Of a stretch of DNA of 64,000 nucleotides, positions 1 to 64,000 are shown piece by piece. How positions within the stretch are numbered: position 1 is the first letter of the stretch; each line of letters starts with the position of its first letter. The translations under genes were made by a program, and so were the position numbers. Under the pieces are notes generated by a model. The model saw nothing but the letters and a program-made list of their open reading frames with translations. It searched no databases and was not told the origin of the DNA. The stretch is from an uncultured Candidatus Saccharibacteria bacterium (lineage in GTDB: Bacteria; Patescibacteriota; Saccharimonadia; Saccharimonadales; Saccharimonadaceae). The stretch is from assembly GCA_964570845.1 (NCBI GenBank), contig CAZMZB010000001.1, positions 143,473-207,472 on the forward strand, read 5' to 3'.

Positions 1-504
1 CAGGCCATAATATTCTTGCAAGATTTTTGTGATTGCATCGATATCTTTTGCGACTTTCGCACGCGCTTCTCTGGTGGCTGTCAATGTGTCATAGAACGTC
101 ACCGGTTGGTCTTGGCACTTAATTTTCAGTGTTTTTGAGAGAGAGTCCTCGTATTTTGCATAATCTTCCTTAAATGTATCTACGGCTCGTTCATACTTCT
201 TTGTTATTGCAGTAAAAGGTGACGCTTCATCAAGCCGATTAAAGGCCAATCTGCCATTAAATGGAGACATTAGTTTCGTTAGGATTACTTCGTATGTCTG
301 CCCCCTGTTAACACGTGTCGCTGCATCGCTGCGTTGAATCCGCTGCAAAGCTACTTGTGCAGAAAGGCAGTTCTGACGAATTGTTTCAATCTTAGCATCA
401 GTCAGTGGAACCGGTGCTGCCTGCAGCGAGGCAAGAGGTGCAAGGCTGATTACACCGAATACAAGACTCACAGCTGCTAATCGAAATGTAACTTTCTTCA
501 CCAC
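1..504 (-). CDS. Secreted hypothetical protein, N-terminal part (gene runs off the window start)
   Basis: Minus-strand frame is open from GTG at 504/501 down to base 1 (hand translated: VKKVTFRLAAVSLVFGVISLAPLASLQA/APVPLTDAKIETIRQN...). The N-terminus is a classic signal peptide. It is absent from the ORF track because no stop lies in the window. No family recognised; exact start uncertain. Confidence 0.6.
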   Translation of the reverse strand, partial: MVKKVTFRLAAVSLVFGVISLAPLASLQAAPVPLTDAKIETIRQNCLSAQVALQRIQRSDAATRVNRGQTYEVILTKLMSPFNGRLAFNRLDEASPFTAITKKYERAVDTFKEDYAKYEDSLSKTLKIKCQDQPVTFYDTLTATREARAKVAKDIDAITKILQEYYGL

Positions 505-578
505 CCTATTATGAGAACTTACCCTCTCTTATGTCAAACTATTCTTAACACAATAGCCCTGTGCTACAATAAACCAAA

Positions 579-1481
579 ATGCTAAAGAGAAAACAAAAAT
601 ATCTTTTTCCAATCTTAGCCCTCGTAGTTGCCGAAATTCTGTGGGGCATAAATACACCAGTCATCAAGTTAGGATTACAGACAGTTCCTCTGCCTATCTA
701 TCTTTCTGTCGGGCTCATGGGCGCTGCCTTGCTCATTTTGCCATTTGCCATAAAGAACTGGAAGCACCTCAGTCGCAAAGAATATGCCATCCTTATTATT
801 GGATCTATTATTAACATCACACTCGGCAATGTCGTGCTTCTCATGGGCCTTGAAATGATCCCAAGTGTCAACGCTTCTTTAATTGGGCTACTTAACCCCT
901 TATTGCTTTTTATTCTATCGGTACAGTTCCTCAAAGAGCATATGAGCTTAAAAACATTCCTAGGAATTATCATTGCCTTTTTGGGCGCGGCGATTATCAT
1001 TGGGCAACCTTGGTCAGAACAAGGTAATGTCATCGGCAATCTATTAATAGTACTCTCCGTGTTATGTAGCGTCGTCGGAACACTAATTTGCAAATCTGTT
1101 CTCAAAAAAGGAAGTTCTCATCAAGTGACATTCATTCATCTCTTCGTAGGAACTCTGCCGATTGTCATCTTTGCACTACAGTATATCCCCGAAGTTAGTA
1201 TGGATAGTATTGGCGCTACCGGCATCGTAGCCATTGCCTATAACATACCGGCAGTCGCTCTTGCGAATATTTTTTATATGTATGGGCTTAAACATAAGAA
1301 AGCTCAGGATGTGGGTATATTCAGCTATATTCACCCGGTGGTGACCGCCATAGCTGCATGGTTTATTCTTGCAGAAGTTCCTGGGCAGTCAATTCTCATT
1401 GGAGCACCATTGATATTCTTAGGCATCTATCTATCTGAGCTACGCCGCCCCAGACACACCACAGTTGTTTCTAAAAAATAA
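579..1481 (+). CDS. EamA/DMT-family permease
   Basis: 300 aa, about 10 hydrophobic helices arranged as two EamA-like halves; typical drug/metabolite transporter pattern. Confidence 0.85.
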   Translation: MLKRKQKYLFPILALVVAEILWGINTPVIKLGLQTVPLPIYLSVGLMGAALLILPFAIKNWKHLSRKEYAILIIGSIINITLGNVVLLMGLEMIPSVNASLIGLLNPLLLFILSVQFLKEHMSLKTFLGIIIAFLGAAIIIGQPWSEQGNVIGNLLIVLSVLCSVVGTLICKSVLKKGSSHQVTFIHLFVGTLPIVIFALQYIPEVSMDSIGATGIVAIAYNIPAVALANIFYMYGLKHKKAQDVGIFSYIHPVVTAIAAWFILAEVPGQSILIGAPLIFLGIYLSELRRPRHTTVVSKK

Positions 1482-1482
1482 A

Positions 1483-2271
1483 TTACTTTTCCTGAATTTG
1501 CCGCACTTGCTCAAATAGACAAATTGCTGCCGCAGCTGAAGCATTAAGTGATTCAACACCTTTTGTTTGCGGAATGGTTATCTCTGTAATATTTAGACTC
1601 AATAATTCGTCCGAGACACCACTGCCTTCATTGCCAATAATCCATGCTGCTGGTTTCGTTAAGTCAGTTTCATAAAGTATCGTCTTTGCAAAAAGTGTTG
1701 TTGCGAGAACCTGAATATTGGATTTTTGTATGAGCTGCCCCAAATCAACGTTCTCATATATATCCAAAGCGAACTGTGCACCCATGCCAGCACGCAAGAC
1801 TTTTGGTGACCATACTGAAGCTGTACCGCCAGAGCAATATATCTTTTTTATTCCCGCAGCAGCAGCCGTACGCAAAATAGTGCCGACATTTCCCGGATCT
1901 TGAACATTATCTAGAAGTAGCGCATTTTCTGCTAGTTGCTCTCTCTGGCTTTTTGCAGGAATATTTACTAACAACAAGAGATGAACACCATTTTCAACTA
2001 CGCTGATTTCTTTAAAATGGGCTTTACTGATGATAGTGCACTCCACATTCTTTTCTTGACACTCTTGAATAATTTCAGCTGCCTCAGCATCCTCCAAGGC
2101 ATCTTCTGAAAAGATACATTTCTCAGGGGTATTGCCTTGTTCTAAATAGCTTTTTGCCAAATGAATGCCTTCAAGCAGTGCCTGCCCTGTTTTATTCCGT
2201 TCTTTCTGGCTGGAAGAAAGCTTTTTTAGCTGCTTTATGAGCTGGTTTTTCGAAGAAATAATTCTTTCCAT
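1483..2271 (-). CDS. SpoU/TrmH-family RNA 2'-O-methyltransferase
   Basis: 262 aa; C-terminal SpoU motifs NVQDPGNVGTILRTA, IIGNEGSGVS and ESLNASAAAAICLFE after an N-terminal substrate-binding domain. Confidence 0.85.
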   Translation of the reverse strand: MERIISSKNQLIKQLKKLSSSQKERNKTGQALLEGIHLAKSYLEQGNTPEKCIFSEDALEDAEAAEIIQECQEKNVECTIISKAHFKEISVVENGVHLLLLVNIPAKSQREQLAENALLLDNVQDPGNVGTILRTAAAAGIKKIYCSGGTASVWSPKVLRAGMGAQFALDIYENVDLGQLIQKSNIQVLATTLFAKTILYETDLTKPAAWIIGNEGSGVSDELLSLNITEITIPQTKGVESLNASAAAAICLFEQVRQIQEK

Positions 2272-2288
2272 AGAACTTCAGTATAACA

Positions 2289-2313
2289 AAAAGCCTCCTC
2301 GAGAAGGCTTTTT
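2289..2313 (-). terminator. Intrinsic terminator downstream of tRNA-Glu
   Basis: AAAAGCCU...AGGCUUUU hairpin followed by a U-run on the minus strand, 14 nt after the tRNA 3' end. Confidence 0.55.
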
Positions 2314-2326
2314 ATCTTGAAAAACT

Positions 2327-2401
2327 TGGTGACCCCACGGAGAATCGAACTCCGGTTGCCAGGATGAAAACCTGGTGTCCTAACCACTAGACGATGGGGC
2401 C
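2327..2401 (-). tRNA. tRNA-Glu (anticodon UUC)
   Basis: 75 nt cloverleaf folded by hand: acceptor GGCCCCA/UGGGGUC, anticodon stem CCAGG/CCUGG with loop UUUUCAU, T arm CGGAG-UUCGAUU-CUCCG, encoded CCA. Confidence 0.95.
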
Positions 2402-2424
2402 ATAAAATTGATAGAACGATAAGT

Positions 2425-2452
2425 ATTGTAACAGATTAGAAACAGATTGTAA
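2425..2452 (-). promoter_or_regulatory. Sigma70-like promoter for tRNA-Glu
   Basis: Minus strand TTACAA - 16 nt - TACAAT, with the -10 element ending about 23 nt upstream of the mature tRNA 5' end. Confidence 0.4.
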
Positions 2453-3015
2453 AAAGAAAAATAGCCCGAGGGCTACCCCGCCCGCCTTCATGGCGAAACG
2501 GAGTAACCATCGGGAAAGTTTTGGTTAGACAGCCGCAGGGATCGGCCGTCGGGAAGGAGAGTTTACGTAGGTCTCCTTGCGGTGACCTCTCGTATTACTC
2601 TGCATGCTCCTTGTCGGTCGTCTCATCTCATTCCATTGCAAAATGAGACTCCTGCGGAACATCCACCTTCCGCTCCTCGACTTTTGGAGTTTTCTTGCCT
2701 CACACAACCCTTCCAGGGTAGCGAGGACTATCCTGCGCTGCTCGCGCTTCGATACCCCAGGCATGGGGTACATTTTTACGATCCTCCTAGCAAGAAAGTT
2801 GAGATCACGGCGCAAGTCGAAAACATCGACCCACCGACCGTCCCTCTTCGTTTTTTTAGCGCGATGGGCGGCATCCTGAAAGGCTGCGAACACACAGTCA
2901 TCAGGATTTACCAGAACAGTTGAATGCAACGTGCATCCTCTCATTGTAATGTTCAAGTAACCGATCAATCACTCAATCGGCTTTTCCGGTATCCAACCAG
3001 AAAACTTAGACTTGT
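2451..3015 (-). ncRNA. Candidate large (about 0.56 kb) structured noncoding RNA, class unassigned
   Basis: Bounded by a near-consensus promoter (3021-3049) and a strong intrinsic terminator (UAGCC-CUCG-GGCUA plus U-run, 2475-2451). About 54% GC by hand count versus lower flanks. Three mutually overlapping stop-free ORFs on both strands. Many stable local helices including a GCAA tetraloop hairpin. No SD for the 147-aa ORF. See finding. Confidence 0.5.
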
Positions 3016-3020
3016 CTATT

Positions 3021-3049
3021 GTTATACTCCTATAAAATTGAAAAGTCAA
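3021..3049 (-). promoter_or_regulatory. Sigma70-like promoter of the candidate ncRNA
   Basis: Minus strand TTGACT - 17 nt - TATAAC, immediately after the stop of the upstream glycosylase gene. Confidence 0.5.
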
Positions 3050-3072
3050 TAAAAATATGATGTAAAATTTCC

Positions 3073-3873
3073 CTACTCTACCAGAGAAATACGGTCTTTA
3101 CAGACAAAAATCATATTTTCTTTTTGCAGGCTTTTTAGTGCCGGCTTAAATCTATTGTCTGCTACGACCATCTGGCGCAGTTCATTTTCACTCAGACTGC
3201 CGTCGATTAAAGCCTTTAAAATCTTGCCTCTCATCTCACGAAGCGAACCTTTTAACGGCGTTTGTTTTTTATAATGTCTGCTCTGGGAAAGCCTGCCACC
3301 ATATTGTTTTTTTAAAAACGTGCCATAATCCATCAATGCATAGTACCATTCGCGTGGGTTTTCTTTATCCATCGTTGCTTCTATTAATTCACTCAACTTA
3401 CCATCGCTCACTGTTTCCGCGCTATCAGCAAAAAAGTGGTGAAAATACACCGTACGAATATTCGTTTCAATGAAAACAACCGGTTGATTAAAAGAATAGG
3501 CTAAAATTGCCCCGGCAGTATTTTTACCAACTCCCGGAAGTGTGATTAGCTCTTCGAGTACTTTTGGAACTTCACCATCAAAGTCTTTTTCAACTTTCTG
3601 CACAGCTCGTAACAAAAACTTGGCTCGGCGATTATAGCCTAGTCCATTCCACAATTTTAAGACATCAGACAGTTTTGCGCTTGCTAAAGATGACATATCA
3701 GGAAACTTCTGGATAAACGCTTCAAATTTTGGCTTCACTCTTTCAACTTGCGTTTGCTGCAACATGATTTCAGACACCAAAACATAATATGGTTCCGTAT
3801 TTTCCCGCCATGGCATATCGCGTTTATTGTGCTGATAATGCTGCCAAACTGTTTCCTGAAACTCTTTCACCAC
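3073..3873 (-). CDS. HhH-GPD DNA glycosylase, MutY/Nth-like, without Fe-S cluster cysteines
   Basis: 266 aa; MutY-like VSEIMLQQTQVERV, HhH motif LPGVGKNTAGAILAYSF. There is no C-x6-C-x2-C-x5-C cluster after the glycosylase core; a short extra C-terminal domain follows. Confidence 0.8.
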   Translation of the reverse strand: MVKEFQETVWQHYQHNKRDMPWRENTEPYYVLVSEIMLQQTQVERVKPKFEAFIQKFPDMSSLASAKLSDVLKLWNGLGYNRRAKFLLRAVQKVEKDFDGEVPKVLEELITLPGVGKNTAGAILAYSFNQPVVFIETNIRTVYFHHFFADSAETVSDGKLSELIEATMDKENPREWYYALMDYGTFLKKQYGGRLSQSRHYKKQTPLKGSLREMRGKILKALIDGSLSENELRQMVVADNRFKPALKSLQKENMIFVCKDRISLVE

Positions 3874-3964
3874 CTTATAACTATACCAGGTAAAACACCG
3901 TGGGGTGTTTTACTGTGGGTGAAGCGAGAGTATGTAGCTCATTTGCTCAACTCTAATAAAGCAA

Positions 3965-4900
3965 TTATTGGATTCTCACGGGAGTCGCTTTCATTGAAAT
4001 TGGCACTTGTTTTATTCGCCATACATCATCTGGGGTGTAAGAGCAAAGATAGTAGGTACCAGCTGCTACTACAGCATTATGCGCCTCGCCAAATAAAGTT
4101 CTTTGTATATACATATAGCTACTACCCGCAGGAATACCTGTTAAGCTATCGATTTGAAAATAGACTTGTTGAGTTCCAGAGCTATTACACATCGCCAATA
4201 CTTCAGTAGACTGACTGGCAGACCCGCTAAATCCACGCCTTACTTGCTCTATACGCACAATGCCGTTAAGAATATATTCTCCTGTTCTTGGAATAACCAT
4301 GCCAGTCGTGTGATTATGCATAATACTCGGCTCCATCACTCCACCACCAGTACCTGTTACCGCTAGCGGACTCCCACCCAAAAACTCCCATTTGTAGGCT
4401 GAGGGGGAAGAAGAGTTGTAGCGCAGGTGCCAGATAGTGCGATTGGCACTATTGGCAACATAATACACCTCCATCCCATCAGTAGGACTGGAGGGCAAGG
4501 CGGTAACCATTGAGGCGGTGGAGGCAAGTTCAACAATGACGGTTCCTTTAGCCACATATTGTTTACCATTAGCCAGAGTGACGGTGCCGGTTACTACAGC
4601 CGAGGGTGCCTGGGAACCGGAGCTACTGGGAGGAGCTACCGTGAAGGTGGAGCTGTAGGTATCGTTTTGTTCTACATACTCAGTACCGGAACTAATGCTG
4701 CCAGTACAGGTGGTTTTGGGTGTTAAGTTACTGGTCCAGTAGATAGTGCCGTTCTTTTTTAGGCAGGCGGTGGCATAGGCAATGCCTGCTTCAACGACCT
4801 GATCGGCAACCCGGTTGTAGGTTTGTCCCTGCAGCGACTGGAAGATAGAGGTACTTGCCACCAGTGTGGAGGTGCCTATGATCATGAGGATGGTGCCCAC
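3965..4900 (-). CDS. PilX-N-like pilus-associated surface protein (5' end interrupted at a G8 tract)
   Basis: The N-terminal hydrophobic helix plus STSIFQSLQGQTYNRVADQVVEAGIAYA resembles the PilX N-terminal domain. The rest is a Ser/Thr/Gly-rich beta-type domain. The track start is a GTG inside the helix. The frame is open upstream to 5050 without a start codon. ATGs at 5034 and 5013 lie in another frame (see finding). Confidence 0.6.
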   Translation of the reverse strand: MGTILMIIGTSTLVASTSIFQSLQGQTYNRVADQVVEAGIAYATACLKKNGTIYWTSNLTPKTTCTGSISSGTEYVEQNDTYSSTFTVAPPSSSGSQAPSAVVTGTVTLANGKQYVAKGTVIVELASTASMVTALPSSPTDGMEVYYVANSANRTIWHLRYNSSSPSAYKWEFLGGSPLAVTGTGGGVMEPSIMHNHTTGMVIPRTGEYILNGIVRIEQVRRGFSGSASQSTEVLAMCNSSGTQQVYFQIDSLTGIPAGSSYMYIQRTLFGEAHNAVVAAGTYYLCSYTPDDVWRIKQVPISMKATPVRIQ

Positions 4901-4962
4901 CAGGATGAGGGTGGGAAGGGCGAAGGCGGAAGAGGTGGGAGTTAGGCTTCTTTTAGTACGTA

Positions 4963-4970
4963 CCCCCCCC
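4963..4970. repeat. C8 (G8 on the coding strand) homopolymer tract
   Basis: Read directly: tacccccccc at 4961-4970, followed by gcgggtgggggg (G6 at 4977-4982). Confidence 0.95.
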
Positions 4971-5065
4971 GCGGGTGGGGGGTGTGAAGAGAGGAAAGCT
5001 GCTTGTGTTTCATAGTTGGGTTTATTATTAGCATGAGGAGGAGGTGGGAGTCAAGGGGTGGATGT

Positions 5066-6382
5066 TTACGGGGTTAAGCGATTGATATCACGCGGAAAGA
5101 GCGTGGCTTCTTTGACGTTTTTGAGACCAATGGTTTTTTCAACCAAGCGGTCGATGCCCATACCGCAACCACCATGTTGCGGAAGACCATATTTAAATGC
5201 CTGAAGATAATATTTATAGCCAGGATGGCTAACATCAAGCCCTGCCTCTTCCATTTGTGCAACGAGCTTTTCATAATGATGCTCGCGAAGCGGCACAGTG
5301 GCAATTTCGAGACCACGAAAGAGAAGGTCGCCCCACAGCACATGATTTTCATCGCTAGGATCAAGCTGATGATAAAACTTCTTGAGACTGGCTGGAAACT
5401 TCGTGGCATAAACCAAATCGCTGCCTAGTTGCTTTCGGGCGTATTCGCAAATCCAGCGCTCTTCATCAGGAATCAAATCCTCTTCCTGAGTCGTATCAGT
5501 TTTATTAGCCTTCGAATACATCTCATGAATTTCTGCCACTGTGAAAGTGGGTACTTCATCGGTTAGTTTTAATTCAGGAGCGTTCAAGCTTTTCAGATCA
5601 CTCTCGTGCTCATCATAAACACGCCGCAACACATCTTTTGTCATATTAGCCACCATATCAAGCACTTCTTGATGGCTCTGCACAAAGCCCATCTCGAGAT
5701 CAAGCATCATAATTTCGCTCATATGCCGTGTTGTGGCGCTTGGTTCTGCCCGAAAAGTTGAACCGATTTCAAACACTCGCTCATACACCCCCACTAACAT
5801 TTGCTTGTAAAGCTGTGGGCTTTGCGCCAAAGTTGCTTCTTTTTCAAAATATTCCAGCTTAAAAACTTCAGCTCCGCCTTCTGTTGCTTCGGCAAGGAGT
5901 TTTGGTGTTTGGATTTCAACAAACTCATTCTTGGTCAAAAACTCTCGCAGATAACGCAATATACTGGCACGAATTTTAAAGACTTTTTGCTCTTGAATAT
6001 TCCTTAGATTTAAGACACGATATTCAAACAATGTATCAAGGTGCTCTGGCTTATGCGAAATTGGCTTGTCAATCTCAATTGGCGGCTCGTCAAGCACCGG
6101 CACTTCAACCGTCAGTTTCACGTCGTGCAGCTCAGCACCGCCAGGCGCACGTTCGTCACTCATAACTTTTCCTTCGACCGTTAAAACCGTACCAATATGT
6201 AGTGCCCGCAGTTTCTCAACCTCAGTCTTATCTTCAACCAATGCCTGAACAATACCGCTTCGATCACGCACCACAATAAAGTTCAGTCCGCCAAGCAGAC
6301 GCTTTTTATGAAGCCAACCTTTAATAATAATCTTCTCTTCGGCTTTTTTTGCGATATCACGAACGAGCGTGCGTTCACTCAT
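5066..6382 (-). CDS. aspS: Aspartyl-tRNA synthetase, archaeal/eukaryal-type (class IIb)
   Basis: OB-fold start GWLHKKRLLGGLNFIVVRDRSGIVQ, motif 2 FRAEPSATTRH, motif 3 GGCGMGIDRLV. The track ORF extends to 6433. ATG at 6382 (MSERTL) follows AGGAG and gives only an 8-nt overlap with the upstream gene. Confidence 0.85.
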   Translation of the reverse strand: MSERTLVRDIAKKAEEKIIIKGWLHKKRLLGGLNFIVVRDRSGIVQALVEDKTEVEKLRALHIGTVLTVEGKVMSDERAPGGAELHDVKLTVEVPVLDEPPIEIDKPISHKPEHLDTLFEYRVLNLRNIQEQKVFKIRASILRYLREFLTKNEFVEIQTPKLLAEATEGGAEVFKLEYFEKEATLAQSPQLYKQMLVGVYERVFEIGSTFRAEPSATTRHMSEIMMLDLEMGFVQSHQEVLDMVANMTKDVLRRVYDEHESDLKSLNAPELKLTDEVPTFTVAEIHEMYSKANKTDTTQEEDLIPDEERWICEYARKQLGSDLVYATKFPASLKKFYHQLDPSDENHVLWGDLLFRGLEIATVPLREHHYEKLVAQMEEAGLDVSHPGYKYYLQAFKYGLPQHGGCGMGIDRLVEKTIGLKNVKEATLFPRDINRLTP

Positions 6383-7334
6383 GGTGCTCTTTTTCTCCTG
6401 ACTCATCTGATTTAGCTTTGACGGTGCGGCCAAGCAATATCTTTACGATATCTTGCATGCTCACAATCCCTACTGTCTCCTTATGTTCATTAACTACTAT
6501 AAACAGATGTGAACGGTGGTGCAAGAAATCTGCCAATACATCTTCAACTGGTTGCTGTTCACTAATTTTATGAATATGCGCGTTCATCACCGTCTTGACC
6601 ATGTGTGATTGCTTGTCCTTTAAGGAAACAATATCCTTAATATCAAGAATACCGACAATATTATCCGGACTGCCGTCAAACACCGGGAAATAGTTATGAC
6701 CAGTTCTATGCAGCTGGTCTAGTACAAGCGGTCCAAGCATTTCATTTTTACCGATGGAATTAATTTTCTCTTTTGAGGTCATAATATCCTTAGCGGTAAG
6801 TGAGGAGAAATGAGTAGTGGCTATCAAAGCTTCTTTTTCTTTTATATCTAAAAAGTGAGCGTGGCTAATAGCATGCTGCAACTCCTCTTTTGAGTGCAAA
6901 CTAGTAATGAATTCATGCTTTTTCGCGCCAAAGACTCGAAAAATCTTTGCATGTTTTTCAATGAATGTCAGGATAGTCGACTCATATTTCTCATATAGCC
7001 TCTGAGCCGGTTTGTGAATAAAGTTTGAAGAAGCAAGCAAGTCATACGTTAGTGCTACGAGGAGCGATATGATGATCCCAAAAAACCACCCCAAAGCTGT
7101 CATTGATAAAACCGTAATCAATACGAGCAGTGCTGATATTTTCACATTTTGCAGTGCCTCAAGCATATCAAGCAACTTTTCCCTGCGCAGTTTTTGAATT
7201 GCCTCGCCATTGCCGACTCCAGCTCGTCGTTTGAGTTCATAATGGCTGAGATGACTGCGAACAGGAAGAATCGCTGTCACAAACAACAGGGCAACAAAAA
7301 AGAGCACATCAACTGTTATTAAAAATATATTCAT
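6375..7334 (-). CDS. CBS-pair membrane protein (CNNM/CorC-like)
   Basis: 319 aa; N-terminal TM helices, then two CBS-like repeats (AKDIMTSKEKINSIG... and VEDVLADFLHHRSHLFIVVNEHKETVGIVSMQDIV). Confidence 0.75.
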   Translation of the reverse strand: MNIFLITVDVLFFVALLFVTAILPVRSHLSHYELKRRAGVGNGEAIQKLRREKLLDMLEALQNVKISALLVLITVLSMTALGWFFGIIISLLVALTYDLLASSNFIHKPAQRLYEKYESTILTFIEKHAKIFRVFGAKKHEFITSLHSKEELQHAISHAHFLDIKEKEALIATTHFSSLTAKDIMTSKEKINSIGKNEMLGPLVLDQLHRTGHNYFPVFDGSPDNIVGILDIKDIVSLKDKQSHMVKTVMNAHIHKISEQQPVEDVLADFLHHRSHLFIVVNEHKETVGIVSMQDIVKILLGRTVKAKSDESGEKEHHE

Positions 7335-7413
7335 AGCTTCTTTCTATTGTACCTGAAATAAGGGAATTTTGTGTTATGATATATCAAGTAAAGACATAAG
7401 GAGTTTATAGAGT

Positions 7414-8088
7414 ATGACACCACTACGTTGGGGAATTTTTGCAGCAATTTTCATCATTATTTTAGGCGCACTTATTCTCACAAAACAAGATAATAATGTT
7501 GATGTAAGCAATATTAATGAAAATAAAGCAGTAACCAAAAAATCTGAGTCTGAAATTGCTGATCATATTTTTGGTAATAAAGACAGTAAAGTAACATTAA
7601 TTGAATATGGTGACTTTCAATGTCCCGGCTGCGGTGGCTTACACCCTAATTTAAAGCCCGTTGTTGAAGCTAATAAAGAGAACATCACCTTTATTTTCCG
7701 AAATTTCCCGCTCAGCAGCATTCATCCAAACGCTTTGGCTGCTGCTTCAGCAGCAGAAGCGGCAGGTTTGCAAGATAAATATTGGGAAATGCATGATCTT
7801 CTCTTTGAAAACCAAAACGAATGGAGTGAAACAAAACTTGATGAACGAACTAAGGTATTTGAAGGTTACGCAGAAGGACTTGGGCTTGACATCAAAAAAT
7901 TCCGTGAAGACATTGAGAGCAAACAAGTATCTCAAAAAATTAAACGCGATCAAGCACTCGGCAAAAAAGCTGGCGCAGAATCAACCCCAACACTGATCCT
8001 CAATGGCAAGAAACTCACTCAGGACCAATTCTCAAGCAAAGCAGCACTTGAAAAAACAATTGTAAACGCAATCAAAGAAAATAACTAA
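7414..8088 (+). CDS. Membrane-anchored DsbA-family thiol:disulfide oxidoreductase
   Basis: 224 aa; N-terminal TM anchor and thioredoxin-fold active site FQCPGC. Confidence 0.85.
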   Translation: MTPLRWGIFAAIFIIILGALILTKQDNNVDVSNINENKAVTKKSESEIADHIFGNKDSKVTLIEYGDFQCPGCGGLHPNLKPVVEANKENITFIFRNFPLSSIHPNALAAASAAEAAGLQDKYWEMHDLLFENQNEWSETKLDERTKVFEGYAEGLGLDIKKFREDIESKQVSQKIKRDQALGKKAGAESTPTLILNGKKLTQDQFSSKAALEKTIVNAIKENN

Positions 8089-8104
8089 TAAAATAGCTCC
8101 AATT

Positions 8105-8142
8105 AAAAAGAGGCTCTCGCTACTCAGCTTAAGCCTCTTTTC
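8105..8142 (+). terminator. Intrinsic terminator after the DsbA-like gene
   Basis: AGAGGCU...AGCCUCU stem followed by UUUUC. Confidence 0.55.
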
Positions 8143-8144
8143 TC

Positions 8145-8237
8145 TTAGTGTGCAATATAAAGTTGCCACTCGGCAGGTATGATGTCTACCTCAACTCGTT
8201 TAGCGCGACTCGGCACTTTACGAATAGTAATTGACAT
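8145..8237 (-). CDS. Possible 30-aa small protein
   Basis: ATG preceded by GAGGAGTGACGA (strong SD at good spacing); MSITIRKVPSRAKRVEVDIIPAEWQLYIAH. Below the ORF-track size cutoff. No family recognised. Confidence 0.3.
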   Translation of the reverse strand: MSITIRKVPSRAKRVEVDIIPAEWQLYIAH

Positions 8238-8436
8238 TCGTCACTCCTCTATTTAATAGAAACAGTCTCGCAATCGACCTAATTCATTAGTTTTGGCGCG
8301 AGACACATCGACCATCTTAGCAACCCCAGCAAGCTATGTCAATGGGTTAAGTAGTTAACTTATATTCAGGCCCCTATATTCATTATTTACAGAATGTGCT
8401 TATGATTGTATTGATAAATAATATCTGCTATTAATA

Positions 8437-8823
8437 GTGATTATGGGAGAGATTGATACCAGAAAATTACAAAACCTGCAACGAAGCATTTCGATAGAAT
8501 ACTACCCAAGAGAAGTAGTGGACGAGGTATTAGCTGATATCGCACTTAGATTAAGTCCCCGACTTGATAGCACTGGTATGCAGCGTAGTAGTGTTAGTCA
8601 TGACAATGCACTTGATATCATAGAGGCAAGGTTACTGGATAGTAAAGAAGAGGATGCTGAAAGCTCTGGCGCTGTCACCCTTGAAACAGGAGATGTTACT
8701 ACTATAGGAAGTGCGTTGGATTTAATAAAAAAGATACCTGAAGTAGAGGGTTTGTGCAAAGACCTACAAGAATTACATAAAAAGCTAATCGAACAAATAG
8801 ACTCGGAAGAGTCTGTGGACTAA
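8437..8823 (+). CDS. Hypothetical acidic protein
   Basis: 128 aa ORF, acidic, helical-looking, no SD seen, no motif recognised. The start could be ATG at 8443. Confidence 0.5.
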   Translation: MIMGEIDTRKLQNLQRSISIEYYPREVVDEVLADIALRLSPRLDSTGMQRSSVSHDNALDIIEARLLDSKEEDAESSGAVTLETGDVTTIGSALDLIKKIPEVEGLCKDLQELHKKLIEQIDSEESVD

Positions 8824-8824
8824 A

Positions 8825-9751
8825 TTAAAAAATACGCTTTTTACCTATTAGATATATAAGAATAGTTAACGTAATAGTAAAGCCAACTATAAAGAAATAG
8901 CCTAGTGGATGGTGTTGAAACGGCAAGCTAACATTCATGCCATACATACCAAAGAAGACATTGGGTAGAGCGATCAAGACAGTTGCGGCTGTGAGGATTT
9001 TCATAGAACGGTTGAGGTTATTACTGGCAATCGTTGCGTAGGCTTCGCGAATGTTCACAATACTTTTGATATAGTTTTTACACGCTTCAATTGATTGTTC
9101 GTTACTGAGGAGCAAATCCTCAACAATATCATGATCCTGCTGATAAAGCGGAATATGCTTACCAATCATAAGCCGATTCAAGATTGCTGAGGTTGGCTGA
9201 AGTCCTGATAAGAATTCATTGAATTCATCTTCAATCGTCACGAAATCAACAAAATCTTTATTATTGACATCATGCGTCTTCAGCCGGGTACGAATTTCTT
9301 TAATACGACGACCGGTATTATTGATATAAACATCATATTGATCGATAATTTGATTGAGAATTTGAAGAAGCAGCTTTGTTCGCTGTGTCGTCGAGAATTC
9401 AAGCTTACCACTAGTAAATTGCTGCAATCGCGGTAAGCTGTGCAGTGACACAGTAATTAAAGATTTCGGCGTCATGACAAACAGTAGCGGTGCAGTTGTA
9501 AGTTCAAGCTCGTCGTTCACATAAGCATAACGTACAAAAATATAAATGGTGCTCCCATCATATTCAAGCCGAGGCATTTCATCAGCATCAAGCGCATCAC
9601 TCATGTGCCCCGCATCAAGTGAAAATTGCTCAACAAGCTGGTCAATTTCCTCTTTCGTTGGCTCTTCTACACACACCCAATCACCTGCCCGATGCTTATC
9701 AAGCTGAGCAAGTTCCTCAGTGTGAACATTTTTGTAATAATAAGAAATCAT
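8825..9751 (-). CDS. corA: CorA-family magnesium transporter
   Basis: 308 aa; two C-terminal TM helices with the signature FFGMYGMNV (YGMN) loop. Confidence 0.9.
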   Translation of the reverse strand: MISYYYKNVHTEELAQLDKHRAGDWVCVEEPTKEEIDQLVEQFSLDAGHMSDALDADEMPRLEYDGSTIYIFVRYAYVNDELELTTAPLLFVMTPKSLITVSLHSLPRLQQFTSGKLEFSTTQRTKLLLQILNQIIDQYDVYINNTGRRIKEIRTRLKTHDVNNKDFVDFVTIEDEFNEFLSGLQPTSAILNRLMIGKHIPLYQQDHDIVEDLLLSNEQSIEACKNYIKSIVNIREAYATIASNNLNRSMKILTAATVLIALPNVFFGMYGMNVSLPFQHHPLGYFFIVGFTITLTILIYLIGKKRIF

Positions 9752-9784
9752 TCATAAGCAGTATATCAGAGTGCTTATGCTTGG

Positions 9785-11089
9785 TTAAAGAGAGCGCTTC
9801 AATTTTTCAGCCGCTTTTCCTTCAGCAATAACATTTCCTTGCTTATCTTCAATAATAGTTTTTGATCCACCAACGCCAAGCTCTTCCCTAATGACATAGC
9901 TGTGTTTCTTGCGCCTATCATCACTTTTAAGATAATCCCAAATAGTCTTCCTAACTTCTGAAGCATTATCGAAAAGAAAGTCGGGAGCATTATGATCAAT
10001 AATTTCCCCATTTCGAAGTGCTTCTTTGTTGCACGACGGACACTTAATACCACCACTCGTAAGGATTGCATCAACCGTTGCACTACATAGCGGGCAAGTC
10101 ACACATTTCAATAAATTTCCTTGCATTTGCCCCTGTTTCTCAAGTTGAGCCGCAGTACTCAGAACAGGGCAGTCAGGTTCGTATTCTCGTCCTTCTTCAT
10201 GTGCTCTTTCGCCAGATTCGGCAAGTGACAGTACACTTCTGCCACGCAAACGATCATCTAGTGCAGCAACATAATTATGCCGCGCCTCCTCCAAAAGCTG
10301 CTGCCTCTCTTCGTCGGAAAGAGCAAGTGCCATGATATCTATCACAGCTTCCATATGTGCTGCTGTTATATCAGGGTGTTGATCGACGAATTCTAAAGAG
10401 TTTTTTTCTGAAGTAAAATGCCCGCCTGCATACCACTCTCCACCAAATTGTTCAGCCAGTGAGGCGTCATATGTTTCACGAATAATCGTTGGTAGTTTTC
10501 TTTTCGTTACTTCATCAGCAGATATAACATAGCGTTGAGCCAGTACCTCCTCAGAAGAAAGCCCGTCTGGCAAAACACCGCCAAATCTATTCACCACGGC
10601 CTGCAACGCTTGATAGTTTGACTGTTCAAGGGAAAGAGTAGTTGTTTTAACGCCACTTCGTGTTCGTTCATGAATTCTTATTTTTGCCAAACCACGCTCT
10701 CTGTTATAACCCTCAAGTTGTGTCACTCCTTGCTCCACGGCATCAGGAATAGTAGAGGTGACGATAAAAATATTTCCATCGAGCTCCCCTCTTGCAAGGC
10801 GTTCAGCAAAATATGCTTCCTCCAACTCAAGCTCACGCCTTTTCACTTCGAAATCAATATCTTGGCGAAAACGAGCCACTTCTCTTGCGGCCTCTAAACC
10901 TTGTTCACAAACATCGACTAGCCTATCCCCGAATTCCGAGTAAACATGTCCATGTTCATCGACATAATAATCAAATGAACTCTCCACAGGTAACATCAGC
11001 CGCTCGGACGCATCTGTTTTTTCATCAAGCTCTATGCTGGCATAATGTGCCTCGATAAATTGTGTTTTTTCTTTTGCTAGTGTTACCAC
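9785..11089 (-). CDS. Hypothetical protein with internal zinc ribbon
   Basis: 434 aa, GTG start 9 nt after GAGGGG. Four-Cys ribbon CVTCPLCSATVDAILTSGGIKCPSC near residue 330. No family recognised. Confidence 0.7.
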   Translation of the reverse strand: MVTLAKEKTQFIEAHYASIELDEKTDASERLMLPVESSFDYYVDEHGHVYSEFGDRLVDVCEQGLEAAREVARFRQDIDFEVKRRELELEEAYFAERLARGELDGNIFIVTSTIPDAVEQGVTQLEGYNRERGLAKIRIHERTRSGVKTTTLSLEQSNYQALQAVVNRFGGVLPDGLSSEEVLAQRYVISADEVTKRKLPTIIRETYDASLAEQFGGEWYAGGHFTSEKNSLEFVDQHPDITAAHMEAVIDIMALALSDEERQQLLEEARHNYVAALDDRLRGRSVLSLAESGERAHEEGREYEPDCPVLSTAAQLEKQGQMQGNLLKCVTCPLCSATVDAILTSGGIKCPSCNKEALRNGEIIDHNAPDFLFDNASEVRKTIWDYLKSDDRRKKHSYVIREELGVGGSKTIIEDKQGNVIAEGKAAEKLKRSL

Positions 11090-11331
11090 TAAAAAATCCC
11101 CTCATCTTTTCGCTCCAAAGACAAGAGGATTTATAATCTCCACCTTATATAAAACTTCCTGCTCGGGAACGTTACTTCTTAAAAACGTATCGGGCTTTCA
11201 CCGTTGCGGCACAGCTCACGAATTGCACGTGATTCCGCTTTTAAAAAGTTTTAATTGTTAATTTGTCTTCATTATACACGCTATGTTTGCTGCTGTGTGG
11301 TGTGTTATTAACACCATATATGGCACAGTAC

Positions 11332-13074
11332 TTAGTCCATCACCGGTGTTTCATCTTTTTTGCCAGATCGAAGTGGCTTTTCAGTCACAAAGAATGACAC
11401 AAGAAAACCAAGCAGCATGAGAGCCGTAGCACCATAAAAGATATTACGAAGACTGTCACTAAAGGCGTTCACCACCTTGTCATTAAAACTATCTTGTTTT
11501 TTATGAAAGTCTTGCTTGATTTGCTTACTTAGCTTCGCTTCAGCTTGTGTCTGCGCAGCGGACGGCAATTGCATAGCTGCAACCTGCTGCCTAACAATCT
11601 GCGGCATTGCTTTATCAACTTCGTGGTTAATCTTTTCTTTTTGCTCGGTAGTGTTTAAATTAAGTGCTGTATCCGCATCAATTTTTTGTAACATCTGTGA
11701 AGATTGGGGCTGCTTCGTGAGCTGTTCAATGTAAGGGATTTTTTCAATATTACCTAAACCTGTAGTAAGCCCGGCGGTTAAAATTCCTCCAAACACAGCA
11801 GTGCCGATGGTTGAACCAAGGTTTCTGAAAAGCTGCGAAGATGCCGTAACGGCGCCGAGTTCTTTTTGAGAAAACTCATTTTGCACGGCTAGATTCATGA
11901 TGGGCATCGCTACACCAAAGCCAACACCAACAAAGAACATCATGATCGCTTCGTGCCAATAAAGACTGTCTGGCGTCAAGAAACTGAGTGCAAAGGTAGC
12001 AATGGTTGAAACACCAAATCCACCGACAAGCAAGAACTTATATTTTCCAGTTTTTGAAACAACTTGACCGGTAAGAGTGCTGAAAAGTACTAAGCCCGCC
12101 ATCAGAGGAAGTAACATGAGACCGGACTCAGTTGGATCAGCCCCAAAGACTTGTTGGTTAAATTGCGTGAGATAAAGGATAGAACCAAGCATGGCAGCAC
12201 CAACTAGTCCGGCGATTGTCATCATCAATACAAAATTACGATTTTCAAAATGCTGCAACGCCATAATTGGTTCTTTCGCGCGTTTTTCTATCCAAATAAA
12301 TAGCCCTGTTAAGATTGCTGCTACAGAGAGCATGATAATCCTTAGTGTCAGAAGACTCATACCAGTCGCGTTTAAGAAATCAGCAAATACCTTGTCGGTG
12401 TTATCAGCTGCAAGCACAACGATTGAAAGCGCAAGGGAAAGAAGAACTGCACCTAAGTAATCAATACTTGGTTTCATCTTTTGTTTAATGCTTGGGCTAT
12501 ATACTGCAATGATGATGAATGAAATAATGCCAATTGGCACATTAATCCAAAATGTCCATCGCCAATCAGTGGTCAGTGAAAAGATTTGATGCCCTTCCGT
12601 TAAAAAACCACCAAGTAGCGGACCGATCACTGAAGCAATTCCGAATACTCCACCAAAAAGCCCCATCCAGCGACCGCGCTCGCGAGGAGCGAATAAGTCA
12701 CCAATAATGGAAAAGGCATTACTCATAATAATACCGCCACCAACACCTTGCAGCGCTCGAAAAGCAATAAGCTGTTCAATATTTTGAGCGCTACCGCTGA
12801 GAAATGAAGAAAGTACAAACAGCCCAACACCAATCAGCAGAATCGGTCTACGCCCAAAAATGTCTGAGAGTTTTCCGGCAATCGGAACAGTAATCGTTGA
12901 GGTTAAGAGGTAGGCCGTAACAACCCAGCTAAGACTACTGAAGCTGTTGAACTCTTCAACAATCTTTCCGAGTGCAGTAGCAATAATGGTTTGGTCAAGT
13001 GCAACTAGGAACAGTCCCGATAGGACCGCTAGCATGACAATGACTTTTTGACGAAGTGGAATATTATGGAGCAT
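11332..13074 (-). CDS. MFS efflux transporter, DHA2 (14-TM, EmrB/QacA-like) with hydrophilic insertion/tail
   Basis: 580 aa; N-terminus typical of DHA2 (LDQTIIATALGKIVEEF, GKLSDIFGRRP). About 14 TM helices, plus a roughly 100-aa hydrophilic segment before the last helix. Confidence 0.9.
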   Translation of the reverse strand: MLHNIPLRQKVIVMLAVLSGLFLVALDQTIIATALGKIVEEFNSFSSLSWVVTAYLLTSTITVPIAGKLSDIFGRRPILLIGVGLFVLSSFLSGSAQNIEQLIAFRALQGVGGGIIMSNAFSIIGDLFAPRERGRWMGLFGGVFGIASVIGPLLGGFLTEGHQIFSLTTDWRWTFWINVPIGIISFIIIAVYSPSIKQKMKPSIDYLGAVLLSLALSIVVLAADNTDKVFADFLNATGMSLLTLRIIMLSVAAILTGLFIWIEKRAKEPIMALQHFENRNFVLMMTIAGLVGAAMLGSILYLTQFNQQVFGADPTESGLMLLPLMAGLVLFSTLTGQVVSKTGKYKFLLVGGFGVSTIATFALSFLTPDSLYWHEAIMMFFVGVGFGVAMPIMNLAVQNEFSQKELGAVTASSQLFRNLGSTIGTAVFGGILTAGLTTGLGNIEKIPYIEQLTKQPQSSQMLQKIDADTALNLNTTEQKEKINHEVDKAMPQIVRQQVAAMQLPSAAQTQAEAKLSKQIKQDFHKKQDSFNDKVVNAFSDSLRNIFYGATALMLLGFLVSFFVTEKPLRSGKKDETPVMD

Positions 13075-13331
13075 TATTTCTCGCCCTCTTTTTCCGGGTG
13101 AGTACCAATTGCCGAGCGCAGTGAATCCAACTTCTTATCAAGGTGTTTAATGAGGTCCTGTAGGCTATCTTCGGTGCATACTCCTAAAACCGCTTTTTTG
13201 TGCGGATGACCAATAATCATTACTTTGTCGCCAGGCTGGATATTCAAAGCTTCCCGTGCTTCAGCTGGAATGACAATTTGTCCTTTTGTTCCCACTGTTG
13301 CCGTGCCATACAGTGTTACATTCCCCTTCAT
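13074..13331 (-). CDS. AbrB/MazE/SpoVT-family DNA-binding protein
   Basis: 85 aa; SpoVT-AbrB looped-hinge motif GTKGQIVIPAEAREALNIQPGDKV. Its stop overlaps the start of the MFS gene (same operon). Confidence 0.85.
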   Translation of the reverse strand: MKGNVTLYGTATVGTKGQIVIPAEAREALNIQPGDKVMIIGHPHKKAVLGVCTEDSLQDLIKHLDKKLDSLRSAIGTHPEKEGEK

Positions 13332-13422
13332 AATTTCTCCTTTTTATTAAAAATATTTTTGATCACTCTATATGTTATACAAATCATACTTGTATGTCAA
13401 CAGGTTTTGCTATAATGAAGGT

Positions 13423-13641
13423 ATGGCAAAAAAGAAAAAGAAGCGAAATAAAGCTTATTCCGGTGAAGATGCGGCGGCACCGATTGAACCTATTGTTCAT
13501 CGTTATAAAGCAGTTGATAGGGGAAAGCTTGGTCAATGGTGGTTTGAGAAGAAAAAAATTATTAAGATTTCAACTATTACCCTTCTGGTTATCGCTTTAA
13601 TTATTTGGATGATAGCTGAGCTAATCAGAATTATGAGCTGA
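13423..13641 (+). CDS. Small basic membrane protein
   Basis: MAKKKKKRNKAYSG... with one C-terminal TM helix. ATG at 13423 follows GAAGG. The upstream part of the track ORF looks non-coding. Confidence 0.5.
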   Translation: MAKKKKKRNKAYSGEDAAAPIEPIVHRYKAVDRGKLGQWWFEKKKIIKISTITLLVIALIIWMIAELIRIMS

Positions 13642-14460
13642 CTCTTCAGTCCTCATTCTTGCAGTTCGAATCACATTATCAAACAGTGCTGCGACCGTCA
13701 GCGGACCAACACCACCCTTTTGTGGCGTTACAATAAGATCTTGCCTCTCATAGACTGATTTCTCTAAATCACCTACTGTTTTGTTCTCTTCTGAAGCAAC
13801 ACCTGCATCAACCACCACCGTATCAGGACATAGCATATCACTGGTCACTACGCCAGGTGAGCCGGCTGCACTCACCACAATATCTGCATGCTGCAGCTCA
13901 TTTTTTATATCTTCTGTTTCGTTATTGAGCACCGTGACATCATAGCCAGAATTTTGCCACATCAAGGCAAGTGGCCGACCAACGAGCCTACCGTCACCCA
14001 CAATCACAATTCGTTTATTTTTGAGTTCAATATTATACCCTGCCATCAGCCAATTAATTGCCATTGGTGTTGCTGTGTCAAATATTGCCCGCCTACCAAG
14101 TGCATCGACATCTTTTTCAGGCTTTACTAAATTCAATAATTCTTCTGTTTGACTCTTGTCTTCAAGTGGCAATTGCACGATAATGCCATAGATATTTCTA
14201 TCATCATTTAATGTTTGAATAGTTCTCTTAGCTTGGCTTTGAGGAATTTTATAAAGCTCAACCTCAATTAAAATATCCTGCCCATAGACTCTTTTAAGAC
14301 GCACATACGTGTCAATCACCACATCATTTTTAGTTTGGATAATCGCCAGTTTAGGAAAAATGTTATGCGCCTGACGTAGCGCACGCACCTGCTTTGCTTG
14401 TCGTTCTTTAATAAAGTCAACTAATTCGCTGCCACTAAGGATTTTCATACCGACTAGCAT
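13621..14460 (-). CDS. folD: Bifunctional methylene-THF dehydrogenase/cyclohydrolase
   Basis: 279 aa; FolD pattern ILSGSELVDFIKERQAKQV, YVRLKRVYGQDILIE, VVGDGRLVGRPLALMW, TPQKGGVGPLTVAALFDN. The start may be the internal ATG at 14448. Confidence 0.9.
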   Translation of the reverse strand: MLVGMKILSGSELVDFIKERQAKQVRALRQAHNIFPKLAIIQTKNDVVIDTYVRLKRVYGQDILIEVELYKIPQSQAKRTIQTLNDDRNIYGIIVQLPLEDKSQTEELLNLVKPEKDVDALGRRAIFDTATPMAINWLMAGYNIELKNKRIVIVGDGRLVGRPLALMWQNSGYDVTVLNNETEDIKNELQHADIVVSAAGSPGVVTSDMLCPDTVVVDAGVASEENKTVGDLEKSVYERQDLIVTPQKGGVGPLTVAALFDNVIRTARMRTEESAHNSD

Positions 14461-14566
14461 AGCATATTTAGAGGTGTTACTCCTGTAAAAACAACCTACT
14501 GTTAAAATTGCAACGCATGTGCTAATAATAAGGTTAATAAAATATATCCAAGGGGAGGAAAAAGTT

Positions 14567-15064
14567 ATGAGTGTTTTATCAACACTAGCGCAAACAACAA
14601 CGTACTATACATCTACGAGTAGCTCATCAGATGCGGGAGCAGCTATTGTGGCTGTCATCGTAAGTTTATTCTTGATTATTATTCCGCTTGCAATCGGTCT
14701 ATATATCTTTGGAGCGATTGTTCTCAGTAAATTATTCAAGAAAGCTGGCATGAAAGAGACGTGGCCAGCATGGGTGCCAATTTACAACACCTGGAAGCTA
14801 CTTGAAATTTCAGGCTATCCAGGCTGGCTCGTATTAGTCCCGATCATCATAGGATTTATTCCTATAATTAACATACTGGGTGGTTTTGTAGGACTAGCTT
14901 TTACTATATTGCTAGCAATTGCCGTTGGTCGAGCATACGGTAAGCGAGATATCGGCTGGATTATCTTGCTCACAATACTACCGATTGTCGGGTATGCAGT
15001 GCTTGCCTTCGGCGATGCAAAATATACGAAGCCAACTGAAAAAGACCTTTTGTTTAAGATTTAG
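14567..15064 (+). CDS. DUF5684-like small integral membrane protein
   Basis: ATG after GGGGAGGAAAAAG. Motif KKAGMKETWPAWVPIYNTWKLLEISGYPGWLVL is typical of that family as I recall it. Confidence 0.65.
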   Translation: MSVLSTLAQTTTYYTSTSSSSDAGAAIVAVIVSLFLIIIPLAIGLYIFGAIVLSKLFKKAGMKETWPAWVPIYNTWKLLEISGYPGWLVLVPIIIGFIPIINILGGFVGLAFTILLAIAVGRAYGKRDIGWIILLTILPIVGYAVLAFGDAKYTKPTEKDLLFKI

Positions 15065-15109
15065 TAAAAAAATCTTTAAGAAAAATGGCACCGTTCCTGG
15101 TGCCATTTT

Positions 15110-15769
15110 TTATAACCCCGTAAACCAATCTCTCTTCAGGTTTTCCTCAGGAATATTTAACTTGATTATAAACTCTTCGCTCAGTTCATCCACCATCTTT
15201 GGCGGACCAGAAATATAAATCAGCTTCTTTTCTATATCTATTATTTTTTGCTTTATAAATTCTGTAGAGACTCTATTATCAACCTCATAATGTATGTTTA
15301 GATTATTTATTTTCTTTTCAAGCAAGTTAAGCTGCTTCTCAAATAGAAGCCTGTGCTTTTTAGTACTATAAAATAAATCAATACTTTCTGGTTGCCGTTC
15401 TTCATGATTCAATTGCTTTAATATAGAAAAATACGGCGTAATACCCATTCCACCAGCAATGAAAATTAACGGTGTATCTTCCCAAATAAAGTCACCCCCG
15501 CCAATTGCAAAAGCATCAATTTCATCACCAGACTTCAGCTTATATAGTGCTTGCTTAAAATCACTGTTGCTCACTTGTGTGGTTATTATAATATCTTTTT
15601 CATAGGGCGCAGACGAAATGGTAAAGTGTCGTTCTTCAGTCACATATTCAGTCTCAAGCTCCAGCCCAATTGTCTGCCCTGCTGTCCATTTTATTTCTTC
15701 AAGAGGAATAAAAGTAAAGGAGTAAATATCTCCAATCTCCTGCTCTTTCTCTTTAAAAATTAACTTCAT
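15110..15769 (-). CDS. FNR-like FAD/NAD(P)-binding oxidoreductase
   Basis: RHFTISSAP (RxYS-type FAD motif) and GGMGITP (NAD(P) motif). About 220 aa two-domain ferredoxin-reductase layout. Confidence 0.8.
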   Translation of the reverse strand: MKLIFKEKEQEIGDIYSFTFIPLEEIKWTAGQTIGLELETEYVTEERHFTISSAPYEKDIIITTQVSNSDFKQALYKLKSGDEIDAFAIGGGDFIWEDTPLIFIAGGMGITPYFSILKQLNHEERQPESIDLFYSTKKHRLLFEKQLNLLEKKINNLNIHYEVDNRVSTEFIKQKIIDIEKKLIYISGPPKMVDELSEEFIIKLNIPEENLKRDWFTGL

Positions 15770-15823
15770 AAACACCCCTATCATAACAAAAGAACCCCAT
15801 AAAGAGGTTCTAAGTTTCTAATA

Positions 15824-15900
15824 TGGAGGGCCAGGAGGGACTCGAACCCTCGACACCCTGCTTAAGAGGCAGGTGCTCTAACCAGCTGAGCTACTGGCCC
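15824..15900 (-). tRNA. tRNA-Lys (anticodon CUU)
   Basis: 77 nt; acceptor GGGCCAG/CUGGCCC, anticodon arm CCUGC-CUCUUAA-GCAGG, T arm GAGGG-UUCGAGU-CCCUC, encoded CCA. Confidence 0.95.
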
Positions 15901-15964
15901 GTATCACTGGTCATGATAACAGAACAGTCACCTCTGTGCAATGAAAACCAAAGTCTTTTTGAAC

Positions 15965-16411
15965 CTACTCTACCCTAATATTTCCAGTATGGGAGCTATT
16001 GAGATGGTCATGAAATCCCCAATCACCAACTTGCGTAAGTCTAATTGTCGTGCGCTCTCCCGGTTGTAGACGATTTGTGTTTAGTTCTGGCTGATCAGTG
16101 TGCGTTGGGTGTTCGTCAGAACTAAATTCCAGATCATTATCCGACTGATTAATGATCGCAACTGTACTGCCACTTGGTACAGTGACGCTCTTTGGATCAA
16201 ATCCATCATTTGTATATATAATAGTTGCAGCTATTTCTGCATTTTCAGTTTCAGCTTGATTAACACTACTTTCTTCTGCTGATTTATCAACTGAAGTATC
16301 AGACGCTGTGGACCTATTCCCACTATTCTTATTGTTAAACAAAACAAACCCTCCACCGGCTAATACAGCAACCGCTATGATGATAATAATGATTTTAATT
16401 GATTTACTCAT
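15965..16411 (-). CDS. Membrane-anchored cupredoxin-like protein
   Basis: 148 aa; N-terminal TM anchor, low-complexity linker, C-terminal roughly 85-aa cupredoxin-like domain (VTVPSGSTVAIINQSDNDLEFSSDEHPTH...GFHDHLNSSHTGNIRV). Confidence 0.7.
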   Translation of the reverse strand: MSKSIKIIIIIIAVAVLAGGGFVLFNNKNSGNRSTASDTSVDKSAEESSVNQAETENAEIAATIIYTNDGFDPKSVTVPSGSTVAIINQSDNDLEFSSDEHPTHTDQPELNTNRLQPGERTTIRLTQVGDWGFHDHLNSSHTGNIRVE

Positions 16412-16466
16412 AACCCCTCCATATAACTCTTTACTTATTATGACACGTCAAGCATTATCTTAATAT

Positions 16467-17099
16467 ATGCAGATGACGAAAAAGTACATCCTCTTCGGAA
16501 TCTTTGCCCTCAGTATAGTAGTTTCACTTCTTGCCGTACTAGTATGGCAAGAAAACAATAACTGGCAATTCTCTAATCTCTCGGCGTATAAGTTTTTTCC
16601 TCTTTTTGGGCTGCTCGCTTTTAGTCTTTTATGGTCACAATATGTCGCAATCGCTGCGATGCATTATTTTCAGTTGAAAGGTTCTGAGCTTAAGCTTTAT
16701 TTTCAGCTAACAGGATATGTGGTATTAATTGCTATCTTACTTCACCCCAGCTTACTCATTTGGCAGCTCTGGCAAGACGGTTTTGGCTTGCCCCCGCAAA
16801 GCTATCTTCAGCACTATATTGCCCCAGGTCTAGGATGGGCAACTGGGCTGGGAATGCTTGCTTTTCTGATTTTCTTAAGTTATGAACTGAGACGGTTTTT
16901 TGCAAAGAAGTCTTGGTGGAAATGGATTATTTATGCTGGAGATCTTGCCATGATAGCAATATTCATTCATAGCTTAGCCCTTGGTAGCCACCTACAGTCA
17001 GGTTGGTATAGAAATGTTTGGCTGTTTTATGGCATAACACTACTGGGATGTTTGTTTTATCTACGCTTATGGCCTGTTCTTCGTAAGCTCCACTTTTAG
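16467..17099 (+). CDS. Polytopic membrane protein (about 6 TM, several intramembrane His)
   Basis: 210 aa, hydrophobic throughout. His residues in or near helices (AAMHYF, LLHPSL, FIHSLALGSH). No confident family. Confidence 0.65.
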   Translation: MQMTKKYILFGIFALSIVVSLLAVLVWQENNNWQFSNLSAYKFFPLFGLLAFSLLWSQYVAIAAMHYFQLKGSELKLYFQLTGYVVLIAILLHPSLLIWQLWQDGFGLPPQSYLQHYIAPGLGWATGLGMLAFLIFLSYELRRFFAKKSWWKWIIYAGDLAMIAIFIHSLALGSHLQSGWYRNVWLFYGITLLGCLFYLRLWPVLRKLHF

Positions 17100-17167
17100 T
17101 CTATGTACACGGTAGTATGTATAACCTCTAATACAATGAGAGAATGCGGGTTCAAATAACGCTCAAA

Positions 17168-17244
17168 TGGTACACCCGGCAGGATTCGAACCTGCGACAC
17201 CTGGTTCCGAAGACCAGTGCTCTAATCCGCTGAGCTACGGGTGC
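17168..17244 (-). tRNA. tRNA-Arg (anticodon UCG)
   Basis: 77 nt; acceptor GCACCCG/CGGGUGU (G1-U72), anticodon arm CUGGU-CUUCGGA-ACCAG, T arm GCAGG-UUCGAAU-CCUGC, encoded CCA. Confidence 0.95.
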
Positions 17245-17344
17245 ATATATTTGACTCTGAAAACGCCCCTTAATTATATCAGATAACTTGCCTTGTTACA
17301 GGTTTAGCTATTATACTTATGTCTAAGTAAACAAAGGAATTTAT

Positions 17345-17869
17345 ATGCCACCAAATACAAACGATACACCAGATCAAACTCAACCGACTAACTCTACATC
17401 ATCAACGCCAAACACACCTGACCCCACTACACCCGTTGACGACACCGTACCGCCAACTGTCGTGCCTCAGCAAGAAACTACAAGCGAAGGCTCAACGACT
17501 CCAGAGCAAACGGATAGTCTACAGGCAACAATTGCATCTGATATCACATCGTCAGCAAATGATTCTTCATCAGATCTTGCTGGTCCTCCACCTGTTAGTG
17601 AAGCTGAAATTCCGGCCAATAACCGCCCGACACTTGATACAATAAGTGCCCCCTCACAAGATACAGTAGCAAACAGTCTTGAATCAGAGATAGACAAACT
17701 ACCAGAGACTGCACCAACAGAAAACTCAACACCAATAAATCCAACCCCTGATACAGCTCCTCAAGCGACTGAAGTAACGTCACCCCCTCCCCCAACGCTT
17801 GCTGAAAATAAAGATGACGTTAAGCCGGGGAAAAAAGGCTTTTTCTCCAAACTCTTTAAACATAAATAA
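17345..17869 (+). CDS. Pro/Thr/Ser-rich low-complexity protein with basic amphipathic C-terminus
   Basis: 174 aa, no signal peptide or TM. Ends KPGKKGFFSKLFKHK. Lies 15 nt upstream of murB on the same strand. Confidence 0.6.
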   Translation: MPPNTNDTPDQTQPTNSTSSTPNTPDPTTPVDDTVPPTVVPQQETTSEGSTTPEQTDSLQATIASDITSSANDSSSDLAGPPPVSEAEIPANNRPTLDTISAPSQDTVANSLESEIDKLPETAPTENSTPINPTPDTAPQATEVTSPPPPTLAENKDDVKPGKKGFFSKLFKHK

Positions 17870-17884
17870 CAAACTCGTAATTCA

Positions 17885-18889
17885 ATGAATATCAGACAAG
17901 ACGCCCCATTAAAGGAGCTAACTACCATACGTATTGGTGGTAAAGCAGACTTCCTCGTGTCTGTTGCTAATAAAGAAGACTTGGTGAAAGCTATCGCCGC
18001 CGTTAAACAAAAGAGTGTACCTTTTTTGATTATAGGTGGCGGAAGTAATCTCATCGTAAAAGATGAAGGGTTTCGTGGTGTTGTGATAAGAAATCGTATT
18101 TCTGGCATAGAAATTAACGACACTATTATTAAAGCTGGGGGCGGTGAAGAGTGGGATACAGTTGTAGCAAAGTCTGTTGAACTGGGATTAAGTGGGATCG
18201 AAGCACTCTCAGATATTCCTGGCACTACCGGAGCTGCTCCAGTACAAAACATTGGTGCCTACGGTCAAGAAATAGCTGATACACTTGTTGAGCTCGAGGC
18301 GTATGACACAAAAACTGAGCAATTCGTAACACTACAAAACGCTGAATGTGGTTTTTCTTACCGAAATAGTATTTTTAAATCAAGTGAGAAAGGAAGATAT
18401 ATTATCATCTCCATTACTCTCCAACTCACGAAAACCCCGATGCAACCACCCTTCTATGCCAGCCTTGAAAAATATCTTAGTGAAAATAACATCACGTTTT
18501 ACAGCCCGCAGGTTATCCGTGAAGCAGTGATTGCTGTTCGCTCAAATCGTTTGCCAAACCCCAAGCTTTACCCAAATGCTGGCTCGTTCTTTAAAAATCC
18601 TGTTATCGAAAAATGGGTACTTGATGAAATACAAAAAGAACATAGCGATATCCCTGTTTATGATATGGGAGAGAATACATATAAAGTGCCTGCGGGGTGG
18701 CTTATAGAGCAAGTTGGAATGAAAGATTACAGCGCACATAACCTGAGAACATACAAAAATAACTCTGTCGTGGTTGTTAATGAACATGATGCTACTTATG
18801 AAGACCTGAAGAATTTTCGTTCAGAGGTTGCTAGGACTGTGCGTGATGAGTTTCGTATTGAGTTGCAGCAAGAGCCTATTGAAGTCTAG
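17885..18889 (+). CDS. murB: UDP-N-acetylenolpyruvoylglucosamine reductase
   Basis: 334 aa; FAD-binding PCMH-type N-domain (TIRIGGKADFLV, LIIGGGSNLI) and MurB C-terminal domain (GSFFKNP, VPAGWLIEQ). Confidence 0.9.
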   Translation: MNIRQDAPLKELTTIRIGGKADFLVSVANKEDLVKAIAAVKQKSVPFLIIGGGSNLIVKDEGFRGVVIRNRISGIEINDTIIKAGGGEEWDTVVAKSVELGLSGIEALSDIPGTTGAAPVQNIGAYGQEIADTLVELEAYDTKTEQFVTLQNAECGFSYRNSIFKSSEKGRYIIISITLQLTKTPMQPPFYASLEKYLSENNITFYSPQVIREAVIAVRSNRLPNPKLYPNAGSFFKNPVIEKWVLDEIQKEHSDIPVYDMGENTYKVPAGWLIEQVGMKDYSAHNLRTYKNNSVVVVNEHDATYEDLKNFRSEVARTVRDEFRIELQQEPIEV

Positions 18890-18942
18890 CTTTACTTAAT
18901 AAACGTTGTATTTTTAGGTAAAAATGATTATGCTTTTTAGTA

Positions 18943-19437
18943 ATGATACTACGTAAATATTCTGGCTTTACTATTATAGAACTTGTCATCGTCATTACCA
19001 TCATGGCAATTTTAACCAGTGTGGTGGTCATAAGTTTAAGAACCAGCCAAGAAAATGCAAAAACTAAGGAGCGACAAGACGATGTTGATGCTATCGCACG
19101 AGCTTTTGAAACAACGTATCACGAAATAAACCCGGATGGAGAACAGCCGTCCTATCCTCAATTAAACAGTTACCCTTATATGGGTGCACTTACTATGATG
19201 GAATCAGGTTCTAAAAAGTCACCAACAGATAGCGCGTCAAATAGTCTAGTAAACGCTACTAACGCTAGTACATCCCCTCCTAGCCCTACTCCCTCAGCAA
19301 GCTATGATAAATATGTCTATCAACCACTAACTGCAACGGGGAGTTTATGTCAAGTTGGCTCTGGAGTATGTGTCAGGTTTAATTTATATTACTATAACGG
19401 TTCAACCTATAGCGTAAAAGAAAGCTTAAACCGATGA
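18943..19437 (+). CDS. Type IV pilin-like protein (minor pilin)
   Basis: Prepilin N-terminus MILRKYSG/FTIIELVIVITIMAILT (G-1, F+1, E+5). Confidence 0.85.
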   Translation: MILRKYSGFTIIELVIVITIMAILTSVVVISLRTSQENAKTKERQDDVDAIARAFETTYHEINPDGEQPSYPQLNSYPYMGALTMMESGSKKSPTDSASNSLVNATNASTSPPSPTPSASYDKYVYQPLTATGSLCQVGSGVCVRFNLYYYNGSTYSVKESLNR

Positions 19438-19958
19438 CAAAAAGATCAATATCACTCTCAGCTGGCTTTAGTGCCATCGAGCTACTCGTCACTCTCTTTG
19501 TCGCCTCTGCTCTTGTGCTTGCTTTTTACCAGCTCTTTGCAGTAATAGACGAGGGGAATGTTCATGCCAAATATACTGCTATCGCCAGCGATTTAGCGTC
19601 TTCCAACTTAAGTAAATATCCAAAGGCGAATAGTTCACCTGCCGGCTCTATCGGATCTGGTACAGATAATAATAACTGCTCCGGCAGCACTAGCCCATGC
19701 AGGGTAACTTGTGATGCTACCGGTACTTCTGGCAACAACGTAAATAACCTATCTATACGCCCCACAGCACCTGGTTCAAGGATATTCTATAGCTCCGGAG
19801 ATCAAGTCAATGGTCTACCCGGAACCGTAAACGAAGAGGTGCGTGCCTGGTGGCCAAAAGGATGCAGTGAAAAATTAATAAAGATAGAATCCACCGTTAA
19901 ATATGGCTCAAATCCGCAAAGAACAATAGCACAGGCAACGTATGTTGGGTATGAGTAA
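19434..19958 (+). CDS. Type IV pilin-like protein (minor pilin)
   Basis: N-terminus ...SLSAG/FSAIELLVTLFVASALV. The start overlaps the previous stop (ATGA). Confidence 0.8.
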   Translation: MTKRSISLSAGFSAIELLVTLFVASALVLAFYQLFAVIDEGNVHAKYTAIASDLASSNLSKYPKANSSPAGSIGSGTDNNNCSGSTSPCRVTCDATGTSGNNVNNLSIRPTAPGSRIFYSSGDQVNGLPGTVNEEVRAWWPKGCSEKLIKIESTVKYGSNPQRTIAQATYVGYE

Positions 19959-20991
19959 AAAAAGACGACACACTGGTTTTACGCTTGTTGAACTAATGGT
20001 AATCACTCCCATCGTTATGTTAGCGGTAATAGGAACGATGGCGTTACTCGTCAACCTGGTCGCTGAAAACGCCATTACGAATGCGGAAAACTCCATTTCT
20101 GCTGAAGCACAAAATGCACTGAGTGAAGTTCAAAACTCTTTATCAAGCGCAGAGATGTTTTTAGTAACTAACGGACTATCCGACAGTGGAAAATCGGGTA
20201 ACTATGGAAGCGCCAGTGATACCCCCAACTCAAGTCAACCCTTCAGAGGTATGCAAATTATTGGCAAAACATACGACCAAGTTGTAGAAACTAGCGGTAA
20301 AGTAGTACCGGCTTATAAAAACAGTCCTGCCGACTGTAGTACTGCTGCCAGAGTTTCAAATGGCGTACAAAACACTAATACTATCTACTTCGCCAAGCAA
20401 GTCGGCTCAACAGCAAGGGCAGAATTAAAAAGACGTGTGTTAACCACTGAGCCAAGAAATATTTGCGGTACAAGTATTTTCCTCAGAAGCTGTGAAGCTG
20501 GGTATAGTTCTCCGTGCGATAACGATGATACTCTAGCCAGGGATGTCGTAAGCTTTAATATCACCTATTACAACGCCAGCGGCACATCAATCTCTGGTGC
20601 AGCAGCAAACACTGCTGTTGCTGCTAAGGTTGAGTTAATGCTCAAAAAATCTGTAGGTGGAAAAGATATTAGTTACAAGGGGTCTGTCCGATTTAACCTT
20701 TTGAATACACTACCCCCCCCTAGTAGCCCCCCCTGCCCTGGTACCTTTACTGATCAGTCGATTACAGGCAGTACGTCTGGAGGTACAGTGTGGGGAACGG
20801 ATATCTACACAGATGATAGTAACCGTCCAATGGCAGCAGTTCATGCCGGAGTGATCTCCGCAGGACAAACAGCAACTGTTCGGGTGTGCAACTTACCAGG
20901 ACAAAGTAGTTATACGGGCTCTACAAGAAACGGAGTCACCACCAACAGCTATTCATCATGGGGGGGTAGTATCTCATTTACGTTGCCATAG
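19942..20991 (+). CDS. Minor pilin with C-terminal LCCL domain
   Basis: N-terminus KRRHTG/FTLVELMVITPIVML. The C-terminal 90 aa match the LCCL consensus (VWGTDIYTDDSNRPMAAVHAGVISAGQTATV...YTGSTRNGVTTNSYSSWGGSISF). A Pro-rich linker is encoded by C8 and C7 tracts. Confidence 0.85.
   Translation: MLGMSKKRRHTGFTLVELMVITPIVMLAVIGTMALLVNLVAENAITNAENSISAEAQNALSEVQNSLSSAEMFLVTNGLSDSGKSGNYGSASDTPNSSQPFRGMQIIGKTYDQVVETSGKVVPAYKNSPADCSTAARVSNGVQNTNTIYFAKQVGSTARAELKRRVLTTEPRNICGTSIFLRSCEAGYSSPCDNDDTLARDVVSFNITYYNASGTSISGAAANTAVAAKVELMLKKSVGGKDISYKGSVRFNLLNTLPPPSSPPCPGTFTDQSITGSTSGGTVWGTDIYTDDSNRPMAAVHAGVISAGQTATVRVCNLPGQSSYTGSTRNGVTTNSYSSWGGSISFTLP
20713..20733. repeat. C8 - TAGTAG - C7 homopolymer cassette inside the LCCL-pilin gene
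   Basis: Read directly: C8 at 20713-20720, tagtag at 20721-20726, C7 at 20727-20733. In frame it encodes PPPSSPP. Confidence 0.95.
20960..20966. repeat. G7 homopolymer tract near the 3' end of the LCCL-pilin gene
   Basis: Read directly (catgggggggtag); encodes WGG. Confidence 0.95.
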
Positions 20992-21078
20992 GAGGAGCTT
21001 ATAAAAAGCTTGCGCTTTTAAAAAAAGTGAGCTATGATTGCAACATACATCAATAATAAATAGGGGGCATACACTAAA

Positions 21079-21528
21079 ATGAGTCTCAAAAAATATCAAA
21101 ATACAAGTTTAAAGTCTGCGCGTGAACAGGGTTTCACCATCGTTGAGCTTTTGATCGTTGTTATTGTGATTGCGATTTTGGCAACATTGGTAATTAGTGC
21201 GTATACAGGAATACAAAATAAAGCAAAGGCAAATACAAATAGGTCCAACGCAAAAGCCCTAGCAACTGCGGTCCAAGCATATGCTACTGAAGAACCAAAT
21301 AACGGCACTTATCCTGCAACACTTACTGTTTTGGATAACGCGGCACGTGTAGTTCGGTTTACAGCTCCTGCTGACGCTCAGTCTGACGGTAACGCCGACT
21401 CGACTCATGGTATTGGATTCAAGAAATGTACTGGCAATGGGGTACAAGTTACCTGGTATGATACTGAAGCGGGTGTAGCAAAAATCCAGCAGGCTTTCGG
21501 AGCTCAAGCGGGTTGTACAGCACCATAA
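21079..21528 (+). CDS. pilA: Type IV major pilin
   Basis: 149 aa; long leader then G/FTIVELLIVVIVIAILATLVISAYTGIQNKAKA. Two C-terminal Cys. Strong terminator follows. The major-versus-minor call is an inference from size and the stand-alone transcription unit. Confidence 0.8.
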   Translation: MSLKKYQNTSLKSAREQGFTIVELLIVVIVIAILATLVISAYTGIQNKAKANTNRSNAKALATAVQAYATEEPNNGTYPATLTVLDNAARVVRFTAPADAQSDGNADSTHGIGFKKCTGNGVQVTWYDTEAGVAKIQQAFGAQAGCTAP

Positions 21529-21553
21529 TAAACTAAATAGTTTTCTATAAGTT

Positions 21554-21590
21554 AAAAAAGATACGTTTATATAAAAAGCGTATCTTTTTT
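21554..21590 (+). terminator. Intrinsic terminator after pilA
   Basis: AGAUACG - 13 nt loop - CGUAUCU followed by UUUUUU. Confidence 0.7.
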
Positions 21591-21626
21591 AACTACTCCA
21601 GTGATTCAATAGCTATATCACCTATG

Positions 21627-22886
21627 TTACAGCTGTCTCATAAACTGCTTTACTTCTTTGTGTAGCTTTTCAAGCTGTTTTCCATCTTTTCTGGCAATAA
21701 CCGCCCGCTTCATCCACTCAGCTACCTGCTTCATATCCTTTTCCTTCAGTCCCCTGGTGGTGATAGCCGGTGTACCCAAGCGAATGCCACTCGGGCGAAA
21801 TGGTGGCAAGGGATCATCCGGGATAGCGTTTTTATTGAGCGTTAAGCCAATCTTGTCCAGCGCTACTTCAGCTTCATTGCCATCAATCCCAAAACTTGAC
21901 TTCACATCAATTAAAATAAGATGATTATCTGTGCCGTTTGTAATTAACTTAAAACCTTGCTTTTTTAGCTCTTCTGCTAAAACTCTAGCGTTCTTCACTA
22001 CTTGCTCCGCATAGTCTCTAAACTCAGGTTGCAGCGCTTCATAAAAACACACAGCTTTTGCTGCCACAGCATGCATATGTGGACCACCTTGCACACCGGG
22101 AAATACAGTACGATCGATAATTGTTGGTAGATTTTCTATTGTCTTTTCTGGCTTCTTGAGTGGGTTACCGACGTTTCCTTTAGTTAAAATCATACCGCCG
22201 CGAGGACCACGAAGTGTTTTGTGCGTGGTGGTGGTAATAACATGAAAGCCATAATCAAATGGATTTTTCGCTACTCCACCTGCAATTAAGCCTGCAATAT
22301 GTGCCATATCAGCCATCAGCACTGCACTTACTTCCTTGCCAATTGCCGCAAATTTTTCGTAATCAAGCTCTCTAGGATATGCTGAAAACCCAGCCAGGAT
22401 AATTTTTGGTTTGTGTTTTAGGGCAAGCTCCCGTAGCTGTTCATAGTCAATTTCCCCTGTTTCAATGTCTTTCATTCCATAACGAATGAAGTTATATTGC
22501 CGAGCTAAGACTGTAATGGGATGCCCATGTGTCAGGTGACCACCATGACTTAAATCCATTGCGAGTACCGTATCGCCCGGCTCCAACCACGCGTGGTAGA
22601 CCGCTTCATTCGCTTGCGCTCCGGAGTGTGGCTGCACATTGGCGTGATTAGCTCTGAAGAGTTTTTTGGCACGATCAATCGCCAGTTGCTCAACTTGATC
22701 CGTATTTTGCTGCCCACCATAATAGCGCTTGCCGGGATAGCCTTCCGAATATTTATTCGTAAAGACGCTGCCAAGCGCCGTTAGTACATCGTCAGAAACA
22801 TAGTTTTCAGACGGAATAAGCTCTAGTCCTTCGGTTTGCCGCTTTTTCTCAGCAGTAATTAACTTTTCAATTGCTTTATCTTTCAC
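21627..22886 (-). CDS. glyA: Serine hydroxymethyltransferase
   Basis: 419 aa; SHMT signatures LIPSENY, GYPGKRYYGG, TTTTHKTLRGPRGG (PLP Lys). Confidence 0.95.
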   Translation of the reverse strand: MKDKAIEKLITAEKKRQTEGLELIPSENYVSDDVLTALGSVFTNKYSEGYPGKRYYGGQQNTDQVEQLAIDRAKKLFRANHANVQPHSGAQANEAVYHAWLEPGDTVLAMDLSHGGHLTHGHPITVLARQYNFIRYGMKDIETGEIDYEQLRELALKHKPKIILAGFSAYPRELDYEKFAAIGKEVSAVLMADMAHIAGLIAGGVAKNPFDYGFHVITTTTHKTLRGPRGGMILTKGNVGNPLKKPEKTIENLPTIIDRTVFPGVQGGPHMHAVAAKAVCFYEALQPEFRDYAEQVVKNARVLAEELKKQGFKLITNGTDNHLILIDVKSSFGIDGNEAEVALDKIGLTLNKNAIPDDPLPPFRPSGIRLGTPAITTRGLKEKDMKQVAEWMKRAVIARKDGKQLEKLHKEVKQFMRQL

Positions 22887-22966
22887 TAAAACCTCCGTTT
22901 CACTTTTTCTATTCTAACTCATAAAAACGATTGCGCATATATCGTATATGATATATGATTATTTTT

Positions 22967-24493
22967 ATGAACACGTATAAAGAACGAATAGGCGAGCTTA
23001 TTCAAGATACCCGCCTGCAACGCGGTATGACACAACAAGACCTCGCAGATGCGCTCGGAACAAGCCAGAGTGCCATTAATCGTATCGAGCGTGGCGGACA
23101 AAACGTGAGCCTAGAGATGCTTGCACGTATCGGTGATGTACTTTCAAGTGAAATCGTATCGCTCACACCAGCTGGTACTATCAATTTCCGAATAAATGGC
23201 GGTAAGAAACTTTCCGGCAGCATTGATGTTCGTACCAGCAAGAATGCAGCCGTTGCACTACTCTGCGGCGCACTTTTAAATCGTGGCACCACCACAATTA
23301 AACACATTGCAAAGATTGAAGAAGTAAATCGCATTATTGAAGTTTTACACAGTATCGGCGTAAAAACTCGTTGGTTGAATGATGGTAAAGACCTTGAGAT
23401 AAAACCACCAACCAAACTTAGACTTGAAAATATCGACAAAGAAGCTGCAAGGAAAACTCGTACGATTATTATGTTTCTTGGCCCCCTGCTTCATGTTGCA
23501 AAATCATTTAAATTGCCATATGCCGGAGGCTGTAATCTTGGTAAAAGAACTGTGGAACCACACATGGCAGGACTTAAATATTTTGGGCTTAATGTTGTGG
23601 CATCAGATAATGGTTTTTATGAAGCAAACGTTAAAAAAGTATGCCCCAAAAAGCCTCTTGTTCTCACCGAGCGCGGTGATACGGTGACAGAGAATCTCCT
23701 AATGGCGGCTGCCAGGTGTGAATCAACAACTATAATTCGTAATGCCAGCCCTAATTATATGGTGCAAGATATTTGCTTTTTTCTTCAAAAGGTTGGCGTT
23801 AAAGTTGAAGGAATCGGTACCACAACGCTAAAAGTCACTGGTGTAAAAGAGATTAATAAGGATGTTGAGATATATCCAAGTGAAGACCCCATTGAGGCGA
23901 TGAGTTTCATTGCCGCAGCAATCGTCACAAAGTCCGAGATTACTGTAAGGCGTGCACCAATTGAATTTTTAGAGGTTGAGCTACAATTCTTAGAAGATAT
24001 GGGCTTCACATATGAGCTTAGCTCAGAATATAAAGCTAAAAATAATCATACTCGTTTGGTTGATATTACTACTAAACAGTCGGATCTTGTTGCTCCTCAA
24101 GATAAAATTCACCCTGTTCCTTTTCCGGGGTTGAACATTGATAACCTGCCTTTTTTTGTGCCAATCGCCGCTATTGCCAAAGGCAGAACGCTCATTCATG
24201 ATTGGGTATATGAAAACCGGGCAATCTATTTTACAGAGTTAACAAAATTAGATGCCAATATTACACTGCTTGATCCGCACAGAGTATACGTTGAAGGACC
24301 AACCAAATGGCGTTCGGCGGAAGTAATTTGTCCACCGGCTCTCAGACCCGCTGTTGTCATCCTGCTTGGTATGCTTGCAGCACCCGGTACCTCAGTACTA
24401 CGCAACGTCTACTCCATTGCCCGCGGCTACGAAGACTTGGCAGTACGACTTAATACGCTTGGTGCTGATATCGAATCATTCAGAGAGATTTAA
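22967..24493 (+). CDS. murA: XRE-type HTH domain fused to UDP-N-acetylglucosamine 1-carboxyvinyltransferase
   Basis: The first roughly 70 aa form a Cro/C1 HTH (RLQRGMTQQDLADALGTSQSAINRIERG). A full-length MurA follows (ISGSIDVRTSKNAAVALL..., active-site loop YAGGCNLGKRTVEPH). The track ORF starts at 22955. Confidence 0.9.
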   Translation: MNTYKERIGELIQDTRLQRGMTQQDLADALGTSQSAINRIERGGQNVSLEMLARIGDVLSSEIVSLTPAGTINFRINGGKKLSGSIDVRTSKNAAVALLCGALLNRGTTTIKHIAKIEEVNRIIEVLHSIGVKTRWLNDGKDLEIKPPTKLRLENIDKEAARKTRTIIMFLGPLLHVAKSFKLPYAGGCNLGKRTVEPHMAGLKYFGLNVVASDNGFYEANVKKVCPKKPLVLTERGDTVTENLLMAAARCESTTIIRNASPNYMVQDICFFLQKVGVKVEGIGTTTLKVTGVKEINKDVEIYPSEDPIEAMSFIAAAIVTKSEITVRRAPIEFLEVELQFLEDMGFTYELSSEYKAKNNHTRLVDITTKQSDLVAPQDKIHPVPFPGLNIDNLPFFVPIAAIAKGRTLIHDWVYENRAIYFTELTKLDANITLLDPHRVYVEGPTKWRSAEVICPPALRPAVVILLGMLAAPGTSVLRNVYSIARGYEDLAVRLNTLGADIESFREI

Positions 24494-25047
24494 AACGCCG
24501 AGTCTTGAACCTCCAGCTTGCCATTTTCACGAGCAACAGTACCAATCGCCTCGGCTTTTACTGTCACCCCATTGGAAGCCTGTAAAATAAGAGCACTGCT
24601 ACTTGTCTTTCCACCACCAACGCGATATGCATAACGCGTACTGTTATAGTCTAAAAATATTTCGTCACCGGTTTGTAGTTTATCAAGATAATAAAAGGGG
24701 GAGCTTTCTCGTGTTTGTTCTGGCGTTAAGCCGAGTTGGAAGCTTTGTCCCTTAATAGTAATACTATTTTCTTCCGAAGGATTACCTTTTATCGTCAGAC
24801 TACTGACTGGTGACGACACATTAAGACGCGGGATATAGAGTTTATTGCCCTCTTCTCCTGGATCGCTTGACTGTAACGCGTGTGCCGTCTCATCAATCGG
24901 AACCAGCGGCCAACCATTTAAGGCTGGCGTAAGCGCAAGTAAACCACCATAACCGATAGCTAAAAGACCAAAAATACTGAAAAAAACAAGCTTACCCTTG
25001 TTCCCCTTTTTCTTGTCACTAATACCCTCTTGATAATGATATTTCAT
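24490..25047 (-). CDS. Membrane-anchored protein with sortase-like motifs but no Cys/His
   Basis: 185 aa, N-terminal TM. LYIPRLNVSSPV and FYYLDKLQTGDEIFLDYNSTRYAYRV resemble sortase beta-strands, but the protein contains no cysteine at all. Weak call. Confidence 0.5.
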   Translation of the reverse strand: MKYHYQEGISDKKKGNKGKLVFFSIFGLLAIGYGGLLALTPALNGWPLVPIDETAHALQSSDPGEEGNKLYIPRLNVSSPVSSLTIKGNPSEENSITIKGQSFQLGLTPEQTRESSPFYYLDKLQTGDEIFLDYNSTRYAYRVGGGKTSSSALILQASNGVTVKAEAIGTVARENGKLEVQDSAF

Positions 25048-25062
25048 ATTTTTTCTCTAATT

Positions 25063-25140
25063 TGGGGCGAATGATGGGAATTGAACCCACGACCTCCGGA
25101 ACCACAACCCGGCGCTCTAACCAACTGAGCTACATCCGCC
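25063..25140 (-). tRNA. tRNA-His (anticodon GUG) with encoded G-1
   Basis: 78 nt; extra 5' G opposite discriminator C, acceptor GCGGAUG/CAUUCGC, anticodon arm CCGGG-UUGUGGU-UCCGG, encoded CCA. Confidence 0.95.
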
Positions 25141-25192
25141 ATAGATTTCTCGCATTTACCTTGAGCTATTGTAGCAAAAAATAAGCAGTTGA

Positions 25193-25600
25193 TTAAGTAT
25201 CTTTTTCATCTTTTGCCATATATATTTTGCTGAATCTTTTCTTTTTGCGGTATACCGGCTTATATCGATACTGCTGAATCGTCGGAATAGTCCTTGGCTC
25301 AACCTTCGGGAGTGTCCGTGGAAAGCCATAAAGCAGCTGTCTCAGTAGCTGGGCCTTATGAAGTGCTTTTTGTCGTTTCTGTTCTTCAAGTAGTTGTCGC
25401 TTGGCATCCATATTATAAGCAACTTTTGAAATTTTATACGCACCGATAGCTTTTCGCTCTTTTTCGATTTTCTGTCGTTTTTTAAATGGAGATACCGCAG
25501 TTGAACCAATTCTTTTTTGCCGCTCTTTATCTGCAAACTCATGGCTATGGTATGGTTTTTTACCTTCTTTCACACCACTGACATAGTCAAAAATACTCAT
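25193..25600 (-). CDS. Highly basic hypothetical protein (paralog of the next gene)
   Basis: 135 aa, K/R/Q/E-rich. The segment SPFKKRQKIEKERKAIGAYKISKVAYN aligns with GSFKQRQAIEKSREKIRAYKESIVALN of the neighbour. Confidence 0.65.
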   Translation of the reverse strand: MSIFDYVSGVKEGKKPYHSHEFADKERQKRIGSTAVSPFKKRQKIEKERKAIGAYKISKVAYNMDAKRQLLEEQKRQKALHKAQLLRQLLYGFPRTLPKVEPRTIPTIQQYRYKPVYRKKKRFSKIYMAKDEKDT

Positions 25601-25603
25601 AGA

Positions 25604-25942
25604 TTACTTGAAGCGGTCAGCGTTAGTTGGTTTTATAAATCTATTCGGCGGTGAAGGAGTTGGTCTTTGCTTTGTTGATGACAGTGGGTGACGAGGGTAT
25701 GTTAATCCCTCTCTTTCACCAGGTAATATTTCTGTCAGGTTTTTTATCTCTTTTGCAAGCTTCATTTCTTCCGCAGCCGATTTGCGCCCTTCTTCATTAA
25801 GCGCTACTATCGACTCTTTATAGGCACGAATCTTTTCCCGGCTTTTTTCTATTGCTTGGCGCTGCTTAAAAGAGCCCCTGACAAGTTTCTCAGCTCGTCG
25901 ACCGTGTAGCCTTCTCTGATTTTGGTTTGAATCGCTGTTCAT
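25604..25942 (-). CDS. Highly basic hypothetical protein (paralog of the previous gene)
   Basis: 112 aa; shared core motif with 25193-25600 (16/27 identities by eye). 3-nt gap between the two genes. Confidence 0.65.
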   Translation of the reverse strand: MNSDSNQNQRRLHGRRAEKLVRGSFKQRQAIEKSREKIRAYKESIVALNEEGRKSAAEEMKLAKEIKNLTEILPGEREGLTYPRHPLSSTKQRPTPSPPNRFIKPTNADRFK

Positions 25943-25961
25943 GTACCCACTCTTTTATTTT

Positions 25962-26037
25962 TGGTACCCCGGGAGGGACTCGAACCCCCGACCTTGAGCT
26001 TAGAAGTCTCTTGCTCTTCCAGCTGAGCTACCGGGGC
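25962..26037 (-). tRNA. tRNA-Arg (anticodon UCU)
   Basis: 76 nt; acceptor GCCCCGG/CCGGGGU, loop CUUCUAA, T arm GGGGG-UUCGAGU-CCCUC, encoded CCA. The anticodon stem AGAGA/GCUCA has non-Watson-Crick pairs at both ends. Confidence 0.85.
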
Positions 26038-26089
26038 ATATATAAATTGCCGCTTTCCACTCGGTCCCTCCTATTATAAGGAGGAGATT

Positions 26090-26461
26090 CTATTTATACA
26101 ATTTACTTTTGACTCGACCAATAGTGCCGAGATGGGTGTAGCGAAAACCTTTAGGATATTTGAGACCATAGCCAAATGTTCTATCAACAAAAATATGGAA
26201 TAGCCACAATAGGGCAACAAACAAAAGTATATTTTCATTCGTAAATACATATATCACAAGTAAGGCTGCAGGAATAAAGAAACTATGTACAGTGTTATAG
26301 ATGATAGCACCGACCTTATTACTTATAAAATAGCCAATCATACTGATATCAAATAATAGAAATAACAAAACGAGCCAATACCACGCAAACCCAGCATAGA
26401 TATAGATGAGTGCTGTTAAAATCGCTGCTGCTAGATATTCAGATTTAATAAGTCGATTCAT
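26090..26461 (-). CDS. DUF4260-like small membrane protein
   Basis: Start moved to ATG at 26461 (MNRLIKSEY) because the track ORF N-terminus runs into tRNA-Gly. 4 TM helices. Confidence 0.65.
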   Translation of the reverse strand: MNRLIKSEYLAAAILTALIYIYAGFAWYWLVLLFLLFDISMIGYFISNKVGAIIYNTVHSFFIPAALLVIYVFTNENILLFVALLWLFHIFVDRTFGYGLKYPKGFRYTHLGTIGRVKSKLYK

Positions 26462-26473
26462 TGAAAAATATAA

Positions 26474-26548
26474 TGGTGCGGGCGGAGAGAATCGAACTCT
26501 CATCACTTGCTTGGAAGGCAGGTATATTAGCCATTATACGACGCCCGC
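26474..26548 (-). tRNA. tRNA-Gly (anticodon UCC)
   Basis: 75 nt; acceptor GCGGGCG/CGCCCGC, loop CUUCCAA, T arm GAGAG-UUCGAUU-CUCUC, encoded CCA. One C-A mismatch in the anticodon stem. Confidence 0.9.
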
Positions 26549-26563
26549 ATCTGTAAAAGTATA

Positions 26564-27112
26564 TCACGAGAGTGAGTCTATTCCGAGAAGTGTTGCCAAG
26601 AAACTACCCAAGCCGTAGGCAAGTACTGCGGCAATTCCTCCTAAAATCAGTGTTTCAACCGAAGCTTTGAGCGTGTTCGTTTTAGTTACCTTACCTTTTA
26701 AAACTCCTATAAAAAGAAATGTGAGGGCAGTCAGGCACGAGCTAGTCATAAATAGTCCATCTACTGAAAACTTCAGAGAAAAAACAGCATCAAGTATATA
26801 AACAATGAGAGGCACTGCACCCACGATCACAAACGCGATAAATGTTGCAAGCCCCGTCTTAATTGGCGTTCGTTCATGCTGGTGGTTTTTCCTGTCCTTT
26901 CTATCTAAATCTCTTTCAGATTTTGAAGATAAATAGGCACTTGCTCCCATCGAAAACCCGTCTGCAACCAAATTCGCCACTCCTAAAATAATCACGACCA
27001 TACTAGCCAATCTTGCTCCAGCTGCTCCCGCAACAACTGCAAATGTCGTTACAGAGCCGTCAATTGCCCCATAGACAAACTGAGCCAAATATTTCTCAAT
27101 CTTCCCCTTCAT
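26564..27112 (-). CDS. VIT1/CCC1-family iron/manganese transporter
   Basis: 182 aa; N-terminus FVYGAIDGSVTTFAVVAGAAGA and 5 TM layout typical of the VIT family (short form). Confidence 0.8.
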   Translation of the reverse strand: MKGKIEKYLAQFVYGAIDGSVTTFAVVAGAAGARLASMVVIILGVANLVADGFSMGASAYLSSKSERDLDRKDRKNHQHERTPIKTGLATFIAFVIVGAVPLIVYILDAVFSLKFSVDGLFMTSSCLTALTFLFIGVLKGKVTKTNTLKASVETLILGGIAAVLAYGLGSFLATLLGIDSLS

Positions 27113-29504
27113 TGTTTAAACTACTTTCTATATCTTCTTTAGTTATTGTAATTGTACTCCCTGGGGCAACAGATTCTCCCAACATTTTCTTTGCCACGAA
27201 GTTTTCAACCGTTCGCTGAACAACACGACGTAACGGACGAGCACCCAGGCGGGGATCATAGCCTTCGTCCACAAGGATATCTTTTGCTTCTTTATTGACT
27301 TCAACGCTTACTTTTTGCACTGCCAAGTTTTTATTTACTCCTACCAGGATAAGGTCGATTACCTGGTAAAGCTCATCTTTATTCAGCGGTCTAAATACTA
27401 CAATCTCATCAAAGCGGTTGAGAAACTCTGGCTTAAATTGCTGTGAATCAATCAGCCCATCAATAAATTCTTTTTCAAATTCTTCTAACTTTTTACCCTC
27501 ATGAATATATTTTCTGATCTTATCTGCGCCAGCGTTGCTCGTTGCAATGATAATTGCATCCCTGAAGCTCACTTCTTTATTATTTACATCACGCAGAATA
27601 CCTTCATCAAGAAGCTGGAGTAGTGTATTCAAAACATTATCATGCGCCTTCTCGATTTCGTCTAAAAGTACAACACTAAACGGCTGCTTCATGACCTGAG
27701 CGGTCAGACTGTTTGGATTATCAGCTCCATCTGCAATCAGCCGTTCAACATCGTCACCCTTCACGTATTCATTTAAATCAACTCGAACAAGTCTATCTTC
27801 GCCGCCAAAATAGACTTCACCTAATGCTTTTGACAGCTCTGTTTTACCAACTCCGGTTGGTCCTAAAAAGAGAAATGTACCGATCGGCCGGTTTTCATTC
27901 CTCACCCCAGCTCGCGCTCGCCGAAGCGCATCACTCACTACCTTCACTGCTCGTTTTTGGTTAATCATGCGCTCATGAATTTTATCCTCCATATTCAAGA
28001 GTTTTTCTTTCTCCTGCCCTTCGTCCGCCACACCAACCTTGACATTCATCGTTTGCTCAATTGCTTGCTGAACAGATTTAGCCGTCACTAGTCCGCTTTC
28101 AGAATAATTCGCAGATGACTCAAGCAACTTAAATGCCCTGCCTGGCATTGCTAATTCATGAACGTATCTCTCGCTCAAGCGATAGGCCTCTCTCAAAGCT
28201 TGATACGTGTACGTTACCTTATTCTGAAATTCCGTCATAATCAGCTGATTCTGCATGACCCTGAATGTATCTTCCTCTGAAGCCTCAGATACCATCAAAC
28301 GATTCAGCGCACTTACGAGTGATGGATTTCTCTGGGAAATTTCCAGCCAGCGCTGTTCATCCATTGTTAAAATCATTCTGAGTCCGCCGCCTTCAAGCAC
28401 TGGTAAAAGCAGGTTTGTTAAATTTACTGAGCCAACACCCTCTTCAAAAAAGAGCTGTGCATCATCAAGACAAACGATAATATTTTTTGCTCTATAGGCT
28501 TCGCCTAAAGTTCGATTCATCAACTGTTCAATCTCCCCCCTTCCCGGTGCCGCAGAAATTAGTGACGAGGCATCAAGCATAATCACCTGACGAAATTTCA
28601 ACGTACCAGACAAACGAGAAGAGGCATCAAGAAGCTTTTCAGCAAATCGTCGCACGAGCATTGTCTTACCAACACCCGCTGGTCCAACAAGTGTAATATT
28701 TTGTCTTCCACCGCTGCTAAATGTATTCACCATTTGGTCTAATACTTTATCCTGTGAAGCAATATCCGCATGAAAGAGTCCACTATGTGCGATGCGGTTA
28801 CTCTCATTTACTCCAAAATGTTTGAGAAGTGGAATCCAGCCAAATGAAAAATCTCGAGCAATACCACCTGTTCGTTTTGGTTTTTCTTGTGCGGCAATAA
28901 TGTCCTGAATTTGGTGATACCATTTTACCCCGTTAATAAGATCTTCTTCACTTATTTTGAGGGGAGCAAGCAATGTCGCAATGTCGGGGTTAGTTTTTGT
29001 AATTGCCACAATTAAAATCGGTGCGGATATTTTTTGAGCATCAACTTCTTCTTTAATTTGTAGAGCTAATTGCCATGCGTCACCTAGTGATTTATTCTCT
29101 TCTATTGCTGTCTGCAAAAACGATACTCCGACTCCAAAGCGTATCGCAAGAAATTGTCCGCCAGCTGACTGCATTGCTGCTTGCGCAGCACTAAGAAGGG
29201 TTGGCGAAGCTGGTAATCGTGCTAAAATTTCACCCTCAAGCAAGCTGTCAATACTGTTACCCGAAGACTTTGGCGCCAGGTTTTTTAGTTCACCACTCCA
29301 CCACTTAAAAAGTACGATAGGAAATGCTGCCAACGAGCCGACAAACCACCCTAGTGAAACTCCCATAAATAGCAGCGTAGTGCCGCCAGCGATAAATAGT
29401 AAAGCCACAATGAGTAGTATCGTTTGCAAAGGCTTTGTAAAGAGACGAGATAGACGTGCCTTGGCTGCTCGTGAGCTGGCATAGTTAAACACTACCGTAT
29501 CCAT
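27096..29504 (-). CDS. Membrane-anchored double-AAA+ Clp/Hsp100-like ATPase
   Basis: NBD1 Walker A GPAGVGKT. NBD2 FLFLGPTGVGKTELSKAL, Walker B VVLLDEIEKAH, sensor TSNAG. The N-terminal roughly 100 aa carry TM helices instead of a Clp_N domain. No long M-domain and no IGF/IGL loop seen. Start moved to ATG at 29504. Confidence 0.85.
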   Translation of the reverse strand: MDTVVFNYASSRAAKARLSRLFTKPLQTILLIVALLFIAGGTTLLFMGVSLGWFVGSLAAFPIVLFKWWSGELKNLAPKSSGNSIDSLLEGEILARLPASPTLLSAAQAAMQSAGGQFLAIRFGVGVSFLQTAIEENKSLGDAWQLALQIKEEVDAQKISAPILIVAITKTNPDIATLLAPLKISEEDLINGVKWYHQIQDIIAAQEKPKRTGGIARDFSFGWIPLLKHFGVNESNRIAHSGLFHADIASQDKVLDQMVNTFSSGGRQNITLVGPAGVGKTMLVRRFAEKLLDASSRLSGTLKFRQVIMLDASSLISAAPGRGEIEQLMNRTLGEAYRAKNIIVCLDDAQLFFEEGVGSVNLTNLLLPVLEGGGLRMILTMDEQRWLEISQRNPSLVSALNRLMVSEASEEDTFRVMQNQLIMTEFQNKVTYTYQALREAYRLSERYVHELAMPGRAFKLLESSANYSESGLVTAKSVQQAIEQTMNVKVGVADEGQEKEKLLNMEDKIHERMINQKRAVKVVSDALRRARAGVRNENRPIGTFLFLGPTGVGKTELSKALGEVYFGGEDRLVRVDLNEYVKGDDVERLIADGADNPNSLTAQVMKQPFSVVLLDEIEKAHDNVLNTLLQLLDEGILRDVNNKEVSFRDAIIIATSNAGADKIRKYIHEGKKLEEFEKEFIDGLIDSQQFKPEFLNRFDEIVVFRPLNKDELYQVIDLILVGVNKNLAVQKVSVEVNKEAKDILVDEGYDPRLGARPLRRVVQRTVENFVAKKMLGESVAPGSTITITKEDIESSLNNEGED

Positions 29505-29878
29505 GGCACCCACCCTGAAATTGCAAGAATTAGCCCAACAATCGGTAAAAATGGCACGATTGGCCAAATAAGCAGTGAGAGGATTCCATAAATACTTGTT
29601 GCGCATAACACTAAAATACCGGTTAGAATAATAATCATACGTACAGTAGCGCCAACAAAACGAGAAACCAGCTTATCGAGCCACGCTTGAAATTTTTGGC
29701 CAAGTGAGCCATCAACATGTGAGTTAGCTGATATTTGCCTAAATGGTGAAAAAAGTGTTTTTAATAAAAGGTCAATTGAGAAATAGTCCATCATGCTGGC
29801 TAATCGCTCACCAGAAAGACTGGCCTGTCTGCGCCACCCTGTACCATACCACCACGAAATAAGAGCTATTATAAGCAT
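29492..29878 (-). CDS. Small polytopic membrane protein, coupled to the Clp-like gene
   Basis: 128 aa, 3-4 TM helices. Its 3' end overlaps the Clp-like start by 13 nt. Confidence 0.6.
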   Translation of the reverse strand: MLIIALISWWYGTGWRRQASLSGERLASMMDYFSIDLLLKTLFSPFRQISANSHVDGSLGQKFQAWLDKLVSRFVGATVRMIIILTGILVLCATSIYGILSLLIWPIVPFLPIVGLILAISGWVPWIR

Positions 29879-29923
29879 AGGCTTATTGTATCATTTTTTC
29901 TTCTTTCATATGAGGTATAATAA

Positions 29924-31201
29924 TTGGTAATGTTTCCTGTTATCACTCTTGGAAAAAGTATCAAAAAAGCCATGCACCTTCGTGGTGGCGGTTCAACGCT
30001 GCCTGGGCTTGTGGTTGAGCGAATTGACCCTAAATTTCTAAAAAGGACTTTAAAGCAGCCGCCTCACGGCGTGGTGGTTATTTCTGGCACTAATGGCAAA
30101 ACGACGACGACAAAAATGGTAGTTGAACTTTTAGAATCTCAAGGGCTAAAAGTCTTTAGTAACCCGACTGGCAGTAATTTTACACGCGGCATTGTGAGTT
30201 CACTACTTGATTCTGTTAACGCAAAGGGCAAGCTAAGTGCAGATATTGCTGTCTTAGAACTTGATGAGGCACACGCAGTTCATTTCGTGAATGACGTGCA
30301 GCCAAAATATAGTCTGTTACTTAATGTCATGCGAGATCAGCTTGATAGATTTGGTGAAATCGATACCACGGCAAGTATGCTTGAAACAGTCGCTCAAAAA
30401 ACGACCGGTGCTGTTGTTTTAAACCGTGAAGACCCACGAGTTCGAGCCATCGCTACTTCACTAAAAAATCAATCCGTCAGTTATTTTGGCTTAAGCAAAG
30501 AGGCAAAAGCTCACTTTCCAAATGATGATGAGTTACATGCCAAGAAAAAAGTAGCTACTACAGCCAAAAAATCTGCAAACGACACTGTCTTAGGGTCTTT
30601 TAAAAATAGTTCAGCTGTTTTCAAGTTTAACGGTAAAGAAAAGAAAACTTCCTTAAAACTAGATGGGATTTATAACGTTTTTAACGCTGCTGCAGCTTTA
30701 GCGCTCGTCAAAGAAATTGCTGGAGAAAAGCTCAACGAGAAAGCTCTTTTTAATGCTCTAAAAAACGTCACGCCCGCTTTTGGTCGCGGTGAAGTGATTG
30801 AAGTTGAAGGCAAGCCGCTGGAGCTGGTTTTGGTAAAAAACCCAGCAGGTTTTCAGCTTAGCCTAAAGTCTTTTAATTCAACAGGATACACCACCATGAT
30901 CGCCATAAACGATAACTATGCTGATGGGCGAGACATGTCGTGGCTTTGGGACGTTGATTTTTCGAGTCTACAAAAAGAAGGGATCGCCAGTGTCAGTGGT
31001 GTGCGAGCATATGATATGGCTTTGCGGCTACAATATGACGATGTTCCGGTTGAAAATGTTTGCACAGATTTAAAGGCAGCCTTGAAGCAATTTAATGGCG
31101 AAAATAAAGACAAGCCAAAGCGAATTTTCTGCACTTATACTGCTATGCTCACTCTCAGAAAAGAGCTCGGTAAAACCTTAAACATGGAGTCTAAAAAGTG
31201 A
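29924..31201 (+). CDS. murT: Lipid II isoglutaminyl synthase, Mur-ligase subunit
   Basis: 425 aa; Mur ligase P-loop ISGTNGKTTTT and a C-terminal DUF1727-like part. Translationally coupled (overlap GTGA) to a GatD-like amidotransferase. Confidence 0.85.
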   Translation: MVMFPVITLGKSIKKAMHLRGGGSTLPGLVVERIDPKFLKRTLKQPPHGVVVISGTNGKTTTTKMVVELLESQGLKVFSNPTGSNFTRGIVSSLLDSVNAKGKLSADIAVLELDEAHAVHFVNDVQPKYSLLLNVMRDQLDRFGEIDTTASMLETVAQKTTGAVVLNREDPRVRAIATSLKNQSVSYFGLSKEAKAHFPNDDELHAKKKVATTAKKSANDTVLGSFKNSSAVFKFNGKEKKTSLKLDGIYNVFNAAAALALVKEIAGEKLNEKALFNALKNVTPAFGRGEVIEVEGKPLELVLVKNPAGFQLSLKSFNSTGYTTMIAINDNYADGRDMSWLWDVDFSSLQKEGIASVSGVRAYDMALRLQYDDVPVENVCTDLKAALKQFNGENKDKPKRIFCTYTAMLTLRKELGKTLNMESKK

Positions 31202-31920
31202 ATAAAAAAACATTAACCATTGTTCAACTTTATCCGCAGGAAATGAATATTTATGGCGACTGGGGAAATGCCTTAACGCTAAAAAAGCGGCTTGAGTGGC
31301 AAGGTTATGCTGTGAACATTCTTCACCATGAACCAGGCAAGACCTTCCCTAAAAATGCGGATATTATTATTGGTGGTGGCGGACAAGACTCTGGGCAAAC
31401 CAAAGTACAGAAAGACCTTCTGAAAATTGGCTCTCAGCTTCACAAACTTGCAGATGACGGCACGCCAATGCTCATGATTTGTGGACTCTATCAGCTATTC
31501 GGGCGCTATTTCAAAACCAGCGACAACAAAGTAATCGAAGGTATTGGTTTATTTAAAGCCGAGACAATTGCGAGTGAAAAACGCATGATTGGTAATATCA
31601 ATCTTGAAACAGAGTTTGGGCAAGTTATTGGCTATGAAAATCACTCCGGCAAAACCTATCTTGATAAAGGTCAGAAGCCTTTTGGCACCGTCACGAAAGG
31701 TGATGGCAATAATGGTGAAGATGAAACTGAAGGCGCACGCTATAAAAACGTGATTGGCAGCTATCTTCACGGTTCTCTACTACCAAAAAATCCAAGCTTG
31801 GCAGACTTCTTAATTGAACAGGCAGCTATTAAAAAGTTTGGAGAATATACCGTTCAAAAACATATTGACGACTCATTTGCGAACCAAGCAAGAGTAATCT
31901 CAGCCAAGCGACCAAGATAA
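31198..31920 (+). CDS. gatD: Lipid II isoglutaminyl synthase, glutaminase subunit
   Basis: 240 aa CobB/CobQ-like GATase: IIIGGGGQD, nucleophile context MICGLYQLFG, HGSLLPKNP. Confidence 0.85.
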   Translation: MNKKTLTIVQLYPQEMNIYGDWGNALTLKKRLEWQGYAVNILHHEPGKTFPKNADIIIGGGGQDSGQTKVQKDLLKIGSQLHKLADDGTPMLMICGLYQLFGRYFKTSDNKVIEGIGLFKAETIASEKRMIGNINLETEFGQVIGYENHSGKTYLDKGQKPFGTVTKGDGNNGEDETEGARYKNVIGSYLHGSLLPKNPSLADFLIEQAAIKKFGEYTVQKHIDDSFANQARVISAKRPR

Positions 31921-31967
31921 AAGACCCTCGAGAATTGGGAGTCTTTTATCTATTGTCTGTTCTATAT

Positions 31968-32537
31968 CTAATATGTTGATTTTGTTTTGCTGCTGACTTT
32001 ATCTTGAGAGAATGTTACTGTAATCGCACCCTTATCGATGATGACGTTTCCGTAAGTACAAAGTTCACTTTTTCCTAGACCATCTATTTCGCTTTCAGTA
32101 CAACTCTCAGACTCTTTACCAGTCGCCTCTTCAACTTGTGCCTTGGTCATACCATTCTCAATTTTCGCATAAGCAGCTTCCATATCCCACTCCTCTTCCT
32201 CAGTTGTTGCATTTTCTTCTGGGGCGACGGATTCGGAGGTAGATGACTTATTATTACTACCGCTAGTTGTATCATCTAATGCATCACTAAATAACTTCTG
32301 TGAAGCTAGAACCAAAACAATAGTTAAAACAGCTAGAATAACTGCCGCAATTGCTTTGCCTTTGCCTGATTTTCTACCATTTTTAGTCTGTACAATTCCA
32401 ATTATGCCAAAAACTAAGCCCAGCAAAGCTAAGATGAAAGCAATGTTATTTATAATTGGAATGATCGATAAACAAATTCCAATAATACCTAGTGCCATTC
32501 CAGCTGTTGCTAGACCTGACTTTTCTTTTTGAGCCAT
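31968..32537 (-). CDS. DUF4190-type membrane protein with small C-terminal globular domain
   Basis: 189 aa; N-terminal GLATAGMALGIIGICLSIIP... helices, acidic linker, C-terminal AAYAKIENGMTKAQVEEATG... (SmpA/DUF3862-like). Confidence 0.65.
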   Translation of the reverse strand: MAQKEKSGLATAGMALGIIGICLSIIPIINNIAFILALLGLVFGIIGIVQTKNGRKSGKGKAIAAVILAVLTIVLVLASQKLFSDALDDTTSGSNNKSSTSESVAPEENATTEEEEWDMEAAYAKIENGMTKAQVEEATGKESESCTESEIDGLGKSELCTYGNVIIDKGAITVTFSQDKVSSKTKSTY

Positions 32538-32598
32538 TTTCTTCTCCTTAAACCTTAATTACTTAAAATAAAATATATATCACTAAAACCTTAAATAA

Positions 32599-32616
32599 CA
32601 CTGACAAATGTCAGTG
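32599..32616. promoter_or_regulatory. Perfect 18-bp palindrome (candidate operator)
   Basis: CACTGACA-AA-TGTCAGTG read directly, 35 nt upstream of the XRE regulator ATG and in the divergent promoter region. Confidence 0.5.
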
Positions 32617-32650
32617 GTTGCTGATTAATGTAAGCAATAGCCTAAAGGTA

Positions 32651-32866
32651 ATGACAGATGATATTTATAAGATAATTGGCGAGCGCATTAGAAAGCTACG
32701 AAAAGCACACGGCCTAAGTCAAGAAAAGCTCGCCGAACGAGCCGGAATCGATAGGAGTCATATGGGTTTTATTGAACAAGGTCGCCGCCAACCAACCCTT
32801 TCAACTCTTCACAAACTCACAAAAACTTTGGATATCTCTTTAGAAGAATTATTTCGCGGTTTGTAG
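32651..32866 (+). CDS. XRE-family HTH transcriptional regulator
   Basis: 71 aa; ERIRKLRKAHGLSQEKLAERAGIDRSHMGFIEQGRRQPTLSTLHKL. ATG at 32651 preferred over the TTG at 32618. Confidence 0.85.
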   Translation: MTDDIYKIIGERIRKLRKAHGLSQEKLAERAGIDRSHMGFIEQGRRQPTLSTLHKLTKTLDISLEELFRGL

Positions 32867-33313
32867 TTCTTTGAGAGCCTCAACCACTTTATCGCCATGC
32901 CCCGTTGGTGTTACACGCCCAAAAACTTTCACAACTTGCCCATCTGGATTTATGATAAATGTTTTCCTCAAGATTCCCTCTTTACCAAACATCTTTTTAC
33001 CCCATGCACCGTAAGCTTCAATGACCGTTCGGTCTGGGTCGCTGAGAAGTGTGAAATTGAGCGAGTGTTTTTCTTTAAATTTTTCGTGTGAATTTGGCTC
33101 ATCCATAGAAATTCCAACAATTTCTGCGCCAAGCTTAGCTAGATCGTCTCGTGCATCTCGCAAGCTACACGCTTCGACAGTGCAACCTGGTGTATCGTCT
33201 TTGGGGTAAAAATAGAGCACAAGCCACTTCCCCCCATAGTCTTTCAAAGAGTGTCGCTTGCTATCGGAGCTCACGAGTGAAAAATCCGGCGCAAAATAGG
33301 GTGATTTTTTCAT
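32849..33313 (-). CDS. bcp: Peroxiredoxin, Bcp type
   Basis: 154 aa; FYPKDDTPGCTVEAC active-site motif. Confidence 0.9.
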   Translation of the reverse strand: MKKSPYFAPDFSLVSSDSKRHSLKDYGGKWLVLYFYPKDDTPGCTVEACSLRDARDDLAKLGAEIVGISMDEPNSHEKFKEKHSLNFTLLSDPDRTVIEAYGAWGKKMFGKEGILRKTFIINPDGQVVKVFGRVTPTGHGDKVVEALKELQTAK

Positions 33314-33397
33314 ATCTCTATTATAGCAACTTCTTGCTTTTTTATCTTTGGTTCATCTATACTGAGAACAAATTATAAGCACAAGGACTAATTCAAT

Positions 33398-34084
33398 ATG
33401 CCTCCAGAGTATCCGACAGAGACTCACGAAAAAAAGAGTAAAAAGAAACTCATTTTAGTTCTTGCTCTTTTTACTTTTTTAATTGCAGGGACAACAACAT
33501 TTGGGCTGCTCTATTACAAAACAAAGATGAGTAGTGATGAAGAACTTGCCAAGAAGCAAAAAACAATTAAAGAGCTTGAGTTGCGAAATACAAATTATCT
33601 CAAGCAAATTGACGAGCTAAAGAAGATAGACGCTGACGAAGCTGAGCAAGTCACAGAAGATGCCTCTTTTAGGGAAATCCCAGAACTAGGTGTGCAATAT
33701 GCTCTAAATGAGAGTACAAGCAGCTTAACTTACGTATACCGCGGGAATGACACTGTTGGTTTCTCAAACATAAAGATAGCTGACGCTGATGATCCGGCAA
33801 ATCCTCTTTGTTTTTCCGGACTAGGTTCAATATCAAAGCTAGCGCCATCTGATAGATACGGTGCTTCAGAAGAGACCGCTGAAACAGCTGCTCAGCGTAT
33901 GCTCGGAAATGCAGAAACTAAGAATAACGTTAAAAAAATAGGTGATAATTACTTCTTTTATTCTCCTGGGAATCAACCTTGTTATAATGCATCACAAAAT
34001 AAAGCTGCGTTAGAGCCTCTCATCACACTGGAATCTCGAGCAATTGTGACTCAGGCACTACAGTCATTCCAAATTTCCGAATAG
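33398..34084 (+). CDS. Membrane-anchored hypothetical protein with coiled coil
   Basis: 228 aa; N-terminal TM, coiled-coil stretch (KKQKTIKELELRNTNYLKQIDELKK), globular C-terminus. No family recognised. Confidence 0.65.
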   Translation: MPPEYPTETHEKKSKKKLILVLALFTFLIAGTTTFGLLYYKTKMSSDEELAKKQKTIKELELRNTNYLKQIDELKKIDADEAEQVTEDASFREIPELGVQYALNESTSSLTYVYRGNDTVGFSNIKIADADDPANPLCFSGLGSISKLAPSDRYGASEETAETAAQRMLGNAETKNNVKKIGDNYFFYSPGNQPCYNASQNKAALEPLITLESRAIVTQALQSFQISE

Positions 34085-34128
34085 AATATAAATTAAAAAA
34101 TAACCCTCAGTGAAGAAGGTATTTTGAA

Positions 34129-34204
34129 TGGTCGGGGTGACTGGATTCGAACCAGCGACCTCACGGTCCCAAACCGTGCGCGCTACCAACTGCGCCACAC
34201 CCCG
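34129..34204 (-). tRNA. tRNA-Pro (anticodon UGG)
   Basis: 76 nt; acceptor CGGGGUG/CACCCCG, anticodon arm CACGG-UUUGGGA-CCGUG, T arm GCUGG-UUCGAAU-CCAGU, encoded CCA. Confidence 0.95.
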
Positions 34205-34253
34205 ATAGGTGTAACCTGGTTATTATACCAGAAGTTACACTGTTAACGTACCA

Positions 34254-35765
34254 TTATTTCGCAAATTCTGTAGCACGGGTCTCGCGAATAACATTCACCT
34301 TGATCGTGCCTGGATATTGCATAGTGCTTTCAATCTTATTGGCAATATCTCGAGCGAGCTTAATGGCTGAGAGATCATCGATGCTTTGCGGCTTTACGAT
34401 AACGCGCACTTCACGCCCTGCGCTGATTGCATAGGCTTTATCAATGCCATCAAAACTCGTGGCAACATTCTCAAGATCTTTCATACGTTCAATGAAGTTT
34501 TCTGCACTAATATTTCGCGCACCTGGCCGAGCAGCCGACATTGCATCAACAATACGAACAACCAATGCTTCCGGAGTTGTTGCCTCAATATCATCATGGT
34601 GCGCTTCAATCGCATGAGCAATTTCTTCATTCATGCCATATTTGCGCGCCAGTTCAGCGGCAATATGATGATGTTTTCCTTCCATACGATGTGTTACTGC
34701 TTTACCTGAATCATGCAATAGTGCTGCTGTTTTCACTGTTCGCACATCAGCACCAATTTCTTCTGCAATTAAGCCAGCAAGATGTGTCATTTCGGTGCTA
34801 TGTTTTAATACGTTTTGACCATAGCTTGTACGAAATTTCAGTTCGCCAACAAGACGGAGCATTTCTTTTGGAATACCGACAACACCGACTTCGCGTGCCG
34901 CGTCTTCACCCGCACGATCAATCTCTTTATCGATTTGTTTTTGTGCTTTGGCGACAACTTCCTCAATTCGCGCTGGGTGAATTCTCCCATCTTTCATAAG
35001 TATCTCGAGTGTTAAACGAGCTACCTGGCGACGTACTGGATCGAAGCTTGAAAGCACCACCATGCCAGGAGTATCATCTACCATCACATCAACGCCAGTT
35101 GCTCGTTGAATAGCCTGGATATTACGACCTTCTTTTCCAATGATGCGGCCTTTCATCTCATCATCAGGAAGTTTCAGGGCAGTAACCGTTCGCTCTGCCG
35201 TTACTTCAGAACTCATACGCTCCATTGCACTAAGAAGTATCGTCTGGGCCTTCTCTTCTGCATCTGCCTGTGTATCTGACTGAAGCTTACTCACAAGCCC
35301 AAGTAGGTCCTGTTTCATATCGCGCTCAGTCATCTTCATAAGTTTGTCGGCAGCATCTTTCTTGGAAAGCTTGGCAACTTTTTCAAGTTTTTCTTGCTGC
35401 TTGGTGCGAATTTCTTTAATTTCAGTTTTTAGGGCTTCAACTTCATCTTCACGTTTTCTGAGTCTTTCACCCCGTTTATCCAGTTCATCGAGTTTTTTGT
35501 CTAAATTATTTTCTCGCTCGGCAATTCTTTCTTCAACCTTTTTAATTTCTTTGCGACGAGTTTGCTCATCTTTTTTAGCTTCTTCAACGATTTTAAGCGA
35601 CTCGTCTTTAGCGTCAAGAACAATTTTGCTTGCTTTATCAGTCGCCTCTTTCAAAGCCTTTTCTGCCTCTTTTGCTTCGCCCGCGTGTTTACGCTGCGAT
35701 ATGACTGTCGCACCCCCAACGCCAAGTACCGCACCAACCAGCGCGGCAATAATTCCTTCTATCAT
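34254..35765 (-). CDS. rny: Ribonuclease Y
   Basis: 503 aa; N-terminal TM, long K/E coiled coil, KH domain (GRIIGKEGRNI), HD domain (LLHDSGK). Confidence 0.95.
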   Translation of the reverse strand: MIEGIIAALVGAVLGVGGATVISQRKHAGEAKEAEKALKEATDKASKIVLDAKDESLKIVEEAKKDEQTRRKEIKKVEERIAERENNLDKKLDELDKRGERLRKREDEVEALKTEIKEIRTKQQEKLEKVAKLSKKDAADKLMKMTERDMKQDLLGLVSKLQSDTQADAEEKAQTILLSAMERMSSEVTAERTVTALKLPDDEMKGRIIGKEGRNIQAIQRATGVDVMVDDTPGMVVLSSFDPVRRQVARLTLEILMKDGRIHPARIEEVVAKAQKQIDKEIDRAGEDAAREVGVVGIPKEMLRLVGELKFRTSYGQNVLKHSTEMTHLAGLIAEEIGADVRTVKTAALLHDSGKAVTHRMEGKHHHIAAELARKYGMNEEIAHAIEAHHDDIEATTPEALVVRIVDAMSAARPGARNISAENFIERMKDLENVATSFDGIDKAYAISAGREVRVIVKPQSIDDLSAIKLARDIANKIESTMQYPGTIKVNVIRETRATEFAK

Positions 35766-35953
35766 ACGATTAATCCTTTCTACTTCGTGCGGATTTTTTG
35801 GAGCTTTCGGTAATACTTTTCCTAAAAATCAGAATTGAGGCGACAGGTCTATGTAGGATGAATAATTACACCTCGGTTTGCCCACTAATCAGCACATTGT
35901 TGTATTACATTGCCTCATTTCTATTGTAGCGCTTCGTTCAGTTTTTTAGCAAA

Positions 35954-36346
35954 CTATTTTTTGGGTTTTGTAATATGAGGCTGACTACCATAGTCTGGTA
36001 AAACAATTTTATTATTTTTGCCGCTTTTGATCTTTACTAAACCATTCTGAATCCAATCCTCACCTTTTACACCAATAACAGGAATGTCTTGCGCATACGC
36101 AATTGTATTTGCAACTGTGATACCAATTCGCAAGCCCGTGAAACTGCCCGGGCCTTGAAATACTACGATGCCCTCAAGACTGTCCCACTCTTTCTGATTG
36201 CTTATGAGAAAATCCTCTATCGCTCCGGGTATCTGTATGGCTAATTGCCTGCCAGCTTCCCAAGCCTTTTCTCCAAGTTTTTTATCACCATCATAAAGAC
36301 TTAATTCGCAAAAATAAGTATCGGTTTTGATAGTTAAGATTGTCAT
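35954..36346 (-). CDS. tsaB: tRNA t6A37 biosynthesis protein TsaB (short form)
   Basis: 130 aa; GPGSFTGLRIGITVAN motif. Overlaps the stop of tsaE. Confidence 0.8.
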   Translation of the reverse strand: MTILTIKTDTYFCELSLYDGDKKLGEKAWEAGRQLAIQIPGAIEDFLISNQKEWDSLEGIVVFQGPGSFTGLRIGITVANTIAYAQDIPVIGVKGEDWIQNGLVKIKSGKNNKIVLPDYGSQPHITKPKK

Positions 36347-36765
36347 TATTTTTCTACTCTCACCTTTCGATTAGTATCGCTCGTTACCTTGATGGAAATT
36401 AATACATGGTTTTCAGGTAAAATATCCTGTACACTTCTTGCCCACTCAAGAATAGTAATCTTTTGCTTATCGTTAACAGACTCAGCAAGTTCATGTTGCA
36501 TAATACCTGCATCATGCAGTCGATAAAAATCATAGTGATATATTTCCAGATTATCCTCTGTTCTATAAACTCTGTTAATAGTAAAGCTGGGGCTTTGCAC
36601 CTCATCAATACTTTTTAGACCCTTCACTATTCCCTTTACAAGTGTCGTTTTTCCTGCGCCAACATCACCAATAAGTTCCAGGCATTCACCACCCTTAAGA
36701 CTCTTGGCAATTTCTTCCCCAAATACCTGCATCTCGGTTTCAGATTTTATAATCTTCTCTATCAC
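36346..36765 (-). CDS. tsaE: tRNA t6A37 biosynthesis ATPase TsaE
   Basis: 139 aa; P-loop GDVGAGKTTLVKG and HYDFYRL motif. Confidence 0.85.
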   Translation of the reverse strand: MIEKIIKSETEMQVFGEEIAKSLKGGECLELIGDVGAGKTTLVKGIVKGLKSIDEVQSPSFTINRVYRTEDNLEIYHYDFYRLHDAGIMQHELAESVNDKQKITILEWARSVQDILPENHVLISIKVTSDTNRKVRVEK

Positions 36766-36869
36766 TGCATAACAGTATATCGTGTTCTGAATTATTAGAG
36801 TAAAATAAGTCTATAAGAAAACATTAGCGCTAACAGCCGAAATTGCTTATAGTATATAGAAGTGGGCAT

Positions 36870-38654
36870 ATGAGAATATCCGATGCAACAATTGAAGATT
36901 TATTGAAAAAAAGCGGCAACCTCGCCGATGATCAGTTAGAGATTCTTAAAGAAGAGCAGCGTACCACCCGTCGTCCCTTGCAGGATTTAGTAATCCGCCA
37001 TGAGTTAATGAGTGAGAAAGAACTCACCAAGCTTTATGCGCAATATGCCGGATTTACCTATGTCGAGCTTAGTCCAGACAACATCCCAAGTAATATTTTA
37101 GAGTTAATACCTGAACGGATCGCTCGTCAATATAATGCCGTCGTTTTTAAAAAAGAAGGCAACGAACTTTCTCTGGCGATGGAAGATCCTGATGATGTTC
37201 AAGCGGTTGATTTTATCCAAAAACAACTTGGTCAAAGTGCAAAGATTTATATTGCCACAAAAGAAAATATCTTACGGGCGCTTGATAATTATAGGAGTGA
37301 CTCGAGTAAAGAATTAAATAAAGTTATCGATGTCGAAAAAGACGAAAATGCTGAAAATGCTCAACAAGTTTCTGAGTCCGATATTGCCGAAGATTCACCA
37401 ATTGCACAGACAGTTAATCTATTGCTTGAATATGCTGTTCGCGCCCATGCGTCCGATGTTCATATTGAACCCCGCGAAGAGTACATTCAGGTACGTTATC
37501 GTATTGATGGCGTTTTACAAGAAGCCAATCGTTTGCCAAAAAACGTACTTGCGGCACTAATTAGCCGTATTAAAATTCTTGCTAATCTCAAGATTGACGA
37601 GCGACGTGCACCACAAGATGGCCGATTTAAAATCAATATCGCCGGACACACCTATGCGCTTCGTGTATCCACTCTACCGGTCGCTGACGGTGAAAAAGTA
37701 GTAATGCGTATCTTGGACGAAGGCGATAAAGCATTGACTCTGCAAGAACTTGGCTATTGGGGACGAACACTCAGGGCAACACAAGAAGTGATTACGGAGC
37801 CTCATGGCATGATTCTTATTACTGGTCCGACCGGTTCTGGTAAATCAACCAGTTTGTTTAGCTTGCTTACTATTCTCAATAACCCTACCGTTAACATCTC
37901 AACCGTTGAAGATCCGGTGGAATATAAAATTCCTGGCGTGAACCAAACACAAGTTAACCCCAAAGCTGGGATGACTTTTGCAACAGGGCTTCGGGCACTT
38001 TTGCGTCAAGACCCAAACATTATAATGGTTGGTGAGGTTCGTGACGTTGAGACTGCAGACCTTAGTGTGCAAGCTGCTCTCACCGGTCACCTTGTCTTCT
38101 CTACTCTACATACCAATAATGCTGCCACGAGCTTGCCACGTCTTCTTGATATGGGTATTGAGCCGTTTTTGATTGCAAGTACTGTTCGTGCCATTATAGG
38201 ACAGCGGCTCGTTCGCCGGCTTTGTACAAAGTGTCGAGTTTCTTTTTCTCCTTCAACCGAAGAGTTACAAAAGATAGCTGATTCATTTGAGCTCAAAGAC
38301 GCAAAGATATTCACTCATATTCATGGGCTTGAAGCCGCTGCTTTGAACGAAGGAGTCGGGAGCGATGTCAATGAGCTTGGCTCAACTGAAACAACTTTCA
38401 AAACCCTATGGCGTGCTAGTGAAAAAGGATGCGATGCGTGCCGAAACACCGGATATAAAGGTCGAGTTGGTATCTATGAAATCCTACCGAATTCAGTTGC
38501 TATTCAACAACTTATTGTTGGCAATGCAACTAGTAATGCTATTCAGGAACAAGCTATTAAAGAAGGTATGGATACGATGCAGCTTGATGGTTTAGTGAAA
38601 GCACTACGTGGACAAACCAGTATTGAAGAGATACTAAGAGTAACGCGAGAATAA
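36870..38654 (+). CDS. pilB: Type IV pilus assembly ATPase (GspE/PilB family)
   Basis: N-terminal T2SSE_N-like domain, Walker A GPTGSGKST, Asp box, Walker B IIMVGEVRD, His box, tetra-Cys motif (CTKC...CDAC). Start at ATG 36870. Confidence 0.9.
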   Translation: MRISDATIEDLLKKSGNLADDQLEILKEEQRTTRRPLQDLVIRHELMSEKELTKLYAQYAGFTYVELSPDNIPSNILELIPERIARQYNAVVFKKEGNELSLAMEDPDDVQAVDFIQKQLGQSAKIYIATKENILRALDNYRSDSSKELNKVIDVEKDENAENAQQVSESDIAEDSPIAQTVNLLLEYAVRAHASDVHIEPREEYIQVRYRIDGVLQEANRLPKNVLAALISRIKILANLKIDERRAPQDGRFKINIAGHTYALRVSTLPVADGEKVVMRILDEGDKALTLQELGYWGRTLRATQEVITEPHGMILITGPTGSGKSTSLFSLLTILNNPTVNISTVEDPVEYKIPGVNQTQVNPKAGMTFATGLRALLRQDPNIIMVGEVRDVETADLSVQAALTGHLVFSTLHTNNAATSLPRLLDMGIEPFLIASTVRAIIGQRLVRRLCTKCRVSFSPSTEELQKIADSFELKDAKIFTHIHGLEAAALNEGVGSDVNELGSTETTFKTLWRASEKGCDACRNTGYKGRVGIYEILPNSVAIQQLIVGNATSNAIQEQAIKEGMDTMQLDGLVKALRGQTSIEEILRVTRE

Positions 38655-38658
38655 AAAT

Positions 38659-39891
38659 ATGGCACAATTTACATATCAAGCAACAAATAAAAAGGGTGGT
38701 ACCGTTTCTGGTACTGTAGAAGCAGCCAACAGAAGTGCTGCTATCGCTGCATTAACTCATGAAAATTTAAAACCAATTAGCGTGAAAGAAAAGCGCGAGA
38801 ATAACGATAGTTTCTCAGGTTTGTCCAGTAGATTCTTTAAAAATAAAATTAAACCTGATGTGCTCGTTATTTTCACGAGACAGTTGAGTACGATGGTGGG
38901 TGCCGGAGTACCCTTACTAAGAGCACTTAACGCTTTACAGCAACATGCTGAAAACCCTCTCCTTAAATCAACTCTTGAACAGGTTGCAACAGATGTACAG
39001 GGTGGTGCGTCTCTTGCAGACGCATTAGAAAAACATCCAGTCGTTTTTAGTGATGTCTATGTTAACATGGTCCGCGCAGGTGAAGCAGCTGGTATTTTGG
39101 AAGACGTATTGAAACGTCTCGCCATGCAGCAAGAGAAAAGTGCTACTATTCGGAAAAAAGTAAAGGGCGCAATGATTTATCCAATGGTCCTTCTCAGCGT
39201 TACCACTATTGCTTTCTTCGGACTCATGATCTTCGTCATTCCTAATATTGGTAAGATTATCAAAGATATTGGTGGCGAAGATGCCGAGTTACCCGCTCTC
39301 ACACAAATAATGCTTGGTATTAGTGACTTCACTGTAAGCTATTGGTATATTTTAATAGCACTTGGTTTTGGTATTTTCTTTGCTGTTAGTCGATATCTCA
39401 GAACCCCAAGCGGCAAGCGAAATTTTCATAGACTTATCCTCAAAATCCCTATCGTGAGAGGGCTGGTCAAAAAAGTTGCCGTCGCTCGTTTTGCTCGAAC
39501 TTTTTCTTCTTTAATGGGAGCTGGGGTGACTGTACTTGCCGCTCTGAAAGTTACCGGCAAGGCAATCGGTAATACTGTCTATATGGAGTTTCTCGATAAT
39601 GCAGCCGAGGAGGTAAAGAATGGTAAGCAACTCTCCGAGGTTATCGCTAAAAGTGACCTTTTCCCAGATATTGTTGGGCAGATGTTAGCTGTAGGTGAAG
39701 AAACTGGTAAAACGGATACTGTACTCGTTAAAGTGGCGGACTTTTATGAAGAAGAGGTTGATGTTGCGGTAAACAGTTTGAGCTCTATCATTGAACCGTT
39801 GATGATTATTGTGCTTGGAGCAATGGTTGGTTTAGTCGCTGCAAGTGTCATGGGTCCGATTACCAGTATTTCTCAGAATATTCAGCAATAA
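38659..39891 (+). CDS. pilC: Type IV pilus platform protein (GspF/PilC family)
   Basis: 410 aa with two T2SSF repeats and 3 TM helices. Confidence 0.9.
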   Translation: MAQFTYQATNKKGGTVSGTVEAANRSAAIAALTHENLKPISVKEKRENNDSFSGLSSRFFKNKIKPDVLVIFTRQLSTMVGAGVPLLRALNALQQHAENPLLKSTLEQVATDVQGGASLADALEKHPVVFSDVYVNMVRAGEAAGILEDVLKRLAMQQEKSATIRKKVKGAMIYPMVLLSVTTIAFFGLMIFVIPNIGKIIKDIGGEDAELPALTQIMLGISDFTVSYWYILIALGFGIFFAVSRYLRTPSGKRNFHRLILKIPIVRGLVKKVAVARFARTFSSLMGAGVTVLAALKVTGKAIGNTVYMEFLDNAAEEVKNGKQLSEVIAKSDLFPDIVGQMLAVGEETGKTDTVLVKVADFYEEEVDVAVNSLSSIIEPLMIIVLGAMVGLVAASVMGPITSISQNIQQ

Positions 39892-39966
39892 CCAAACAGA
39901 GAAAAAATAGTTCAATCACTATTCCTCTTATGCTATACTGGCAATAATAATGAACAGTGGGCAACT

Positions 39967-41019
39967 ATGAGCAAATTATTTTACAGAGATAAACCAATTA
40001 TCGGTTTGGATGTTAGCCAAACCGGATTGAAAGCTATGGCTATTAGCGACAAGAAACCATTGGTCATAGGGTATGGATCAGTCGACCTTGACCCGGTTAA
40101 AATGCAAAAAAGCCTTGACGGCAAAGATGATTATCTAAGCAAAAATATAAAGTCACTTTTTACCAAAAAGATCATCGGTAAAATGCCGAGCAATAATGTA
40201 GTCCTGAGCGTACCGACAGCTCGAACGTATGCTCGAACCTTTACACTACCATTAGAAGCAGAAGGTAATCTCCAAGAGGCAATAGACCTTGAAGCTGAAC
40301 AATACATTCCCGTTCCTTTAAATCAGCTTTATACCGACCATCAAGTTATCGAATATAATAAAGACGATCTGGTCGTACTCATGTGTGCCGTCCCAAAAAC
40401 AATTGTTGACGCATGTGTTGATGCGGCAAAAAAAGCAGAACTTGAAGTGGTAATGGTGGAACCTGGAGTTAACGCTGTAGCACGTCTATTAACCCTCACT
40501 GAAGATGGACATCTCCCTACTGTTATCGTTGATATCGGCCCTACTACAACTGACATTGCTATCTTAGACGGATCTATTAGAGTAACCGGAAGTATCGTTA
40601 TAGGAGGCAATACGTTCACGCTTGATATAGCTAAAAAAATGCATGTTCCATTAGAAAATGCTCATCAATTAAAGGTTCTGCACGGTCTTAGCGCAGGGCC
40701 ACGCCAAGCAAAGATTAGTGCTGCGCTTGAGCCAAATCTAAAAAGAATTATTGCCGAAACAAAAAAGGTTATTCGATACTATAATGAACGCCTCGGCGCT
40801 ACACGTAAACTTGAGCAAGTGCTTGTTGTGGGCGGTGGCTCAGGTATTCCTGGACTTGGAGATTATTTTACTAACGCACTTATTATGCCTGCAAGACTTG
40901 CGAGTCCATGGCAAGTACTTGATTTTGGAAAACTCACTCAGCCATCGAAACAATTTAAACCACGATATATAACTGCTGGCGGACTTGCCTCGGTGAAACC
41001 AAAGGATATCTGGTCATGA
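39967..41019 (+). CDS. pilM: Type IV pilus assembly protein PilM (actin-like)
   Basis: 350 aa; N-terminal IGLDVSQTGLKAM and the actin-fold phosphate motifs (VDIGPTTTDI, VVGGGSGIPGL). Confidence 0.85.
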   Translation: MSKLFYRDKPIIGLDVSQTGLKAMAISDKKPLVIGYGSVDLDPVKMQKSLDGKDDYLSKNIKSLFTKKIIGKMPSNNVVLSVPTARTYARTFTLPLEAEGNLQEAIDLEAEQYIPVPLNQLYTDHQVIEYNKDDLVVLMCAVPKTIVDACVDAAKKAELEVVMVEPGVNAVARLLTLTEDGHLPTVIVDIGPTTTDIAILDGSIRVTGSIVIGGNTFTLDIAKKMHVPLENAHQLKVLHGLSAGPRQAKISAALEPNLKRIIAETKKVIRYYNERLGATRKLEQVLVVGGGSGIPGLGDYFTNALIMPARLASPWQVLDFGKLTQPSKQFKPRYITAGGLASVKPKDIWS

Positions 41020-41597
41020 TTAACCTATTAAGCCCCGAGGATAAAAAACAATTACGCGCTGCTAGAGTAAATGCTCTGTTAATTCGTTATTACTTTTTAA
41101 TTATAATAGCGATCGTTGGTTCGGGTTTAATCCTGGGTGGTGGTTTCTATATTGCTGATCAAAACGCAGAATCTGCACGTATCGATCTCATAAGGGCAGA
41201 AGATGATACGAAAGATTACATCAAAGTAAAGCAGCAATCAGAAGAGTTTGCAAATAATTTAAAAGTAGCAAAGCAGATACTGGCAACGGAAGTAGTTTAT
41301 AGTAAAATGATTACAGATATTGCTAATACTATTCCGTCAGGTACTATTCTGGCAAGTCTTTCGCTAACTCCGGAAACAATAAGTAAAAAAATGGAACTCT
41401 CTTTTCAAACAAAAAATTACGATCAGGGCATTCAGCTAAAGACAACCTTAGAAAATTCAGATTTATTTAGCGATGTCAGTATAACTAATATTACCAACAA
41501 AGGAGAAGAAGGCAGTGGCGCATATCCAACTGATGTAAATATTAGCGCTACCTTCCATCCAAGGAATATCCTTGCTGGTAGCCAAGGGGGCAGATGA
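41016..41597 (+). CDS. pilN: PilN-like bitopic pilus alignment protein
   Basis: 193 aa; INLLSPEDKKQLR start typical of PilN, single TM. Overlaps the pilM stop. Confidence 0.65.
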   Translation: MINLLSPEDKKQLRAARVNALLIRYYFLIIIAIVGSGLILGGGFYIADQNAESARIDLIRAEDDTKDYIKVKQQSEEFANNLKVAKQILATEVVYSKMITDIANTIPSGTILASLSLTPETISKKMELSFQTKNYDQGIQLKTTLENSDLFSDVSITNITNKGEEGSGAYPTDVNISATFHPRNILAGSQGGR

Positions 41598-42253
41598 TGA
41601 AAAAAGGAAGCTTAAACGCTGTTATTCTAGAGAGGTTACTCATCATTGGTATCATACCTCTCATTGGTGTTTCCATTTTTGTGATCCATTCCCTCTTTGG
41701 AGTTTTGGAGCAAAAGTCAAAAGAAGCCAGTCATGCAAATATAGACTCAGAAGTAGGTGCTGAAAATATTAATGATCTCAAGAAGCTTGAGGAAAAACTA
41801 GCCCAAAATCAAGATGTGGCCAGGCGTGCAGCCGCTATTGTAGCTGATAGCAAGCAATATCGTTATCAGGATCAGATTGTTAACGATATTAACACGTACG
41901 CTGCTGCAGCAGGTGTTACAATTTTAGGTTTTGATTTTAACGAAAATAGCGAGGGTACAAATACTGAGGGCAATGCGACGTCAACTGAAGGTACATCCTC
42001 TACCGGTAACTCGACAGCCACTCAACAAGCACCACCAAGTAATACATCGGCTACGGCAGCACCAGGCTTAAAGACAGTTAACGCTTCAATTCAACTTGAT
42101 AGCCCCATTCCCCTCACTGACTTCCTTATATTTTTAAAATATATTGAGCAAAATGTTACAAAAATGCAGATTACAGGTGTTACATTAACTCCTGCGGAAG
42201 ATCCGAATCTTATTTCGAATCCCACCATCAACATAACAGTGTATACGAGGTAA
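41594..42253 (+). CDS. pilO: PilO-like bitopic pilus alignment protein
   Basis: 219 aa, single TM then coiled coil and a low-complexity T/S-rich insert. The call rests on position after pilN plus topology; sequence evidence is weak. Confidence 0.5.
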   Translation: MMKKGSLNAVILERLLIIGIIPLIGVSIFVIHSLFGVLEQKSKEASHANIDSEVGAENINDLKKLEEKLAQNQDVARRAAAIVADSKQYRYQDQIVNDINTYAAAAGVTILGFDFNENSEGTNTEGNATSTEGTSSTGNSTATQQAPPSNTSATAAPGLKTVNASIQLDSPIPLTDFLIFLKYIEQNVTKMQITGVTLTPAEDPNLISNPTINITVYTR

Positions 42254-42258
42254 TAAAA

Positions 42259-42564
42259 ATGAAGAAAATTAACATAGCAGCAATCAAGCGAAAAACACTT
42301 TCTATCTTTAAGCCGATTATTTCACACCATGCAATTATTTTTATCATACTGTCATTACTCTTTCTTATGTACATCGTCTACACTACACAGAGAATTCTTA
42401 CCAACACTGAAGATACTGCATACAAGAGTAGAGCTGAGCAAAAAGGTACTACAACGACATTCGATGAAGAAACTATCAAAAAGGTTGAGCAACTACAGTA
42501 TCGCAGAGATGCCTTGAAGCCAGAACTTCCTACTAATGGTCGTATTAATCCTTTTGCCGAGTAG
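42259..42564 (+). CDS. Small bitopic membrane protein in the pilus operon
   Basis: 101 aa, one TM helix, 5 nt after the pilO-like gene. Confidence 0.55.
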   Translation: MKKINIAAIKRKTLSIFKPIISHHAIIFIILSLLFLMYIVYTTQRILTNTEDTAYKSRAEQKGTTTTFDEETIKKVEQLQYRRDALKPELPTNGRINPFAE

Positions 42565-42592
42565 AATATAAGATAACTGTTATAATACTATT

Positions 42593-43180
42593 ATGTTAAT
42601 GCTTTCTCAGCGCTTAATAAATAAGCCCGTCATGAGCTTACAGACTGGTGCTGAAATTGCCCACACTAAAAAAGCGATTATTGACCCTCGCAACTTACAG
42701 GTTGTTGGCTATTTTGTTGTAAGTAAAATTAAAAATGATCCGTCTTTAATTCTTAAAATTACTGATATTAGAGAGGTTAGCAATGTTGGCTTCATTATCG
42801 ATTCCATTGACGAAATCTTACCCGAAGCTGATTTACTGCGTATTCAAGAAATAACCCAACTGCAATTCGATCTCATTGATCTATCAGTCGTTGATGAGAA
42901 TAAGCATAAACTAGGTAAAGTTATCGATTACGGTATCGATCCGCTTACTTTCATGATCCATCAACTTCATATCAAGCAACCGCTGCTTAAAAGCTTACAA
43001 GTTGCTGAACTACTCATCAATCGTACTCAAATCATTGAAATTAATGACAATGAGATTATTGTAAGAGAAGCAAGTGCCCGAGATGTTGAAAAATATCAGG
43101 CTCCTGCCACACCAAACGCGGACTTCATTAATCCTTTTAGAAAACCACAAGCTGAAAGTAAACAGGCTACTCCTCAGTAA
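42593..43180 (+). CDS. Tandem PRC-barrel-like protein, last gene of the pilus operon
   Basis: 195 aa; two repeats resembling PRC barrels (VMSLQTGAEIAHTKKAIIDPRNLQVVGYFV and LSVVDENKHKLGKVIDYGIDPLTFMIHQLHI). Confidence 0.55.
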   Translation: MLMLSQRLINKPVMSLQTGAEIAHTKKAIIDPRNLQVVGYFVVSKIKNDPSLILKITDIREVSNVGFIIDSIDEILPEADLLRIQEITQLQFDLIDLSVVDENKHKLGKVIDYGIDPLTFMIHQLHIKQPLLKSLQVAELLINRTQIIEINDNEIIVREASARDVEKYQAPATPNADFINPFRKPQAESKQATPQ

Positions 43181-43799
43181 GTGCTTGCTTGATGTCATCA
43201 TACAAAAAGCCTTGTCTTGCTAAATAGGCGATGAGCTTTTGTTCATCATTGTAACGATTTTTCTTTTTCTCAATAACTTTTCTTAGTTCTCCATAATCAC
43301 TGCGCCCTGTCACTTCAAGATACTTTTCAATAATAGACTGCTCAATGCCTTTAGACCTGAGCTCACTAATGAGTTTTCTTTTACTCACCCCTTTTGTAAG
43401 CCTACGGTTTTCAATCCAAAAGCTCACAAATTTTTCATCATTAATATATCCTTTTTCCTGCAGTCTCTCAAAAATTCGTTTTGTAATTTCAGGTGAAACT
43501 CCCTCTTTTTTCTTGCCGTCTTTTCTTCTTGTATTGCGTGTTTTTTTAAAAAGATACTCTTTCACTTCTTTTTCACTATGCGGGCGAGACAAGCAATACT
43601 CAAGCGTTCTTGTATAAAGCCTGCCAAACTGGCTCTCCTGCTCCAACCCAATCAGCTCTTCTTCGGAATATTCTTTACCTAGCTTAAGCCCAAGCTCGCC
43701 AACCTGAAAAATATCTAATGAAAATCGATACTTCCCGTCAACGTCAATATTCACTCTATTCTTATTTTTTTGTTGAACAGTAATTGCAGTGATTTTCAT
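43167..43799 (-). CDS. recX: RecA regulator RecX
   Basis: 210 aa of three-helix repeats, located downstream of recA. Confidence 0.85.
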   Translation of the reverse strand: MKITAITVQQKNKNRVNIDVDGKYRFSLDIFQVGELGLKLGKEYSEEELIGLEQESQFGRLYTRTLEYCLSRPHSEKEVKEYLFKKTRNTRRKDGKKKEGVSPEITKRIFERLQEKGYINDEKFVSFWIENRRLTKGVSKRKLISELRSKGIEQSIIEKYLEVTGRSDYGELRKVIEKKKNRYNDEQKLIAYLARQGFLYDDIKQALTEE

Positions 43800-43966
43800 T
43801 GGGAATACTTTTCAACGGCACGCTTGTATGTATGAGGAGGGTTAGCGCGGTTTAGCGCCTCAGACTCTTTCTTCCAAGCATATAAATCAATAAGCTTGAT
43901 GTGCTTCATAGACATAGCCATCGCAATATCACCCCAAGAGTCTTTGAGTGTAATTTGCTTTGTCAT
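43796..43966 (-). CDS. Possible 56-aa protein between recA and recX
   Basis: Hand-found ORF MTKQITLKDSWGDIAMAMSMKHIKLIDLYAWKKESEALNRANPPHTYKRAVEKYSQ. Its ATG lies 4 nt after the recA stop and its TGA overlaps the recX ATG (ATGA). Below the track size cutoff. Confidence 0.45.
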   Translation of the reverse strand: MTKQITLKDSWGDIAMAMSMKHIKLIDLYAWKKESEALNRANPPHTYKRAVEKYSQ

Positions 43967-43970
43967 AAGT

Positions 43971-44996
43971 TTAACTTTCTTGTTCGGCTACTTTCGCTCG
44001 AATTTTTTTATCAACTTCTGCTAAGACTTTTGGATTTTCTTTGAAATATGCTTTTGTTTTGTCGCGGCCTTGACCGATTGTTTCGCCGTTATATTTATAG
44101 AATGCTCCAGACTTATCAATAATTCCATATTTCTCAGCTAGATCAATGGTATCACCAGTTTTTGAAATTCCCTCGTTATACATAATATCAAATTCAGCAA
44201 TTCTAAATGGTGGTGCAATTTTATTCTTCACTACCTTCACTTTTGTTCTGTTACCCTTTACTTCTTCACCAACTTTAATTTGTCCAATGCGACGAATATC
44301 AAGACGAACTGAAGAATAAAATTTGAGCGCATTTCCCCCAGCAGTCGTCTCAGGATTACCAAACATCACACCAATCTTCATGCGAATTTGGTTAATGAAA
44401 ATCACTGTTGCTTTTGATTTATTAATAATTCCTGTCAATTTTCGAAGCGCCTGACTCATAAGTCGTGCCTGTAAGCCAACATGCGTATCACCCATTTCGC
44501 CTTCAATTTCTGCTTGCGGAACAAGTGCCGCAACAGAGTCGATTACCACAAGGTCAACCGCATTTGAACGAACAAGTGTTTCTGCAATTTCAAGCGCCTG
44601 CTCGCCATTATCTGGTTGACTCACCAATAGGTTATCAGTGTCTACACCAAGCTTCTTTGCATATGCCGGGTCAAGCGCGTGTTCCGCGTCAATAAATGCC
44701 GCTGTACCGCCTTGCTTTTGCACTTCAGCAATTGCATGCAAAGTCAGTGTCGTTTTTCCTGAGCTCTCAGGACCATAGACTTCAATCACACGTCCTTTTG
44801 GATAGCCCCCACCAAGTGCAATGTCTAATCCCAATGTCCCAGACGGAATGAGCTCAACATCGGCTTTGTGATTTTCACCAAGCTTCATAATTGAACCATC
44901 TCCAAATTGCTTAGTAATTTGATCGACTGCTAGCCCGAGTGCTTTTAATTTTCCATCGTCTGTTTTTGCAGCTGTAGCTTTCTTCTTTTCTGCCAT
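43971..44996 (-). CDS. recA: Recombinase RecA
   Basis: 341 aa; [13 protein letters not shown] Walker [12 protein letters not shown]1/L2 loop region. Unmistakable RecA. Confidence 0.97.
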
Positions 44997-45059
44997 TTCT
45001 ACCCTCTCCTAAATCATTTAATCCTAACTATATTATACGTGATTTGTTACAATACTTAC

Positions 45060-45455
45060 ATGCTAAGAACTCGTGGATTTACAGTTATCGAACTTATCGT
45101 ACTCATTATCTTACTATTTGCTATTGGGTTGGTCGTATTTATTCAAGTGCAAGATATTCGTGCATCTGAACGTGACAATCAACGAAAGTCTGATATTAAC
45201 GCCATCTACTATGGGCTTGAAGAAGTTTTTTATGAAAAAAACAATTATTACCCAGAAAGAATTAGCGCGAAAGTATTACCTTACGTAAGCCCTGAATCTT
45301 TCAAAGACCCGAATGGCTATGAAATTAATAATCGAAAATCTGATTATCGCTATAATCCAAGTGGTTGTGTTGGAGGAAAGTGCGAAGGCTACTCGCTACG
45401 TTCAGTGCTACAAAAAGAAGCGGATTTTGTTAAAACTGAAAAATCTAATCCTTAG
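45060..45455 (+). CDS. Type IV pilin-like protein (orphan)
   Basis: MLRTRG/FTVIELIVLIILLFAIGLVVF prepilin N-terminus. Two Cys near the C-terminus. Divergent from recA. Confidence 0.8.
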   Translation: MLRTRGFTVIELIVLIILLFAIGLVVFIQVQDIRASERDNQRKSDINAIYYGLEEVFYEKNNYYPERISAKVLPYVSPESFKDPNGYEINNRKSDYRYNPSGCVGGKCEGYSLRSVLQKEADFVKTEKSNP

Positions 45456-46182
45456 TGAATGACCTGCCACCTTTAAATGCTTCGACTGCATTATTGAGTG
45501 TTGCAATTTCTCTCTTTGGATCTGCGACAAAGGAAAATTGATACGTTGTTTCATCTCCTTCTGTTGAAAGGCGAATAGAACCATAGCCGAAGAGATGTGC
45601 CAAGATACCATCTTGACGAAAACTAGCATCCTCAACATCAGCTAAGCTGACAGTTTGCTCGTGTTTAGAGAGTGGAGTGAATTGCAATTCTTGGATAACA
45701 CTTTCGTTTGTGAGAAAAAACTTATTATTTCTATATACCCACACCGCAACATAGGCAACAAGAGTGCAAAGCACAACAAAGACAGTCGCAAATAATAATG
45801 TCTCTCCGTAACTTGGCATCCTTACTGCTTCAGAAAGAGCAGAATAGTTAAGCAATCCAAAGAAAGTAATGATGATAAGCAGGGCTGCACCTACAATAGG
45901 TAGTATCATACCTATTGGATGTCTTCTCACAGCACTGACAACATATTCCCCTTCACTCAAATTTAATTGCGGGTATTTCCTTACAGACTCTTCGTGTTTT
46001 TTCTTTAGCTCGGGACTTATTTCAGGCTTTTGCGGCTCAACTGAACGCTCAATATGAACGACTTGTGGTGCCTTTTCTTGTTGCGGTAGAGTCTGGGGAG
46101 GATGAGCATAAAGAGGATTACCATTGGCGTCATAAGCAACTGGCTGATTATAATCTTGCTGCTTTGTTTCCTTGTTGCTCAT
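45445..46182 (-). CDS. Membrane protein with bacterial PH (YdbS/YdbT-like) domain
   Basis: Pro/Gln-rich N-terminus, two TM helices flanked by the EGEYVVSAVRRHPIG motif. Start moved to ATG 46182 to clear the ruvB stop. Confidence 0.65.
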   Translation of the reverse strand: MSNKETKQQDYNQPVAYDANGNPLYAHPPQTLPQQEKAPQVVHIERSVEPQKPEISPELKKKHEESVRKYPQLNLSEGEYVVSAVRRHPIGMILPIVGAALLIIITFFGLLNYSALSEAVRMPSYGETLLFATVFVVLCTLVAYVAVWVYRNNKFFLTNESVIQELQFTPLSKHEQTVSLADVEDASFRQDGILAHLFGYGSIRLSTEGDETTYQFSFVADPKREIATLNNAVEAFKGGRSFTKD

Positions 46183-46189
46183 ATTTTTA

Positions 46190-47230
46190 TTATAGCAAGC
46201 TCTGCTGGTCAGTATCTTTTTTCCTTGGTGGATTTTTGCCAATGTGTTTATAAGCTTTTGGCGTTACTTTTCTTCCACGTGGCGTTCGCTCCAAGAAGCC
46301 AATCTGCAAAAGATATGGCTCAAAAAAATCTTCGATAGTGGAGCGTTCATCGCCAGTGATTGCTGCAAGCGTTTCAACTCCAACTGGTCCGCCAGTATGA
46401 TTTTCTATGATTGTCTTGATCAATCGCCTATCAGCTGGGTCAAGACCTGCTGTATCAATCTCAAGCAGATCCAATGCGCCATGAGCAATACTCGTATCAA
46501 TGATGCCATCACCGTTGATATCTGCATAATCTCTTACTCTTTTTAACAAACGGTTGGCAATTCGTGGTGTTAAACGAGCTCTATTTGCAATTGTACTTGC
46601 TGCTTCTTCGTGCACTTTCACATTTAAGATATCGGCTGAACGATGAATAATTTGTTTTATTTCGTCCTCATTATAGAATTCAAGCCGATGCATAATGCCA
46701 AATCGATCACGTAGTGGTGCCGCCAATGCACCGGTTCGTGTGGTAGCACCAATAATAGTAAATTGCGGAAGATCAAGTCGAAGACTTTTTGCACTCGGAC
46801 CCTTACCCAAAATAATATCAAGCTTGAAATCTTCCATTGCGGAATAAAGCACTTCTTCAACGCTTCGACTTAAGCGATGGATTTCATCAATGAACAAGAT
46901 ATCACCATCTTGCAAATTAGTAAGAAGACTCGCAAGATCAGCTGCACGTCCAACGGCAGGTCCGCTGGTTACTCTAATTTGCGCACCCATCTCATTAGCA
47001 ATTACAGTTGCCATAGTAGTTTTTCCAAGTCCTGGTGGACCATAGAGTAATACATGGTCAACTGGTTCACCACGTTTTTTCGCAGCATCAATTGCTAGTT
47101 TTAAATTCTTCTTTAATCGCTCCTGACCAATATAGTTCTTAAAGTCTTTCGGGCGCAGCGTATTCTCAAACTGCTCTTCAGCCTGATCATCGTCATTTTT
47201 ACTAGTATCGATAATTCGCTCAATTGCCAT
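46190..47230 (-). CDS. ruvB: Holliday junction helicase RuvB
   Basis: 346 aa; [12 protein letters not shown] Walker [11 protein letters not shown] Walker B, sensor and winged-helix C-terminus. Confidence 0.95.
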
Positions 47231-47232
47231 TT

Positions 47233-47811
47233 CTATTTACCTTTTTTCAGTGCCTTTTTAATTCGTTCTTCAGTGCTGATTTTCTTATCAATCGAACTTA
47301 GAGCATCGTGTGCATCCAATTCTGTATAGCCCAATGAAACGAGTGCCTGCAGAGCTTCGTCATCTGGGTCAACTCCTGCACGATGAACTAGATTTTCTGC
47401 TGCGTCACCAACAGTTGCACCGACTTTATCGCGCAGCTCAACTATAACCTGTTCAGCTGCTCGCTTACCAATTCCTTTTGCAAGCTGCAGATACTTTACA
47501 TCACCATTCGCGATTGCATTTCGTACTGCCTCATTTGTACCAATATCCAAAATTGCTATAGCTGCCTTTGGTCCTACATTTTTTACGCTCAACAACTGTT
47601 CAAAAAGCTGCTTTGAAGTAATATGCAAAAAACCATACAAATCGTGAGTATCTTCTTTGATATGCTCATAAATATATAACTTTGTTTCTTTGTTGGTTGA
47701 AATAACCTCCAAGTCAGAAAGTGGAACCGTTACGCCATACCCAACTCCAGCACATTCAATAACAATACTGTTTATCTTTTCAGTAACTTTACCCCGTAGC
47801 GTTGCAATCAT
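47233..47811 (-). CDS. ruvA: Holliday junction DNA-binding protein RuvA
   Basis: MIATLRGKV... OB domain and two HhH motifs ([27 protein letters not shown]). The track ORF N-terminal extension is discarded. Confidence 0.9.
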
Positions 47812-47872
47812 AGTAATATTATCGCACAATGAAGTGATTTTCGTCGAATGTATCAGTGATATACTTGTATTC

Positions 47873-48157
47873 ATGGAAATATTTGGGGTCATTGCTGGAA
47901 TTCTTGTTGTCTTTGCTTATGCGCCTCAAGCGATTAAAACTATTCGAACGCGCCAAACTCGCGACCTCTCGCTTTCAACATACCTTATGATTGTTGTAGC
48001 CTCTGCTTGCTGGGTTATGTATGGTGTCTATAAACACAGCATTGCACTTTGGCTTGCAAATAGTGTCGTTGGGATTCTTGCGCTAATAATCGTTATTATC
48101 AGATTCAAGAATGACTGGTCAATAGATGTAAAGCCTCATCGTAATCTGAAGCGATAA
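47873..48157 (+). CDS. PQ-loop / SemiSWEET-like 3-TM protein
   Basis: 94 aa from MEIFGVIAGILVVFAYAPQAIKTIRTRQTRDLS (PQ motif). The upstream 61 codons of the track ORF are antisense to ruvA. The 3' end overlaps the convergent HAD gene by 53 nt. Confidence 0.65.
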   Translation: MEIFGVIAGILVVFAYAPQAIKTIRTRQTRDLSLSTYLMIVVASACWVMYGVYKHSIALWLANSVVGILALIIVIIRFKNDWSIDVKPHRNLKR

Positions 48158-48773
48158 AAGTAGGGTTCGCTTCAGCAAGCTCACTGGGCGAATGTGAAGT
48201 TGCAATTGCTAACACAAAACACCCAGCTTCTAGAGCTGATTTGATGCCGCTCTTTGAATCCTCTATGACAATTGATTGTTCAGGTGCAGCTTTTGCTAAC
48301 TCTAAAACTTTTAAATAAGGCTCGGGGTGAGGTTTGCCGTTATCTATATCATCGCCAGTGATCACGTTATCAAATAAATCTCTTATCCCAAATGACTCAA
48401 TGATAAATTTTTGTACCCGTTGATTACTAGAAGTAACAAGATTCATTGTCTTATGTTGTTGCCTCGCCCAGCTTATAAAATTAAGTACGCCCTCAATTGG
48501 CGTCAGTTTCTCTTTGGCAATCTCTAGGAATATATCTGTCTTTTGAGAAATCAGTTTATCCGTAGAATGAATACCCGGATTGCCATATTCAGCGATTAAA
48601 TGACCGAATATATCTTCTGCCGTTCTTCCTTTAAATCCATCCCACTTACTCCTATTAATGGCAAATTTATTTTTCAAGCAAGTCTGTATTTCCGCCTCAA
48701 CATGAAACGGTTCAGTATCTGCAATCACGCCATCCATATCAAAATGAATGTGTTTCAGCTTACGTTTTATCAT
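48105..48773 (-). CDS. HAD-superfamily hydrolase (beta-phosphoglucomutase-like)
   Basis: 222 aa; motif I FDMDGVIADTE, motif II LVTSS, motif IV EDSKSG. Confidence 0.85.
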   Translation of the reverse strand: MIKRKLKHIHFDMDGVIADTEPFHVEAEIQTCLKNKFAINRSKWDGFKGRTAEDIFGHLIAEYGNPGIHSTDKLISQKTDIFLEIAKEKLTPIEGVLNFISWARQQHKTMNLVTSSNQRVQKFIIESFGIRDLFDNVITGDDIDNGKPHPEPYLKVLELAKAAPEQSIVIEDSKSGIKSALEAGCFVLAIATSHSPSELAEANPTFIASDYDEALHLLTSHS

Positions 48774-48780
48774 AAAAGTA

Positions 48781-49257
48781 TTATCTCATAGCTTGACTAT
48801 GCATAATAGCTACTGCCAGTGCATCTGCACAGTCGTCTGGTTTTGGAACTTCTTTTAGCCCCAATGAGATTTTCACCATCTCTTGTATTTGCTGTTTCGT
48901 CGCTCGACCATAGCCAGTTAAAGATTGTTTAATTTGCAGCGGTGTATATTCAGTAATTTTTAAATCTGCTTGTTTGCCTGCCAGCATTGCCACACCACGT
49001 GCATGCGCCACGCTCATTGCGGTTGTGACATTTTGTGCAAAAAACAGTTTTTCAATTGCCATCTCTTGCGGTTTAGTTTCTTTAATAATTTCTTCCAGTG
49101 ACTCATAAATTTCTTGCAAAGAATCTTCAAGTGGCTGCTTAGGCTTTGTGCGAATTACCCCGGCATCAACCAATTTTGTCTTGCCATGTACAACATCAAT
49201 CACCCCAAATCCTACAATACCTGTTCCTGGGTCAATGCCAATAATTCTCATATTCAA
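48781..49257 (-). CDS. ruvC: Holliday junction resolvase RuvC
   Basis: 158 aa; MRIIGIDPGTGIVGFGVI and a C-terminal DCADALAVAI acidic residue context. Confidence 0.9.
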   Translation of the reverse strand: MNMRIIGIDPGTGIVGFGVIDVVHGKTKLVDAGVIRTKPKQPLEDSLQEIYESLEEIIKETKPQEMAIEKLFFAQNVTTAMSVAHARGVAMLAGKQADLKITEYTPLQIKQSLTGYGRATKQQIQEMVKISLGLKEVPKPDDCADALAVAIMHSQAMR

Positions 49258-49258
49258 T

Positions 49259-49972
49259 TTACTCTTTTATATCAAAATTACTGTGTACGTTCACAACATC
49301 ATCAAGGTCATCAACTGCGTTCATCACCTTCATGATTTTTTGTGCAACCGTAGAATCAGTGATCTCAACTGTATTATTCGGCACATACGCAAGTTCAGCC
49401 TCTTTCACCTTTAAGCCAGCTTCTTCAATTGCCTTCTTCACTTTTGCTAATTCTTTTTGGTCCGTATAGACAATGGTCTCGCCTTCTTCTTCGACAGCAT
49501 CTTCCGCACCTGAATCAAGTATCGTAAGCAACGCGTCCTCGCCCGTCTCAGCAACACGAATTACGCCTTTTCGTGTAAACTGAAATGCCACGCTACCTTG
49601 CTCTGCCATTGTGCCACCATTTTTCGTGAGTGCTGTACGTACTTCCGGAAAGGTACGATTGCGGTTATCTGTCGCACACTCAATAATCAGACCGATACCA
49701 CCTGGACCATATGCTTCATATGTCACTTCTTCAACCGCAGCAGCATTCTTATCTTTTACCCTATCAATTGAACGTTGAATATTGGCATTGGGCATATTTG
49801 CAGCTTTTGCTCGCTCAATCACTATAGCAAGTGCTGGGTTCATATCAGGATCAGTGCCAGAACGTGCTGCAATCGCAATTTGATTACCTATTTTTGTAAA
49901 CAATGCGCCCCGCTTCGCGTCATTCGCACCTTTTTGTCTTTTAATTGTCGCCCACTTTGAGTGCCCAGCCAT
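49259..49972 (-). CDS. yebC: YebC/PmpR-family transcriptional regulator
   Basis: 237 aa; MAGHSKWATIKRQKG N-terminus diagnostic of the family. Confidence 0.9.
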   Translation of the reverse strand: MAGHSKWATIKRQKGANDAKRGALFTKIGNQIAIAARSGTDPDMNPALAIVIERAKAANMPNANIQRSIDRVKDKNAAAVEEVTYEAYGPGGIGLIIECATDNRNRTFPEVRTALTKNGGTMAEQGSVAFQFTRKGVIRVAETGEDALLTILDSGAEDAVEEEGETIVYTDQKELAKVKKAIEEAGLKVKEAELAYVPNNTVEITDSTVAQKIMKVMNAVDDLDDVVNVHSNFDIKE

Positions 49973-50034
49973 ACAGTCAGCCCCTTTTTTATACTTAGTT
50001 TTAGTTACCCTTCATTATAACAATTAATATTCTC

Positions 50035-51204
50035 TTAAGCATGTACGACAACACCCCTTCCGCGCTTCCCTTGATACTTTCCATCCTCATGTACAGCATC
50101 GTATCTATGCCCCCAAAAAGTCGGATCAAACGGTGTATACAGCTCATGTCCACCCTTGATAATGCCGTCACTGTGTATACCTGAGCGATGCCGATTAATA
50201 TCCCGACCAACGATAGGCGACTGACGACCAACCTCAAGACCTGCATAGTTCATTACTTTATTTGCTACTTCAACAGAAAGGCCAGGGTTAAATTCCCAAT
50301 ATATTGGCACCTCCATATCCGGACTGAATTTAAATAAGCCTGCCACCACTGGAAATACGTCAGCATTGCCAGCACGCTCACCAAGCCCGCAAATGGTTGT
50401 CTCACATTGTATGCGAATCGTTTTATTATGCCGACGTGCATATTCCGCTGCAGCATAAATCAGCATATTCGTATTAGCAACTGCCTGATTAAGATCGTTG
50501 TGATTATGGGCTGAAATAGTCGCTTCTGGATTTATCTGTGTAACCCAATTAATAACTCTGCTGTAGAATTGAAACATCCACTGCGGATCACGCTGCCCTA
50601 CAGTATCTGGCACATTTACTACATCTGCACCTTCTGCTAGTGCTTCTTTTATCACCAGTTCTAAATAATCTGTATTTGTAGTAGATGCCGCTTCTGCAGA
50701 AAATTCAACGGTTGCAGTTTGATGATCGGCGGATAATTTCTTAGCAAATCGTACCGCTTCTTTACCCATAGTCAAAATATTTTCAGGGGTTTTATCAGGA
50801 AATCGCCAACGCATATGCTCAGAATCCGTTGGAATAAATGTATGAATACGCGGCCTCCTTGCTTTATGTACGGCATCCCAAGTAATTTCAATGTCTTCTA
50901 ACGCAGCTCGTGCAAGTCCGGCAACTACAGGGCTGCGTTTTATATTTTCTACAATTCTTCCATTACGCCATTCAGTAACTTCATATTCAATTTGACCGAC
51001 TGTCCCAGCAACATCCCGCACCTCCTCTGCATCACTCAGGGTAGCTGGAAAGCCTGCCTCAATTACCCCAATTCCAAGTCGCGCAATATGGTGGGCAATC
51101 TCAGCTTTTTTGCCATCTGAAAATTGATTGCTCTCTGGTAATGATTGTGCACCATCTCTTTCAGTTGTATCAAAAACAGTTACTTCAACCAACGGTTCAC
51201 TCAT
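50035..51204 (-). CDS. DRE-TIM (HMGL-like) 2-isopropylmalate/homocitrate/citramalate synthase-family enzyme, catalytic domain only
   Basis: FDTTERDGAQS and SAHNHNDLNQAVANT (HxH metal motif). About 390 aa, so no LeuA-type C-terminal regulatory domain. ATG at 51204 follows GAGGAG. Confidence 0.85.
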   Translation of the reverse strand: MSEPLVEVTVFDTTERDGAQSLPESNQFSDGKKAEIAHHIARLGIGVIEAGFPATLSDAEEVRDVAGTVGQIEYEVTEWRNGRIVENIKRSPVVAGLARAALEDIEITWDAVHKARRPRIHTFIPTDSEHMRWRFPDKTPENILTMGKEAVRFAKKLSADHQTATVEFSAEAASTTNTDYLELVIKEALAEGADVVNVPDTVGQRDPQWMFQFYSRVINWVTQINPEATISAHNHNDLNQAVANTNMLIYAAAEYARRHNKTIRIQCETTICGLGERAGNADVFPVVAGLFKFSPDMEVPIYWEFNPGLSVEVANKVMNYAGLEVGRQSPIVGRDINRHRSGIHSDGIIKGGHELYTPFDPTFWGHRYDAVHEDGKYQGKRGRGVVVHA

Positions 51205-51224
51205 ATATATTCTCCTCAAAAATT

Positions 51225-51345
51225 ACATATTAAAATCAGGCTTCGTTGAAGCCTGATTTAATTCGATCCTGGCTGTGCGGAAAACGCGTTTAGCGCTCAG
51301 GCTCCAACCATGTGAAGCACAGCCGAGAAAGGCTGAGGAGAAGTC
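51225..51345 (-). promoter_or_regulatory. 5' leader with terminator/antiterminator architecture (unclassified attenuator or riboswitch candidate)
   Basis: Terminator AAAUCAGGCUUC-AACG-GAAGCCUGAUUU plus U-rich tail ends about 25 nt before the ATG. Upstream GGAGCCUGA can pair with the terminator 5' arm. An 8-bp helix GGCUGUGC/GCACAGCC and a competing CAGCC/GGCUG helix are also present. Confidence 0.5.
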
Positions 51346-51426
51346 CTAAACTATGTTTCCGATCTAATATCATATATGTCTCATTATAGCTTATAGTAAC
51401 TATTCCACAATATTATAGTGAAATAA

Positions 51427-51939
51427 TTACCAAGGACGATATTCTGTTTCTGTGCCAGTTATGATTTCTTGGCTACCGTAGGTAAAAGCATGTCTATTCC
51501 AAAAGGACACACTGTCGCTAGTAGCATTAGTCGATTGCGGGAATGGCTCATCATTCTCTTCATCAAAAACTCCGATCCACGCACTCGATAAAAGGTAGTC
51601 ATTATTTGTCTGGCGAACTAGATGCATTGCCACAGTAGAGCAAGCATCCCCTTTGCGGTTCTTCGCAAAAGGTACAAGACCATCATCTTCCCTATTTTTC
51701 CTAACTCCGTACACTAATCTGTCATTTTCATTCGTTTCAACAACATCACAGACACCAATTGTGCGACCCATATCCACATGAGTTTTTATCTCGTCACCTT
51801 CTAAACTCATTCGAGAAATGGCTTCTATGAGAAGCCTCTTTAATTGAGGAGTGTCATCGATATGAGTAGCAGCATGCGAATCCACGGGGTCATAGACGAC
51901 TCGTATTTCATTCTTGGATTTTGCAAGTAGCTCATTCAT
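51427..51939 (-). CDS. Hypothetical protein
   Basis: 170 aa soluble ORF, no motif I can name. Lies between the leader above and the accessory island. Confidence 0.6.
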   Translation of the reverse strand: MNELLAKSKNEIRVVYDPVDSHAATHIDDTPQLKRLLIEAISRMSLEGDEIKTHVDMGRTIGVCDVVETNENDRLVYGVRKNREDDGLVPFAKNRKGDACSTVAMHLVRQTNNDYLLSSAWIGVFDEENDEPFPQSTNATSDSVSFWNRHAFTYGSQEIITGTETEYRPW

Positions 51940-51950
51940 TATTTAATGAT

Positions 51951-51982
51951 AACAAAAAGAGCCGTTGTCTGCTCTTTTTGTT
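51951..51982. terminator. Bidirectional hairpin (A/T-flanked 12-bp stem)
   Basis: AACAAAAAGAGC - 8 nt - GCTCTTTTTGTT read directly. Confidence 0.55.
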
Positions 51983-52177
51983 ATACTTGCAAAAATTGCG
52001 ATTGTGGAGGTCCAGCAAGGAAAGAGTTTATATATTTTTATTGAGGAACTGATGAGGCTGAGAGAGCTACTGGATACTCAATATCAACAGCACAGATTGG
52101 AGAAACACTAGAAGGATAGTTTACTCCCTGTAGTATTTATAGTGCCTAGGAGGCTTATTCTAGAAACTAGCCATTAG

Positions 52178-52408
52178 CTATGTTGGGTCCTCTTTTGAAA
52201 GCTGCATGATTGAATCGATATTCTCTTTTATGATTTCATCAAAACCTAGCTTTGGATTCGCATAACTATATCTATCTATTATATTTATAGTTGTGTCGCT
52301 AGGCTTAACTCCATAATTTTTAAGTGCTTCACGTATTTCTTTTCGACGCTCAAATCTAACGCCTGCTTTCTTCTGGTGCTCTTCACGCCCCTCGTCCTTC
52401 TTGTTCAC
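52178..52408 (-). CDS. Small hypothetical protein downstream of the methyltransferase
   Basis: 76 aa, GTG start, no clear SD, charged N-terminus. No family recognised. Confidence 0.4.
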   Translation of the reverse strand: MNKKDEGREEHQKKAGVRFERRKEIREALKNYGVKPSDTTINIIDRYSYANPKLGFDEIIKENIDSIMQLSKEDPT

Positions 52409-52435
52409 ATCACTTATCGCTTAACTAGGTTAGAT

Positions 52436-53428
52436 TTATCCGAGTTCAAGTGTAGCATTCATACCTATAGGTTTAAATTCAACTACCCTATCTAATGGGG
52501 CAGGGTCCAAAGCTGGGTTTAAATACGACGATAACTGTAGTGCGACTGATCGAATTGCAGGCACTGCGACAGCATTACCAAACTGCTTATACGCTTGGTT
52601 ATCGCTGACTACAATCTTGAATGATTCTGGGAATCCCTGCAGGCGTGCTGCTTCTCGCGGAGTAAGTTTTCGAGGATTTTTACCTTTCTGCTCAATTAAG
52701 ATTTCCGAACCATCCTTATAGTAGCGGGCAGACATTGTACTAGTGTAGGGTGAATCTGCATTAAAGAGTGAGTACCCAAAACCATTCCCCTTAGCTTTAT
52801 GTTGCTCTTTTCTTCGTTGAGCTCCAGCCCAAAGTCGATCAGATATCGTATATTTATCATCGACGTTATCCTCGAGGATATCACCGACTTTAACTGGACT
52901 CATCGGAGGGTCTGCGAAGTCAAAGTCAATATCATCTCGTAATGCCACTATAAAAATCCTCTGTCTATTTTGAGGTACCCCAAAATCTTTAGCGTTATGA
53001 ACTTTATAGTGCACTGTATAACCTAGCTCTTCTCTTAAAACATTCAGTATAGTTTTAAAAGTATTACCTTTATCATGACCGACTAAGCCTTTGACATTTT
53101 CAAGAAACAAAACTTTAGGCCTATGTATTTCTGCTATTTTGGCAATATTAAAAAAGAGGTTTCCTCGCTCGTCTTCAAATCCCTTCTTTAGCCCAGCATG
53201 TGAAAATGGCTGGCATGGAAATCCTGCAAGTAATACATCAAAACTAGGGATGTTCTCGGGTTCAATCTTCGTAATATCACCGTGAGGCATTTCTCCAAAA
53301 TTTTCTGCATACGTTTGTTTAGCAAACTTATCCCATTCTGACGTAAAGACACATTTTCCGCCAATCTCTTCAAACGGAATTCTAATTCCCCCGATACCTG
53401 CAAATAAGTCTATGAACTTAAATGACAT
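52436..53428 (-). CDS. DNA (cytosine-5)-methyltransferase
   Basis: Motif I DLFAGIGG, IV GFPCQPFS, VI ENVKGL, VIII QNRQRIFIV, X GNAVAVP. ATG at 53428 follows GGAGGGGAG. Confidence 0.9.
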   Translation of the reverse strand: MSFKFIDLFAGIGGIRIPFEEIGGKCVFTSEWDKFAKQTYAENFGEMPHGDITKIEPENIPSFDVLLAGFPCQPFSHAGLKKGFEDERGNLFFNIAKIAEIHRPKVLFLENVKGLVGHDKGNTFKTILNVLREELGYTVHYKVHNAKDFGVPQNRQRIFIVALRDDIDFDFADPPMSPVKVGDILEDNVDDKYTISDRLWAGAQRRKEQHKAKGNGFGYSLFNADSPYTSTMSARYYKDGSEILIEQKGKNPRKLTPREAARLQGFPESFKIVVSDNQAYKQFGNAVAVPAIRSVALQLSSYLNPALDPAPLDRVVEFKPIGMNATLELG

Positions 53429-53509
53429 ACTCCCCTCCATTTTCGTTTTTATTAATCATAACCATTATAACACTATTGCCCCGGGGGTAAATAATATTAT
53501 CTAGTATAC

Positions 53510-54298
53510 TTAGTAATATCTTGCTGTAACCAGATTATCCCAGAAAGAATTATTCGCTCTCCATTGTGAATAATTTCTCCCATTCGTTTGATACATGCCA
53601 GAGTCAAAGAAGACATCTCCAGCTCGTACTGATTCAATCCATTTATCAAACGTTATTGGATCACCAAAGGCAATCGATCTATAAATGCCACCTGCATCCT
53701 TCTCGCACTTGAACCAACCCTTATCATTAAACTTTGACTCTACTCTTTTTTTCAAGGTTTTTGCATCCCATCGCGCTAGTGTCAATCCTTCTTCCTGCAA
53801 TTCCGAAGGTACAATTCGAGGCTTATTAGGTCTCTTATCTTTAGAGTATGAGTAGAGGGCTTCAATATTATTATCTTCGTCCACTATAAGCTTTTGACCA
53901 AACTGATTCCATTTTCCAATCTGCGGAACTGGTTCACCAGACCATGAAAACCTTCCGTTCTTCTTTGCATTTGGCTTACCGAATACCTGCATAAACTCAT
54001 CGCGCGTAATAGAGTAGTTATTGTCTTTAAAAATGTAGTAGTTAGCTGACCAATCCCCAAATGTAGTCTTCGATGTAGTTCCATTCTTCATTTCATATCC
54101 AAAAATATCAGGTGCATTACTCGCATTAGGAGAAACGCCCATTGCAGCCTCTAACCAATGGCCATCTTTTCCAGAATGCTTTACATTTGCTAACGCACTA
54201 TCAGCCTTCTTCCCCAAAACCTTATCCCTAAAAAGTTCAACGATAGCCCTTCTATCTTCAGGTATTGCTACAATGGGCTGCGTATTATTGTCATCCAT
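53510..54298 (-). CDS. Type II restriction endonuclease, MutH/MvaI/BcnI-like PD-(D/E)XK
   Basis: HSGKDGHWLEAAMGV...APDIFGYEMK matches the MutH/Sau3AI/MvaI-BcnI style D...ExK core. Adjacent to and co-oriented with the C5 methyltransferase. Specificity not inferable. Confidence 0.65.
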   Translation of the reverse strand: MDDNNTQPIVAIPEDRRAIVELFRDKVLGKKADSALANVKHSGKDGHWLEAAMGVSPNASNAPDIFGYEMKNGTTSKTTFGDWSANYYIFKDNNYSITRDEFMQVFGKPNAKKNGRFSWSGEPVPQIGKWNQFGQKLIVDEDNNIEALYSYSKDKRPNKPRIVPSELQEEGLTLARWDAKTLKKRVESKFNDKGWFKCEKDAGGIYRSIAFGDPITFDKWIESVRAGDVFFDSGMYQTNGRNYSQWRANNSFWDNLVTARYY

Positions 54299-54530
54299 AT
54301 ATGTGAATATTATTTCATAATCACAGTAAGTTTGGAAGTACAAACAACCAATAGATGCTCCTTTATCATCAGCTAATCCTTGGCTAAATAAAAAAGCTTA
54401 AATCTCCGCTACACAAAACCTTGATAAACTGGAGTGTAATATATTTTTACTTATGATTGTTATAGAATTATAGATAGCAGAGATGGAGTGGGCCAGTTTT
54501 GTTTACAATAATTAAGAGATAGGCTACTAA

Positions 54531-56411
54531 ATGAAAATCGTTGGCGCAATAATTGAAAACTTTAGAAGTATAGAGAGTCTTACAATAGACTTAACTCCAG
54601 AGGGCGATTGTAGCGCCAGAGTTTTAACCGGAATTAATGAGTCTGGCAAAAGTAATATACTTAAAGCCCTTGCTCTTCTATCTAGCGAGAATAAACTCAC
54701 CTATTCTAAAGATGTAAACAAAAAAGCAAAGAGTGAAAAAAAAGACATAGAAGTCAGATATGAGCTTGACTCAAGTGCGGCATCCATCCTACTAGACCAT
54801 CTTGAATCAAAAGGAGTTGCTAAAGAGATAATCGATAACATCGATATCAACTATATTGAACGAGTTGTTTCATTTGACTCTTCGTCAGCACGCAATGACT
54901 ATTTTCTCATATACCTAGAAGATGCCCCTGACCTACCTGATTATTCACACTCTGAAACTAAGGGGTTCATTAAGACTGATGATACTTCATCGGAAGAGTC
55001 GGAGCCTAGTGCTTTAACTCCAGCAACACCTCAACTTGAAAAAGATAAAGCTCTTGAGGAAAAGAAGGATTGGGAAGAGGTTTTAGAAGATGTGTATGCC
55101 CACGATGCTTTAGAGGCGAGTATACCAAGAGTTATATTTTGGTCATACAAAGATAAGTATCTTATTAATAAGGAGATTAATCTAACAAATTTTTCAGCTA
55201 ATCCTGCAACCGTATCTAAGCCACTTCATAATGTATTCAATCTCGCAAAATACACTGACGCTCAAATACCAGCAGTAATTAATGATGCACTTGAGGATGG
55301 CTCCCAAATGGGAGAGCTTGCAGATAAATTAGAGACAACCGTAACAGAATATCTCGAGGATGTCTGGCCAGAGCATCGAGTTAGCATCAAGGTGCTCACT
55401 GCAAACCCTACAATATCGTTTCATGTGGTAGAAAAAGATGTTCCTGCTGGAGGTAGGTATGAGGTAGCTGAACGAAGTGACGGATTTAAGCATTTCTTTG
55501 CAATCTTACTTAACTTAGCTGCAGAGAATTCTACCTCTCAGCTAAAAGACTGTTTAGTGCTCCTTGACGAGCCTGAAGTGCATTTACACCCATCAGGCGC
55601 TAAGTACTTGCGAGATCAGCTTCTAAAGATAGCTGGGCTTAACACTCTCGTTTATAGTACCCATTCTATATTCATGATTGACAGATCTTGTCTCGATAGA
55701 CACTATAAGGTGCATAAAGAAGATGAGACCACCCAAATACTTAAGATTGATAGCTCAAACCCATTCAAAGAAGAGTTAGTATACGAGGCACTTGGTACGA
55801 GTGTTCTAGACCTTATAAGCGAACATAACGTTCTTTTTGAAGGGTTAACAGATAAAAAGCTGTTTGAAGCATTTACTCATAAGTATCGTTCTGAAATTAA
55901 ACCCCTTGATATCACGACAATGAGCGTTGATGGCGAGACTCACTTTGATAAGTATTGTAAGTTTTTTAACAAAAAGAATATTAAAGGCTATATTATAGCT
56001 GACTCTGACAAGGACGGCGTAAGTGCACAAAAGAGAATATTAGCTAATAATTCACCTGAGTATAACGAGCGAAATACTTTTACCATAAATGATATTTTTA
56101 ACACCAAAAAGAAATCATGCCTCGAAGACTTAATTCCAAGCGCTGTTCTTGAAGCATGCATAAATGATTATTCTGGCATTACTATCGTACTTGAGGAATC
56201 AAAAACTTTTGCAGAACAAATTGCCGAATACAATAGTAAGAATGCTAAAAAAATTGATATTAATGGGCTGAAGATGTTTATCTGCGATTTTGTGTGTGAT
56301 GATATCTCTAAACGCACAATGACTAAAGAAAAAACTAAGCAAAAATACCCAGAATATCATGAGTTCTTAGTAAATCTTCATCAGAAGCTTAAAACTGCAA
56401 ACACAGCTTAG
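54531..56411 (+). CDS. OLD-family ATP-dependent nuclease (ABC-type ATPase + TOPRIM)
   Basis: N-terminal IENFRSIESL...GINESGKSNILKAL, Walker B LLDEPEVHLHP, C-terminal TOPRIM (VLFEGLTDKKL ... IIADSDKDG). No helicase partner adjacent. Confidence 0.85.
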   Translation: MKIVGAIIENFRSIESLTIDLTPEGDCSARVLTGINESGKSNILKALALLSSENKLTYSKDVNKKAKSEKKDIEVRYELDSSAASILLDHLESKGVAKEIIDNIDINYIERVVSFDSSSARNDYFLIYLEDAPDLPDYSHSETKGFIKTDDTSSEESEPSALTPATPQLEKDKALEEKKDWEEVLEDVYAHDALEASIPRVIFWSYKDKYLINKEINLTNFSANPATVSKPLHNVFNLAKYTDAQIPAVINDALEDGSQMGELADKLETTVTEYLEDVWPEHRVSIKVLTANPTISFHVVEKDVPAGGRYEVAERSDGFKHFFAILLNLAAENSTSQLKDCLVLLDEPEVHLHPSGAKYLRDQLLKIAGLNTLVYSTHSIFMIDRSCLDRHYKVHKEDETTQILKIDSSNPFKEELVYEALGTSVLDLISEHNVLFEGLTDKKLFEAFTHKYRSEIKPLDITTMSVDGETHFDKYCKFFNKKNIKGYIIADSDKDGVSAQKRILANNSPEYNERNTFTINDIFNTKKKSCLEDLIPSAVLEACINDYSGITIVLEESKTFAEQIAEYNSKNAKKIDINGLKMFICDFVCDDISKRTMTKEKTKQKYPEYHEFLVNLHQKLKTANTA

Positions 56412-56593
56412 CAGGGGTCTGCTCGTTTTTCCATTTCTTGCTTAATATAATACTCAGCAATACCATGAAGCAGCATCACCACTTCCGCCACTCGTTCGTC
56501 TGTCAGTTCATCAGATATCTCTTTACCAAGTAGCTTACGGGCTTCTTTGACGGATATTATTGGTTTTGTGGTAGTTCTATCTATTTTGGTCAT
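56408..56593 (-). CDS. Small helical hypothetical protein (last gene of 3-gene operon)
   Basis: 61 aa. ISVKEARKLLGKE resembles the first helix of excisionase/MerR-type HTHs (weak). The start overlaps the previous gene by 17 nt. Confidence 0.45.
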   Translation of the reverse strand: MTKIDRTTTKPIISVKEARKLLGKEISDELTDERVAEVVMLLHGIAEYYIKQEMEKRADPC

Positions 56594-56801
56594 TGCGAAT
56601 ATTCGAATTCATAAAACCACGCTTTGCCATAGCTTCATCGAAGCGTTTATCCATATAGAGAAGATCTGGCCATATACCTAGTGTGAAGTAGTTAAAGGTG
56701 ATTAATCTTCCAAAGGATACTTTCTCTCCAAGATAAAAGCGGTTAATTGGCAAGAACCAGCTGCATACAGTGAGTATTTTGTAAGTATTACGATCTTTCA
56801 T
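56577..56801 (-). CDS. Small membrane protein with TM2-like RFYLG motif
   Basis: 74 aa; CSWFLPINRFYLGEKVSFGRLITFNYFTLGIWPDLLYM. Confidence 0.5.
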   Translation of the reverse strand: MKDRNTYKILTVCSWFLPINRFYLGEKVSFGRLITFNYFTLGIWPDLLYMDKRFDEAMAKRGFMNSNIRNDQNR

Positions 56802-56803
56802 GG

Positions 56804-57292
56804 TTATTTCTGCTCCTCTACAGTGATTACATAGTCTCTAACTGATGATGAGTTGATAAATAGGTAGTAATTGCCTGCTGGCTTTTGCATAATCTTCTCG
56901 TCGCTCTGAGTACCGATTGTCGTGATGTCTTGAACGGCAATGTTCTGCTCTCCCTGAGCATTGCGGGTTGTTGTCCAGCCTTCTGGCAATAGGTAAATAA
57001 AAGCTGTTCCGCTATCTGAAACTGTGTTTACTGTGTATTTCACACGGATGTTACCGCCGCTGAGCGCAAAGACTTCTCCGCTTTTTTCTTTGTTATCTCC
57101 AGTGAGTTCGGATACCTTCACCCACTTTTTAGGTTCTGCTACTTCTTTAGCTTTCTCTTCTCCACTATTTGCTGTTTCTTCGGTTGGTGTTTCAGAACCT
57201 ATGACATTGCCGATGAATGCTAGTGCTAAAACGATAATGACCCATATCCACCACTTCTTGTACCATGCTTTTTTACTATTGTGTTTATCCAT
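56804..57292 (-). CDS. Bitopic membrane protein with extracytoplasmic beta-rich domain
   Basis: ATG at 57292 follows GGAGGG. KKAWYKKWWIWVIIVLALAFIGNVIG anchor, then a roughly 110-aa domain (VFALSGGNIRVKYTVNTVSDSGTAFIYLLPEGW...YYLFINSS). Confidence 0.65.
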   Translation of the reverse strand: MDKHNSKKAWYKKWWIWVIIVLALAFIGNVIGSETPTEETANSGEEKAKEVAEPKKWVKVSELTGDNKEKSGEVFALSGGNIRVKYTVNTVSDSGTAFIYLLPEGWTTTRNAQGEQNIAVQDITTIGTQSDEKIMQKPAGNYYLFINSSSVRDYVITVEEQK

Positions 57293-57370
57293 TTTGGAGC
57301 CCTCCTTAGACTCGTTTGATTTATTTATACGGGTCTCCAAAATTAAAAGAGGACGGCCCGCAATCAGGTC

Positions 57371-57476
57371 GTCTAAACCAGTACTAAGCTTGCGCTAAAT
57401 ACTTTATTGATGCGTGCCGCCCATTTCTAAGCACAAGCAACGCACAAAGATCTGTGCACTTAATACTGGTTTAGAC
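57371..57476. repeat. 18-bp inverted repeat arms separated by 70 bp
   Basis: GTCTAAACCAGTACTAAG (57371-57388) versus CTTAATACTGGTTTAGAC (57459-57476): 17/18 complementary, read directly. Confidence 0.85.
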
Positions 57477-57504
57477 ATTATTAATTATAGCGCAAAGTTC
57501 AAAA

Positions 57505-57526
57505 ACAGTGAGATAACAGTGAGATA
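57505..57526. repeat. Perfect tandem 11-bp direct repeat (ACAGTGAGATA x2)
   Basis: Read directly. Lies 15 nt upstream of a TATAAT (57541-57546) that sits 6 nt before the wHTH gene ATG. Confidence 0.9.
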
Positions 57527-57552
57527 GTACAATTATTAGATATAATCTACCT

Positions 57553-58236
57553 ATGACATCTAGATACCAAAGAAAACAGGAATTGCTTAACCTTAGAGCC
57601 CAGAAAATGCGTGACGATGCGAATATTGAAGATAGATTAAATTTTCAACGCCCGACTGACTCTACTCTGTACAAATTTCTAGATACTTTTCTTGAAAACT
57701 ATAGCTGGCGTGAAGATATTTTTAGCGATAGTATAAATTTGTCAGTTTTTGAAAGTAACGATACAAGCGATTCCTATAAAATTACCGAGGAAAGTCAGAA
57801 TCTCTACGATACACTACGCTGGCTTAGTAGCAATAAGTACCTTTTCCTTGCTAATAACCATGACGGAACAGTGACCTTAAATAATGTTAACGATGAAGAG
57901 CTCTATGAGCTAATGGCTGGGCTAAAGCCCCACATCAGTCCCGCCATTGTCATATATAATCCAACCACTAAAGAAGTCTGGTTTAATGGTCGAAAACACA
58001 AGCTACAACGAGGAAAGAATTTAAAAATATTTCACCTGTTAGCTACAAATCAAAACGAACGATTATCGAAAGAGGCGGTTTGGCGATCAATAGGCTTTCG
58101 TAAAACGAAAAAACGAGATACATCAGACTTTAGCAAACTAGTTGCTAATGTCCGCACCTCTGTGGATGCAAGTTTAGAAGAGATTCAACTTGCTGAAACA
58201 TTGACACTTCACGCTGATGTAAAAATTATAGATTAG
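57553..58236 (+). CDS. Protein with C-terminal OmpR/PhoB-type winged-helix DNA-binding domain
   Basis: 227 aa. The C-terminal part VWFNGRKHKLQRGKNLKIFHLLATNQNERLSKEAVWRSIG resembles trans_reg_C. No receiver domain. The N-terminal 130 aa are unassigned. Confidence 0.65.
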   Translation: MTSRYQRKQELLNLRAQKMRDDANIEDRLNFQRPTDSTLYKFLDTFLENYSWREDIFSDSINLSVFESNDTSDSYKITEESQNLYDTLRWLSSNKYLFLANNHDGTVTLNNVNDEELYELMAGLKPHISPAIVIYNPTTKEVWFNGRKHKLQRGKNLKIFHLLATNQNERLSKEAVWRSIGFRKTKKRDTSDFSKLVANVRTSVDASLEEIQLAETLTLHADVKIID

Positions 58237-58345
58237 ACATCTTCCAATTAAAACGAATTTTAGTATTTTATATTAATTTTTACCCCTGTTATGAACGTAT
58301 AATCTAGGTTCGATAGCTTCCAAAAAAACTTCTAAAATAAGAAGT

Positions 58346-58501
58346 ATGTTCGCGAAAGAAGAGCAAGAAAAAATAATAAATAGTGAGTATGAAAGGGCTT
58401 TCACTGAGCTTGCTAGTTTTCTTTTTGAGCAATACCGAGAACAAAAAGAAGTTCAAGAAGCAATGAATGATATAGAGCAGGACGAGTCTTGTCAAAGTTA
58501 A
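58346..58501 (+). CDS. Possible 51-aa acidic protein upstream of the recombinase
   Basis: Hand-found ORF MFAKEEQEKIINSEYERAFTELASFLFEQYREQKEVQEAMNDIEQDESCQS. The palindrome ACTTCT-AAAATA-AGAAGT abuts the ATG. Below the track cutoff. Confidence 0.3.
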   Translation: MFAKEEQEKIINSEYERAFTELASFLFEQYREQKEVQEAMNDIEQDESCQS

Positions 58502-58548
58502 TATATTATTTCATAGAATATATAATAATTAATAGGAAGGAATAACTT

Positions 58549-60234
58549 ATGAATAAAAAAGTAAAAGCAATCGCCCTTTGTCGGGTGTCAACAATGAAGC
58601 AAAAGGAAGACGGTAATCTTACCCCACAAAAAAAGAACGTAGAGATGGCCGCAGACGTACTAGATGCAGATCTTGTAAAGATTTGGGAGCTGGTAGTCTC
58701 CAGCCGTAAAGGCAAAAATATGAACCGCAAAGACCTGCGAGAAATGCATGATTACTGCAAGCGTTACAGGCCAGTTAAATATCTCATTGTTGATGAGGTA
58801 GACCGCTTCATGCGCTCTATTGATGAATATTTTTGGTGGAAGATGGAATTCAAACTCATAGGCGTTAGGCTCGTACATGCAACTCGACCCGACATTAACC
58901 CTGATGATGACAGAGCTGTATTTGACGAGTTGATTGATGTTTACCGAGCAGAACAAAGCAATAATGAACGTATCAAGAAAACACCTGAAAAGCAAAAGGC
59001 TCGACTTTACGCAGGCTACTATCCGAGCAACCCTCATACTGGTTATAAAAAATCGGAAATACCCGGCTTACACATTCCAGATGAACCAAATTGGTCGGCA
59101 ATGCGTACTTCATTCAGGGCAATGGCTGCTGGCGAATATAGCGTTGAAGAAGGACTCAGGCAGGCAACAGGCAGAGGCTTAAGGACAAAAAATTATGGTC
59201 CAAAAGCTATAGGCGGCAAAGAGATAGATATGTATCGTTGGAAAGAGCTGATGATAGACCCATATTATTGCGGCATCATGAAGTTCGCTGATTGGGATTT
59301 AGGCGAACAGCCTATCAAGGGAATTCATAAGCCAATGATTACCGTAGAAGAACATAAGATTCTTGTACACCTAGTAAAAAATAAGGGTAAACGGTTTACG
59401 GTTAAGAGAAATAACCCAGACTATCCATTTGCCAACCAAGCCGAATGCGCTAGATGCACCCTATCAGAATATAAGCACCCTCGGTTAACGGGTGCAACAC
59501 AGAATAATGGCGCTGCAAAGGGCTATAAACAATATAAACGATATAGATGCAGGGCCTGTAATCTAGAAGTAAGACAAGAAGTCTTCCACCAAGAAATAAG
59601 CGAGGAGCTATCACAGCTCCTCCTTTCATATGAACAGAAAGATAAGCTAAGACAACATGCTCGTAAGATATGGTCGCTACATGAGAAAACTCGTATAGAG
59701 CAAGCTCACATAGAATCTAATAAGTTGGCTATTTTAAAAGAACGCAAGAAAAAAATACTAGATTCATTGATCGAGGCTGAAGATGACCTTGTGAAAGACT
59801 TAAAGGAGAGGCTGGGAGAGTTGCGCAACGATATTGCAGAGGCTGAGAAAAATACTGCTGAAGCGCAAGACTTTGAGAAAGACTTTCATGAGTTCATCGA
59901 CTTTGTATTTGATTTTATGGATAACTTACAGAGTAAATGGTGGAAATTAGATAAGCAGACGATGGGAATATATAAACAAATGCTATTTCCTGCTGGAATT
60001 CAGCTATTACCAAATAAAAAAGTTTATATACCCAAAATTAGCCCTATTTACCTCTATAAAAACAAAAAACAGCCCCCAAAAAAGGCTGATTCTTCTAGAC
60101 TGGAGGGGCCACTGGGACTCGAACCCAGGACACCCTGCTTAAAAGGCAGGTGCTCTAACCAGCTGAGCTATGGCCCCGTAAAGCGTTACTTCGCTCAAAA
60201 AACAGTAACATTTTTACCACACCTCTGTCAATGA
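58549..60234 (+). CDS. Large serine recombinase (integrase); last roughly 55 codons are read-through across tRNA-Lys
   Basis: Catalytic N-domain AIALCRVSTMKQ and LIVDEVDRFMRS, a recombinase domain, a zinc ribbon (CARC...CRAC) and a long coiled coil. The first in-frame stop is at 60232-60234, beyond the tRNA gene. Confidence 0.9.
   Translation: MNKKVKAIALCRVSTMKQKEDGNLTPQKKNVEMAADVLDADLVKIWELVVSSRKGKNMNRKDLREMHDYCKRYRPVKYLIVDEVDRFMRSIDEYFWWKMEFKLIGVRLVHATRPDINPDDDRAVFDELIDVYRAEQSNNERIKKTPEKQKARLYAGYYPSNPHTGYKKSEIPGLHIPDEPNWSAMRTSFRAMAAGEYSVEEGLRQATGRGLRTKNYGPKAIGGKEIDMYRWKELMIDPYYCGIMKFADWDLGEQPIKGIHKPMITVEEHKILVHLVKNKGKRFTVKRNNPDYPFANQAECARCTLSEYKHPRLTGATQNNGAAKGYKQYKRYRCRACNLEVRQEVFHQEISEELSQLLLSYEQKDKLRQHARKIWSLHEKTRIEQAHIESNKLAILKERKKKILDSLIEAEDDLVKDLKERLGELRNDIAEAEKNTAEAQDFEKDFHEFIDFVFDFMDNLQSKWWKLDKQTMGIYKQMLFPAGIQLLPNKKVYIPKISPIYLYKNKKQPPKKADSSRLEGPLGLEPRTPCLKGRCSNQLSYGPVKRYFAQKTVTFLPHLCQ
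60070..60088 (-). terminator. Intrinsic terminator of tRNA-Lys(UUU), embedded in the recombinase ORF
   Basis: Minus strand CAGCC-UUUUUUGGG-GGCUG followed by UUUUUUG, 12 nt after the tRNA CCA end. Confidence 0.6.
60101..60177 (-). tRNA. tRNA-Lys (anticodon UUU)
   Basis: 77 nt; acceptor GGGGCCA/UGGCCCC, anticodon arm CCUGC-CUUUUAA-GCAGG, T arm CUGGG-UUCGAGU-CCCAG, encoded CCA. Confidence 0.95.
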
Positions 60235-60716
60235 CTTGCTTTTCGTCCACGTTTTTTGTGTGGAGTCTGCGTCATTAAAATATCAACAACTGCGATAATC
60301 AGACAAGTAACAATGATGACTTGTTGAATTTCTGTAAAAGCTTCATAAATTGGCAAGCTGACTTCATCAAATTGCATAAAACCGCCTAAGATACTTAGTA
60401 AAAACGTTGAAGCAAGTAAAGCAAAGAGGAGTGAGCCAACAATTCGAGGGAGTTTTGTACTGTAGGTCGGCCCGCTGAATAATAGAAGGATTGCAGGTGC
60501 AACAACAAGCGCTGCCTGTACGATTACCAGTAGCGGTGGTGCCATAGAATCAATGCCCTGTCCTTGGATGAGCGGGGTTAACTTTTCAGCCCAACTCTGA
60601 CTAATAATGACACCGGCCGCGAGCGCTAAACCTAAAACACCAAATCGACGGCGCATAAAAAAGCTTAAAATGAATAGCAGGCCAAAAATGATTACAAAAA
60701 AAAGAATAGCATTCAT
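60228..60716 (-). CDS. Polytopic membrane protein
   Basis: 162 aa, 5 hydrophobic helices, basic C-terminus. No family recognised. Confidence 0.65.
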   Translation of the reverse strand: MNAILFFVIIFGLLFILSFFMRRRFGVLGLALAAGVIISQSWAEKLTPLIQGQGIDSMAPPLLVIVQAALVVAPAILLLFSGPTYSTKLPRIVGSLLFALLASTFLLSILGGFMQFDEVSLPIYEAFTEIQQVIIVTCLIIAVVDILMTQTPHKKRGRKASH

Positions 60717-60721
60717 ATAAT

Positions 60722-61198
60722 CTACCTTATAGCCTCTAGGGCATTGATATCAAAATTTGCCAACGTGCCGATAGTGATTTTATTTCGAGTGGTATAGTAA
60801 GCCGGAACTTCTAAAACATAGCGAGCTGGCTTCTTAGATGTAAATAACTTTGGAAAACTCTCTGGTGACGCATTTTTTACGATATGCACTACTTCTTTGT
60901 CTTTATCCAACCAAATAATATCAATATTAATCTTCATATCTTTCATCCAGATACTGTGAGTGTCATCATTATCATAAATAAACAACATACCTTCACCATC
61001 TTCAAGTTTTTCAACTCCACTCAAACCCTTGTCGCGTTGGATATCAGTTTTTGAAACTTTTGCTGAAATTACTTTATCACCTAAAATAATACGCGTGGTA
61101 CTTTGAAACCAAGATGTAAAAATCATTGCGGCCGCCACCGCTAGAATAAGTAGTCCTATGGTAACAACGATATATGTAGACCTGTTGCGATGATTCAT
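60722..61198 (-). CDS. DUF192 (COG1430) family protein with N-terminal anchor
   Basis: 158 aa; GLSGVEKLEDGEGMLFIY...IWMKDMKINIDIIWLD pattern typical of DUF192. Confidence 0.75.
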   Translation of the reverse strand: MNHRNRSTYIVVTIGLLILAVAAAMIFTSWFQSTTRIILGDKVISAKVSKTDIQRDKGLSGVEKLEDGEGMLFIYDNDDTHSIWMKDMKINIDIIWLDKDKEVVHIVKNASPESFPKLFTSKKPARYVLEVPAYYTTRNKITIGTLANFDINALEAIR

Positions 61199-61227
61199 AG
61201 CACTACTATAGTACTATTTCTTGGAAT

Positions 61228-62127
61228 TTAACTAAAGAAGCTGCGTTTTTTATTGTTCTTTTTAAATTCTTCAAGTAATTCTTTCTGTTTCTTTGTCAGC
61301 TTTGTTGGCGTCTCAACAATTATCTGTACGATATGCGGTCCACGACGATTACTTCTTAATTTTGGCGCACCATGCCCAGAAAGTTTAAAATCTGTTCCGC
61401 TCTGCGTTCCGGCCGGAACCTTCATCTTTATCTTTCCGTCAATTGTTTCAACATCAATTTCTGTACCAAGTGCCGCGTCAATCATAGTAATCGTCTCTTC
61501 GCTTAAAATAAGTTCACCTTCTCGAGTAAATTTTTTGTGTGGCTGTACGCGAATACGAATATAGAGGTCACCATTGACGCCGCCAGAAAGCGCTTCACCA
61601 CGGCCACTTAAACGCATGGTCGCACCATCGTCAATACCAGCTGGAATCTTTACCTTGATATCTTCTTTTTTATTATTAATATTAAGCTGCAGGGTCTGTT
61701 CTGTTCCAAAGACGGCTTGTTTAAAATCTATAGTAATCGCCGTTTCAACATCACGGCCACGCCGAGAGCCACGATTAAATCCACCGGCGCCAGTGAAAAA
61801 GCTATTAAATAAATCACCTAAATCTGCGCCACCAAAATCAAAGTGAACATTCTGTCCGCCAAAGCTTTCAAATCCCTCAAATGGATTTCCACCAGCTGGG
61901 CCACCGTTACCGCCAATTCCCGCGTGACCAAATTGGTCATAACGTTGTCGCTTACCCGGATCTTTAAGAACTTCATATGCCTCGTTTGCTTCTTTAAACT
62001 TTGCTTCATCACCACCATCTTTATCAGGATGATATTTCACGGCAAGCTTTCGAAATGCCTTCTTAATTTCGTCAGCAGAGGCGTCTTTTTTTACTCCTAA
62101 AATTTCATAGTAATCACGTTTTGACAT
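61228..62127 (-). CDS. dnaJ: J-domain co-chaperone (DnaJ/CbpA type, no zinc-finger domain)
   Basis: J domain DYYEILGV...KYHPDK, G/F-rich linker, two C-terminal beta domains. No CxxCxGxG repeats anywhere. Confidence 0.85.
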
Positions 62128-62146
62128 CTTTATTTATAATATAAAA

Positions 62147-62173
62147 CTAGCACTCAAAAGTCTAGAGTGCTAG
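62147..62173 (-). terminator. Intrinsic terminator between the glsB-like gene and dnaJ
   Basis: CTAGCACTC - 9 nt - GAGTGCTAG, followed by UUUUAU on the minus strand. Confidence 0.5.
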
Positions 62174-62192
62174 TTGATAAAAATATTTTTTG

Positions 62193-62447
62193 TTATTTCT
62201 TACCGCGAATCGCGTTATAAATCCAAAGCACAATCACTGCACCCAAGAATGCGACAAGCAGACTGTAGAGATTGAAGCCATTGATATCTTCACCACCGAT
62301 AAGATTCATAACAAATCCACCGACAAGACCACCAATAACACCGACAATTATGTTGCCCAGTAGTCCTTGATCTTCATCACGTTTCATTACTAGTGACGCC
62401 AGCCAACCAGCAATACCCCCTAGTACAATCCAACCAATAATACCCAT
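62193..62447 (-). CDS. GlsB/YeaQ/YmgE-family small membrane stress protein
   Basis: MGIIGWIVLGGIAGWLAS... ATG at 62447 follows AAGGAGG. The track N-terminal extension is discarded. Confidence 0.8.
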   Translation of the reverse strand: MGIIGWIVLGGIAGWLASLVMKRDEDQGLLGNIIVGVIGGLVGGFVMNLIGGEDINGFNLYSLLVAFLGAVIVLWIYNAIRGKK

Positions 62448-62538
62448 AAGTTTATCCTCCTTATGCTTATTTGTAGTAGTTTTATTATAACAAAAATAGC
62501 AGGTCAAAGAACCTGCTATTTTGAGGGTCGAATTTTAT

Positions 62539-64000
62539 CTATTTCTTCTCTTCATCGACAACTTCACCTTCTACTGGTTCGTCGTCTTTTTTGCCGTCAT
62601 CTTCACTTGGCTTTTCTTCCGCTGCTGCTTGGTAAAGCTTTGCACCAATTGGCATGATTTTATCATTTAGCTCTTTGGTTGCAGCTTCAAGTGCTTCTTT
62701 ATCTGCCTTTTCATCATCTTTGACTTTCTTGGCAGCCTCAGCAGCTTCTTCAATTATCTTTTTATCATCGTCAGAAATTTTATCTTTATGCTCGGTTGGC
62801 ATTTTTTCTGCTTGATAAATTGCATTCTCAAGAAGGTTGCGAGCTTCAATTGCTTCACGCTTCTTCTTGTCCTCATCAGCATGCGCCTCAGCTTCCTTTT
62901 GCGCCTTTTCAATATCATCTTTTGAAAGATTGCCGCTGTCAGAGATCGTAATACTCTGTTCTTTGCCAGTTCCCTTATCTTTTGCCGTTACGTTCAAAAT
63001 TCCATTGGCATCAATATTAAAGGTAACTTCAATTTGCGGTACACCACGTGGTGCAGGCGCAATACCATCAAGCACAAAGCGACCAAGCGATTTATTGTCA
63101 GCCGCCATTTCACGCTCGCCTTGCAATACGTGAATTTCGACCTGTGGCTGATTATCTGCAGCAGTTGAAAAGACTTCACTTTTTGAAGTTGGTACAGTTG
63201 TGTTTCGCTCGATGAGCTTTGTTGTGACACTTCCCATCGTTTCAATACCAAGTGAAAGTGGAGTAACATCAAGAAGAAGAACGTCTTTCACATCACCTTG
63301 CAAAACACCGCCCTGAATTGCCGCTCCAATTGCCACAACTTCATCTGGGTTTACACCCTGTAATGGGTCTTTGCCAAAAATCTTCTTCACTTTTTCAACC
63401 ACAGCTGGCATTCGAGTCATACCACCAACAAGCACAATTTCGTTGATATCGCTTGCTTTAAGTCCTGCATCTTTAAGAGCTTTTTCACACGGAGCAGCTG
63501 TCTTATCAATAAGACTAGAGACAAGTTCTTCAAGCTTCGCACGAGTCAGTTTATATTCAAAGTGCTTTGGACCTTCGGCGTCAGCCGTTAAGAATGGAAG
63601 GTTTACTTCCGTTTCGGTTGTGGTTGAAAGTTCTTTCTTTGCTTTTTCAGCCTCGTCCTTGAGACGCTGCATCGCTGCATTATCTTTCTTCAGGTCAATG
63701 CCATGTTCTTTTTTAAATTCATCCAAGAAATGGTTCACAATAGTATTATCAAAATCTTCACCACCAAGGTGAGTATCGCCATTCGTTGATTTTACCTCAA
63801 ACACACCATCGCCAAGCTCTAGAATAGAAACGTCAAACGTACCACCACCAAGGTCGAAAACAGCAATTTTTTCTTCCTTGTTCTTTTCGAGTCCATACGC
63901 AAGTGCGGCTGCAGTTGGCTCGTTAATAATTCGCTTCACTTCAAGCCCTGCAATCTTGCCCGCATCTTTCGTTGCCTGACGTTGTGAGTCGTCAAAATAA
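62539..64000 (-). CDS. dnaK: Chaperone DnaK (Hsp70), C-terminal roughly 487 codons; the 5' end lies beyond the window
   Basis: [36 protein letters not shown] motifs. The frame stays open to base 64000. Confidence 0.95.

Follow-up and report, generated by a model that had tools for sequence, protein, structure and literature searches.

A Saccharibacteria gene for a basic, predicted winged-helix protein, with an mRNA probably selected for structure

Between an HhH-GPD gene and a tRNA-Glu gene, the minus strand of a Saccharibacteria genome carries a transcription unit of about 560 nt that probably encodes a very basic protein with a winged-helix fold (134 amino acids) in an mRNA that has itself been selected for structure. 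Under this explanation, which we favour as a whole with reasonable confidence, the gene is monocistronic and limited to one small subclade of the Saccharibacteria, and the extensive base pairing of its mRNA would have been selected through synonymous codon choice, on top of the protein code. All coordinates refer to the window, that is, the whole stretch of DNA that was analysed (64,000 nt). An earlier note had proposed that the same unit is a large non-coding RNA, perhaps akin to ROOL or GOLLD, a proposal that is refuted by the coding evidence and finds no conserved interior architecture.

Locus and transcription unit

The genes around the unit are housekeeping genes. The unit itself has a GC content of 53%, against 41% for the genome, and the GC-rich block of about 560 nt described in the earlier note is recovered, with values of 0.51-0.53 between positions 2500 and 3000 and of 0.37-0.44 in the flanks. 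The neighbouring tRNA-Glu(UUC) gene (2401-2327, minus strand; identified with ARAGORN and Rfam) lies outside the unit and has its own promoter, TTTACA-17-TACAAT (2453-2425, minus strand; promoter scan), tRNA and promoter together spanning 2327-2453. The region upstream of the tRNA gene is almost identical between lineages, and the gene in the unit lies 5' of the tRNA and not at its 3' end.

The unit is an autonomous transcription unit with a promoter and a terminator of its own. The promoter (3021-3070, minus strand) comprises a conserved A/T-rich upstream block (3070-3050), a -35 element TTGACT (3049-3044) and, after a 17-nt spacer, a -10 element TATAAC (3026-3021); both hexamers can be read directly in the sequence, as had been done before. 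The promoter scan missed this site for the sole reason that it demands T as the last -10 position. The block is nearly invariant in related lineages although the flanking genes are saturated at their synonymous positions, and it is best explained as a conserved sigma-70-type promoter, the place where transcription starts.

At the opposite end, terminator scan and covariation identify an intrinsic terminator (2451-2514, minus strand) made up of a 21-bp interrupted hairpin (2514-2465), CUA and a U-run (2461-2451). The hairpin, which is followed by UUUUUCUUUUU, has 97.6% of cells paired and three pairs with double changes; the structure conservation index of the terminator is 0.94 and its local z-score is -4.8. 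A shorter UAGCC-CUCG-GGCUA hairpin with its U-run (2475-2451) had previously been put forward as the terminator, and it is indeed present; however, its stem (2475-2462) and the 21-bp hairpin are mutually exclusive, and covariation prefers the longer alternative.

Evidence for a protein-coding sequence

Syntenic homologues occupy the same position in four further Saccharibacteria lineages (L001, L083, L003/L094 and L095), giving a comparison set of five sequences in two ORF types; the types share about 40% amino-acid identity with each other and have nearly identical flanks. Judged by comparison of these sequences, the ORF at 2525-2929 (minus strand; 134 amino acids plus stop) is shown to be protein-coding, with a protein under purifying selection. 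In the five sequences it is 130-135 codons long and persists even where amino-acid identity falls to 37%, every indel has a length divisible by three (3, 6, 9 or 12 nt in alignments A1 and A5), and dN/dS is 0.15-0.28 (Nei-Gojobori). Differences at codon positions 1/2/3 number 29/31/61, 36/37/68 and 11/8/28, and this third-position bias is the codon-periodic substitution that the earlier note had itself named as speaking against its proposal. In each of the four lineages examined, stops interrupt the other five frames and leave the sense frame alone open.

Three long overlapping ORFs had been regarded as the mark of a spurious, stop-poor sequence. All three exist, but the pair on the plus strand (2582-2923 and 2604-2879), which carries one to six stops in every lineage examined, this window included, was rejected because it is not conserved; for the ORF on the minus strand, dN/dS, in-frame indels, third-position bias and the single open frame contradict a spurious origin. 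Nor is this ORF about 20% arginine, as had been stated, the figure being 16% (22 of 134 residues) from the TTG start and 23 of 147 for the 147-aa version of the ORF. Its codon usage is atypical (z = -4.4), and GC3, at 0.51-0.65 in four lineages even with dS saturated, exceeds that of 37 window genes (0.351 +/- 0.041).

Peptide patterns taken from the protein gave no match when genome contigs were scanned. Of 80 loci reached by a scan anchored on the HhH-GPD gene, only that of L003 holds the element. When metagenomes were scanned for the hairpin pattern of the leader, one locus emerged, and in the part that was read it is identical to the L003 type.

The ORF had also been thought to lack a Shine-Dalgarno (SD) site, yet AGGA (2939-2936) stands 6 nt upstream of a TTG (2929-2927) that is the sole in-frame start common to all homologues, and AGGA or GGAG is found 6-8 nt upstream of this conserved TTG in all five sequences. 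SD and start are both included in a 7-bp hairpin (GGAUGCA-CGU-UGCAUUC, 2938-2922), so that the initiation region extends over 2922-2939 (minus strand). The hairpin is predicted in three of four lineages, where it shows no informative variation. The energy required to open the region (8.7-12.2 kcal/mol) is no outlier against the controls (7.0 +/- 3.6), and SD sequestration as the key mechanism is weakened accordingly, its opening energies lying inside the control range. Occlusion of the region is not exceptional among genes, so throttled translation would have to be argued from the TTG codon and from codon usage that is atypical.

The predicted protein

The product is hydrophilic, with a pI of 11.5, and at 134 amino acids is not the small hydrophobic peptide of a type I toxin mRNA, a candidate that was rejected for this reason. 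AlphaFold2, with a four-sequence alignment, predicts a winged helix of canonical type, followed by a basic tail that is disordered: the core extends over residues 9-103 (about 2905-2621, minus strand), and the tail over residues 104-134, with a conserved motif Y[VI]NSPxR..PIP. Mean pLDDT is 75, with block means of 84-93 across most of the core. The predicted elements (H9-24, E33-35, H43-53, H61-77, E81-83, E89-92 and H93-103, or H-E-H-H-E-E-H) follow the winged-helix order H1-S1-H2-H3-S2-S3. The peptides IVLATLEGLCEAR and ETYVNSPSR both occur within the product.

Foldseek lists mostly winged-helix or HTH DNA-binding domains for this model, with no significant entry (best in PDB, E 0.11 at a probability of 0.80; best in BFVD, E 0.08). 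For one homologue only, the Pfam profile HTH_17 (PF12728) gives a match of 15.6 bits, short of the 27-bit cut-off (E = 0.019), and the match covers the wing, with the conserved SGRW[MI]F region. Searches of Pfam, NCBIfam, PHROGs, PADLOC and PDB sequences otherwise returned no relative, only sub-threshold noise (dodecin and BolA, E 0.05-1), and tblastn against phages and plasmids returned no homologues. The family amounts to four 90%-identity clusters among 5.8 billion, as found by whole-library HMMER and word-index profile searches; P0005, a eukaryote-like tandem repeat of 1080 amino acids, is a spurious summed hit and not a member.

The predicted product shares the order a1-b1-a2-a3-b2-b3 plus C-terminal helix with winged-helix domains such as the MerR-type excisionase HTH_17, STIV F93 (2co5), CRP/Clr and JetB/MukE. 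Proteins of this kind head its Foldseek list, and its G-R-W-x-F wing motif resembles the HTH_17 wing. In contrast to these families, to which it has no significant match in sequence or structure, the product adds a long Arg/Lys tail, disordered and with Y[VI]NSPxR..PIP at its end, and we know of no tail of this type among them. The product most likely binds nucleic acid, and it is probably a DNA-binding regulator or a nucleoid-type protein.

Folding of the transcript

The earlier note was right to see unusually strong RNA structure in the unit. Folded as the minus strand, 2451-3020 has a z-score of -8.1, and the plus strand reaches -4.0; the ORF alone scores -5.2 (the other ORF values are -2.7 and -4.1), while 36 other gene segments of the window lie between -3.0 and +3.3. 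Compared with permutations of their own synonymous codons, native ORFs score z = -5.7 (this window), -3.4, -5.2 and -4.6, with none of 100 permutations as stable as the native ORF, whereas the permutation controls (n = 18) have a mean of -0.28 +/- 1.12 and a minimum of -2.05. Moreover, random synonymous changes cost the fold more stability than do the synonymous differences that separate close relatives (z of -2.4, -0.7, -1.9 and -3.2 for the latter). RNA stability is thus under selection, and synonymous choice for base pairing would place GC3 far above the genome norm.

The interior fold itself is not conserved. All helices listed in the earlier note appear in the minimum-free-energy fold, but the hairpins at 2770-2753 and 2591-2557 sit where indels are frequent and the protein varies, and the homologues lack them. 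For the interior, the structure conservation index stands at 0.27, which is no higher than in windows of the HhH-GPD control gene, their higher identity allowed for, and a conserved interior RNA architecture was rejected on this comparison. Helices common to the lineages are confined to the ends.

Conserved structures at the ends

The 5' leader is predicted to form a three-way junction of 66 nt (2948-3013, minus strand), consisting of a stem P1 (3008-3004/2958-2954) and two hairpins, P2 (3003-2996/2990-2983) and P3 (2982-2973/2968-2959). Of its cells, distributed over 23 pairs, 97.8% are paired, and double compensatory changes occur at four pairs, all in P2, although with four to five sequences the statistics are weak. 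P3 is invariant and contains G-U pairs, so that the pairing works only as RNA of the minus strand. The structure conservation index of the leader is 0.80. A covariance model of it, R1, finds a single copy within the 64-kb window (91.8 bits); no further copies are present in the window or in the related loci and, as the motif occurs once per locus, no regulon is visible.

A second conserved structure closes the ORF (2528-2550, minus strand), a hairpin with an 8-bp stem, GACGGCCG/CGGCUGUC, and the 7-nt loop AUCCCUG. It is found in all four lineages compared (the loop is AUCCCUA in L083), has 90.6% of cells paired, and shows double changes at four pairs. The loop overlies the Ile-Pro codons directly before the stop, and its Ile and second Pro codons are without synonymous variation.

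Covarying pairs are limited to the leader, this one ORF-end hairpin and the terminator, and in the alignments all three are shown as conserved structures with compensatory changes. In shuffle controls the measures of compensatory change were reached by 2-9 of 500 shuffles, and one ORF-end measure by 97 of 500; the covariation statistics are weak because there are only five sequences in two ORF types.

By eye, the AUCCCUG loop at the end of the ORF is complementary over 3-5 nt to the L2 loop of the leader (GGAU/GGGGU) or to the SD; we do not claim a kissing interaction.

Proposed mode of expression

If the preferred explanation holds, transcription would start from the conserved sigma-70-type promoter and yield an mRNA that opens with the three-way-junction leader. 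Translation would begin at the weak TTG behind the AGGA site, the ORF would close in its conserved hairpin, and the transcript would stop at the 21-bp hairpin and U-run. Heavy folding and structured ends may render the mRNA long-lived and RNase-resistant, and may also hold its translation low. The leader is a probable, if putative, binding site for a regulator; the most plausible candidate might be the encoded protein itself, which would amount to autogenous control.

Control of a small nucleic-acid-binding protein through mRNA structure is familiar from cspA, whose 5' UTR is long and conserved, and from the autoregulatory leaders of ribosomal-protein genes. The unit is like these systems in its strong promoter, structured and conserved 5' UTR, small basic product and possible autogenous control. 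It differs from them in that the predicted product is a winged helix rather than an OB or ribosomal protein and the leader has no Rfam match, and to our knowledge structure selected along a whole coding sequence has not been described for them. For the Brt RNA/Trp loci of Bartonella, a coupled regulatory circuit of RNA and protein has been proposed, and the Brt RNAs there occur in nine copies, each a discrete transcript of 194-203 nt (PMC5387305). By comparison, the leader studied here is 66 nt long, single-copy and without an internal terminator, the unusual structure runs through the coding region, and there is no sequence relation.

Alternative explanations

The transcript might have a dual function, as an abundant base-paired RNA with an activity of its own, such as a structured riboregulator or protein-sponge, and as the mRNA for the winged-helix protein that binds it. 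The leader and the AUCCCUG loop would then carry the RNA activity, e.g. protein titration or RNA pairing, and the two divergent ORF types between near-identical flanks would reflect allele exchange or diversifying evolution. Such a function would explain the selection on synonymous sites for folding, seen in the four lineages tested, together with near-invariant ends whose non-coding sequence is conserved as much as, or more than, the neighbouring housekeeping coding sequence. The invariance of the AUCCCUG codons at synonymous sites, and the pairing of a weak TTG and atypical codons with a strong-looking promoter, are also in its favour. We nevertheless consider it unlikely, as the interior helices turn over between lineages, unlike a defined functional RNA architecture, no target or partner was identifiable, and a second copy of any of the motifs is absent from the window and related loci. 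RNAIII/hld, SgrS/SgrT and SR1/SR1P are likewise structured RNAs that contain an ORF, but they encode peptides of 26-43 amino acids and have a defined and conserved RNA structure, whereas here a 134-aa domain fills 70% of the transcript and structure is conserved at the ends only; the dual-function sRNAs known to us encode peptides of fewer than 50 amino acids and no 134-aa folded domain. If true, this reading would make the locus a protein/RNA regulatory module private to one Saccharibacteria subclade.

Less likely again is the view that the gene is the same but that its leader and initiation structure serve as a sensor (a thermometer, or a ligand- or protein-responsive switch) and not as a stabiliser. 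A conserved three-way junction, a hairpin over SD and start, and a TTG start codon would all suit such a device. However, the junction has no unpaired conserved nucleotides able to form a pocket, the leader contains no attenuator-type terminator and matches no riboswitch or other Rfam family, and the opening energy of the initiation region lies among those of other genes.

It is improbable that the unit is a horizontally acquired remnant, for instance the excisionase-like gene of a tRNA-linked integrative element, with a GC content and codon usage that would betray foreign ancestry and not selection. The composition, the weak match to the excisionase-type HTH_17 profile and the adjacent tRNA gene point in that direction. 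Conversely, synteny is equal in five lineages with saturated synonymous sites, and GC3 is still 0.51-0.65, so that the composition has not drifted to that of the host; shuffles that preserve composition still give z of -3.4 to -5.7. The gene lies on the 5' side of the tRNA and is without phage or plasmid homologues, and a mobile-element origin was rejected as the locus has no integrase, att-like repeats or tRNA fragment.

Finally, a large structured non-coding RNA of about 560 nt (ROOL/GOLLD-like or lineage-specific), with the ORF as a by-product of GC-rich, stop-poor sequence, is hardly credible: it would suit the very negative z-scores, the GC-rich sequence with ORFs overlapping on both strands in this window, the adjoining tRNA gene and a protein without database family, but has against it an ORF conserved as a coding frame in five sequences, stops in the other five frames of every lineage examined, a confident winged-helix prediction, and an interior index not above that of the control gene, with two flagship helices missing in homologues. 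The full Rfam check envisaged in the earlier note (cmscan, 4227 Rfam 15 models), run over the whole window with gathering thresholds, assigned no family to 2380-3120; when matches in this interval with E up to 10 were admitted, there were three at chance level, the best at 21.1 bits against a gathering threshold of 50; RNase P, tmRNA, SRP, 6S, ROOL, GOLLD, OLE, HEARO, raiA and riboswitches were all without a covariance-model match. The unit is like ROOL, GOLLD, OLE, HEARO and raiA in its size of about 0.5 kb, its proximity to a tRNA gene and its very negative z-score, and unlike them in its unconserved interior and its ORF under purifying selection.

Implications

The reading of the unit as a gene with a structure-selected mRNA carries a warning for annotation, in that a GC-rich, stop-poor and helix-rich stretch with overlapping ORFs looked non-coding and yet is a gene. 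It also offers a natural example, unusually clean, of mRNA folding being selected through synonymous sites: the four lineages tested show the effect, which is lacking in controls taken from this genome. Saccharibacteria have very few recognisable regulators, and the predicted protein would add an orphan winged-helix family to them. If the leader is indeed the protein's own operator, gene and leader would together form a compact autoregulatory module.

Locus and gene neighbourhood

The transcription unit (about 3070-2451, minus strand), which comprises a promoter, a leader, a 134-aa ORF (2929-2525) and a terminator, lies among genes of the same strand. Upstream are those for a class II Asp/Asn/Lys-type tRNA synthetase (5066-6433), a 311-aa ORF without a family (3965-4900) and an HhH-GPD glycosylase (3073-3873), and downstream are tRNA-Glu(UUC) (2401-2327) and a SpoU-type methyltransferase gene (1483-2271). 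All relatives of the unit, found in related Saccharibacteria loci (L001, L083, L003 and L095 among them), occupy the identical slot between HhH-GPD and tRNA-Glu followed by SpoU. The HhH-GPD gene has its closest species-level genome in an uncultured Candidatus Saccharibacteria MAG (76% amino-acid identity). No repeats or integrase of the kind that would mark a tRNA-linked island were found at the locus.

Several features of the surroundings are worth recording. The 311-aa ORF (3965-4900, minus) has raised GC (0.50-0.55; GC2 0.51), a hydrophobic N-terminal segment and no Pfam match; where the flank reaches far enough to show it, in L083 and loci of the L003 type, its place just upstream of HhH-GPD is taken by an MFS_1 transporter gene, an apparent lineage-specific replacement of one gene by another. 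The last 100 nt and stop region of the HhH-GPD gene (3150-3051, minus) fold at z = -3.2, a score that among flanking 100-nt windows is shared only by the tRNA 3'-end window (2350-2251), and may form a read-through barrier or 3' stabiliser of that gene. The tRNA-Glu promoter and upstream region (2402-2465, minus; TTTACA-17-TACAAT) is nearly base-for-base identical in the window, L001 and L003, in contrast to the saturated synonymous sites of neighbouring genes. A 21-nt direct repeat of 76% identity (ATAAAATTGA...; 3032-3052 and 2402-2422) has one copy in the -35/spacer of the ORF promoter and the other just upstream of tRNA-Glu; its likeness is lost, by eye, in L001 and is thus probably due to chance. 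Farther away, an AdoCbl-II (cobalamin) riboswitch aptamer (11176-11247, minus; 41.6 bits against an Rfam gathering score of 36.5) directly precedes a 434-aa ORF without a Pfam family (9785-11089, minus), with an MFS transporter gene just upstream; a B12 riboswitch over an unannotated Saccharibacteria protein may deserve attention.

A protein-coding gene

An earlier note had proposed, from the sequence alone, that the unit could be a large structured non-coding RNA with a spurious ORF. The unit is indeed real and well delimited: the promoter hexamers, spacer, short terminator stem, U-run and three overlapping ORFs are all in place, and GC is 0.51-0.53 within it versus 0.37-0.44 outside. It is not, however, a new class of large RNA but an orphan protein-coding gene. 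Searches across 5.8 billion protein clusters, supplemented by index-free HMMER on 1.84 billion representatives, yielded only three relatives of the 134-aa protein besides the window's own, and a fifth ORF variant was obtained by cluster look-up. All indels in the ORF have lengths divisible by three, differences concentrate at the third codon position (29/31/61, 36/37/68 and 11/8/28 at positions 1/2/3), and stop codons in the four lineages examined number zero in the sense frame and one to eight in each of the other five, so that the window's plus-strand ORFs are compositional by-products. TTG is the sole in-frame start common to all homologues, with AGGA or GGAG 6-8 nt upstream in each; the Shine-Dalgarno sequence said to be missing is AGGA at 2939-2936, 6 nt before the TTG at 2929. 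With dN/dS of 0.15-0.28 (Nei-Gojobori; dS at or near saturation), comparison at the sequence level shows an ORF of translated type under purifying selection, and that the unit encodes a protein is close to certain. This is evidence of the kind that the note itself had named as refuting a purely non-coding reading.

The product has a pI of 11.5 and 22 Arg (16%, below the roughly 20% first estimated). AlphaFold2, run on a four-sequence alignment, predicts a confident core at residues 9-103 (pLDDT block means 84-93 over most of it) with the element order H1-b1-H2-H3-b2-b3-H4 of a canonical winged helix, followed by a basic tail predicted to be disordered, the end of which, Y[VI]NSPxR..PIP, is conserved among homologues. 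Foldseek against PDB and BFVD gave no significant match (best E about 0.1), although the lists consist mostly of winged-helix/HTH DNA-binding domains (JetB/MukE, CRP/Clr, STIV F93, CodY, IclR, forkhead). The sole Pfam match was a sub-threshold HTH_17 over the wing, and nothing was found with the protein in NCBIfam, PHROGs, PADLOC, PDB sequences, phage genomes or plasmids. The protein thus belongs to an orphan family, and its predicted fold is a generic one for nucleic-acid binding. Its rate of evolution is about 2-4 times that of the neighbouring gene (dN 0.27-0.64 versus 0.12-0.17).

Folding of the coding RNA

The structural signal is real and lies on the claimed strand. For the 570-nt RNA of the minus strand the folding energy is -229 kcal/mol (z = -8.1, versus -4.0 for the plus strand), and the minimum-free-energy fold contains every helix named in the earlier note. 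The ORF scores z = -5.2, beyond 405-nt sense segments of 36 other window genes (-3.0 to +3.3); in a 100-nt sliding scan z is negative along the entire transcript, most strongly in the leader and 3' third, while most flanking sequence is near zero.

Beyond what the protein dictates, the coding region thus bears a strong signal of its own. GC3 is 0.60 in the window ORF and 0.51-0.65 in homologues, against a mean of 0.351 +/- 0.041 (maximum 0.47) in 37 long window ORFs, and codon usage is the most atypical among 212 same-sized windows (z = -4.4); since synonymous sites are saturated, the high GC3 cannot be un-ameliorated foreign composition. When synonymous codons were shuffled within each ORF, leaving protein and codon counts unchanged, native ORFs exceeded the permuted ones in stability by 20-30 kcal/mol (z = -5.7, -3.4, -5.2, -4.6), and none of 100 permutations was as stable in any of the four lineages; 18 control genes gave -0.28 +/- 1.12 (minimum -2.05). 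Synonymous differences fixed between close relatives are also less destabilising than random ones (z = -2.4, -0.7, -1.9, -3.2). Selection on RNA structure is therefore very probable.

The interior helices themselves are not conserved: the structure conservation index of the ORF is 0.27, at or below that of the HhH-GPD control at each divergence level, and two hairpins highlighted in the note (2770-2753 and 2591-2557) are lineage-specific and sit where indels are frequent and the protein varies. What is conserved is thus high base-pairing as a property rather than an architecture, which argues against an ornate RNA of the ROOL or GOLLD type and favours folding that serves some general end, for example stabilising the mRNA, protecting it from RNases or setting the rate of translation. 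No Rfam covariance model matches the unit, which likewise belongs neither to HTH_17 nor to the type I toxin mRNAs.

Conserved RNA elements

The leader (3013-2948, minus) forms a perfect three-way junction of 66 nt, with P1 at 3008-3004/2958-2954, P2 at 3003-2996/2990-2983 and P3 at 2982-2973/2968-2959. Across four sequences, P2 shows compensatory double changes at four pairs; P3 does not vary and includes G-U pairs functional solely in RNA of this strand. Of the leader cells, 97.8% are paired, versus 28-51% with the partner columns shifted 1-3 positions out of register. L003 and L095 have ORFs that are 93% identical, yet about 10 of the 25 P2 hairpin positions differ between them, and pairing is perfect in both. 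A leader covariance model finds one copy in the 64-kb window, one per cognate locus scanned and none in any other Saccharibacteria locus retrieved; with no match in Rfam, the leader is a new small RNA motif, so far from five sequences only.

At the other end, an 8-bp hairpin (2550-2528, minus) closes the ORF, with double changes in four stem pairs, one of which sets a synonymous CCG-to-CCA change opposite an Ala-to-Val/Met replacement, and a 7-nt loop, AUCCCUG, whose Ile-Pro codons show no synonymous variation. The terminator is a 21-bp interrupted hairpin (2514-2465, minus) with three compensatory pairs, followed by the U-run; the short stem first proposed is mutually exclusive with it and less well supported. 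Folding predicts, in three lineages, a 7-bp hairpin spanning the Shine-Dalgarno sequence and start codon; since it offers no informative variation and opening the initiation region costs 8.7-12.2 kcal/mol, within the distribution for controls (7.0 +/- 3.6), occlusion is not relied on as a mechanism.

Between lineages, promoter plus leader (0.78-0.94) and 3' UTR (0.77-0.93) equal or exceed neighbouring housekeeping coding sequence (0.74-0.86) in nucleotide identity, and far exceed the value of 0.62-0.65 found between the two ORF types. L095 (1356-1987) is mosaic: its ORF is of the L003 type (93% nucleotide identity, versus 63% to L001), while its HhH-GPD gene, P2 hairpin and terminator are nearer L001 (86%, 94% and 89%). 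Either divergent ORF alleles have recombined across conserved flanks, or this short-read (Logan) contig is a chimera joined through near-identical flanks.

Implications

Comparative sequence evidence thus shows an independent unit in which mRNA folding is selected and the ends are structured and covarying. The folded body and terminal hairpins would make for a long-lived mRNA, and the TTG start and non-preferred codons for modest translation; whether the structure has such a stabilising or translation-tuning role is an evenly balanced question. The leader junction would be a putative regulator binding site, for which the most economical ligand would be the encoded winged-helix protein itself, although such autogenous control seems rather unlikely; the protein may act on DNA or RNA elsewhere. 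By analogy, the unit would work like small HTH/winged-helix regulators with structured leaders. Of the published arrangements found, the Bartonella Brt RNA/Trp HTH tandem (PMC5387305) comes nearest; its Brt RNAs have no sequence relation to the unit and are discrete transcripts of about 200 nt present in multiple copies. The remaining interest of the unit lies in its new small leader motif and in how unusually clearly synonymous sites show selection on mRNA structure.

Follow-up and report, generated by a model that had tools for sequence, protein, structure and literature searches.

Does the run of eight G residues at 4963..4970 (minus strand; C8 on the plus strand), which separates a surface-protein gene of this Saccharibacteria bacterium from its upstream ATG codons, work as a switch, or is it an error in the assembled sequence? 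The first-pass annotation of the window (the whole 64,000-nucleotide stretch of DNA analyzed) had offered these two readings as an either/or. In our analysis, the locus is probably a slipped-strand phase-variable switch that controls the gene of a type IV pilus tip adhesin and is OFF in the consensus. This half of the alternative gained support because the tract belongs to a five-locus cassette, tracts are enriched in pilus genes, MutS and MutL are missing, and variable poly-G occurs family-wide at pilins. The other half, a miscall, lost ground because six G8/C8/C9 and three A9/T9 runs lie in frame in intact ORFs.

Reading frames and start codon

The G8 tract, the proposed slippage site, was read directly from the sequence. 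Just 5' of it, the C-rich leader CACACCCCCCACCCGC contains a C6 run (4977..4982, minus strand). ATG 5034 and ATG 5013 share one frame (MLIINPTMKHKQLSSLHTPHPRGGYVLKEA), which ends at the TAA at 4946-4944. As assembled with G8, the leader ORF (4944..5013, minus strand) extends from ATG 5013-5011 through MKHKQLSSLHTPHPRGGYVLKEA to this stop, and the tract is located 17 codons downstream of ATG 5013. The body ORF of the PilX1-type protein (3965..4963, minus strand; 332 codons and the stop at 3967-3965) lies in a different frame, which on the minus strand opens after the stop at 5053-5051 and is uninterrupted as far as 3965. The earliest ATG, GTG, or TTG of this long frame is GTG 4900, which corresponds to V22 in the middle of the helix (..AFALPTLILV|GTILMIIG). 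The first-pass annotation had described the C6-G8 arrangement (4982-4977 and 4970-4963), the out-of-frame ATG codons, and the lack of a body-frame start before GTG 4900 in the same way, and inspection of the sequence bore it out on all three points.

At the tract, the 0-frame reads CGG GGG GGG; the body ORF uses the -1 frame. The interrupted counterpart of the G8 tract in the same frame is GGGAGGGG. With G8, the 0-frame meets a stop seven codons beyond the tract; a length of G7 or G10 brings in a stop three codons on. G9 (or G6) joins the leader to the body. With G9, the ATG 5013 frame continues into VRTKRSLTP..., with ..HPRGGGVR.. as the junction peptide, and our frame reading agreed with the earlier proposal that one extra G restores the full-length protein. 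As read from the sequence, the G9 product appears sensible, having a basic n-region followed by the helix.

The scan of genome contigs returned two homologues only, both tract-free. Homologues without the tract start with MHKYKQLTRRGFALPTLI and MHKYKKLIQRGFALPTLI. The comparison of start positions proposed earlier placed their first codon at the equivalent of ATG 5013. The leader MKHKQL resembles their N-termini (MHKYKQL and MHKYKKL), which continue into ..RGFALPTLI. On this sequence comparison, ATG 5013 is therefore the real, ancestral start of the gene. Judged from its sequence context, GTG 4900 is not credible as a start, being mid-helix and without a Shine–Dalgarno (SD) sequence. The public gene call P0002 (298 aa) begins even further downstream, at GTG 4861, and misses the entire helix. 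Reinitiation or an alternative start past the leader stop was rejected, there being no start codon and no SD sequence.

A promoter-like element was read from the sequence at 5024..5054 (minus strand). It consists of TTGACT (5054-5049), an 18-nt spacer, and an extended -10 box TGc-TAATAA(T) at 5033-5024, and may serve as the promoter of the gene; the consensus promoter scan gave no match to it. ATG 5034 falls within the -10 region. The start codon sits 10-11 nt past the -10 box, which would leave a very short 5' UTR. A TG(C/T)TA..A.T box with an ATG 10-11 nt downstream is kept in all four aligned cassette sequences. As an alternative, following the pattern in related genomes, the tract itself was considered as a promoter spacer. 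This role was rejected, since the best boxes around it are poor (TTCACA, 20 nt, TACGTA), and it is also contradicted by the lack of a body-frame ATG, GTG, or TTG before the mid-helix codon.

The first-pass annotation had further suggested a C6...G8 hairpin at the start. In silico, C6 pairs with the G run, but folding of three cassettes against shuffled sequences gave z values of -0.99, -0.42, and +0.64. The predicted hairpin is no more stable than the shuffles, and we rejected it as a functional element.

The encoded pilus protein

The gene product is a Saccharibacteria PilX1-type pilus protein, composed of a pilin-like N-module and a lectin-like jelly-roll, and likened to its TM7x counterpart by description. 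The hydrophobic pilin-like helix AFALPTLILVGTILMIIGTSTLVA (4856..4927, minus strand; residues 13-36 of the body ORF) is preceded by the basic stretch VRTKRSL. The N-terminus is of the FALPTL type (..SSAFALPTLILVGTILMIIG..), that is, a pilin-like helix without the canonical G|FTxxE prepilin site. The N-module shares 45-56% identity with those of paralogues and homologues. The same N-module is carried by RCC1-bearing paralogues, so that the genome holds both tip types: the jelly-roll in the window gene and its copy on contig C3, and RCC1 in three paralogues.

The C-terminal domain (3968..4516, minus strand) was predicted by AF2 and Foldseek to be an all-beta jelly-roll, and contains LPSSPxDGxEVYY...WHLRY...KWEFLGG...PVR. 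In the AF2 model of this domain, the mean pLDDT of ten-residue blocks was about 90 or above at residues ~151-200, and lower and mixed elsewhere. The jelly-roll matches of Foldseek included the N-terminal lectin of BC2L-C (TMt 0.55-0.62) as well as picornavirus VP1 and lambda gpJ. The domain also occurs in proteins whose N-terminal parts match PHROG tail families. According to the model, it is a putative receptor- or glycan-binding tip domain. The body ORF matched no family in Pfam, NCBIfam, or PHROGs.

The earlier label 'PilX-N-like' did not survive the profile search. At a cut-off of E <= 10, neither the read-through N-terminus nor four relatives matched PilX_N (PF14341). The name PilX fits only in the sense of PilX1 and PilX2 of TM7x (Nanosynbacter lyticus), which are minor-pilin-like, have no predicted PilD signal peptide, and bear large C-terminal accessory domains (PMC11623550). 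PilX2 has an RCC1 propeller and is required for efficient host binding, and both proteins are proposed to be located at the pilus tip (PMC11623550). By description, the window protein is like TM7x PilX1, with a pilin-like helix lacking the prepilin site and a C-terminal jelly-roll, lectin-like domain.

The leader cassette in its genomic setting

An identical CCCRC-G8-TACNTA leader was found at five loci of the 774-kb genome. The cassette comprises a promoter, an ATG, a C-rich leader, and G8, and it precedes five genes of three sequence families, one of which is a canonical type IV pilin. Two of the genes are PilX1-type with different tip domains, one is the pilin, and two are cut at contig ends. 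The contig-end copies share a 55-nt identical end, which no contig extends. All five cassettes have exactly G8 and are OFF by the same step, with the 0-frame stop located seven codons beyond G8. The flanks of the three families differ at many positions, with a mean column identity of 58% in the four-sequence alignment. Beyond the tract, the bodies of the complete copies are uninterrupted for 331, 323, and 190 codons, which argues that the genes are not decayed.

The window copy is part of a duplicated 596-nt module (4463..5058, minus strand) containing the promoter, the leader, G8, and the N-terminal domain, with the second copy at 15740-16335 of contig C3. The two are 100% identical over 547 nt (window 5058-4512), and the C-terminal domains diverge beyond. 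The flanking genes differ (aspS, with its 3' end at 5059-5100, in the window and a RecJ-like gene on C3), and the C3 copy (P0003) is therefore a true paralogue. The cassette at C1:354403 precedes a canonical pilin body, ..PNPHSPG|FTIVELL, with a class III signal bearing the G|F-T-x-x-E motif (N_methyl PF07963, 23.6 bits vs a cut-off of 21.2). Its frame has no start codon before the cleavage site, and any later start loses the prepilin site. Here, the leader with the tract lies upstream of G|FTIVE and would be removed on processing.

G/C runs of 5-7 are depleted in the genome (0.5-0.7 of the i.i.d. expectation), and 12 runs of at least 8 occur vs about 6 expected under this model. The pilin/PilX regions make up 2.3% of the genome and hold 10 of the 27 G/C runs of at least 7 (binomial P = 2.6e-10) and 5 of the 12 runs of at least 8 (P = 4.6e-6). 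Intact ORFs of 894-1488 nt, including a UDP-glucose dehydrogenase-like gene, contain six further G8/C8/C9 runs and three A9/T9 runs in frame, among them a G8 at C1:243170, a G8 at C2:65981, and a C9 at C1:251409; with these nine control tracts in frame, a systematic homopolymer miscall was rejected. Profile searches detected neither MutS (PF00488, MutS_V) nor MutL (PF01119, DNA_mis_repair) in the 96.9%-complete genome; the controls gave positive results in 11 of 14 genomes. A homopolymer of about 7-8 or more in the 5' coding region characterizes translational phase-variable loci, and G8 has this length and place. A one-unit change switches between full-length and truncated forms of a surface product, in a background that is permissive in lacking the mismatch-repair (MMR) genes.

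The comparison was extended to related genomes. Eleven other genomes of the family have G8-G14 runs near canonical pilin starts, almost all between the -35 and -10 boxes and 6-8 nt before the ATG. In one of them (G019), paralogous pilin loci have G8, G9, G9, G11, and G12. A tract of this promoter-spacer type is also present in the genome under study, at C1:365967. The coding-leader cassette is a second, translational mode beside the promoter-type poly-G tracts of the family pilins. A second coding-leader tract was found in genome G142 (L084); it is a G9, out of frame, and needs the opposite correction. The CCCRC-G6+..TACNTA pattern was confined to its own genome among 101 relatives, and G8+ upstream of a FALPT-type motif to this genome alone among 301 family genomes. 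A metagenome scan gave 52 matches, but the architecture of the cassette was seen in none of them. Look-ups of the exact proteins P0003 and AspRS gave no match, and no orthologous locus was present in the genome and metagenome collections scanned.

Switching, recoding, and known tract systems

We infer both a change of tract length at the window locus and the protein made by G9 cells. In the proposed mechanism, a promoter-like box, ATG 5013 within ~11 nt of it, a 17-codon C-rich leader, and G8 would lead into a body one base out of register. With G8, ribosomes would stop seven codons past the tract, and only a 23-residue peptide would be made. Slipped-strand mispairing in replication would add one G and fuse MKHKQLSSLHTPHPRGGG to VRTKRSLTP..AFALPTLILVG..., giving the full pre-protein with the helix and the lectin-like jelly-roll; G7 or G10 would turn the gene OFF again. 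Without MutS and MutL, slips at the tract would stay unrepaired. With the cassette in front of at least five pilus genes, a cell could toggle single pilus components independently, and slippage of RNA polymerase or ribosomes on the G run may contribute some leaky rescue.

Some observations count against a switch. All five copies are G8 in the same OFF frame with no ON copy seen, whereas a freely fluctuating tract might differ between loci. The cassette was found in no other genome or metagenome contig scanned. G8 is also at the short end of tracts known for high-frequency switching.

Since the leader cassette that holds the tract is present in several copies, programmed RNA-level recoding has to be weighed as a rival. 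The DNA would stay G8, and a fixed minority of transcripts would gain a G through RNA-polymerase slippage, or a minority of ribosomes would slip -1; each cassette gene would be constitutively on at a low set level, as would suit tip adhesins and minor pilins of low copy number. This explanation fits the retention of precisely G8, without a change of phase, in five copies of three diverged families with differing flanks, and also the identically placed short 0-frame stop. The 0-frame codons CGG GGG GGG give a formally perfect X_XXY_YYZ heptamer (G_GGG_GGG), with the body ORF in the -1 frame. The pilus genes of Bifidobacterium breve were also initially considered a case of recoding (PMC5009743), but the analogue proved to be replication slippage (PMC9187656). 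Moreover, the folds of three cassettes showed no stem-loop or pseudoknot 5-9 nt downstream, nothing is conserved downstream, and the only local hairpin, that of the C and G runs, lies upstream and does not outperform shuffles. Of the motifs measured in E. coli, the related all-G heptamer G_GG.G_GG.U was the least efficient, reaching 0.018% when no stimulator was present (PMC4066793). Elsewhere in the genome and family, poly-G/C tracts are in promoters or mid-gene, where only a change of DNA length is sensible, and a G8 run without MMR will also vary in DNA. The frameshift has the same direction in the five copies and the opposite direction in the sole other coding-leader case, the G9 tract of G142, which fits a generic length switch rather than one fixed recoding signal. 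Taken together, RNA-level recoding seems unlikely.

A stricter version, which we consider still less probable, treats G8 as a fixed recoding signal on a portable promoter-ATG-leader cassette, with slippage setting a small full-length fraction. It would account for exactly G8 in the same phase in three diverged families and, if true, would provide a built-in stoichiometry control for low-copy tip proteins on five pilus genes.

A consensus or assembly error, with a true tract of G9 in intact genes under-called by the assembler or polisher because the G run was heterogeneous or difficult to sequence, is improbable. Homopolymers are the commonest place for consensus indels, every complete copy yields a perfect protein with G9, and in B. 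breve the dominant tract length in culture was unlike that of the reference (PMC9187656). Such an error would have to strike every one of the five cassette tracts while sparing all other tracts, however, and the nine in-frame control runs speak against systematic under-calling. The 55-nt identical contig-end overlap suggests that short reads were assembled by a de Bruijn method, for which homopolymer compression is not a typical fault, and the independent G142 assembly likewise has an out-of-frame leader tract. Dead genes, with a one-base loss never switched back and the leader ORF as a remnant, are very improbable: no ON copy was seen and pseudogenes occur in reduced symbiont genomes, but no stop interrupts the bodies over the 190-331 codons beyond the tract, their domains are conserved, and the C-terminal one folds with confidence in the AF2 model. 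The supposed 'lesion' also recurs at one position in three diverged families, and 547 identical nt in two paralogues imply recent conversion or duplication of a maintained module.

The slipped-strand switch has several precedents. In Campylobacter jejuni, many G8-G11 tracts are known, with ON/OFF states of the G8/G9 type, and their variation was shown experimentally. The likeness lies in a small genome without functional MutS/MutL and in tracts concentrated in surface-structure genes; in contrast, Campylobacter tracts lie mostly within glycosylation and capsule genes, without a shared leader cassette, and in a different lineage. Neisseria pilC reportedly has a poly-G in the signal-peptide coding region. 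In both pilC and the window gene, the G run lies where the N-terminal leader of an adhesin at the type IV pilus tip is encoded; frameshifts there switch PilC ON and OFF, and would do so for the window gene. PilC/PilY1 is not a pilin but a large protein carrying a Sec signal, whereas the cassette genes encode pilin-like (PilX1-type) proteins or true pilins; tract variation is documented in Neisseria and would be predicted for the cassette genes. Neisseria porA and opc have promoter-spacer homopolymer switches. These resemble the G8-G14 tracts between the -35 and -10 boxes of pilins in the 11 family genomes and at C1:365967. The window tract, unlike them, is coding, lies downstream of the ATG, and has no usable -35/-10 pair or later start.

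The closest parallel was found in B. breve UCC2003, where replication slippage was shown experimentally for the sortase-dependent pilus genes bbr_0113 and bbr_1889 (Penno et al. 2022, PMC9187656). There too, a G tract stands between a short ORF, in which the start codon and the secretion signal are located, and the long ORF of the pilus subunit. The 'start' annotated further downstream has neither an SD sequence nor a signal peptide, both loci are OFF in the reference, and a pilus or adhesion protein is the product. The B. breve tracts are G10-G11 and serve sortase (LPXTG) pili with a Sec signal in an MMR-bearing actinobacterium, in which replication slippage turns the genes ON. Here, G8 is carried by a portable five-locus cassette on type IV pilus proteins of a CPR episymbiont without MutS/MutL.

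Saccharibacteria attach to host bacteria; type IV pili mediate host binding, and PilX-type proteins are the proposed tip adhesins (PMC11623550, PMC9894109). In the literature searched, simple-sequence phase variation was not described for this phylum, and the words 'homopolymer', 'frameshift', and 'slipped' do not occur in the paper on TM7x PilX1/PilX2 (PMC11623550). If the switch is real, a heritable, reversible per-gene mechanism would let a clonal population show different pilus tips, covering two PilX1-type adhesins with different tip domains, a pilin, and further genes. In this way, the population could plausibly hedge its bets with respect to host strains, phage receptors, or immune exposure. 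Gene callers truncate the cassette genes, as in the helix-free public call at GTG 4861, and the pilus repertoires of such genomes are therefore under-annotated.

Reading frames at the window locus

On the minus strand of the window, TTGACT, 18 nt, TGCTAATAAT and aaacccaact lead to the ATG at 5013, and the conserved boxes suggest a promoter here with a near-leaderless mRNA. The codons after this ATG are AAA CAC AAG CAG CTT TCC TCT CTT CAC ACC CCC CAC CCG CGG GGG GGG TAC GTA CTA AAA GAA GCC TAA (4946-4944), giving MKHKQLSSLHTPHPRGGYVLKEA* as assembled. The ATG at 5034 shares this frame, although its position falls within the -10-like box. The long frame, from the stop at 5053-5051 to that at 3967-3965, encodes ..GGVRTKRSLTPTSSAFALPTLILVGTILMIIG... 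and has no ATG, GTG or TTG before the GTG at 4900, halfway along the helix. The public protein call (P0002) begins still further downstream, at GTG 4861, so that the helix is missing from it. This body frame is shifted by -1 from the ATG frame; therefore, one additional G (G9) joins the two, while G7 or G10 leads to a stop three codons later. Re-reading the sequence thus bore out the first-pass annotation on each of these points: its coordinates were all correct, the body has no start until mid-helix, both ATGs belong to the other frame, and G9 fuses leader and body.

Because tract-free proteins begin MHKYKQLTRRGFALPTLII (homologue L001), MHKYKKLIQRGFALPTLII (L079, from the same-genus genome G001) and MHTYKIQTQRAFALPTLVL (a paralogue), MKHKQL at ATG 5013 is, judged by sequence comparison, the homologous start. 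The tract-bearing segment SSLHTPHPRGGG-VRTKRSLTPTSS occupies the place of about 4 residues in the relatives.

The window gene product

The source genome (774 kb, 69 contigs, GC 0.437, 96.9% complete) has nearest relatives titled Candidatus Saccharibacteria. No Pfam or NCBIfam family matched the body ORF, and the earlier PilX-N-like label was not upheld, as PilX_N failed to match the window protein even at E <= 10. Its N-module (FALPTLI helix, ..Q.....A...AG.A.A..CL, conserved Cys pair) is common to three paralogues in the genome and to homologues elsewhere (45-56% identity), in which RCC1 repeats follow. The AF2 model had an overall pLDDT of 60.6 and was confident for the C-terminal domain, which is all-beta and averaged about 90 or above per ten-residue block at residues about 151-200. 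Foldseek aligned this domain with jelly-roll folds from the BC2L-C N-terminal lectin (TMt 0.55-0.62), picornavirus VP1 and the tip of lambda gpJ. Its motif, LPSSPxDGxEVYY..WHLRY..KWEFLGG..PVRVG, is seen again in proteins with N-terminal matches to PHROG tail-fibre and minor-tail families.

In TM7x, PilX1 is a beta-jelly-roll and PilX2 an RCC1 propeller; a PilD signal peptide is predicted for neither, both are proposed pilus tip proteins, and PilX2 is reported to be required for efficient host binding (PMC11623550). The window gene and its RCC1-bearing paralogues resemble PilX1 and PilX2, respectively, as described there. The N-module, the jelly-roll matches and the agreement with the description of TM7x PilX1 together identify the product as a putative pilus tip adhesin of the PilX1 type. 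A MutY-like glycosylase lies at window 3073-3873.

The cassette and poly-G tracts at pilus genes

The same architecture was found at five loci of the genome: the window, C3:15828, C1:354403 and, at contig ends, C1:26 and C3:82018. It comprises a TG(C/T)TA..A.T box, an ATG 10-11 nt on, a leader rich in C, CCCRC-G8-TACNTA and, after seven more codons, a TAA in the 0 frame. All five tracts are G8 and require the identical correction. The copy at C1:354403 has a canonical type IV pilin as its body (..PNPHSPG|FTIVELLASIVVMAILA; N_methyl score above the cut-off). This pilin's frame has no start codon ahead of the prepilin cleavage site, and here, too, the ATG frame (MKHKHSLSFYTSYPRGGYIIEQA*) is off, just as in the window.

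The window (4463-5058) and C3:15740-16335 hold a pair of PilX1-type paralogues. They are perfectly identical over 547 bases (5058-4512: promoter, leader, tract and N-module), past which the jelly-roll variants and the genomic surroundings differ. The identity stops at the tip-domain start, near the LPSSPxDGxEVYY motif also conserved in phage-tail-like proteins, which suggests that tip domains may be exchanged as modules between such paralogues. Contigs C1 (at 1-55) and C3 (at 81996-82050) end on one shared 55 nt (..CCACCCAC-G8-TACTTACCAGAAAACACCTAACCTT), stopping 25 nt past the tract, with differing leaders upstream. This is a repeat-induced assembly break; therefore, at least two further cassette genes have unassembled bodies.

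Counted without the two contig-end cassettes, 10 of 27 G/C runs >= 7 fell within 18 pilin/PilX gene regions making up 2.3% of the genome (P = 2.6e-10), as did 5 of 12 runs >= 8 (P = 4.6e-6). One minor pilin (353 codons, KRRHTG|FTLVELM) carries C8-TAGTAG-C7 (window 20713-20733, C1:164185-164205; encoding ..LPPPSSPPCPG..) and G7 (window 20960-20966, C1:164432-164438), both in frame, and in its paralogue at C1:55217 a G7 occupies the equivalent SPPCPG junction. Such runs are candidates for switching in mid-gene, which would cost the protein its C-terminal domain. Three other pilins contain C7/G7 runs. G8 at C1:365967-365974 (L097) fills the 17-nt spacer of TTGTAA-N17-TACACT upstream of the canonical pilin C1:366073 (MKQRNQIK|GFTIIEVV, AAGGAG SD), and by its position is a promoter-spacer tract coexisting with the coding-leader type. 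In the PilX2-type gene starting at C1:309345 (minus strand), an N run (scaffold gap, C1 about 308.2-308.5 kb) interrupts the RCC1-repeat part, and the repeat region contains a C7 run.

The cassette was found in no other genome among the relatives' genomes and metagenome contigs scanned, and no other genome of the 301 scanned in the family has a G tract ahead of a PilX-type start. In 11 other family genomes (12/301 with the source genome, 8/95 genera), G8-G14 runs precede the GFTxxE codons of canonical pilins by 20-140 nt. In ten (G019, G059, G109, G176, G180, G205, G210, G306, G316 and G321; L083-L110), the layout is a TTGACA-like -35, 4-9 nt, G(n), TATACT/TACACT/TGnTATAAT, 6-8 nt and ATG. Spacers of 17-23 nt vary with tract length, which is unequal among paralogous loci within one genome. 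Because the -10 boxes lie only 6-8 nt ahead of the ATG, these messages are apparently leaderless. The eleventh, G142 (L084; G142:C2:35968-36036), has a coding-leader tract, ATG MSIKKITRTLYPSPTKW-G9, whose frame differs from that of ..LNRLIHTQRSSKVY|GFTIVELL and which is OFF as assembled; it resembles the cassette weakly in sequence and needs one G fewer, the opposite correction. G9-G10 runs between TTGAC(A/T)-like and TACACT/TATACT/TACAAT boxes also precede paralogous genes that do not encode pilins, in other genera of the family (L012, L014, L017, L019, L021 and L023 of G036; L015 of G009).

Probable phase variation and its alternatives

The cassette tract is probably a slipped-strand, DNA-level translational ON/OFF switch: changes in tract length would toggle translation of the body ORF, with G8 as the OFF state in the consensus of all five copies. 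Phase variation, one of the two alternatives in the first-pass annotation, is favored by the five-locus cassette, the enrichment at pilus genes, the poly-G of varying length at pilins across the family and the absence of mismatch-repair domains; neither MutS_V nor MutL (DNA_mis_repair) was detected in this genome, with positive controls. The closest analogue is Bifidobacterium breve UCC2003: at two of its loci, a G tract stands between an ORF with the start and signal and the ORF of the pilus subunit. The reference genome has both loci OFF, and maximum-depth sequencing established replication slippage there (PMC9187656).

RNA-level recoding on G8 is the main rival, though an unlikely one. Formally, the 0-frame CGG GGG GGG provides a -1 heptamer, G_GGG_GGG, and G8 is kept in all three diverged cassettes, but folding of the cassettes revealed no stimulator downstream of the tract, and in E. 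coli the all-G heptamer G_GG.G_GG.U gave the lowest efficiency of the motifs measured (0.018%; PMC4066793). Moreover, G142 demands the opposite shift, and the remaining tracts of the genome and family are sensible only as DNA-length switches.

A consensus error at the tracts is less probable still. The 12 G/C runs >= 8 comprise five leader tracts, all out of frame, one intergenic run in a promoter and six in-frame G8/C8/C9 runs inside open frames of 894-1488 nt, among them a UDP-glucose dehydrogenase-like gene and, with C9, the gene of a large membrane protein; another three runs, of A9/T9, likewise keep the frame. A systematic homopolymer under-call is therefore unlikely, and the miscall alternative raised earlier is disfavored, while a locus-specific consensus problem may have arisen in a heterogeneous population. 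Dead genes are highly improbable, with body frames that run on past the tract for 331, 323 and 190 codons.

The in-frame G8/C9 tracts at C1:120265-120272, C1:243170-243177 and C1:251409-251417 lie in genes for a secreted proline-rich protein, the UDP-glucose dehydrogenase-like protein and a large multi-pass membrane protein, respectively, and may represent additional contingency loci of surface structures, now ON.

Follow-up and report, generated by a model that had tools for sequence, protein, structure and literature searches.

The joint between the pilin fold and the LCCL domain of a 349-aa minor pilin of this Saccharibacterium is encoded by a C8 tract, the hexamer TAGTAG and a C7 tract, which together supply the codons of the linker segment LPPPSSPP, and we put at roughly 40% the probability that the C8 tract is a slipped-strand contingency site for the display of the LCCL domain. 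Such a site appears the most likely role of the tract in view of the lack of mismatch repair in this genome and of the concentration of long G/C runs in its pilin genes. The tract is plausibly a switch, standing in the LCCL-on state in all the assemblies examined, while both a useful rate of slippage at this run and actual use of the switch are what we infer. Gain of one C would bring the double TAG into frame and yield a 260-aa pilin free of the LCCL domain, equivalent to the gene of the sister species, and loss of one C would produce a pilin with a junk tail; the C7 tract and a G7 tract near the 3' end of the gene would offer extra routes to loss of the domain, with one combination regaining the frame. 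As such slips would add or remove the LCCL domain, clonal cells would be expected to differ in its display by this pilus subunit. The features in question, all located in the window (the whole 64,000-nt stretch of DNA that was analysed), are collected in Table 1.

Table 1. Features of the pilin genes in the window and of the runs that they carry.
Feature	Position	Strand	Remarks
PilX-like gene with leader mini-ORF	3965..5012	-	ATG at 5012, 23 codons, then stop; body in the -1 frame, without a start codon of its own
G8 run in 5' leader of PilX-like gene	4963..4970	-	ATG frame and pilin frame one base apart; one of five leader-module copies in the genome
Two pilin-like genes, 164 aa and 174 aa	18943..19958	+	upstream, same cluster; ORF list and Pfam
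Bimodular minor pilin gene, 349 aa	19942..20991	+	prepilin leader MLGMSKKRRHTG/FTLVE, pilin fold, linker, C-terminal LCCL domain
Pilin core, residues 1-256	19942..20709	+	orthologue of a complete 252-aa sister-species gene
Linker+LCCL cassette, ~0.3 kb	20708..21005	+	absent from the syntenic sister-species gene; 3' untranslated region again homologous
Linker LPPPSSPPCPG	20710..20742	+	from sequence; residues 257-262 with pLDDT <50 between two confident domains (AlphaFold2)
C8 run, CCC CCC CC of Pro258-260	20713..20720	+	+1 would give an immediate TAG; -1 would give a 43-aa junk tail
TAGTAG, from CCT AGT AGC	20721..20726	+	double stop, in frame after a putative +1 slip in C8
C7 run, AGC CCC CCC	20727..20733	+	a slip here would break the frame, or compensate C8 -1; also present in the paralogous cassette
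LCCL domain module	20743..20988	+	Pfam PF03815 at residues 280-342; confident AlphaFold2 fold at 269-347
G7 run, TGG GGG GGT, then TAG in +1 frame	20960..20966	+	last LCCL strand would be lost or replaced after a slip
Pilin gene, 149 aa	21079..21528	+	downstream; ORF list and Pfam

The anatomy on which this reading builds had been described correctly in the original prediction. All of the elements in question, C8, TAGTAG, C7 and G7, lie inside the ORF of the 349-aa pilin, and the proposed effects of slippage are reproduced in silico: a C9 variant meets TAG at once and encodes the expected 260-aa product, ending in LPPP, which has about the same extent as the naturally LCCL-less orthologue of the sister species, and a variant with the first tract shortened to C7 acquires 43 out-of-frame residues as a tail (303 aa in total) and is brought back into frame when the second tract is lengthened to C8, as had also been foreseen. 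Extension of the run at 20960 to G8 places a stop directly after WGG. The proposed location at a domain junction is supported by the Pfam LCCL match (PF03815; E=1.6e-13, 51.1 bits versus a cut-off of 22.6, profile positions 33-94 of 96) and by the AlphaFold2 domains predicted on either side of the linker. The N_methyl Pfam match is weak, 15.4 bits versus a cut-off of 21.2, and the prepilin assignment therefore rests on the motif (...KRRHTG/FTLVELMV, with a leader ending in Gly, a hydrophobic N-terminal helix and Glu5) and on the AlphaFold2 model. This model (mean pLDDT 81.7) consists of a helix at residues 15-67, a beta domain extending to residue 252 and the LCCL domain at 269-347, with a linker, predicted to be disordered, that connects the complete pilin fold to the LCCL domain. 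By this model, the protein is a modular type IV pilin in which a full pilin domain is joined to an independently folded extra domain, and the LCCL domain may represent a display or binding module on the pilus subunit. Protein searches returned no copies of the 349-aa pilin from other strains, and the protein forms a singleton cluster.

In the sister species, the syntenic pilin ORF shares 63% identity with residues 5-256, over an open frame of 256 aa, and terminates right at the joint (...VRFDLLNK, then the stop codon), thus encoding the core alone, without LCCL. As 3' untranslated region follows directly, a core-only pilin is a natural and viable form. A second pilin gene in the genome (P0029) shares the cassette, with the LCCL module at its C-terminus being 85% identical in protein sequence and the cassette copy (C1:54958-55228) ~81% identical in nucleotide sequence; the homology between the two copies extends from TAC(C/T)CCCCC through the stop codon and includes a 32-nt identical stretch. 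In this paralogous cassette the C8 is replaced by C5 plus GGG and the G7 is missing, while the C7 is kept. In one further pilin-LCCL fusion, P0091, the linker is free of homopolymers, and the same is true, at the protein level, of P0003 and P0114. As conservation of the C8 does not extend to the paralogous cassette and the P0091 linker carries no run, the runs are not built into the fusion. The placement of LCCL also varies in other Saccharibacteria pilins, P0003 having two copies and P0114 one that is internal. Judging from these alignments, the linker and the LCCL domain together are a portable ~0.3-kb cassette, joined to the pilin gene precisely where its stop codon used to be.

The same observations could be taken to mean that the C-rich stretch is a boundary for grafting of the cassette onto pilin genes, or for its exchange between them, in which case the joint would reflect domain shuffling and not frame switching. 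The sharp limits of the homology between the two copies, the termination of the sister-species gene exactly at the joint, the varied positions of LCCL in P0003 and P0114 and the retention of the 32-nt stretch by both copies are all in agreement with such a scenario. However, the two copies have diverged in DNA to an extent that argues against a recent exchange, no recombinase gene, inverted repeat or target duplication is seen at the joint in the sequence read, and both the G7 near the 3' end and the genome-wide bias of runs toward pilin genes would be left unexplained. We consider a recombination joint an unlikely explanation of the C-rich stretch; it is compatible with a contingency site and does not exclude one. 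Nor is a foreign, GC-rich origin a strong explanation for the CCC codons, as GC3 of the cassette is only 43%, compared to 37% for the pilin core.

A by-eye scan had suggested that G/C runs of at least 7 are restricted, in the window, to two pilus-related genes, and an exhaustive scan agrees, finding exactly four runs. The genome-wide census proposed along with it, for enrichment in surface genes, has now been run, and it is the pilin genes that are enriched. The whole genome, of 43.7% G+C, contains only 27 such runs, and 10 of these are found in pilin territory, which measures 17.4 kb or 2.25% of the genome (binomial P=2e-10); counting in two leader modules at contig ends, together with a PilX2-like gene's RCC1 half, brings the pilin total to 12-13. 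Runs at C1:243170 and C2:65981 match the pilin runs in length but lie outside pilin genes. Thus the runs are rare and concentrated in pilin genes, not common and randomly placed. The bias is specific to G/C runs of at least 7 and is not explained by G+C, which in pilin territory is the same as in the genome: in the control counts, runs of exactly 5 are present in pilin territory in the expected number (8 observed versus 7.5 expected), and A/T runs of at least 8 are represented by one of 46. Synonymous resampling points in the same direction, with 6 runs observed versus 0.83 expected in the pilin ORFs (P=0.001) and 12 versus 15.1 in the non-pilin ORFs, the total for all ORFs being 18 versus 16.2. 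For the target gene, redrawing of the codons from genome usage gives probabilities of 0.17 for at least one run, 0.005 for at least two and 5e-5 for at least three, and the three runs present are not explained by codon choice. CCC is the rarest Pro codon (13.3%), and CCC-CCC is found in 7 of the 359 Pro-Pro pairs in long ORFs. In the sister species, three G8 runs are located in a C-terminal membrane anchor and none in pilins. Across Saccharibacteria genomes, the number of runs of G8 or longer ranges from 0 to over 100.

These numbers bear most directly on the simplest alternative, which has a good, if less than even, chance of being correct, namely that the runs are incidental to the coding of a linker rich in Pro, Ser and Gly, were passed on along with the LCCL cassette and are tolerated, the gene being accessory, with rare slips being deleterious and lost. 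A Pro-rich linker demands C-rich codons, and the 0.17 for at least one run comes from the amino-acid sequence alone; the C7 is common to the paralogous cassette by descent, and the linker of the latter already uses CCC at three of its five Pro codons; the linkers of other pilin-LCCL fusions are run-free; the tract is invariant in six assemblies at the consensus level; and, over the genome, runs in ORFs are about as numerous as resampling predicts. What incidental codons do not readily account for is the clustering of three runs within 250 bp of a single gene, the sevenfold excess over expectation in pilin ORFs next to a slight deficit in non-pilin ORFs, and a bias seen neither for runs of 5 nor for A/T. 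They also leave aside the runs in the leaders of pilin genes, which are beyond codon needs, and one run close upstream of a pilin gene, where a promoter candidate falls below the scan threshold.

The leader runs themselves present a different arrangement. The 10-mer TACCCCCCCC, previously noted as shared between the target gene and the PilX-like gene, does also occur at 4961-4970; however, the run is part of the 5' leader and not of the coding body, and it breaks the frame there. Five copies of the leader module, all exactly G8 in this genome, offer no start codon other than an ATG whose frame is one base away from that of the pilin, the run at 4963 is G8 in SRR16797978 as well, and no in-frame length of the leader runs is found in any assembly compared. 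The leader motif was found in none of 150 further genomes from the family, sister species included, and is therefore species-specific; no close homologue of the PilX-like gene is found outside the species. One case of variation comes from the leader run of the pilin gene at C1:354403, which is G8 in this genome and in SRR16798009 and G7 in SRR16797978 and SRR16797981, as the sole difference across ~1.06 kb. A further leader run is located at C3:15828. Five of the six pilin-associated runs that can be compared between assemblies are invariant. One G8 run is found close upstream of a pilin gene (C1:365967), and the sigma-70-like promoter noticed there by eye (TTGTAA-17-TACACT) has 8 of 12 matches, below the scan threshold. 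The runs of pilin genes thus occupy three kinds of position, namely coding regions, 5' leaders and the vicinity of a possible promoter. What had looked like a frameshift splitting the PilX2-like gene at C1:308450 is in fact a scaffold gap of Ns. As to the capacity for slippage, a domain search recognizes neither MutS_V nor MutL domains in this genome, MutS is absent from 31 of 31 relatives, and the lack of mismatch repair, along with a run that varies elsewhere in the genome, makes slippage plausible.

Programmed recoding, in which the ribosome shifts frame or the RNA polymerase slips while the DNA itself does not vary, would mainly concern these out-of-frame G8 leaders, in which G GGG GGG formally constitutes a -1 slippery heptamer; the five exact G8 copies, one base off frame and with no alternative start codon, and the lack of an in-frame length in the assemblies compared speak for such a mechanism. 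Yet the length is not kept constant, as the C1:354403 leader is G7 in two assemblies and would there call for another shift, and the leaders reveal no significant downstream or local RNA structure, their folds being no better than those of shuffles (z about -0.1). The fold of the target linker is no better than shuffles either, and the target gene, being in frame, needs no recoding. We regard recoding as very improbable.

At the target tract, the suggested comparison of strains, run on assemblies, went against the expectation of length differences: C8/C7 is present, in frame, in this genome and in five of five public Logan assemblies that cover the tract, thus in all six, at the consensus level, as contigs give the majority state only. 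All five Logan contigs encode an identical 285-aa in-frame product, no 260-aa product of the C9 type is on record, and the G7 at 20960 is also G7 in SRR16798011. Among the sequencing runs SRR16797976-SRR16798011, at least ten contain this organism. A pattern scan of metagenome contigs for length variants of the target tract produced no match, nor did pattern scans of metagenome and genome contigs for the leader module, in collections that may omit records near this genome. The breaks of Logan contigs at 20769-20796 might be mistaken for heterogeneity of the tract, but are due to the 32-nt identity with the paralogous cassette. Runs of 7-8 bases are at the low end of the lengths known to slip often, as in Campylobacter and Neisseria loci. 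The proposed slipped-strand control of LCCL display is therefore upheld in part, by the anatomy, the frame effects, the census, the absence of MutS and MutL and the variable pilin run elsewhere, and is not matched by variation at the target tract itself. That the run lengths are mere artefacts of sequencing or assembly could be suspected from the error-prone nature of homopolymers and from the fragmented state of this assembly (69 contigs with N gaps), but the reproduction of C8/C7 in five independent Logan assemblies, and of the G7, makes the chance of this close to negligible; moreover, the target gene is in frame, as are all six of the non-leader, ORF-internal runs of at least 8, and the run lengths are thus not systematic miscalls.

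Homopolymeric G/C contingency loci have been described in Campylobacter jejuni (PMC3025981), and in Neisseria and Haemophilus (PMC11032452, citing Moxon, Bayliss and Hood, 2006). The pilin runs resemble these in that G/C runs are found in, or close upstream of, the ORFs of a surface-gene class in which they are concentrated, in a small genome without MutS/MutL, and in that a one-base change sets the frame; they differ in length (7-8 versus typically 8-13), in the invariance of the target run among the assemblies, and in the organism being an episymbiotic Saccharibacterium. Of the features of a simple-sequence contingency locus, a repeat inside the ORF, frame switching (in silico), a permissive genome and concentration in surface genes are all found, whereas the target repeat is, at the consensus level, of a single length. 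A literature search revealed no report of homopolymeric contingency loci in Saccharibacteria. Neisseria pilC, as Jonsson et al. are said to have found in 1991, carries a poly-G run in the region coding for its signal peptide; being a pilus-associated adhesin gene that is switched through a G run in its 5' coding leader, it is the closest analogue of the leader modules (at 4963 and in four sister copies), while the target run is, unlike that of pilC, at an internal domain joint, where a slip would drop the C-terminal domain only and leave the pilin core in place. The fucosyltransferase genes futA, futB and futC of Helicobacter pylori reportedly (Wang et al., in 1999) contain poly-C runs mid-gene, similarly resulting in full-length or C-terminally truncated products, with stops nearby in the other frames; however, those are cytoplasmic enzymes, inactive when truncated, whereas the truncated product here would match a natural, presumably functional, pilin.

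The modular design has its own precedents, in Streptococcus sanguinis, where PilB carries a vWA module and PilC a lectin module (PMC8179133, PMC9934059), and in PilX1 and PilX2 of TM7x (PMC11623550). These, like the target protein, are pilin cores with a grafted C-terminal domain of a binding type, and thus adhesin candidates; the grafted domain is LCCL in the target protein, and no homopolymer has been reported at the joint in the Streptococcus sanguinis or TM7x pilins. The combination of LCCL with pilins was not found in the literature search. Saccharibacteria live attached to host bacteria, and clonal populations of these, if their pilin genes carry slippage-prone runs, would sample pilus compositions and tip domains, with consequences for host range, competition among epibionts and escape from phage or immunity; the classical contingency loci, mostly known from host-adapted pathogens, would then extend to ultrasmall CPR bacteria. 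In TM7x, type IV pili and domain-bearing minor pilins are experimentally supported devices for attachment and host recognition (PMC11623550, PMC9894109). It is possible, though rather doubtful, that the upstream, leader and domain-joint runs form a layered contingency system, varying which pilins are made and whether they carry LCCL, with the target gene alternating between two functional isoforms, core-only and core plus LCCL, and not between on and off. If so, phase switching of a type IV pilin would operate here at the level of a domain, and the system would count among the first of the contingency type to be reported from the Candidate Phyla Radiation. With MutS lacking across the order, contingency loci would be cheap to evolve.

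The gene in question lies downstream of murB, within a cluster of four pilin-like genes, in a genome (G000; C1 and C3 are two of its contigs) of 774 kb, 69 contigs and 43.7% G+C, of which the window is C1:143473-207472. The C8, TAGTAG, C7 and G7 elements of the original prediction are all in place in this ORF, which encodes a minor pilin with a C-terminal LCCL domain, and the position of the C runs at the pilin/LCCL junction is borne out by the Pfam match and by an AlphaFold2 model (23-sequence alignment, mean pLDDT 81.7), in which the pilin helix (residues 15-67) and a beta domain reaching to 252 are followed by a low-confidence stretch (257-262) and a confident domain (269-347); the pilin is thus bimodular, and the C runs code for its flexible linker. 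The protein belongs to the class of modular pilins, like PilB and PilC of S. sanguinis (PMC8179133, PMC9934059) and PilX1 and PilX2 of TM7x (PMC11623550); our literature search found no paper linking LCCL to pilins. The proposed frame effects are reproduced by in-silico variants, including compensation of a -1 slip in C8 at the second tract (Table).

Table. Positions of the features discussed and products of in-silico variants (window coordinates unless a G000 contig is named)
Feature	Position	Strand	Basis or remark
349-aa pilin ORF	19942..20991	+	ORF listing
Linker LPPPSSPPCPG	residues 257-267		codons CTA CCC CCC CCT AGT AGC CCC CCC TGC CCT GGT
C8 run	20713-20720	+	in linker codons
TAGTAG	20721-20726	+	in linker codons
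C7 run	20727-20733	+	in linker codons
G7 run	20960-20966	+	near 3' end of ORF
LCCL (PF03815)	residues 280-342		Pfam, E=1.6e-13
C9 in first run	in silico		260-aa product, ending LPPP then TAG TAG
C7 in first run	in silico		303-aa product including 43 foreign residues
C7 in first run, C8 in second	in silico		frame back to original
G8 at 20960	in silico		stop immediately 3' of WGG
Second pilin with cassette (P0029), 206 aa	C1:54962-55582	-	85% protein, ~81% DNA identity to target cassette
Leader module	4898-5053	-	PilX-like gene
Leader module	C3:15738-15900
Leader module, classical pilin	C1:354313-354500
Leader module, contig end	C1:1-123
Leader module, contig end	C3:81928-82050
G8 upstream of 173-aa pilin gene	C1:365967-365974 (locus L082, 468-475)		76 nt upstream

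As predicted, the 10-mer TACCCCCCCC recurs at 4961-4970, and G/C runs of at least 7 in the window number four only, the three of the target gene and one at 4963-4970. The whole-genome census, set beforehand as a possible refutation, comes out in favor of the slipped-strand reading, since such runs are rare and concentrated in pilin genes. There are 27 of them (lengths 5 to 9 occur 332, 49, 15, 11 and 1 times, with an excess at 8), and 10 fall within pilin territory, defined as 19 pilin-like ORFs with 150 nt upstream of each, or 2.25% of the genome (P=2e-10); beyond these, two are leader modules at contig ends and one is in the RCC1 half of a PilX2-like gene. The controls show no pilin bias: pilin territory holds 8 runs of exactly 5 (7.5 expected), 3 of exactly 6 (1.1 expected) and 1 of 46 A/T runs of at least 8, at a G+C of 43.6%. 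Under a protein-aware null, pilin ORFs contain 6 runs versus 0.83 expected (P=0.001), and non-pilin ORFs 12 versus 15.1±2.2. CCC is the rarest Pro codon of the genome (13.3%), and of the 359 Pro-Pro pairs in long ORFs 7 are written CCC-CCC, three of these seven being in the two LCCL pilins; when the codons of the target gene are redrawn by genome usage, the probability of one or more runs of at least 7 is 0.17, of two or more 0.005, and of three or more 5e-5. In favor of the slipped-strand reading, C8 belongs to a class of genes in which long G/C runs have been specifically accumulated by this genome.

Among the remaining runs, a C8 followed by GT and G6 (CCCCCCCCGTGGGGGG; C1:219193-219200) lies in an ORF of 332 aa that has no Pfam match and encodes DPPRGGS there, recalling the leader motif HPRGG. 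A PilX-like N-terminus with RCC1-type repeats (C1:307000-309400, minus strand), as in TM7x PilX2 and a 599-aa gene of the sister species G001, is interrupted by Ns at a scaffold gap and has a C7 run at C1:308084.

The syntenic gene of the sister species encodes 252 aa ending in VRFDLLNK, the very point from which the target gene continues (VRFNLLNT-LPPP), and its 3' untranslated region is homologous to what follows the stop codon of LCCL in the target gene; linker plus LCCL is therefore a unit of ~0.3 kb that the target gene has and the sister gene lacks. A +1 slip at C8 would yield a product equal to a pilin form that occurs naturally. The homology with the second cassette of the genome, that of P0029, spans TAC(C/T)CCCCC to the stop codon; there, C5+GGG stands in place of C8, C7 is kept and G7 is absent. 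In other pilin-LCCL fusions of Saccharibacteria, P0003 (LCCL twice), P0114 (LCCL internal) and P0091 (linker of Gly/Ala), the linkers have no homopolymers, and the Cys preceding LCCL is the only conserved feature. Both the non-conservation of C8 in P0029 and the run-free linkers speak for a close rival, in which a Pro/Ser/Gly linker came with the cassette and its runs are a by-product that is tolerated, an account that we rate just below the slipped-strand reading. A role of the C-rich stretch as a recombination joint is compatible with either reading.

The run at 4963-4970, a C8 as given, reads G8 on the minus strand and is part of a conserved 5' leader made of ATG, ~15 codons ending in (H/Y)-P-R-G-G and a stop seven codons on, with the pilin body in the -1 frame and lacking its own start codon. 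Of the five copies, two belong to PilX-like genes, one to the classical pilin at C1:354403, and two lie at contig ends; each has a G8 and is out of frame, and G9 or G6 would join the frames. Pilin paralogues with ordinary short leaders are present in the same genome, and the leader motif is absent from the 150 other genomes of the family searched, sister species included. An artefact in the target run lengths is unlikely; systematic miscalling of run length is also unlikely, given that all six ORF-internal runs of at least 8 outside the leaders are in frame. The first 596 nt (leader plus ~165 codons) of the two PilX-like genes (C1:147935-148530 and C3:15740-16335) are 99.5% identical and the genes diverge completely thereafter, a pattern that resembles a recent duplication, or gene conversion, affecting the N-terminal half. 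The two contig ends share a 55-nt leader segment, with differing upstream sequences, and probably mark a junction in the assembly graph, where a pilin gene is repeated but its body was not assembled.

MutS_V and MutL domains were not found in this 97%-complete genome, nor was MutS in any of 31 relatives searched, closed genomes included; this organism cannot repair slippage loops by way of MutS/MutL. At least 10 of the runs SRR16797976-SRR16798011 hold it in public Logan assemblies, and here a run similar to the target C8 does vary: the leader run of the classical pilin (C1:354403-354410; loci L083, L092-L094) reads G8 in two assemblies (G000, SRR16798009) and G7 in two others (SRR16797978, SRR16797981), the sole difference among the four over ~1.06 kb. 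It shows directly that, in this organism, the length of a G run of this size changes more quickly than substitutions build up. With respect to the ATG frame, G8 and G7 are both "off", and none of the assemblies compared has an "on" length; the short gene call that an off-frame run gives is found in 8 of 8 contigs, the run being read in three (G8, G7, G7). A recoding signal fixed on G8 is opposed by this variation, and no stimulatory RNA structure for leader frameshifting is predicted; programmed recoding is likewise an unlikely account of the target locus.

Five Logan assemblies, including SRR16798011 and SRR16797979, cover the target region. All their contigs break inside the target gene at a 32-nt stretch identical in both cassettes (window 20767-20800, C1:55150-55185; Logan k=31), so that the full gene is in no public short-read assembly except G000. 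In 5 of 5 the in-frame product, 285 aa as far as the contig reaches, is identical, C8 and C7 are seen in all three contigs read at the tract, contigs giving the majority sequence only, G7 is unchanged in SRR16798011, and a search for the 260-aa C9 product returned no record. No variation was seen either in the G8 of the PilX-like leader, in the G8 that precedes the 173-aa pilin gene (three other assemblies) or in the C7 within that gene (same product in 9 contigs). The sequence observation is confirmed and the slipped-strand interpretation partly supported: run enrichment, lack of MutS/MutL, the varying leader run and the natural pilin form that a +1 slip would yield speak for it, while the invariance of the target tract across six assemblies speaks for the by-product account. 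We rank slipped-strand control first, at a probability of about 0.42.

Classical contingency loci include Neisseria pilC and the H. pylori fut genes, and the target locus, if slipping, would share their mechanism class. The same would apply to the classical homopolymer contingency loci of C. jejuni (PMC3025981). If switching is true, the position of the run at a domain joint would be a new twist on such loci; no paper was found linking Saccharibacteria or Patescibacteria to homopolymer phase variation.

The 173-aa pilin gene lies between pilC-like (T2SSF) and pilD-like (A24 peptidase) genes, and by eye its upstream G8 falls in the 17-nt spacer of TTGTAA...TACACT (8/12 matches), below the threshold of the promoter scan, which left it uncalled. 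Homopolymer load is strongly lineage-specific among Saccharibacteria: 26 of 61 relatives have no windows with G8 or longer, and others (G005, G008, G009, G012, G016, G019, G023 and G052) hold dozens to >100, one example of very long runs beside C runs being G008:C2:63465-63594. In the sister species, G8 runs occur at contig ends (C13:9975-9982 and C8:17-24), not in pilins, and code for LAGGGVV within a repeat protein's C-terminal membrane anchor.
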